NCBI GenBank assembly: GCA_964534375.1
Contig: CAZHPN010000196.1
Span: forward strand, 1-10,607
Reading direction: 5' to 3'
Origin: an uncultured bacterium
GTDB taxonomy: Bacteria > Lernaellota > Lernaellaia > Lernaellales > Lernaellaceae
Length of the DNA stretch: 10,607 nucleotides
Positions within the stretch are counted from its first letter, which is position 1. Each line of letters begins with the position of its first letter. The position numbers were made by a program, and so were the translations under genes. Shown here in pieces: positions 1-10,607 of this stretch. Below the pieces are notes generated by a model. That model was given only the letters and a program-made list of their open reading frames with translations, had not been told where the DNA came from and made no database searches.

Positions 1-117
1 TCGGCGCAAAGATTTTCGCATCGCCAACGTCCCCAGGACGAAAGAGACTGTCGATCTTTTTGGCGATGCAAAGCATCCATCTTTTTTCCCACGATTACGC
101 GGGTTCGCCCCTTGATT

Positions 118-288
118 CGTCATTCCCGCGGAGGCGGGAATCCAGGCATTGTAAGAGCGCCTTTCCAGGCGCGATTTCCCAGATCGCGCCCGGAAGGGCG
201 CTCTTACAGCATCAGTGCGAACGTTCGCGCGCGTTGCGCCCTCGGACGCAACGAATGTTCCTGGATTCCCGCCTCCGCGGGAATGACG
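118..288. repeat. Inverted REP doublet, CGTCATTCCCGCG..GGGAATCCAG type
   Basis: CGTCATTCCCGCGGAGGCGGGAATCCAGG (118-146) and its perfect 29 bp reverse complement (260-288). The stem extends imperfectly via CGCCCCTTGA (106-115) / TTAAGGGGCG (291-300). Translates to the SSFPRRRES..LDSRLRGND pattern typical of this repeat class. Confidence 0.85.
150..208. repeat. Inner inverted doublet TGTAAGAGCGCC.. (GTAG-REP-like, GTAA variant)
   Basis: 150-175 and 183-208 are reverse complements at 24/26 positions with a 7 nt loop. GCAT lies on both sides (146-149 and 209-212). Confidence 0.75.
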
Positions 289-447
289 TCTTAAGGGGCG
301 CGACATTCGTGGCGTCGGGCACATCGGTCATCGTCGATTAGGGAGAAAATCGACAGTCTCTAAAGTCCTGGGCTACGTTCATAGCGTCCCTCCGGGGGAC
401 GCCTGAAACCAGCCGCGGATTTCAACCCGGGGCCTTGATGCAAGCGG

Positions 448-538
448 TTTGGCTGCGGCCGAAGGCCGCGCTGAGCAATCTGTGGTTGCCCGAGACTTTC
501 GTTGCGGCCCGAAGGGCTGCGCTACGTAATCTGCGGAT
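448..538 (+). repeat. Two tandem copies of the GCGGCC-GAA-GGCCGC hairpin + AATCTG repeat family
   Basis: 448-485 and 498-538 resemble the reverse complements of 2694-2745 and 10497-10544. Confidence 0.75.
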
Positions 539-543
539 GCCCT

Positions 544-583
544 ATTCGCCATTCCGCATTCGCCATTCCGCATTCGCGGAATG
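544..583. repeat. Heptamer tandem repeat (ATTCGCC/ATTCCGC, ~5 units) ending in a hairpin
   Basis: attcgcc attccgc attcgcc attccgc attcgc; CATTCCGC-attc-GCGGAATG forms an 8 bp stem (564-583). Confidence 0.8.
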
Positions 584-661
584 TCGCTCTTGACTTCATG
601 ACGTTTTGCGCGCCAAATCTTGAACAGCGCGAATAACTCATGCCAAAGCGGAGGATAGATC

Positions 662-991
662 ATGAACCGCAAAGCCTTCTACGCCGCCCTCGCGTTCGTT
701 TTCATGTTGTCGCTCGCCCTCGCCGCCGCCCTCGCCGGCTGCGCATCGGACAAATCGAACGGAAAGTCCGCCGACCCGACGACGACCGTGGACCCGGACG
801 GGTACGGGTGTTGCTATCAATATTTTCCGCCGGCAGAAGGCCAACCCGGCGGATTTGCCGGCGGCACGACCTACCTGCTCCGCAAGTATTGTGAATTTAC
901 GTTCCGCACCGACATTTCCTGCGATGTGTGCCTTTCGGGCAAATACGGCGCTCCCGAACCGGACCAGCCCACCTGCGCCAGCCTACCCTAA
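662..991 (+). CDS. Small Cys-rich lipoprotein (109 aa), function unknown
   Basis: GGAGG RBS upstream; MNRK + hydrophobic h-region + lipobox LAG|C (Cys27); six further Cys (CC, C, CxxC, C) in the mature part. Stop overlaps the convergent gene's stop (CTAA, 988-991). Confidence 0.85.
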   Translation: MNRKAFYAALAFVFMLSLALAAALAGCASDKSNGKSADPTTTVDPDGYGCCYQYFPPAEGQPGGFAGGTTYLLRKYCEFTFRTDISCDVCLSGKYGAPEPDQPTCASLP

Positions 992-2664
992 CCAGCCGTG
1001 TATAGCGGGCTGAATCGCAGCATGATGTAGCAGGCAATCCACGAGTTGCCGAGTGAACGCCAATGCGCGAGCATTTTTGTCCCCGTTGTGTCCAGATACA
1101 AATACAAATTCCCGTAATGGTTCTGAAACATGAAATAGGTTTCCCCCGCCGGCGGAATGCTCCCGTCCCCCGCGACCAAAAATGCCTGTTGCCGATTCCC
1201 GCCGAGCAGGCCGCTAATCGCAATTCCAGAGGGCGCGCCGGTGTCGGTGATCCCGCTGCGCAATAGATAATCCGTCGAACCGCCAGGCACCACGGCGACC
1301 GCATCGCCGCCTTTGCCGTCGCTATTGTCGCCGCCGTTTAGCCCCTTGCCGAACCAGTATTTTGCCGATGTGCCCGAAACGTGGTCCATGCCGGAGCCGC
1401 CGCCGCCGCCGCCGGCGAGTTGCGCGTAAATCGTCGCCTCGCAGTACCGCCCGGCCAGCGTGGTGAAATTATCGGGCATGAAGCCGCGGCCGACCTGCGA
1501 GAGATCGAACACGACAAAATCGTTTCCGACGGCGGGGCCGATGAGCTCTGCAGCCGGAGCTGTCGGCCCATCGGGGTAGAGCGTGACCACGTCGTTATTC
1601 ACCCAATCGTGCAGAATCCCGAACCAGTCGACCATGATCCCGGCGTTGTGGCCGACGGACCAGGGCGGCGACGCGTTGCCCGGCAGGGGGCCTTGCAGGC
1701 CCGGCAGGATCGACCGCACGTTGGCCATGAATTGGGCATTGGCCGGCAGTTGCGCGAACACGCCGGCGTTGATCGAATCGGCGACGAGGCCGCCCGACGG
1801 GGCTTCTTCGGCGATGACGGACGGCAGGGTAAACATTTCGGTCGCGTCGTCGGCGTAGGGCGGGGCGTTCCATTCGATCGCCGGCGCCAGCGGCGCGCCG
1901 AATTGGTTGGAGACTTTGACGAAGATGTGGGCGAGACACCAGTTGTATCCCAGGGCCGGCGTCCATTGGGCGAAAATCTGCGTCGGCCCGGGCGGATAGA
2001 CGCCAAGCACGCCGAGTTTGTTGTGGCTGTCGTCGTATGCCATCACATTGGCCGCGGCAAAGCCGAGGTCTCCGACGAATTGATGGAGCAAACCCGCGTT
2101 GACCTGCGGTCCGCCGGGGTAGTAGTCGGAAACGTCGGCCGGAACGGGGTGGGCGCCGCCCGCCTCCGTCCAGCAAATGCCGTCCGCGGTCGCCTCGAAA
2201 AAGCAATTCCGCAAGTCGCCGATGCTGTCGGGAATCGCGCCTTGGTACGTGTGGCCGTCGCCGCGGGCCAGAACGTCGAAAATCATCCGGTAGTAATCGT
2301 TGTTGTCGCCCGTCCAGTGCAGCAGCACCCAGGCGTCGAAGATAAAGCCTGCATCCGGCGACCGCAAAATGTCGTTGCCCGGCAAGCCGAAGGTCGCGCT
2401 CAGCAGCAGCGTGTTCGCCGGGATCGCCACCCCGTGCGCCGGGTCGATGGCGCCGGGCACGTTCGGCGACGTGTTCAATACGAACTGCTGCGTGTTGGCG
2501 ATCCCCGTGCCGCGCACCGGGTCGTTGCCCGCGAAGTCGGATGCGAGCACGCCCCCGCCGATCGGCGGCACGCCCTGTTCGTTCATCTGGTTGCCCTGGG
2601 AATCGGTGTAGAGGACCACCGCTTCCTGGGTCGGGGCCACGCCGTTGTCGTCGCTGCCGTTCAT
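988..2664 (-). CDS. Hypothetical 558 aa protein with two tandem copies of an uncharacterised beta-rich domain; putative tail fibre/receptor-binding protein
   Basis: Long ORF with natural Gly/Pro/aromatic-rich composition; GGAG RBS 5 nt before ATG; internal duplication visible by eye; lies distal to Dit/Tal-like genes. Function inferred from position only. Confidence 0.7.
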   Translation of the reverse strand: MNGSDDNGVAPTQEAVVLYTDSQGNQMNEQGVPPIGGGVLASDFAGNDPVRGTGIANTQQFVLNTSPNVPGAIDPAHGVAIPANTLLLSATFGLPGNDILRSPDAGFIFDAWVLLHWTGDNNDYYRMIFDVLARGDGHTYQGAIPDSIGDLRNCFFEATADGICWTEAGGAHPVPADVSDYYPGGPQVNAGLLHQFVGDLGFAAANVMAYDDSHNKLGVLGVYPPGPTQIFAQWTPALGYNWCLAHIFVKVSNQFGAPLAPAIEWNAPPYADDATEMFTLPSVIAEEAPSGGLVADSINAGVFAQLPANAQFMANVRSILPGLQGPLPGNASPPWSVGHNAGIMVDWFGILHDWVNNDVVTLYPDGPTAPAAELIGPAVGNDFVVFDLSQVGRGFMPDNFTTLAGRYCEATIYAQLAGGGGGGSGMDHVSGTSAKYWFGKGLNGGDNSDGKGGDAVAVVPGGSTDYLLRSGITDTGAPSGIAISGLLGGNRQQAFLVAGDGSIPPAGETYFMFQNHYGNLYLYLDTTGTKMLAHWRSLGNSWIACYIMLRFSPLYTAG

Positions 2665-2693
2665 GGTTGCTCCGCAAATGAATGAGGTTTTTT

Positions 2694-2745
2694 ATCCGCA
2701 GATTACGCAGATTACTTAGCGCAACCCTGCAGGCCGCAATCACAA
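2694..2745 (-). repeat. CAGATTACGCAGATT + hairpin repeat family copy
   Basis: ATCCGCAGATTACGCAGATTACTTAGCGC..GGCCGCAA, similar to 10497-10544, with a degenerate hairpin; ~30 nt upstream of the 2664 start. Confidence 0.75.
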
Positions 2746-2791
2746 ATCATGCACGGCACGCGGCGCCGGAAGGCAAAAAGGCGTCCGCGTA

Positions 2792-2875
2792 ATAAGTCCC
2801 ATAGGACCTATAAGACCTATAAGTCCTATAAGTCCTATAAGTCCTATAAGTCCTATAAGTCCTATAAGTCCTATA
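2792..2875. repeat. 9 bp tandem repeat (ATAAGTCCT) x9
   Basis: Three variant units (ATAAGTCCC, ATAGGACCT, ATAAGACCT), then six perfect ATAAGTCCT units (2819-2872). Intergenic, no spacers. Confidence 0.95.
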
Positions 2876-2894
2876 GCCACTGACCACGGCTCGC

Positions 2895-3893
2895 TCAGCT
2901 CGTACTCCCGTCGCCGCCGTCCGTCCGCGCGCTGTCCATTTGCGGCCCGATGTGGATGCTGAGATAGGCGACGATCCACGAAATGTTCACCCCCGAATGG
3001 GGGTGGTGCTTGTAATTCCACTGGCATTTGAGCACGCCGGCCGGATTCGCCATCGCCGCAAGCTGCGTCGGCTGGTCCAGCGGCGACAATTGCCCGCTGT
3101 CGGCGTAGACGGAAAGCCGGCCGTCGCAGTCGCCGCTCGTCGGGTGACCGAATATCAATTGGACGTTGTGCTGCGATTGCGTCGCCGAGCCGTAATCCGT
3201 AATGACGCCCGTGCGGCTGCTGTCGAGATAGGTGAACGCCTGCCAAACCTGTTTGCCGAAGTGGCCGAAGTTGTTGTAGGTGGTCGGGAGAAGATCCTTC
3301 GGCGTGAATGTCGGCGACATGGAGGCCGTCGCGTCCGCTTGCAGGTGCGTCATGGGAACGTCCCACGGGTCGCCCAGCGACACCGTGCCGGGCCACACGA
3401 TCGCCGCGGCGTTGACCATGCAGTAGCGCCGCTCGAAGCCGGTCGCGAGCCCGAGCGCCGCATGGCAGACGTCGGCCGGGAACGCCCCGGCAAATTGCGC
3501 GGGGTCGCAAATCGTAGCGATGCGCTGCGAGGCGGTGAGGTATTTCGCCGGGACGCCGTTGATGATTTCGTTGTTCGCCCAATCGCCGCCCGCGGTCCCC
3601 GCCTGATCGCCCAACCGGGATAGCGGCGGATCGTGCAACATCACGAAACCCTCGATCAGCATCCCCCCGTTGGCGTAGAACGTCCAACCCCACTGACCCG
3701 GATATTGCGCGATGATGTCGCCGCTGTTGGCGACGACGGGCGGGTAGGACTGCGCGCCGGGCAGGATCGCGCCCGCGTCGCGCCGGAAGCGGCTGGCGAG
3801 CGCCAGGCGGCCGATTTGCGCCGCGTAGGGCGTAGCGCCGCCGGTGGGCAGGGAAAACCCGAGAGCGTCGGGTTGGCCGGTGCGAGAGGGCAT
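2895..3893 (-). CDS. Hypothetical 332 aa protein, single-domain paralog of the 988-2664 protein; putative tail-associated/receptor-binding protein
   Basis: GGAGG RBS 4 nt before ATG; shares ordered motifs (ILPG, GxxxxxxxxLH, WxNN, RYC, QAF, LxxYxD, SWIxxY) with the downstream gene. Confidence 0.72.
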   Translation of the reverse strand: MPSRTGQPDALGFSLPTGGATPYAAQIGRLALASRFRRDAGAILPGAQSYPPVVANSGDIIAQYPGQWGWTFYANGGMLIEGFVMLHDPPLSRLGDQAGTAGGDWANNEIINGVPAKYLTASQRIATICDPAQFAGAFPADVCHAALGLATGFERRYCMVNAAAIVWPGTVSLGDPWDVPMTHLQADATASMSPTFTPKDLLPTTYNNFGHFGKQVWQAFTYLDSSRTGVITDYGSATQSQHNVQLIFGHPTSGDCDGRLSVYADSGQLSPLDQPTQLAAMANPAGVLKCQWNYKHHPHSGVNISWIVAYLSIHIGPQMDSARTDGGDGSTS

Positions 3894-3906
3894 GGAACCT
3901 CCGGTG

Positions 3907-4105
3907 AAGGAACAAGGAAAAAGTCAGACGCAGAGATAGTTCCCGTTCGGCCGCCTGAGACAGCCGCGCCCGATCCGAACGCGCCCGAAGCGGGCTCAGC
4001 CTTCCCGGCCGGCGAGACGCCCACGGGCGGGGAAGAAACAAGGAACAAAAAAAAAGTCAGGCCCCGCGACGAAGGAAAAAGGCAAAAGTAAAAAGGCAAA
4101 AGTCA
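3907..4105. repeat. Cluster of three heptamer arms ending AAAAGTCA(G); the last is the left arm of the hairpin element split by the cassette
   Basis: AAGGAACAAGGAAAAAGTCAG (3907-3927), AAGAAACAAGGAACAAAAAAAAAGTCAG (4033-4060) and GAAGGAAAAAGGCAAAAGTAAAAAGGCAAAAGTCA (4071-4105). A partial core match CGCGCCCGAAGCGGG lies at ~3980-3994. Confidence 0.75.
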
Positions 4106-4252
4106 GGAATTATTTCTTTGGCAAAGCAAGACAACTGCTACCGGATGTCCAACGCCTGCCGCATTTTGGTAGATGAAGAAGCCCGCTGCCGAAGGGTCCG
4201 CTGGATTGAACCTCAACATTTGGTCGTCATTCAATCGCAGCAACGCCGCGAA

Positions 4253-4600
4253 TCACCCTTGTGCAAAAAAAACCGGCGCGATCATTTTCCTTAACATGGC
4301 GGCGATACTTCTCTTGTCGGCGCGAGAGAGCATGCCGAGCCGCGTTCCCATTGCTGTTTCCTCAATCATCGCGAGTGTCGGCCTTACCCAGCTTGGAGAC
4401 GAGAGCCCCGCCGATTCCCAATCATTGACGGGGATGTCGCCTGGATTTTCCACGCTGGTAAGCGCCATACAGGCAAAGTCGCCATAAACTGTACGTGGAC
4501 CAAGGACAACGACTGGTCGTTTTTTCGACGAGCCTTGATCGGAAAAATCAACCTCAGCGAAGGCGACATCTCCGGGACTAAGGGCGGTCGTAGACGGCAT
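4253..4600 (-). CDS. mazF: Type II TA toxin, PemK/MazF family endoribonuclease (115 aa)
   Basis: PGDVAFAEVDFSDQGSSKKRPVVVL, ALTS and DWESAGLSSPSWVRP match the PemK/MazF pattern (GD..F.D....KxRPxxV, [IL]TS, GL...S). Start overlaps the upstream small gene by 23 nt. Confidence 0.88.
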   Translation of the reverse strand: MPSTTALSPGDVAFAEVDFSDQGSSKKRPVVVLGPRTVYGDFACMALTSVENPGDIPVNDWESAGLSSPSWVRPTLAMIEETAMGTRLGMLSRADKRSIAAMLRKMIAPVFFAQG

Positions 4601-4871
4601 CTTTTTCGTTGTCCCAGACCTTCGCTAGCGCTTTCTTCTGCACCGCCTTCCAAAAAGCATCGTCCTCTGCGGCGGCGCGCGCCCGCTCGGTGTTCGCGGC
4701 GGGGAAACGAAACAGTTGCCCTTTCTTCACCAAATATTGGCCCGCGGGCAGTATATTGTTTGGATCAAAAGTAAGAACATCGCCCCGCGGCGCCATTGGG
4801 CAACACTCTTCCAATTCTTCTGCCACGGACACTGACAGTTGTAGCTCAGTGAGTAGATTCGTGTCATTCAT
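4578..4871 (-). CDS. Putative antitoxin (97 aa)
   Basis: Start reassigned to ATG 4871 (ATGA overlap with the protease stop; GGGAG RBS). Small acidic protein directly upstream of and overlapping mazF. The C-terminus LAKVWDNEKDAVYD resembles the W-D-N-x-x-D-x-x-Y/W tail of small genes commonly found before PemK/MazF toxins. Confidence 0.7.
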   Translation of the reverse strand: MNDTNLLTELQLSVSVAEELEECCPMAPRGDVLTFDPNNILPAGQYLVKKGQLFRFPAANTERARAAAEDDAFWKAVQKKALAKVWDNEKDAVYDRP

Positions 4872-5974
4872 TTCGTTACTCCCTTCGGGTTTACGTTTCG
4901 CACCCATCCCAGGGAAGTTATCTCTACATCATATTCCCTTTTCAATCCGGGAACCAACGGCAAAATTTGGCCAGCGGGGATCTGCACCTGAACGTTTGGC
5001 GGAAAGACGGATCGTTGCCGAAGGCGGGCGCGGGTTTCATAAAGATATCCCCATTTTTTGGACTCTATTGCAGCCCCGATGAACCGAGCGTCGGCAGTCA
5101 ATTCATCTTTTAAGTGTTCGCCTAAAAAGAACGTCTTTCTCAAATTAAAATCAGACACATGCGCTCTAAGCAGTTCATCCAGGAGTTCAGTTAGTTCTTT
5201 CGACGCAAAATCCACTTGTTCCGGCCCCAAGATTTCTCTCGCTTCGTGCCTATTGATCATGTGAAGGTGCGAGAAAAAGCTCGAAGTCAGCGCCTCAATA
5301 ATCGCATTCACCTGCCGTTCGTCCGTGCGATGCAACCCGAGAATCTTCTTCGCAAGCCGCTTGATCAGTTGATGGACTCGGTGGACATTCCCGAGGGCGA
5401 TCGGGTGGACATTCTGGACAAGTCGGTCGAGGAACGGTTGCCACAATGCGCGAGTCGCGCATGCCTCATCGGCGTTGAACTTGAATTGATCGTGAACGAA
5501 CTCCCGATAGGCTTGAACATCTTCGACGCTGATCACGAGTCGCGCACCTGGAGTCACCGGATCGACGGGATTGAATTGGTTCCCGGTGCTGGGATCGATT
5601 GGGCTCAAATCAGAAATCGGGGTCATTACAATTTTTTTGCCGGCTAAGGCCAGAAGCGTTCCCGCACTGTAACAACGAAAAGGAACAAGAACTTCAAAGT
5701 CTTTGTCATACTCACGAAGCAGACTAATGATTGGCCAAACGGCGTTGGTCTCGCCTCCTCCGGTATAGAGGCAGAAATCGATTTTTGCGCGACGGGCCGC
5801 GGTTTCCTTAAGAACTCGAAAAAGGGCTTCCTTGGTGTCAGACGTCAAGGATGTCCGGAGTCCTCGAATTTGCGGTTCGCTTGGACGGTCGAAATTGAAG
5901 AAACAAACGAGGGTTCGGCCTCCCCGGATTTCCTCGATTTTTTTCATTATCGCTTGGCGCTCTTTAAGCGGCAT
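4868..5974 (-). CDS. SDH_sah-type (serine dehydrogenase proteinase, ClpP/crotonase-fold) serine protease, 368 aa
   Basis: Motifs LYTGGG, VLVPFRCYSAGTLLAL (nucleophile Ser), IVM...LSPIDP (Asp) and SHLHMINRHEA (His). AGGAGG RBS spacing favours ATG 5974 over GTG 5977. Confidence 0.85.
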   Translation of the reverse strand: MPLKERQAIMKKIEEIRGGRTLVCFFNFDRPSEPQIRGLRTSLTSDTKEALFRVLKETAARRAKIDFCLYTGGGETNAVWPIISLLREYDKDFEVLVPFRCYSAGTLLALAGKKIVMTPISDLSPIDPSTGNQFNPVDPVTPGARLVISVEDVQAYREFVHDQFKFNADEACATRALWQPFLDRLVQNVHPIALGNVHRVHQLIKRLAKKILGLHRTDERQVNAIIEALTSSFFSHLHMINRHEAREILGPEQVDFASKELTELLDELLRAHVSDFNLRKTFFLGEHLKDELTADARFIGAAIESKKWGYLYETRARLRQRSVFPPNVQVQIPAGQILPLVPGLKREYDVEITSLGWVRNVNPKGVTK

Positions 5975-6080
5975 CACGCCCTCCTACCTTAAAAGCGAAT
6001 CACACCTTTCTCGCGCTTCGGCCGCGCTAGCCGACGTCCTGCTTAGTTGTACGCGCAGTGGTCATCCCGTGACGCGTGGG

Positions 6081-6109
6081 ATTTCAGGCTCTTTTTTCCC
6101 CCGTGTCAA
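6081..6109 (-). promoter_or_regulatory. Candidate sigma70 promoter for the cassette operon
   Basis: Minus strand TTGACA (6109-6104), 17 nt spacer, TGAAAT (6086-6081), ~107 nt upstream of the protease start and inside the TIRs. The -10 element is only 4/6. Confidence 0.4.
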
Positions 6110-6316
6110 GCGGGTCTTTCTCCACTCCAACAAGTTAACAAGTTTTCCTTATTCGGCAAGCACTTACGCTATCTTAGCAGACCGTTTCTCACGCTTCCTA
6201 GTTGACCGGCTTGCGCGCAGGTTTCTTTACGGGCCGCTTCGCCGGCAGGGCGTCCACCGGCGGTTCGTCGCGCCCGGTTTTCACGGTTTTTCATGCTTTG
6301 CCAAAGGTATAAATCC

Positions 6317-6455
6317 GCAAAAGTCAGACGCAGCGCCTCGGTCCGACTCGTTGTCAGGGCAACCGTGCCCGAAGCGGGGCCGACGCCCTCCAACCGGAAC
6401 CCGGCTCCGCGCCGCGGGCCTGACTTTTTCCTTTTTCCTTTTTCCTTCTTCCTTC
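6317..6455. repeat. Remainder (core + right heptamer arm) of the split hairpin element
   Basis: The 102 nt core 6323-6424 aligns ungapped to the reverse complement of 8444-8545 at 83/102 positions (hand count). It is followed by a (TTTTTCC)n arm abutting the stop codon at 6456. Confidence 0.85.
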
Positions 6456-8399
6456 CTAAATCCATTCCGCGTTTGCCGCGTTCGACGCGCCGCCCCAAAT
6501 CGCGCCGGTCGCCGTGAGCGGATTGAGCGCCGGAACCTCGAGCGCTTCGGCCTCGGTTTCGCCGGTTTCCAAATCAAGGCTCGCGTTCGCCGTCGCCGCT
6601 TTCAGGCTGTACGGCACGGTCGGATCGTCGACCCAGACCCACAGGCCGCCGGGGGTCGGCCCCAGCCCGGCGGGAATGGTCGTCCGCACGCCGCCTTGCT
6701 GATCGGTGACGTTCACGCCGTAGCCCGGCGTTGGCGCCAGCCCCCACAGCGGCACGGCAATCTTGATCGTCGCGCCGTACTGCTGGCGCAGCACGTCCAT
6801 TTTCAGCGCGAAGTCCACGGCGTCCTCGGTGCGCCACAGCCACTGCGCTTCATACAACTCCTGCCGGTCGGTCAGCCCTTCCGCTTCCACATAGGTCAAT
6901 TCCGGCGGGAACCGTTGCCGATATTTGCCGGAGCGCGGACTGAAATTGTAGTCCACAAAAAGTTGTTTCAGCGCCCAACTCGCCGAATGGTCCGTGGCAT
7001 TGAACTTCTTGGGGTCGCTGTTATAGCGCGTCACGGGCAGCAGCCCCGCCGCCTGGTAGGCGTCCGAGTTGTAGAGCGGGTTGATCACGAGCTGCAACTG
7101 ATTCCCGACGACGACCAACATCATCCCGCACTCGCCGGCGAGCGTCGCGCAATGGCCGGACAGCAGTTTGTCCTTGCCGCCCTTATCGCCGCCGAGAAAA
7201 GCGCGGACCTGGTAGGGGCAGACGCCGGCCATCGAACCGCGCTTCCAATAGGCCGGAGCGCTGCTCCCTGACCCGGGCTGCCACGCCTGGCCCGCCGCGT
7301 TGTACGGCGTTCCGATCGTCTCGCCGATATATGGCGCCGGCAGGCCCGCGCGCACGAGAATGTCGAGCACGACCATCGCCGCGTCGCCGGTGGAAATGTT
7401 CCCGATGACGCTTTGCGCGTAAAAGACGTCGGACGGGTCGTATTTCTCCACCGTGCCCGGCGCCGTCGTCGCCCAGTTGCCATAATTGGCGACGATGAAA
7501 TCCGCGGCCGGATTGACGCAAGTGATAAACCCCGACTTCCGCGAGCCGCCGCCGTCGCATTTTTCGATCTGGCCGATCATCGCCGGCGCGCTGAGCAACG
7601 AGTCGCGGACGCAAGCGGCCGTGTCGCCCAGCGACAGCTTGCAGATCACCGGATACCCCGCGTTCGTCCACGGATCCATCGGCGCGGGCCAGACGGCTTG
7701 CAGCGGCGCGCCGTCCACGCCGCCGAAGCAGCCCAGCGGCGTCTGGAACTGCGCGCTGTCGTCCGTCCAGTCGCCGTAAACGATCTGCGCGGGCTTGTCG
7801 CGGGTATTTTTGCCGCCGAACTGCCCGCCATAGCCCGCCAGCAACGGCGCGACCTGCCACCAATATTTGTTCGGGAAATCGTAATCGTAATTCGCCGACC
7901 AGTGCGAAACCTTGAGGGCGATCGCGCCCCATTTCAACTCGAAACTCTCCTGCCCCATCGTGCCGCTGTACACGAGGTTGCGTAACGACAATACGGCCGG
8001 ATTCGGCGAGACGAGAAAAACGAACGCCTCGGAAAACAGGAACTCCCGGTCGCGAAGCACGGCCTGCCAAAACGCATCCGTCGGCGGCACGGCGATCTCG
8101 CAGGAAAACGTCGGCGGGACGAACTTCGGGAGCGGGTCGAGGTCCACTTTGCTGTCGAACTTCGGGGCCGACATCGCGCCGCCGTACTGGCCCACGGCGC
8201 GGGAATCCCCGCCGATCGACGCCAGCTCGGGAAAGGCCGCGGTTAGATCGTCGCCCAAGGCCCCGATCCGCGCCCCGCCGGGCGACGAAAAACGAAACGT
8301 ATCGTAGGCGAACGGCCCGGTTGCGTTGGCGTCTTTCCGCAGCAACAACACGACAAGGCATTGATATTGCGCGCTCAGAACGGCAGTTTCGTTGGCCAT
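6456..8399 (-). CDS. Putative phage tail tip hub/Tal-like protein (647 aa)
   Basis: Start reassigned to ATG 8399 (GGGGA RBS; the ORF-track N-terminus is repeat-derived). Ordered motifs PAQIVYGD, AAMVVLDIL, LAGECGMMLVVVGNQLQL, LFVDYNF and EAQWL resemble siphophage-type tail hub proteins; follows a Dit-like gene. Confidence 0.6.
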   Translation of the reverse strand: MANETAVLSAQYQCLVVLLLRKDANATGPFAYDTFRFSSPGGARIGALGDDLTAAFPELASIGGDSRAVGQYGGAMSAPKFDSKVDLDPLPKFVPPTFSCEIAVPPTDAFWQAVLRDREFLFSEAFVFLVSPNPAVLSLRNLVYSGTMGQESFELKWGAIALKVSHWSANYDYDFPNKYWWQVAPLLAGYGGQFGGKNTRDKPAQIVYGDWTDDSAQFQTPLGCFGGVDGAPLQAVWPAPMDPWTNAGYPVICKLSLGDTAACVRDSLLSAPAMIGQIEKCDGGGSRKSGFITCVNPAADFIVANYGNWATTAPGTVEKYDPSDVFYAQSVIGNISTGDAAMVVLDILVRAGLPAPYIGETIGTPYNAAGQAWQPGSGSSAPAYWKRGSMAGVCPYQVRAFLGGDKGGKDKLLSGHCATLAGECGMMLVVVGNQLQLVINPLYNSDAYQAAGLLPVTRYNSDPKKFNATDHSASWALKQLFVDYNFSPRSGKYRQRFPPELTYVEAEGLTDRQELYEAQWLWRTEDAVDFALKMDVLRQQYGATIKIAVPLWGLAPTPGYGVNVTDQQGGVRTTIPAGLGPTPGGLWVWVDDPTVPYSLKAATANASLDLETGETEAEALEVPALNPLTATGAIWGGASNAANAEWI

Positions 8400-8412
8400 T
8401 GATGTCCCCAAG

Positions 8413-8576
8413 GAAGGAACAAGAAACAAGGAAAAAGGAAAAAGTCAGCCCCGTGGCGCGGACCCGGGCGCCCGTTGGGGACCATCGGCCCCGTTTCGGG
8501 CGCGGTTCCCCTGACAACGAGTCGGCCCGTGCCGCTGGGCCCGACTTTTTCCTTTTTCCTTGTTCCTTGTTCCTTC
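8413..8576. repeat. Intact 164 bp hairpin element with heptamer-repeat inverted arms
   Basis: 34 bp arms 8413-8446 and 8543-8576 are reverse complements at 33/34. The GC-rich core is imperfectly self-complementary. The element fills nearly the whole intergenic gap. Confidence 0.9.
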
Positions 8577-8585
8577 TCGAAATTG

Positions 8586-9629
8586 TTACAGTCCCGGCGG
8601 GATCGGCGGCTGCGTGAACTCGATTTCGGTGTCGCCCTGGAACGGCACTTCGCCCGGCTTGAAGGTCAGGTCGCCCCGTTCGCCGTCGAACCAGGCGTAG
8701 TACGCGCGTTTGTTTTGGGGATAATCGTCGACCACCGCCGGATAGGGCGTAGTGAGACTGAGGTTCAACACCGGCACGCAGGTTGGCCGGCAGAAGATCA
8801 GCGCGCAGCGAGGGTGGTGGCACGAACGCCACAAATTCCGCAGCGCGAACCAATCGTCTTCGAGCATGTCCTGAAAACCGAGCTTGCCGGTTTCGCCGAC
8901 GCCGGGATTGACGGCAATGCGCCGGTTATCCAGCGTCGTCAGGGCCCCGGTGAGGTGCGCGCCGAACTCCGGACCGGTCGCGTATTGATATGTCGGTTGG
9001 ATCTCGTCGCCCGACAACGCCGTACCCGAGACAATGATCCGGCCGACCTCCAGGAAGTCGATCGGCTGAATCGGCGAGGCGCTTTGCACCACGATCCGCA
9101 GGTACTGCGCCAGCGTCGGCTGCGGGAACGCCAGGAAGATCGGCCGCGAACGGACGCCGACGTCCGGGCCGTAATTGTCGCTCGTCACCATCGACGTAAT
9201 ATCCCCGTAGAGATAATTCGCGCCGCCGAGCGAAGCGCCGACCGTCACCGACGGCAAGTACAACCGATGCCAATTGTAACCGATGATCGCCAGGTGCGAC
9301 AAAAACTTCTCGCTCTGGAAGTTGAGCTGGTAGACGATGGTGTACGTCACGGCCCCGCCCGGCGAAGGCAGTGTGGCGGGGACCGCGCCGGCGACGGTCC
9401 GCGACGTCACGGTCAAATCGTCGATTTGCACGGATGACGCCGGGAAATTCGGATCCTCGACGTTCGTATTCGTCGTGCCGTCCGTCGACCAGATGCTGCC
9501 CATTACCGTCGGCTGATCGCTGAGGAAATTCGCGCCGAAGATGACATTCGCATCCTTCGCGGGCGGCAAGGTGGGCGTCGGCGAACCCGGCGCCGGCCAA
9601 ATTCCCAGGCCGCGGGAAATAACGCTCAT
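8586..9629 (-). CDS. Putative distal-tail (Dit)-like phage protein with galactose-binding/F5-8C-type N-terminal domain (347 aa)
   Basis: EDPNFPASSV, LAIIGYN, AQYLRIVV and FLEVGRIIV follow the pattern of phage discoidin-like tail proteins. GGAG RBS lies in the end of the upstream gene (4 nt gap). Precedes the hub-like gene. Confidence 0.55.
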   Translation of the reverse strand: MSVISRGLGIWPAPGSPTPTLPPAKDANVIFGANFLSDQPTVMGSIWSTDGTTNTNVEDPNFPASSVQIDDLTVTSRTVAGAVPATLPSPGGAVTYTIVYQLNFQSEKFLSHLAIIGYNWHRLYLPSVTVGASLGGANYLYGDITSMVTSDNYGPDVGVRSRPIFLAFPQPTLAQYLRIVVQSASPIQPIDFLEVGRIIVSGTALSGDEIQPTYQYATGPEFGAHLTGALTTLDNRRIAVNPGVGETGKLGFQDMLEDDWFALRNLWRSCHHPRCALIFCRPTCVPVLNLSLTTPYPAVVDDYPQNKRAYYAWFDGERGDLTFKPGEVPFQGDTEIEFTQPPIPPGL

Positions 9630-9633
9630 GCCG

Positions 9634-10479
9634 CTACTCCAACGTAATCTGCGTGATTTGCGAGGCGTCGGTGGTCGGCTGCCCGGCGCTGTTCAGGAAC
9701 GTGCCCGTGATCGTTCCGCCGGCCGGCGTCGTCGCCTGCCAATGTCCGTACGTCGACGGCTGCGCCGGATCGAAACCCACTATCTTGATATCGGTCAGCA
9801 CGCCCGCGGCCGTCGCCGCGTAGGCCGCGGCGTTGCCGGCGGAGCTCTGCGCGGCCAAGACCACGTTTTGCGCGGGCGGGTTGAGAGAAACGATTCCGCC
9901 CGACGGCGCGACGCCGGCCAGCTCGTAGTTCCACACGTTTTCCGGAACGGCGGCCACCGCCGTCGCCGTCATCATGATATCATACGCCGCGGATGCGAGA
10001 TCGTCGGTGTTCGTCGGGTGGTAGCTCAGGTTGTCGGCGACGTTGGCGTCGGCGGCGACGATCATGAACTCGCCGAAGGCGAGCACGGCGCCGTCCGCCA
10101 CGCGGGTCAACGTCACGACGCCTTTGACATGATCCACCTCGAGCGCGGCGAACGGATCGTACGACCGCACGGCCGCGGGCGCATTCATGTAATAACTGCC
10201 GACGCCCAGGTCGATCCAATCGCCGGAACCGCTTGCCGGCGTTCCCGAGTAAAGCGCGCTCACCAGCGTGCTGCTGTGCTGCGCGGGGTCGACCGTCGTC
10301 CCGCCGGCCGACGGCGCGAAGGCCACCGTATTGCCCGGCGGCACGAGCTGCCACAGGGCGGTCAGATCGGCCGGAACCAAACCCGTCAGCGCCTGGCCGC
10401 TGGCCGGGTCGATCGGCGTCACGAGGATATACCCATACGTCGAGCCCGAGATGATCGCATTGTAGTCCCGAACGGCCAT
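9634..10479 (-). CDS. Hypothetical 281 aa protein, probably virion structural
   Basis: Start reassigned to ATG 10479 (AAGGA RBS; the upstream 20 codons translate a repeat). Ala/Thr/Gly-rich; GQALTGL..DLGVGSYY and AVPENVWNY resemble motifs of phage structural proteins. Function uncertain. Confidence 0.6.
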   Translation of the reverse strand: MAVRDYNAIISGSTYGYILVTPIDPASGQALTGLVPADLTALWQLVPPGNTVAFAPSAGGTTVDPAQHSSTLVSALYSGTPASGSGDWIDLGVGSYYMNAPAAVRSYDPFAALEVDHVKGVVTLTRVADGAVLAFGEFMIVAADANVADNLSYHPTNTDDLASAAYDIMMTATAVAAVPENVWNYELAGVAPSGGIVSLNPPAQNVVLAAQSSAGNAAAYAATAAGVLTDIKIVGFDPAQPSTYGHWQATTPAGGTITGTFLNSAGQPTTDASQITQITLE

Positions 10480-10496
10480 GATGAGATCCTTTTTTG

Positions 10497-10544
10497 TCCA
10501 CAGATTACGCAGATTGCTTAGCGCGGCCTTCGGCCGCAACCAAA
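10497..10544 (-). repeat. CAGATTACGCAGATT + GCGGCCTTCGGCCGC hairpin repeat family copy
   Basis: Reverse complement closely matches 448-485 apart from an extra 9 nt unit; lies 17 nt upstream of the 10479 start. Confidence 0.8.
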
Positions 10545-10545
10545 G

Positions 10546-10607
10546 CCCCTCACCCCTTCCCCCTCTCCCACGTCCTGGAGAGGGGAACCAAACCTCCCCT
10601 CTCCCCT
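10546..10607. repeat. CCCCTCACC..CCCTCTCCC..GGAGAGGGG REP-like element (truncated by window end)
   Basis: Stem CCCCTCTCC (10560-10568) / GGAGAGGGG (10577-10585), followed by the start of a second CTCCCCTCTCCC unit. Confidence 0.7.

What the first reader, a model, noticed from the sequence alone, without database searches (positions are those of the whole stretch)
4096..6326. Transposase-free cargo transposon whose empty target site can be reconstructed from the window
Seen: 22/26 TIRs with a pseudo-palindromic core CTTTGGCAAAG, a perfect 10 bp flanking duplication GCAAAAGTCA, lower GC inside, and no transposase ORF. Deleting 4106-6316 plus one duplicate joins the heptamer arm 4071-4105 to the core and arm at 6327-6455, giving an element equivalent to the intact inverted copy at 8413-8576. 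That is internal evidence for the insertion. Known: TIR + TSD is the DDE transposition signature, and passenger-only derivatives exist (MIC elements of IS231, transporter IS). Inference: the cassette is mobilised in trans by an IS whose family I cannot assign from these ends.
Basis: partly seen in the sequence, partly recalled or inferred. Interest (0 to 1): 0.8.

Follow-up and report, generated by a model that had tools for sequence, protein, structure and literature searches.

The report
IS1595 cargo cassette with protease-toxin module
A 2.2-kb piece of foreign DNA with the ends of an IS1595-type jumping gene but no jumping enzyme sits inside a host repeat; it was likely moved by an enzyme borrowed from a relative, and it carries a protease, a small protein and an RNA-cutting toxin that likely form a little-known toxin-control or anti-phage module.

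Summary
The 24-bp ends match 26 other element ends in JGI metagenomes, several next to intact IS1595 transposases. All 26 begin with C, so the element is 4105-6317 with the IS1595-typical 8-bp duplication (CAAAAGTC), not a 10-bp one; the empty site is the same, and restores a 164-bp host repeat (137/164 ungapped to 8413-8576). No cognate transposase was found in this MAG and no empty allele in contigs of 8 runs. Sister elements include autonomous and transposase-less forms; 12 of 19 examined have restriction-modification or nuclease genes inside or beside an end. The cargo is a variant of a conserved SDH/ClpP-fold protease + small protein + RNase operon: 6 of 6 close relatives have PIN; here MazF replaces it and the small protein has gained a MazF-antitoxin tail. 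RNA contigs from three studies cover only the cargo. The transposon is a known kind (MIC); the cargo triad I did not find described. The scan noted SDH proteases in other defence-like cassettes before, not this element.

The parts
4105..6317 (.). Transposase-less IS1595-family cassette (2213 bp, 52.6% GC)
4097..4104 (+). Left 8-bp target duplication CAAAAGTC
   Evidence: 8-bp duplications at L013 and L036
6318..6325 (+). Right 8-bp target duplication CAAAAGTC
4105..4128 (+). Left TIR, 21/24 to the family consensus; terminal base A where all 26 other ends have C
6294..6317 (-). Right TIR, 23/24 to the family consensus; read on + it holds the last codons and stop that end the transposase in autonomous members (ALPKV*)
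4868..5974 (-). SDH-type ClpP-fold serine protease, 368 aa; invariant S103, D127, H236/H238 (S100, D124, H233/H235 in the 365-aa query used)
   Evidence: Pfam PF01972 E 9e-11; alignment; model pLDDT 83, best Foldseek matches ClpP/SppA
4578..4871 (-). 97-aa protein: N-terminal domain of the unnamed small family that follows SDH in relatives, fused to a C-terminal tail like that of MazF/PemK antitoxins; start overlaps the SDH stop (ATGA)
4253..4600 (-). PemK/MazF-family RNase toxin, 115 aa; start overlaps the last 23 nt of the small gene
   Evidence: Pfam PF02452 E 1.4e-7; PHROG 1936
6081..6109 (-). Possible promoter of the cargo operon (perfect -35 hexamer, 17-nt spacer, weak -10); weak, seen by eye, not scored by the scanner
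   Evidence: sequence; one search lists no site on this strand
4071..4104 (+). Left heptamer arm of the host palindromic repeat that was hit
6326..6455 (+). Core and right arm of the interrupted host repeat
8413..8576 (-). Intact paralogue of the host repeat (164 nt; hairpin z = -9.7), internal control for the empty site

Best explanation
This is a passenger-only (MIC-type) member of an IS1595-family lineage: 24-bp inverted ends and an 8-bp duplication bracket a foreign three-gene operon inside a host repeat, and it was likely inserted by a cognate DDE transposase supplied in trans. Steps: (shown) the ends equal those of autonomous IS1595 elements whose transposase stop codon lies in the right end; (shown) that lineage inserts next to A/T-rich 8-mers, which explains the landing in the A-rich arm of a host heptamer palindrome in a 64% GC genome; (inferred) the helper was a transient or unassembled autonomous copy, since only a 41%-identical IS1595 transposase with different ends is in this assembly; (inferred) the non-canonical left terminal base may now immobilise it. 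The cargo is one translationally coupled operon, likely transcribed: an SDH/ClpP-fold protease, a small protein and MazF. (Shown) relatives keep protease + small protein but carry a PIN RNase; here MazF and the C-terminal tail of its usual antitoxin were taken in as one block and fused in frame to the small protein. (Inferred, about 0.8) the tail holds MazF inactive; (inferred, about 0.4) the protease acts on the small protein's N-terminal domain to release the RNase on a trigger such as phage infection, which would fit the restriction-modification cargo of sister elements.
For: Ends: 35 stretches in JGI metagenomes, 28 distinct ends, 2 identical to this element and 26 others; all 26 have C before the pattern's first base, a base not in the pattern, and conservation stops after position 24. 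Transposase next to such ends scores NF033547 IS1595 E 1e-61, PF12762 and PF12760; five full-length copies are 78-94% identical. L013 (3047 bp, autonomous) and L036 (569 bp, no transposase) have exact 8-bp duplications. Three pairs of ends share the inner sequence but have different flanks, i.e. independent insertions. Outer 8-mers average 87% A/T (n=25) against 49% for the next 100 nt (n=23); 92% have >=5 A/T against 14% of G000 8-mers. IS1595 family: 8-bp TSD, Zn finger + DDE (PMC8101967 passages); 25-bp TIR and 8-bp DR for IS1595 tIS (PMC5704250 passages). Empty site 137/164 without gaps. Cargo: 6 of 6 loci whose SDH is 39-56% identical have small gene + PIN directly downstream; the window's small protein scores 33 bits on a family HMM built without it, best of 1000 shuffles 5.3; its tail matches the antitoxin tails upstream of 17 MazF relatives, 15 of which have the same 20-nt overlap, 11/13 identical to the annotated antitoxin in L078. 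RNA-run contigs of three studies lie only within 4261-5952, without mismatches, none in 3800-4187 or 6516-6700.
Against: No cognate transposase or second copy of the ends in G000 (94% complete) or in 16 other genomes of its phylum. No empty allele in contigs of 8 runs, and no relative with these flanks among 40 genomes. Exact 8-bp duplications in only 2 of the 5 other elements with both ends in view (L016/L017, L031, L043 lack them). The left terminal base is A, so a 9-bp duplication with loss of the terminal C also fits. The tail HMM score is modest (11.1 bits; 1 of 1000 shuffles scored higher). The window's small domain has lost conserved family residues (F, ST, PP), which could mean it is decaying. 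No PADLOC model matches any cargo protein. RNA contigs give no strand or level and may include DNA.
Confidence: 0.75

Rival explanations
1. An autonomous IS1595 transporter element inserted here and later lost its transposase gene in place; it never moved as a cassette.
For: In autonomous sisters the transposase lies between the cargo's start and one end, transcribed away from the cargo (L013, L016, L022, L027, L040); here that position is a 320-bp gap (5975-6293). No helper is found in the assembly.
Against: No transposase remnant beyond the codons inside the TIR, and no DNA similarity of either subterminal region to autonomous copies outside the TIR; a transposase-less sister with its own exact 8-bp duplication exists (L036).
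Confidence: 0.17
2. A non-IS1595 mechanism: a 10-bp-duplicating transposon of another family, or site-specific integration aimed at the heptamer repeats.
For: The literal direct repeat is 10-11 bp and the site lies at the inner edge of a repeat arm.
Against: The ends are those of IS1595 elements; their other insertion flanks are varied A/T-rich sequences, not this repeat; no other arm of the repeat in G000 carries these ends.
Confidence: 0.04
3. Chance match or mis-assembly among low-complexity repeats.
For: The flanks are genome-wide A-rich repeats that break contigs.
Against: A single Logan contig spans both junctions; right junction also in two other runs; identical element in two JGI contigs (L018; L037/L038); family-wide ends.
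Confidence: 0.02
4. About the cargo only: it is a plain type II addiction pair (97-aa antitoxin + MazF) behind a protease that has no role in toxin control; the small N-terminal domain is a leftover from the PIN-type ancestor.
For: Tail and overlap are those of ordinary MazF pairs; the N-domain is diverged; SDH relatives at 29-34% identity have no small gene of this family and no toxin seen next to them (8 of 8 loci).
Against: Protease, small gene and RNase stay together and in order in 6 of 6 closer relatives and remain translationally coupled here after a toxin swap; the fusion left no recognisable DNA-binding domain of the kinds seen in the 17 MazF pairs.
Confidence: 0.4

Closest known systems
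IS1595-family transporter IS (tISSag10/MTnSag1, tISCpe8, ISNha5; Siguier 2009, not read; PMC5704250, PMC11891212, PMC8101967 passages)
   Same: About 25-bp TIRs, 8-bp duplication, Zn-ribbon + DDE transposase in autonomous sisters, passenger genes. Ends fit the ISNha5-group signature CGGnnTT (signature recalled, from no call).
   Different: This copy has no transposase; the lineage's passengers are mostly restriction-modification or nuclease genes rather than resistance genes or regulators; best annotated plasmid transposases are only 40-46% identical.
Mobile insertion cassettes (MIC231 of the IS231/IS4 family; definition in PMC3129680 passages)
   Same: IS ends plus passenger genes, no transposase, dependent on a cognate transposase in trans.
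   Different: Ends, duplication length and helper belong to IS1595, not IS4/IS231; helper not found in the same assembly.
Type II MazF/PemK toxin-antitoxin pairs with exchangeable neutralising tails ('linear neutralization', PMC10440598 passages)
   Same: Same C-terminal tail motif and same 20-nt gene overlap as antitoxins with AbrB-like, Phd-like or DUF2281-like N-termini (labels for the first two by eye; DUF2281 weak Pfam hit).
   Different: The N-terminal carrier is the unnamed SDH-partner domain, and a protease gene is coupled upstream.
DefenseFinder FS_HP_SDH_sah (Fillol-Salom 2022; name seen in PMC13532340 and note e1-211168, paper not held) and RosmerTA (protease antitoxin, PMC10440598 passage)
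   Same: An SDH-type protease with a small partner in a mobile defence context; a protease linked to a toxin.
   Different: Here a third gene, an RNase toxin (PIN or MazF), is a constant part; homology of the small partner to the FS 'HP' could not be tested; RosmerTA uses an ImmA-type Zn protease as the antitoxin.

Membership tests
IS1595 family | Terminal inverted repeats of about 25 bp shared with an autonomous member | tested here: met
   21/24 and 23/24 to the ends of L013-type elements
IS1595 family | 8-bp target duplication | tested here: met
   CAAAAGTC; L013, L036 also 8 bp; absent at 3 of 5 other complete elements
IS1595 family | Encodes a Zn-ribbon + DDE_Tnp_IS1595 transposase (autonomous member) | tested here: not met
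   None in the cassette; met in sisters with the same ends. So it is a non-autonomous derivative, not an IS proper
ISNha5 subgroup | Ends CGGnnTT, passengers (signature recalled) | tested here: inconclusive
   Right end and all 26 sister ends fit; left end starts with A; the table with the signature was not held
ISNha5 subgroup | Transposase groups with ISfinder reference members | not testable with these tools
   No ISfinder set available
Mobile insertion cassette (MIC) | IS ends + duplication + passenger genes, no transposase | tested here: met
Mobile insertion cassette (MIC) | Cognate intact IS in the same genome | tested here: inconclusive
   Not found in a 94%-complete, 381-contig assembly; only a 41%-identical IS1595 with different ends
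Mobile insertion cassette (MIC) | Moves when the transposase is supplied in trans | not testable with these tools
   Needs an assay; no empty allele seen
MIC231 / IS4 family | IS231-type ends and IS4 transposase as helper | tested here: not met
   Ends sit beside IS1595 transposases
Type II toxin-antitoxin (MazF/PemK) | Toxin gene overlapped by an upstream gene with a neutralising tail | tested here: met
   (sequence only)
Type II toxin-antitoxin (MazF/PemK) | Antitoxin has a DNA-binding autoregulatory domain | tested here: inconclusive
   No Pfam family above cut-off for the 97-aa protein; N-domain is of an unnamed family
Type II toxin-antitoxin (MazF/PemK) | Toxicity and neutralisation | not testable with these tools
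   Bench assay needed
FS_HP_SDH_sah defence system | SDH_sah protease gene | tested here: met
   PF01972; below the NCBIfam equivalog cut-off (58.5 vs 250 bits)
FS_HP_SDH_sah defence system | Partner homologous to the system's HP; anti-phage activity | not testable with these tools
   No DefenseFinder models; primary paper not held; no PADLOC hit

The most novel reading that the evidence does not exclude
SDH protease + small adaptor + RNase is an undescribed protease-gated toxin system for phage defence whose effector is plug-and-play: the small domain is the protease's substrate or sensor, and this copy is a natural swap in which MazF with its neutralising tail was grafted on in place of PIN; it travels on an IS1595 lineage that specialises in shuttling defence genes with and without its own transposase.
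Probability: 0.3. Interest if true: 0.72.

Novelty: new variant of a known kind. Interest (0 to 1): 0.5.

Why it matters
The element itself is a clean example of a known kind, now tied to a named family and to testable helper transposases. Two things go further: an IS1595 lineage whose autonomous and non-autonomous members mostly carry restriction-modification and nuclease genes gives a concrete, small vehicle for the scatter of defence genes across phyla, and its ends are a search handle for new defence cargo; and the cargo exposes a conserved protease-small protein-RNase operon with a natural toxin swap, which makes the open question of what SDH-type proteases do in defence islands directly testable with three short genes.

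Tried and rejected
Second copies or a helper in G000: none with <=6 mismatches to either end except one unrelated 6-mismatch site; PF12762 finds only C41 (intact, 41% to the cognate transposase, ends about 15/24 to the consensus by eye) and a decayed piece on C73; C41 is judged an unlikely helper. Ends in viral contigs: 0; in 16 other phylum genomes: 0. Cognate transposase in viral contigs: none. Empty allele: not seen in contigs of X1-X3, X7 or X4-X6, X8; the one joint listed (4095 to 6418, 18 other letters, side 23) is not the predicted junction and probably comes from another repeat copy; X7 and X8 are too thin to say anything. Syntenic flanks in 40 relatives: none. Far ends of single-ended metagenome loci could not be fetched. 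Small-protein searches: word search found only itself; Atlas gave only hits under 0.9; entry from the small-protein side in viral contigs gave 2 short matches (L082 9 bits, L083 21 bits) with no SDH or toxin beside them, dropped from the triad count. SDH profile searches of three small phyla (14, 13, 2 genomes) found nothing; no PDB sequence relative. The complex predictor was not available, so binding of the small protein to the protease or to MazF has no structural test. Flanking genes have no Pfam, NCBIfam or PHROG match above cut-off, no paralogue in G000 and no phage hit, so a prophage context is not shown. No Rfam match. Literature searches that did not surface the triad or an IS1595 defence-cargo lineage: (open-access library only; ISfinder and Siguier 2009/2015 not seen, and they may list IS1595 MICs).
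Full report
1. The observation. The window is the whole contig C196 of a 6.3-Mb, 381-contig, 64% GC assembly. Cargo GC3 is 0.54-0.61 against 0.82-0.86 in four flanking genes. Deleting the insert restores a 164-nt element that matches the reverse complement of 8413-8576 at 137 of 164 positions without a gap; that intact copy is a strong hairpin (z -9.7) of a kind whose heptamer arms recur genome-wide (65 arrays) while this core occurs only twice. The filled allele is real: one contig of run X1 (possibly the source) covers 4024-6447 unbroken, and contigs of X2 and X3 cross the right junction.

2. The family. A degenerate pattern from the two ends found 35 stretches in JGI metagenomes, none in viral contigs. 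They reduce to 28 distinct ends: 2 identical to this element (L018, L037, L038) and 26 others. The base just outside my pattern is C in 26 of 26, and conservation ends after 24 bases, so the TIR is CGGAATTATACCTTTGGCAAAGCA (the inner part is fixed by the pattern, the outer C and the end point are not). Transposase sequence lies next to such ends in L013/14, L016/17/24, L019, L022, L023, L027, L032 (partial), L035, L040 and L045; it is an IS1595 transposase (NF033547 E 1e-61; PF12762, PF12760), 78-94% identical among five full copies, with its stop codon inside the TIR. Close homologues are named from Planctomycetota MAGs in 3 of the best 120 hits, the rest carry no taxon. Passages of PMC8101967 and PMC5704250 give 8-bp duplications and about 25-bp TIRs for this family. 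Read with these ends the window element is 4105-6317 with duplication CAAAAGTC; the left terminal base is A instead of C, and the element's own terminal G happens to match base 4096, which produces the apparent 10-11 bp. A 9-bp duplication with loss of the left C also fits; the empty allele is the same in every reading. Of five other elements with both ends in view, two are autonomous (L013 3047 bp; L016/L017 4112 bp) and three lack a transposase (L031 379 bp, L036 569 bp, L043 3318 bp); exact 8-bp duplications are present in 2 of 5 (L013, L036). Three pairs of ends share their inner sequence at different flanks, so the lineage has been hopping. Flanking 8-mers are 87% A/T (n=25) versus 49% further out (n=23), which accounts for the hit in an A-rich repeat arm without any repeat-targeting.

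3. The helper. No second copy of the ends is in G000 or in 16 other genomes of its phylum. G000 holds one intact IS1595 transporter at C41:17715-21110 with perfect 25-bp ends of another sequence, an 8-bp duplication, a transposase 41% identical to the cognate one, and methylase + GmrSD/HNH cargo. It is an unlikely helper. Mobilisation in trans is therefore inferred. The main rival is an autonomous element that lost its transposase in place: the 320-bp gap at 5975-6293 is where sisters keep the gene, but no remnant or subterminal similarity is left. No empty allele was seen in contigs of 8 runs, and none of 40 other genomes has the flanks.

4. What the lineage carries. I scanned 35 of the 64 ORFs listed inside the ends, from 19 elements, against Pfam: 10 of 19 have methyltransferase or restriction-modification genes and 2 more an HNH or SNase nuclease; 7 have no match. 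PADLOC calls type IIG/type I RM for six of the eight sister proteins tested and none for the window's three. Caveats: several of these elements are related, and for most only one end is in view, so cargo is assigned by proximity.

5. The cargo here. Three coupled genes on the minus strand: an SDH-type ClpP-fold protease (PF01972; invariant Ser, Asp, His in 35 aligned homologues; model pLDDT 83 with ClpP and SppA as best folds at TM about 0.33 of the query), a 97-aa protein, and a PemK/MazF toxin. The protease family is wide (742 hits among 8000 scored). In all 6 loci with an SDH 39-56% identical (L011, L051, L052, L053, L056, L057) it is followed by a 60-90 aa acidic gene and a PIN RNase; 8 loci at 29-34% identity lack this small gene. 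Four of the six small proteins seeded the profile; L056 and L057 did not and score 73 and 66 bits. The profile finds 193 clusters at E<=0.001; an HMM from 147 of them, without the window protein, scores its first 72 residues at 33 bits, best shuffle 5.3. Its last 30 residues are not part of that family: they match the tails of the genes upstream of 17 MazF relatives, 15 with the same 20-nt overlap onto the toxin start, and are 11/13 identical to an annotated antitoxin (L078) at the core motif (HMM 11.1 bits, 1 of 1000 shuffles higher; best of 147 family members 4.7). So MazF and its neutralising tail replaced PIN as a block, in line with the exchangeable 'linear neutralization' elements of PMC10440598 (passages). 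None of the six PIN-type loci has these TIRs: the operon is cargo, not part of the transposition module. Contigs from three RNA runs of three studies lie at 4261-5952 without mismatches and not in the flanks laid; their lengths account for the word shares over 3000-7500 (0.18, 0.14, 0.12; my arithmetic 0.19, 0.13, 0.12), so the flanking genes are not represented. This suggests transcription but gives no strand or level.

6. How it likely works. A cognate IS1595 transposase bound the two 24-bp ends and inserted the cassette at an A-rich 8-mer (shown: ends, duplication, empty site; inferred: trans supply). The operon likely makes MazF held by the tail of the small protein (about 0.8). The persistence of protease + small domain across a toxin swap suggests that the protease gates the toxin through that domain, most plausibly in phage defence (about 0.4); a plain addiction pair behind an unrelated protease is about as likely. 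No structural test of binding was available.

7. Comparison and novelty. It works like a MIC and passes as a non-autonomous IS1595 derivative; it is not an IS proper and not an IS231 MIC. The ISNha5 label rests on a recalled end signature. MICs and IS1595 transporters are known (passages of PMC3129680, PMC11891212, PMC5704250; Siguier 2009 and De Palmenaer 2004 seen only as references). The nearest defence system is FS_HP_SDH_sah, seen only by name (PMC13532340 passage; PMC12829572 reference list; PMC13276650 has no mention). Eight searches of the open library did not surface the triad or this lineage; subscription papers and ISfinder were not seen. Verdict: new variant of a known kind, interest 0.5, carried mainly by the cargo and the defence-shuttle lineage.

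Noticed in passing
G000:C41:17715-21110 (L084): Intact IS1595 transporter with perfect 25-bp TIRs, 8-bp duplication, an internal partial copy of the TIR at 17838-17852, and EcoRI-type adenine methylase + GmrSD/HNH nuclease cargo: a second IS1595 defence shuttle in the same genome.
   Followed up: partly
L013, L016, L023, L027, L040: The transposase's last codons and stop are encoded inside the terminal inverted repeat (ALPKV*), and cargo is transcribed away from the transposase.
   Followed up: partly
L031:2870-3248: 379-bp transposase-less element without an adjacent 8-bp duplication, but with a 9-bp direct repeat set 2 bases out on each side.
   Followed up: no
L043:260-3577: Transposase-less 3.3-kb element holding a single type ISP-like restriction-modification gene; one end shares all three inner TIR variants seen in the window's ends, hinting at a sub-lineage.
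   Followed up: partly
L020, L026, L036: Three elements carry related small ORFs with a shared 'HSN(Q/H)DSL' motif next to an end and no Pfam match; possibly a phage-borne cargo family.
   Followed up: no
window 3907-4104: Three heptamer arms in direct orientation (3907, 4032, 4071) precede the insertion; the first core resembles one on contig C252 (76%), so the host repeat here is a nested or tandem array.
   Followed up: no
window 988-3893 and 6456-10479: Five co-oriented minus-strand genes (281-647 aa) with no family, paralogue or phage match, each separated by a different intergenic repeat; they look like a virion or tail module by size and Gly/Pro-rich make-up, but this is not shown.
   Followed up: partly
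window 2783-2875; 27-372; 448-535 with 2688-2739 and 10490-10544: Other repeat families: a 9-bp tandem array (ATAAGTCCT-type), nested REP-like palindromes at the contig start, and a 'CGCAGATTAC' repeat family.
   Followed up: no
G000:C73:7153-7512: Decayed IS1595 transposase fragment (35% over 121 aa) after a primase/DNA-binding-like gene end.
   Followed up: no

Follow-up and report, generated by a model that had tools for sequence, protein, structure and literature searches.

The window (the whole stretch of 10,607 nucleotides analysed here) carries three overlapping genes on its minus strand, located between the arms of an imperfect inverted repeat. The features are given below, with the type of evidence in brackets.

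4868..5974, minus strand: predicted SDH-type ClpP-fold serine protease, 368 aa from ATG 5974 (PF01972, phrog_11747, model)
4578..4871, minus strand: putative chimeric small antitoxin, 97 aa, start ATG 4871 (phmmer/HMM, tail alignment)
4253..4600, minus strand: predicted MazF/PemK-family toxin, 115 aa (PF02452, phrog_1936)
4868..4871, minus strand: ATGA stop/start overlap of the protease gene and the small gene, plus-strand letters TCAT (sequence)
4578..4600, minus strand: 23-nt overlap of the small gene and the MazF gene (sequence)
4106..4134, no strand: left imperfect terminal inverted repeat of a low-GC cassette (repeat search)
6288..6316, no strand: right imperfect terminal inverted repeat of the same cassette (repeat search)

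The three same-strand genes and their two overlaps, first described in a sequence-only reading of this DNA, were confirmed on the minus strand by the sequence and the open reading frames. The protease ORF is open from a GTG (5977..4868), and ATG 5974 as the start agrees with the MPL... start of the homologues as well as with a 368-aa database copy (P0001). Metatranscriptome (RNA-library) contigs from three runs of three studies are identical to the window on parts of all three genes, and one of these (4510-4944) crosses both gene junctions; the contigs are strandless, a single transcript is not deducible from them and DNA carry-over is possible. For the flanks (3600-4240 and 5954-6380), no contigs came from these three runs, a result that we do not use as evidence.

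The three gene products

The protease matches Pfam PF01972 (SDH_protease; E 9.1e-11, score 41.7 bits, cutoff 31.3) over residues 4-134 only, and phrog_11747 with E 3.8e-34. The match to the NCBIfam equivalog NF047768 (E 6.8e-16) reaches 58.5 bits, below the cutoff of 250. Given this shortfall and the limited extent of the PF01972 match, the protein is best placed in a divergent SDH subfamily. The candidate catalytic residues Ser104, Asp128 and His237 (counted from GTG 5977) follow the order Ser, Asp, His in the sequence, which we take to be the PF01972 order as in the Pfam description. Each is unchanged in 84 of 84 aligned proteases, which upholds the intact-looking motif set claimed previously; the serine of the SAGT motif named there is Ser104, within FRCYSAGT. 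An AF2 model (pLDDT 85.5) aligns with the ClpP structure 7eko_B over 179 residues (Z 12.2, rmsd 4.5) and with SppA 4kwb (Z 10.4), while a Foldseek search places ClpP entries on top (E 1.4e-4). According to the model, the protease thus has a ClpP/crotonase fold. Approximately 235 residues of the model fall outside the ClpP core, being helical at 150-290 and forming a sheet at 294-360. The C-terminal extension of about 100 aa proposed on first inspection is also borne out: residues ~270-369 are covered by none of the family matches and are modelled as three long strands. Weak matches to head-maturation protease families were additionally seen (phrog_53, E 1.3e-4; NF045542, E 5.4e-5).

The third gene encodes, on the basis of its family matches, a MazF/PemK-family toxin that is predicted to cut RNA. 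It matches PF02452 (PemK_toxin) with E 1.4e-7 and 32.1 bits (cutoff 23.1), the alignment spanning residues 10-106 and profile positions 3-108 of 109, and phrog_1936 with E 7.9e-7. An annotated plasmid PemK/MazF is 35% identical (E 7e-22).

Pfam, PHROGs, NCBIfam and PADLOC assign the 97-aa product of the middle gene to no family. Relaxing the threshold yielded nothing from Pfam up to E 5 except a chance-level DUF7650 match and nothing from PDB sequences up to E 10, and a search for homologous proteins retrieved only the query itself. When modelled alone, the protein consists of coil (1-45), a hairpin (46-55) and a long C-terminal helix (61-93) without a globular fold (pTM 0.35). The first 62 residues can be aligned with small proteins from related loci that carry a PIN toxin (alignment A3, phmmer and HMM): phmmer with the 97-aa protein retrieves the small ORFs of four other loci (L002, L008, L010 and L005), and the small-ORF HMM matches the window protein with E 6.1e-7, through its identical copies L030/L031. 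The family motifs of these ORFs, Q-S-x-S-T-A-E ... PG-x-YRV-x-DG, are present downstream of the protease in the window, with Val in the S-T-A-E motif where at least 90% of the relatives have Thr. A PIN-type small protein gave no usable match in the Atlas. The remainder of the window protein (residues ~63-97, ..KVWDNEKDAVYD..) resembles the C-terminal tail of a Leptospira plasmid MazF antitoxin (11/17 identical, E 1e-7), and a W/Y-acidic tail of a similar kind occurs in two PrlF-type antitoxins. These alignments indicate that the small protein is a chimera, with a family-specific segment (1-62) and a MazE-like tail (~63-97). Since the tail has its homologue in the tail of a canonical MazF antitoxin, whose gene shows the same 23-nt overlap, the middle gene very probably encodes the MazF antitoxin. 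Its initial description as MazE-type therefore holds for the C-terminal tail and fails for the N-terminal part, where Pfam, PDB and the model reveal no DNA-binding dimerisation domain (AbrB/SpoVT, RHH or HTH). Complex prediction for the protease (A1) with the small protein (A3), run without controls, gave a score of 0.20 against a mark of 0.32 and so speaks neither for nor against binding.

Conservation of the module and exchange of its toxin

A survey of 112 loci provided 106 protease ORFs, which fall into 90 clusters at 95% identity; 71 of these were judged informative, having at least 900 nt downstream or an informative gene. In 63/71 clusters the protease is followed by a gap the size of a small ORF and then by a PIN-domain gene (59 full, 4 short or truncated), two clusters contain MazF, and six show nothing recognisable. 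The Pfam cutoff was passed by all 20 PIN genes checked. The order protease, small gene, toxin is hence found in 65/71 informative clusters from at least 10 phyla. The small ORF has a 4-nt overlap with the protease stop in 49 of 72 related loci, and the PIN gene overlaps the small ORF by 4 nt in 15 of 57. These comparisons show a module that is conserved over many phyla as one apparently translationally coupled operon, with a predicted PIN nuclease as its usual toxin, and support the view that protease, small gene and toxin constitute a functional unit. Of the protease-antitoxin-MazF trio postulated from the window, the architecture is thus strongly conserved, but the conserved third gene is PIN; MazF in that place is a secondary swap, confined to 2/71 clusters.

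The two MazF cases, the window and locus L060 (toxin against PF02452, E 7.9e-10), occupy separate branches of the protease tree. The L060 protease falls in a clade (SH-aLRT support 98-99%) from which the window is absent, and the window protease nests among PIN-linked proteases. No PIN of the module's family was found anywhere in the assembly, where the third gene is MazF. Replacement of PIN by MazF is thereby shown to have happened at least twice, and in the window the swap brought in the MazE-like C-terminal tail while the N-terminal part of the small protein kept the family type.

The protease can evidently persist without a toxin, as six of the 71 clusters lack a recognisable one and an E. 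coli phage-plasmid encodes a distant, toxin-less homologue (31% identical). On a Chlorohelix plasmid, a distant protease homologue is followed by a PD-(D/E)XK nuclease and an SF1 helicase with Mokosh/Dpd-like helicase matches. The effectors seen with the putative control unit of protease and small protein are PIN, MazF and possibly such a nuclease-helicase. Two ORFs were considered as relatives of the small protein and rejected for want of a match to the small-protein HMMs: a 74-aa ORF of Chlorohelix, with an 'FRFSTTD' that is motif-like by eye, and a 59-aa ORF of the E. coli phage-plasmid (scores ~0, E 0.03-0.13 with Z=1).

Genomic context

The inverted repeat bounding the genes is 29 nt long and imperfect (83%), and immediately outside its arms lies an 11-bp direct repeat, GCAAAAGTCAG, at 4096-4106 and 6317-6327. 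The core of the inverted repeat, TTTGGCAAAGCA, has no other copy in the 6.3-Mb assembly. GC content is 0.48-0.57 between ~4050 and 6300 versus 0.60-0.70 outside. These observations bear out only in part the mobile cassette suggested by the sequence-only reading: the cassette contains no transposase, and the outer purine-rich inverted repeats, probably the ones noticed in that reading, were ruled out as its ends. They belong to a hairpin repeat found throughout the genome, with at least 40 matches on more than 20 contigs among the matches listed. No cassette-free site was found, the relatives of a neighbouring 657-aa protein in the same genome family being only 23-32% identical. This neighbour resembles viral Phage-tail_3 clusters, which we regard as a lead only. 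Because phage-tail-like genes surround this low-GC insertion, the probable role of the module here is that of stabilising or anti-phage cargo for a prophage.

Flanking genes are not conserved across loci. Of 61 loci, ~15 have mobile-element or phage genes within three genes of the module, ~9 have restriction-modification or further toxin-antitoxin genes within that distance, and ~37 have neither mobile-element nor defence genes there. A link to phages is not general: the viral collection supplies only 4 of the 112 loci, and the phage GenBank set contains only weak relatives (24-26% identity).

Relation to described systems

A canonical MazEF/PemIK pair, from Leptospira noguchii plasmid CP091970, has in common with the window the PemK/MazF toxin (35% identical), an upstream antitoxin gene with an overlap of the same length (23 nt) and the antitoxin tail ..(A/F)AK(V/I)WDNE.DAVYD... 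Unlike canonical MazEF, the window antitoxin has as its N-terminal part the segment common to the PIN-linked loci instead of a DNA-binding domain, and a dedicated, translationally coupled protease gene lies upstream. Type II VapBC systems resemble the 63/71 related clusters in that a PIN toxin is preceded by a small overlapping gene. They differ in that the window toxin is MazF, that a third gene encodes a protease, and that the module's small protein lacks a match to any VapB-type family in Pfam.

Tripartite toxin-antitoxin systems include toxin-antitoxin-chaperone systems (SecB-like), HipBST, and predicted triads of COG2856 (ImmA/IrrE Zn-protease), Xre and toxin. In these, a third operon-encoded protein governs the fate of the antitoxin, as may be the case in the window. 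The third protein of the window, in contrast, is a predicted ClpP-fold serine protease as opposed to a chaperone, kinase fragment or metalloprotease, and it is encoded first and coupled to the antitoxin. In CalpL-CalpT-CalpS of type III CRISPR, too, a dedicated protease acts on a partner, one that contains or governs a protein of the MazF fold. The protease of that system is of the Lon type and is activated by cyclic oligoadenylate, and what is released is a sigma factor, not an RNase toxin. To our knowledge, the Calp system has no sequence relationship to the window module.

The nearest named system is FS_HP_SDH_sah of DefenseFinder. Fillol-Salom et al. (2022) reportedly defined it as an SDH_sah protease together with a hypothetical protein, encoded on phage-inducible islands; it is not known to have more than these two genes, or a PIN or MazF toxin. 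By this description, the likeness consists of an SDH_sah (PF01972) protease as named component, a small or unknown partner and an anti-phage system borne on a mobile element. By contrast, the homologue on the E. coli phage-plasmid has only 31% identity to the window protease and is without a toxin. The label FS_HP_SDH_sah is among those listed for DefenseFinder in PMC13532340. PADLOC returned no matches for the three proteins, their relatives or the E. coli homologue, although its set includes no SDH model and the result does not bear on novelty. In the literature, no toxin-antitoxin operon with a protease of SDH type or ClpP fold was found described, and the word 'protease' is absent from the 'Tai' paper (PMC11364771); the 2022 definition of FS_HP_SDH_sah by Fillol-Salom and colleagues may bear on this point. 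The first impression that the trio was not a named system thus persists, the literature and PADLOC (without an SDH model) having given no description. Apparently, the three-gene module is widespread and so far undescribed, and the window represents a rare MazF variant.

Discussion

We consider it probable, if well short of certain, that the locus encodes a self-contained toxin-antitoxin or defence module with its own protease acting on the antitoxin, and that it is one form, the one with MazF, of a widespread three-gene module made up of the protease, a small and intrinsically extended antitoxin, and a toxin. The tail of the small protein would block MazF, as canonical MazEF pairs do, and the conserved N-terminal part (the Q-x-S-x-S-T-A-E motif and the beta-hairpin) would act as the recognition site for the cytoplasmic protease of the operon. 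By cutting or degrading the antitoxin, the protease would free the toxin. Antitoxin instability would in this way be supplied by the module itself instead of by host Lon or ClpXP, so that the module would be functional whatever its host. It would be set off once no fresh antitoxin is made, for example through loss of the element or through shut-off of transcription by an infecting phage, or else upon activation of the protease. Weighing against this reading are the Val in the S-T-A-E motif of the window protein, the lack of a general link to phages and the proteases that persist without a toxin.

That an ordinary MazEF pair merely came to lie behind an unrelated protease gene is barely credible. 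The rarity of MazF beside such a protease (2/71 clusters) would fit a chance neighbourhood, but residues 1-62 of the small protein belong to a protease-linked family, the gene shares the ATGA overlap with the protease gene, and the same architecture recurs with PIN in 63/71 clusters. It is also improbable that the small protein is mainly a protease inhibitor or a pro-peptide-like regulator, with the toxin or proteins of cell or phage as the protease targets and the toxin as a second effector or the item degraded. Its conserved N-terminal linear motif could indeed act as a pseudosubstrate, and proteases without a toxin exist in 6/71 clusters and on the E. coli phage-plasmid. However, the tail homology connects the small protein directly to MazF, the tail varies with the type of toxin in two independent swaps, and a small gene followed by an overlapping toxin gene is the antitoxin-toxin norm.

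An abortive-infection sensor, in which an inactive protease is switched on by a phage cue and then cuts the antitoxin (the sequence-only reading in its strict form), strikes us as unlikely, if less so than either of these. A capsid or scaffold protein could be the cue because the fold of the protease is that of phage head-maturation proteases, to which it has the weak family matches noted above. The ~235 residues outside the ClpP core could gate or sense, some loci adjoin restriction-modification genes or sit in prophages, the Chlorohelix homologue lies upstream of the nuclease and the Mokosh/Dpd-like helicase, and a DefenseFinder system is named after SDH_sah (PMC13532340). Against this, no trigger is identifiable in the sequence, ~37/61 loci are without mobile-element or defence genes within three genes, and PADLOC, which contains no SDH model, is without a match.

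The reading we favour, a module whose own protease removes its antitoxin, can be extended, tentatively and with some reservation on our part, to a new class of portable protease-gated toxin modules. The ClpP-fold protease and a small adaptor-antitoxin would form a common control unit, effectors would be exchanged via the antitoxin tail, and the protease would release the effector on phage infection or element loss.

By what route type II antitoxins are cleared so that their toxins become free has long been an open question; the usual answer is the Lon and Clp proteases of the host, whose part in this is disputed. A module with its own protease, if true, would make the removal step explicit, so that three genes and one point mutation would suffice to test it, and would explain how one module works in at least 10 phyla. 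If the module proves to be anti-phage, it would add one more family to the defence catalogue. The natural swaps of PIN for MazF, whose junction falls within the antitoxin, indicate which parts of the small protein would serve the toxin and which the protease, and the family may thus offer a ready-made system for the modular evolution of toxin control.

A coupled three-gene unit

Three minus-strand ORFs fill positions 4253-5977 of the window, which is a complete contig (C196, 10,607 bp) in an assembly of 6.3 Mb and 381 contigs. A search of this assembly found the trio in a single copy.

Features of the trio and its surroundings
5977..4868, minus strand: protease ORF from GTG (PF01972, phrog_11747)
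4871..4578, minus strand: middle gene, 97 aa, without a family
4600..4253, minus strand: toxin gene, 115 aa, PemK/MazF (PF02452, E 1.4e-7)
4868-4871, minus strand: ATGA overlap of the protease and middle genes
4578-4600, minus strand: 23-nt overlap of the middle and toxin genes
4106-4134 / 6288-6316: imperfect inverted repeat of 29 nt, bounding the trio
4096-4106 and 6317-6327: direct repeat of 11 bp, just outside the inverted repeat
6310-6457, 8411-8576 and 3900-4107: hairpin repeats with purine-rich arms (GGAAGGAACAAGGAAAAAGGAAAAAGTCAG and its complement), between the large genes

Both overlaps are present in the sequence as the sequence-only reading had described them. The most likely start codon of the protease is ATG 5974, since its homologues begin MPL... 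and its database copy (P0001) has 368 aa. The match to the Pfam family PF01972, 'ClpP-like SDH-type serine proteinase', is confined to residues 4-134 (E 9.1e-11, 41.7 bits, cutoff 31.3), while phrog_11747, of unknown function, covers residues 7-267 (E 3.8e-34). For the middle protein, no family was found in Pfam, PADLOC, PHROGs or NCBIfam.

Metatranscriptome contigs from three runs in three studies match parts of all three genes with zero mismatches. Run X4 covers 4261-4411, 4510-4944, 5179-5377 and 5402-5586, run X5 covers 4536-4837, 5355-5505 and 5734-5952, and run X6 covers 4450-4749 and 5358-5660. Both gene junctions are spanned by the X4 contig at 4510-4944. This fits co-transcription of the trio in situ, although the contigs are strandless and DNA carry-over is possible.

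Conservation of the module

A search with the protease gave 679 matches at E <= 1e-3 and places it in a tight family of ~370-aa proteins. Among the matches listed (119, the window's own copy left out), identity to the window protease is 51-65%, and source names span Dehalococcoidia, Nitrospiraceae, Terriglobia, Polyangiaceae and Gemmatimonadetes. An alignment of 36 homologues (A1) was used to scan species-representative genomes (28 loci), JGI metagenomes (best 80 of 137 relatives retained) and IMG/VR viral contigs (4 loci). Two metagenome loci, L030 and L031, are 100% identical copies of the window trio. The protease ORF was found in 106 of the 112 loci, the remaining 6 being interrupted by contig ends, and these ORFs formed 90 clusters at 95% identity. 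With 19 clusters uninformative (<900 nt downstream), 71 were counted.

Gene downstream of the protease, by cluster
Full PIN-domain gene: 59/71
Short or truncated PIN: 4/71 (L035, L019/L112, L024, L028)
MazF: 2/71 (window, L060)
No recognisable toxin: 6/71 (L006, L074, L086, L055/56, L103/104, L113)

PIN genes were called by an HMM made from 16 of them, and all 20 checked in Pfam passed the PF01850 cutoff. A small ORF of 62-120 aa, with the consensus Q-x-S-x-S-T-A-E-x-E-x-N-Y-F ... L-P-P-G-x-Y-R-V-I-D-G-x-L-x-R and no Pfam family, sits between the protease and toxin genes. It starts 4 nt before the protease stop in 49/72 cases; a 4-nt overlap with the small ORF is likewise seen for 15/57 PIN genes, most others beginning within 35 nt. 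The named records represent Acidobacteriota, Myxococcota, Gemmatimonadota, Pseudomonadota, Thermodesulfobacteriota, Planctomycetota, Omnitrophota, Chloroflexota, Dormiibacterota and Actinomycetota. At the level of gene order, these neighbourhoods show a conserved, coupled three-gene unit. Conservation of the trio in unrelated genomes, on which the sequence-only reading depended, is borne out by these counts for the protease, the small gene and a PIN toxin, but not for MazF as the conserved toxin.

At L035, L024, L028, L006, L074 and L086, the protease and small gene are kept while the toxin is truncated or missing. Loss of the toxin with the rest kept is the usual decay route of toxin modules.

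Up to three genes on each side were inspected at 61 loci, using longest-ORF gene calls that make the counts rough, and no conserved neighbour was found within this range. An integrase, transposase, recombinase, Rep, relaxase, S24 repressor or phage structural gene lies within three genes at ~15/61 loci (L011, L006, L110, L041, L061, L079, L084, L112, L111, L113, L104, L016, L020, L091 and L027). Restriction-modification-like, SMC-like, M78 or further PIN neighbours occur at ~9/61 (L015, L032, L009, L004, L044, L088, L108, L025 and L023).

Boundaries and surroundings of the trio

GC content is 0.48-0.57 across the trio stretch versus 0.60-0.70 around it. No further copy of the inverted-repeat core exists in the genome, and none of the other loci carries it; the 11-mer direct repeat has four genomic occurrences. 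From this sequence layout, the stretch looks like an insertion with target duplication. The proposed mobile cassette is partly backed by the GC drop and both repeats, though no transposase is present in the trio stretch. The larger purine-rich arms near the trio were rejected as cassette ends, being part of a genome-wide hairpin repeat: the arm GGAAGGAACAAGGAAAAAGGAAAAAGTCAG matches at least 40 places on >20 contigs, usually in pairs that face each other at a spacing of 100-180 nt.

Further repeats lie elsewhere in the window. The interval separating the 558-aa gene from the 332-aa gene holds a 9-bp unit (ATAAGTCCT type) repeated eight times head to tail (2783-2884). A direct repeat of 35 nt (91%) at 2688-2722 and 10490-10524, directly upstream of the 558-aa and 301-aa gene starts, may serve these two genes as a common promoter or leader, and it has inverted copies near the left contig end (448-482 / 10510-10544 and 502-535 / 2706-2739).

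The large neighbours of the trio gave no Pfam, PHROG or PADLOC match. For one of them, a 657-aa ORFan (6456-8429, minus strand), the nearest clusters in the protein Atlas are viral (scores 0.97-0.98, structural TM ~0.6), and 14-33% of the members of those clusters carry Phage-tail_3. As a lead, this Atlas proximity suggests a contig from the tail region of a prophage, with the trio inserted as cargo. Each of the five large neighbours may be a prophage tail gene, although PHROGs returned no match.

A bipartite small protein and toxin exchange

The window 97-aa protein is linked by phmmer to the small ORFs of four loci (L002, L008, L010 and L005; E 1.4e-5 to 6e-3) and is picked up by the small-ORF HMM (E 6.1e-7). 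In an alignment of 51 small proteins (A3), its residues 1 to ~62 can be aligned with the family and share up to 35% identity with it, while residues ~63-97 have no counterpart. When the window MazF was searched against annotated plasmids, the best match was a PemK/MazF of a Leptospira noguchii plasmid (35% identity, E 7e-22), preceded by a 66-aa antitoxin. The C-terminus of this antitoxin, ...SENSFAKIWDNEEDAVYDNL, and that of the window small protein, ...KKALAKVWDNEKDAVYDRP, are identical at 11/17 positions (pairwise E 1e-7), and the antitoxin/toxin gene overlap is exactly 23 nt in both pairs. A looser W/Y-acidic tail on another N-domain is seen in two PrlF-type antitoxins of other MazF relatives. 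Because residues 1-62 align with the family while the tail matches the Leptospira MazF antitoxin, the window small protein is, judged by these alignments, a chimera of a family N-terminal part and the predicted toxin-binding tail of a MazE-like antitoxin. This tail appears to have been acquired along with MazF.

A second, unrelated MazF is encoded on a metagenome contig (L060:1453-2081; PF02452 E 7.9e-10, 138-aa PemK toxin). The small protein that precedes it is a family member with a W-rich acidic tail ending ..NDWSLLAKHAVEQWSGENPY. Comparison of these proteins shows a small protein of bipartite design, the tail of which tracks the toxin type. A maximum-likelihood tree of 84 proteases was obtained by a quick search only, such that weakly supported forks are not reliable. 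It places L060 with L014 and L074 (SH-aLRT 98) within an otherwise PIN-linked clade (support 99) that leaves out the window protease; the latter lies among PIN-linked proteases with L032 as sister (support 83). The simpler reading is still that PIN was replaced by MazF twice, independently.

Modelled alone, the small protein shows no globular fold (pTM 0.35): residues 1-45 are coil, 46-55 form a hairpin and 61-93 a helix. Partners that fold on binding would be expected to give such a prediction, as would protease substrates.

Structure of the protease

In an AlphaFold2 model based on A1 (pLDDT 85.5, pTM 0.81), an alpha/beta core extends to ~residue 135, residues 150-290 form a helical part, and three long strands lie within 294-360. 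Foldseek against the PDB gave ClpP as best matches (E 1.4e-4). A wide VIA search returned ClpP (Z 12.2, rmsd 4.5, 179 aligned) and, each with Z 10.4, SppA and the 1510-N stomatin-specific protease; the three matches cover model residues ~1-270, with the last 100 residues barely probed. The Ser/Asp/His motif set, earlier described as intact-looking, is invariant across 84 aligned proteases: Ser104 (FRC[HY]S[AS]GT), Asp128 (SPIDP) and His237 (SHLH). The protease is presumably cytoplasmic, because inspection by eye found no N-terminal hydrophobic stretch like a signal peptide.

Two distant homologues occur in other settings. The E. coli phage-plasmid NZ_CP081704 (L122, 2229-3396) encodes a stand-alone 331-aa SDH protease (31% identity) between a Q antiterminator and a holin, an interval that is a classic site of phage cargo genes; an unannotated 59-aa ORF overlaps its stop. 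On the Chlorohelix plasmid NZ_CP128401 (L123, 4001-8753), the protease homologue lies ahead of a 74-aa ORF and of a protein of >1000 aa with PD-(D/E)XK and SF1-helicase regions and Mokosh/Dpd-like helicase matches. This nuclease-helicase may be a third effector type of the module. Neither small ORF matches the family HMM.

Discussion

We file the finding as a tripartite toxin-antitoxin or defence module. FS_HP_SDH_sah, a two-gene system of phage-inducible islands, may overlap with this family. PADLOC 2.0, which contains no SDH model, gave no match for any of the three proteins, and full-text literature searches returned no case of an SDH or ClpP-fold protease encoded within a toxin-antitoxin operon. 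Within PADLOC and the literature searched, the trio has no recognised name; the sequence-only reading had likewise not recognised it as a named system. DefenseFinder carries the system label FS_HP_SDH_sah (PMC13532340).

In the proposed mechanism, the tail of the small protein would neutralise MazF, the protease of the same operon would grip the N-terminal part or cleave it, and proteolysis would free the toxin. The main rival is a strictly phage-triggered protease. We favour a self-contained module that would turn over its antitoxin independently of host proteases. If true, this self-contained design would explain both the spread of the module across many phyla and activation on element loss or transcription shut-off.
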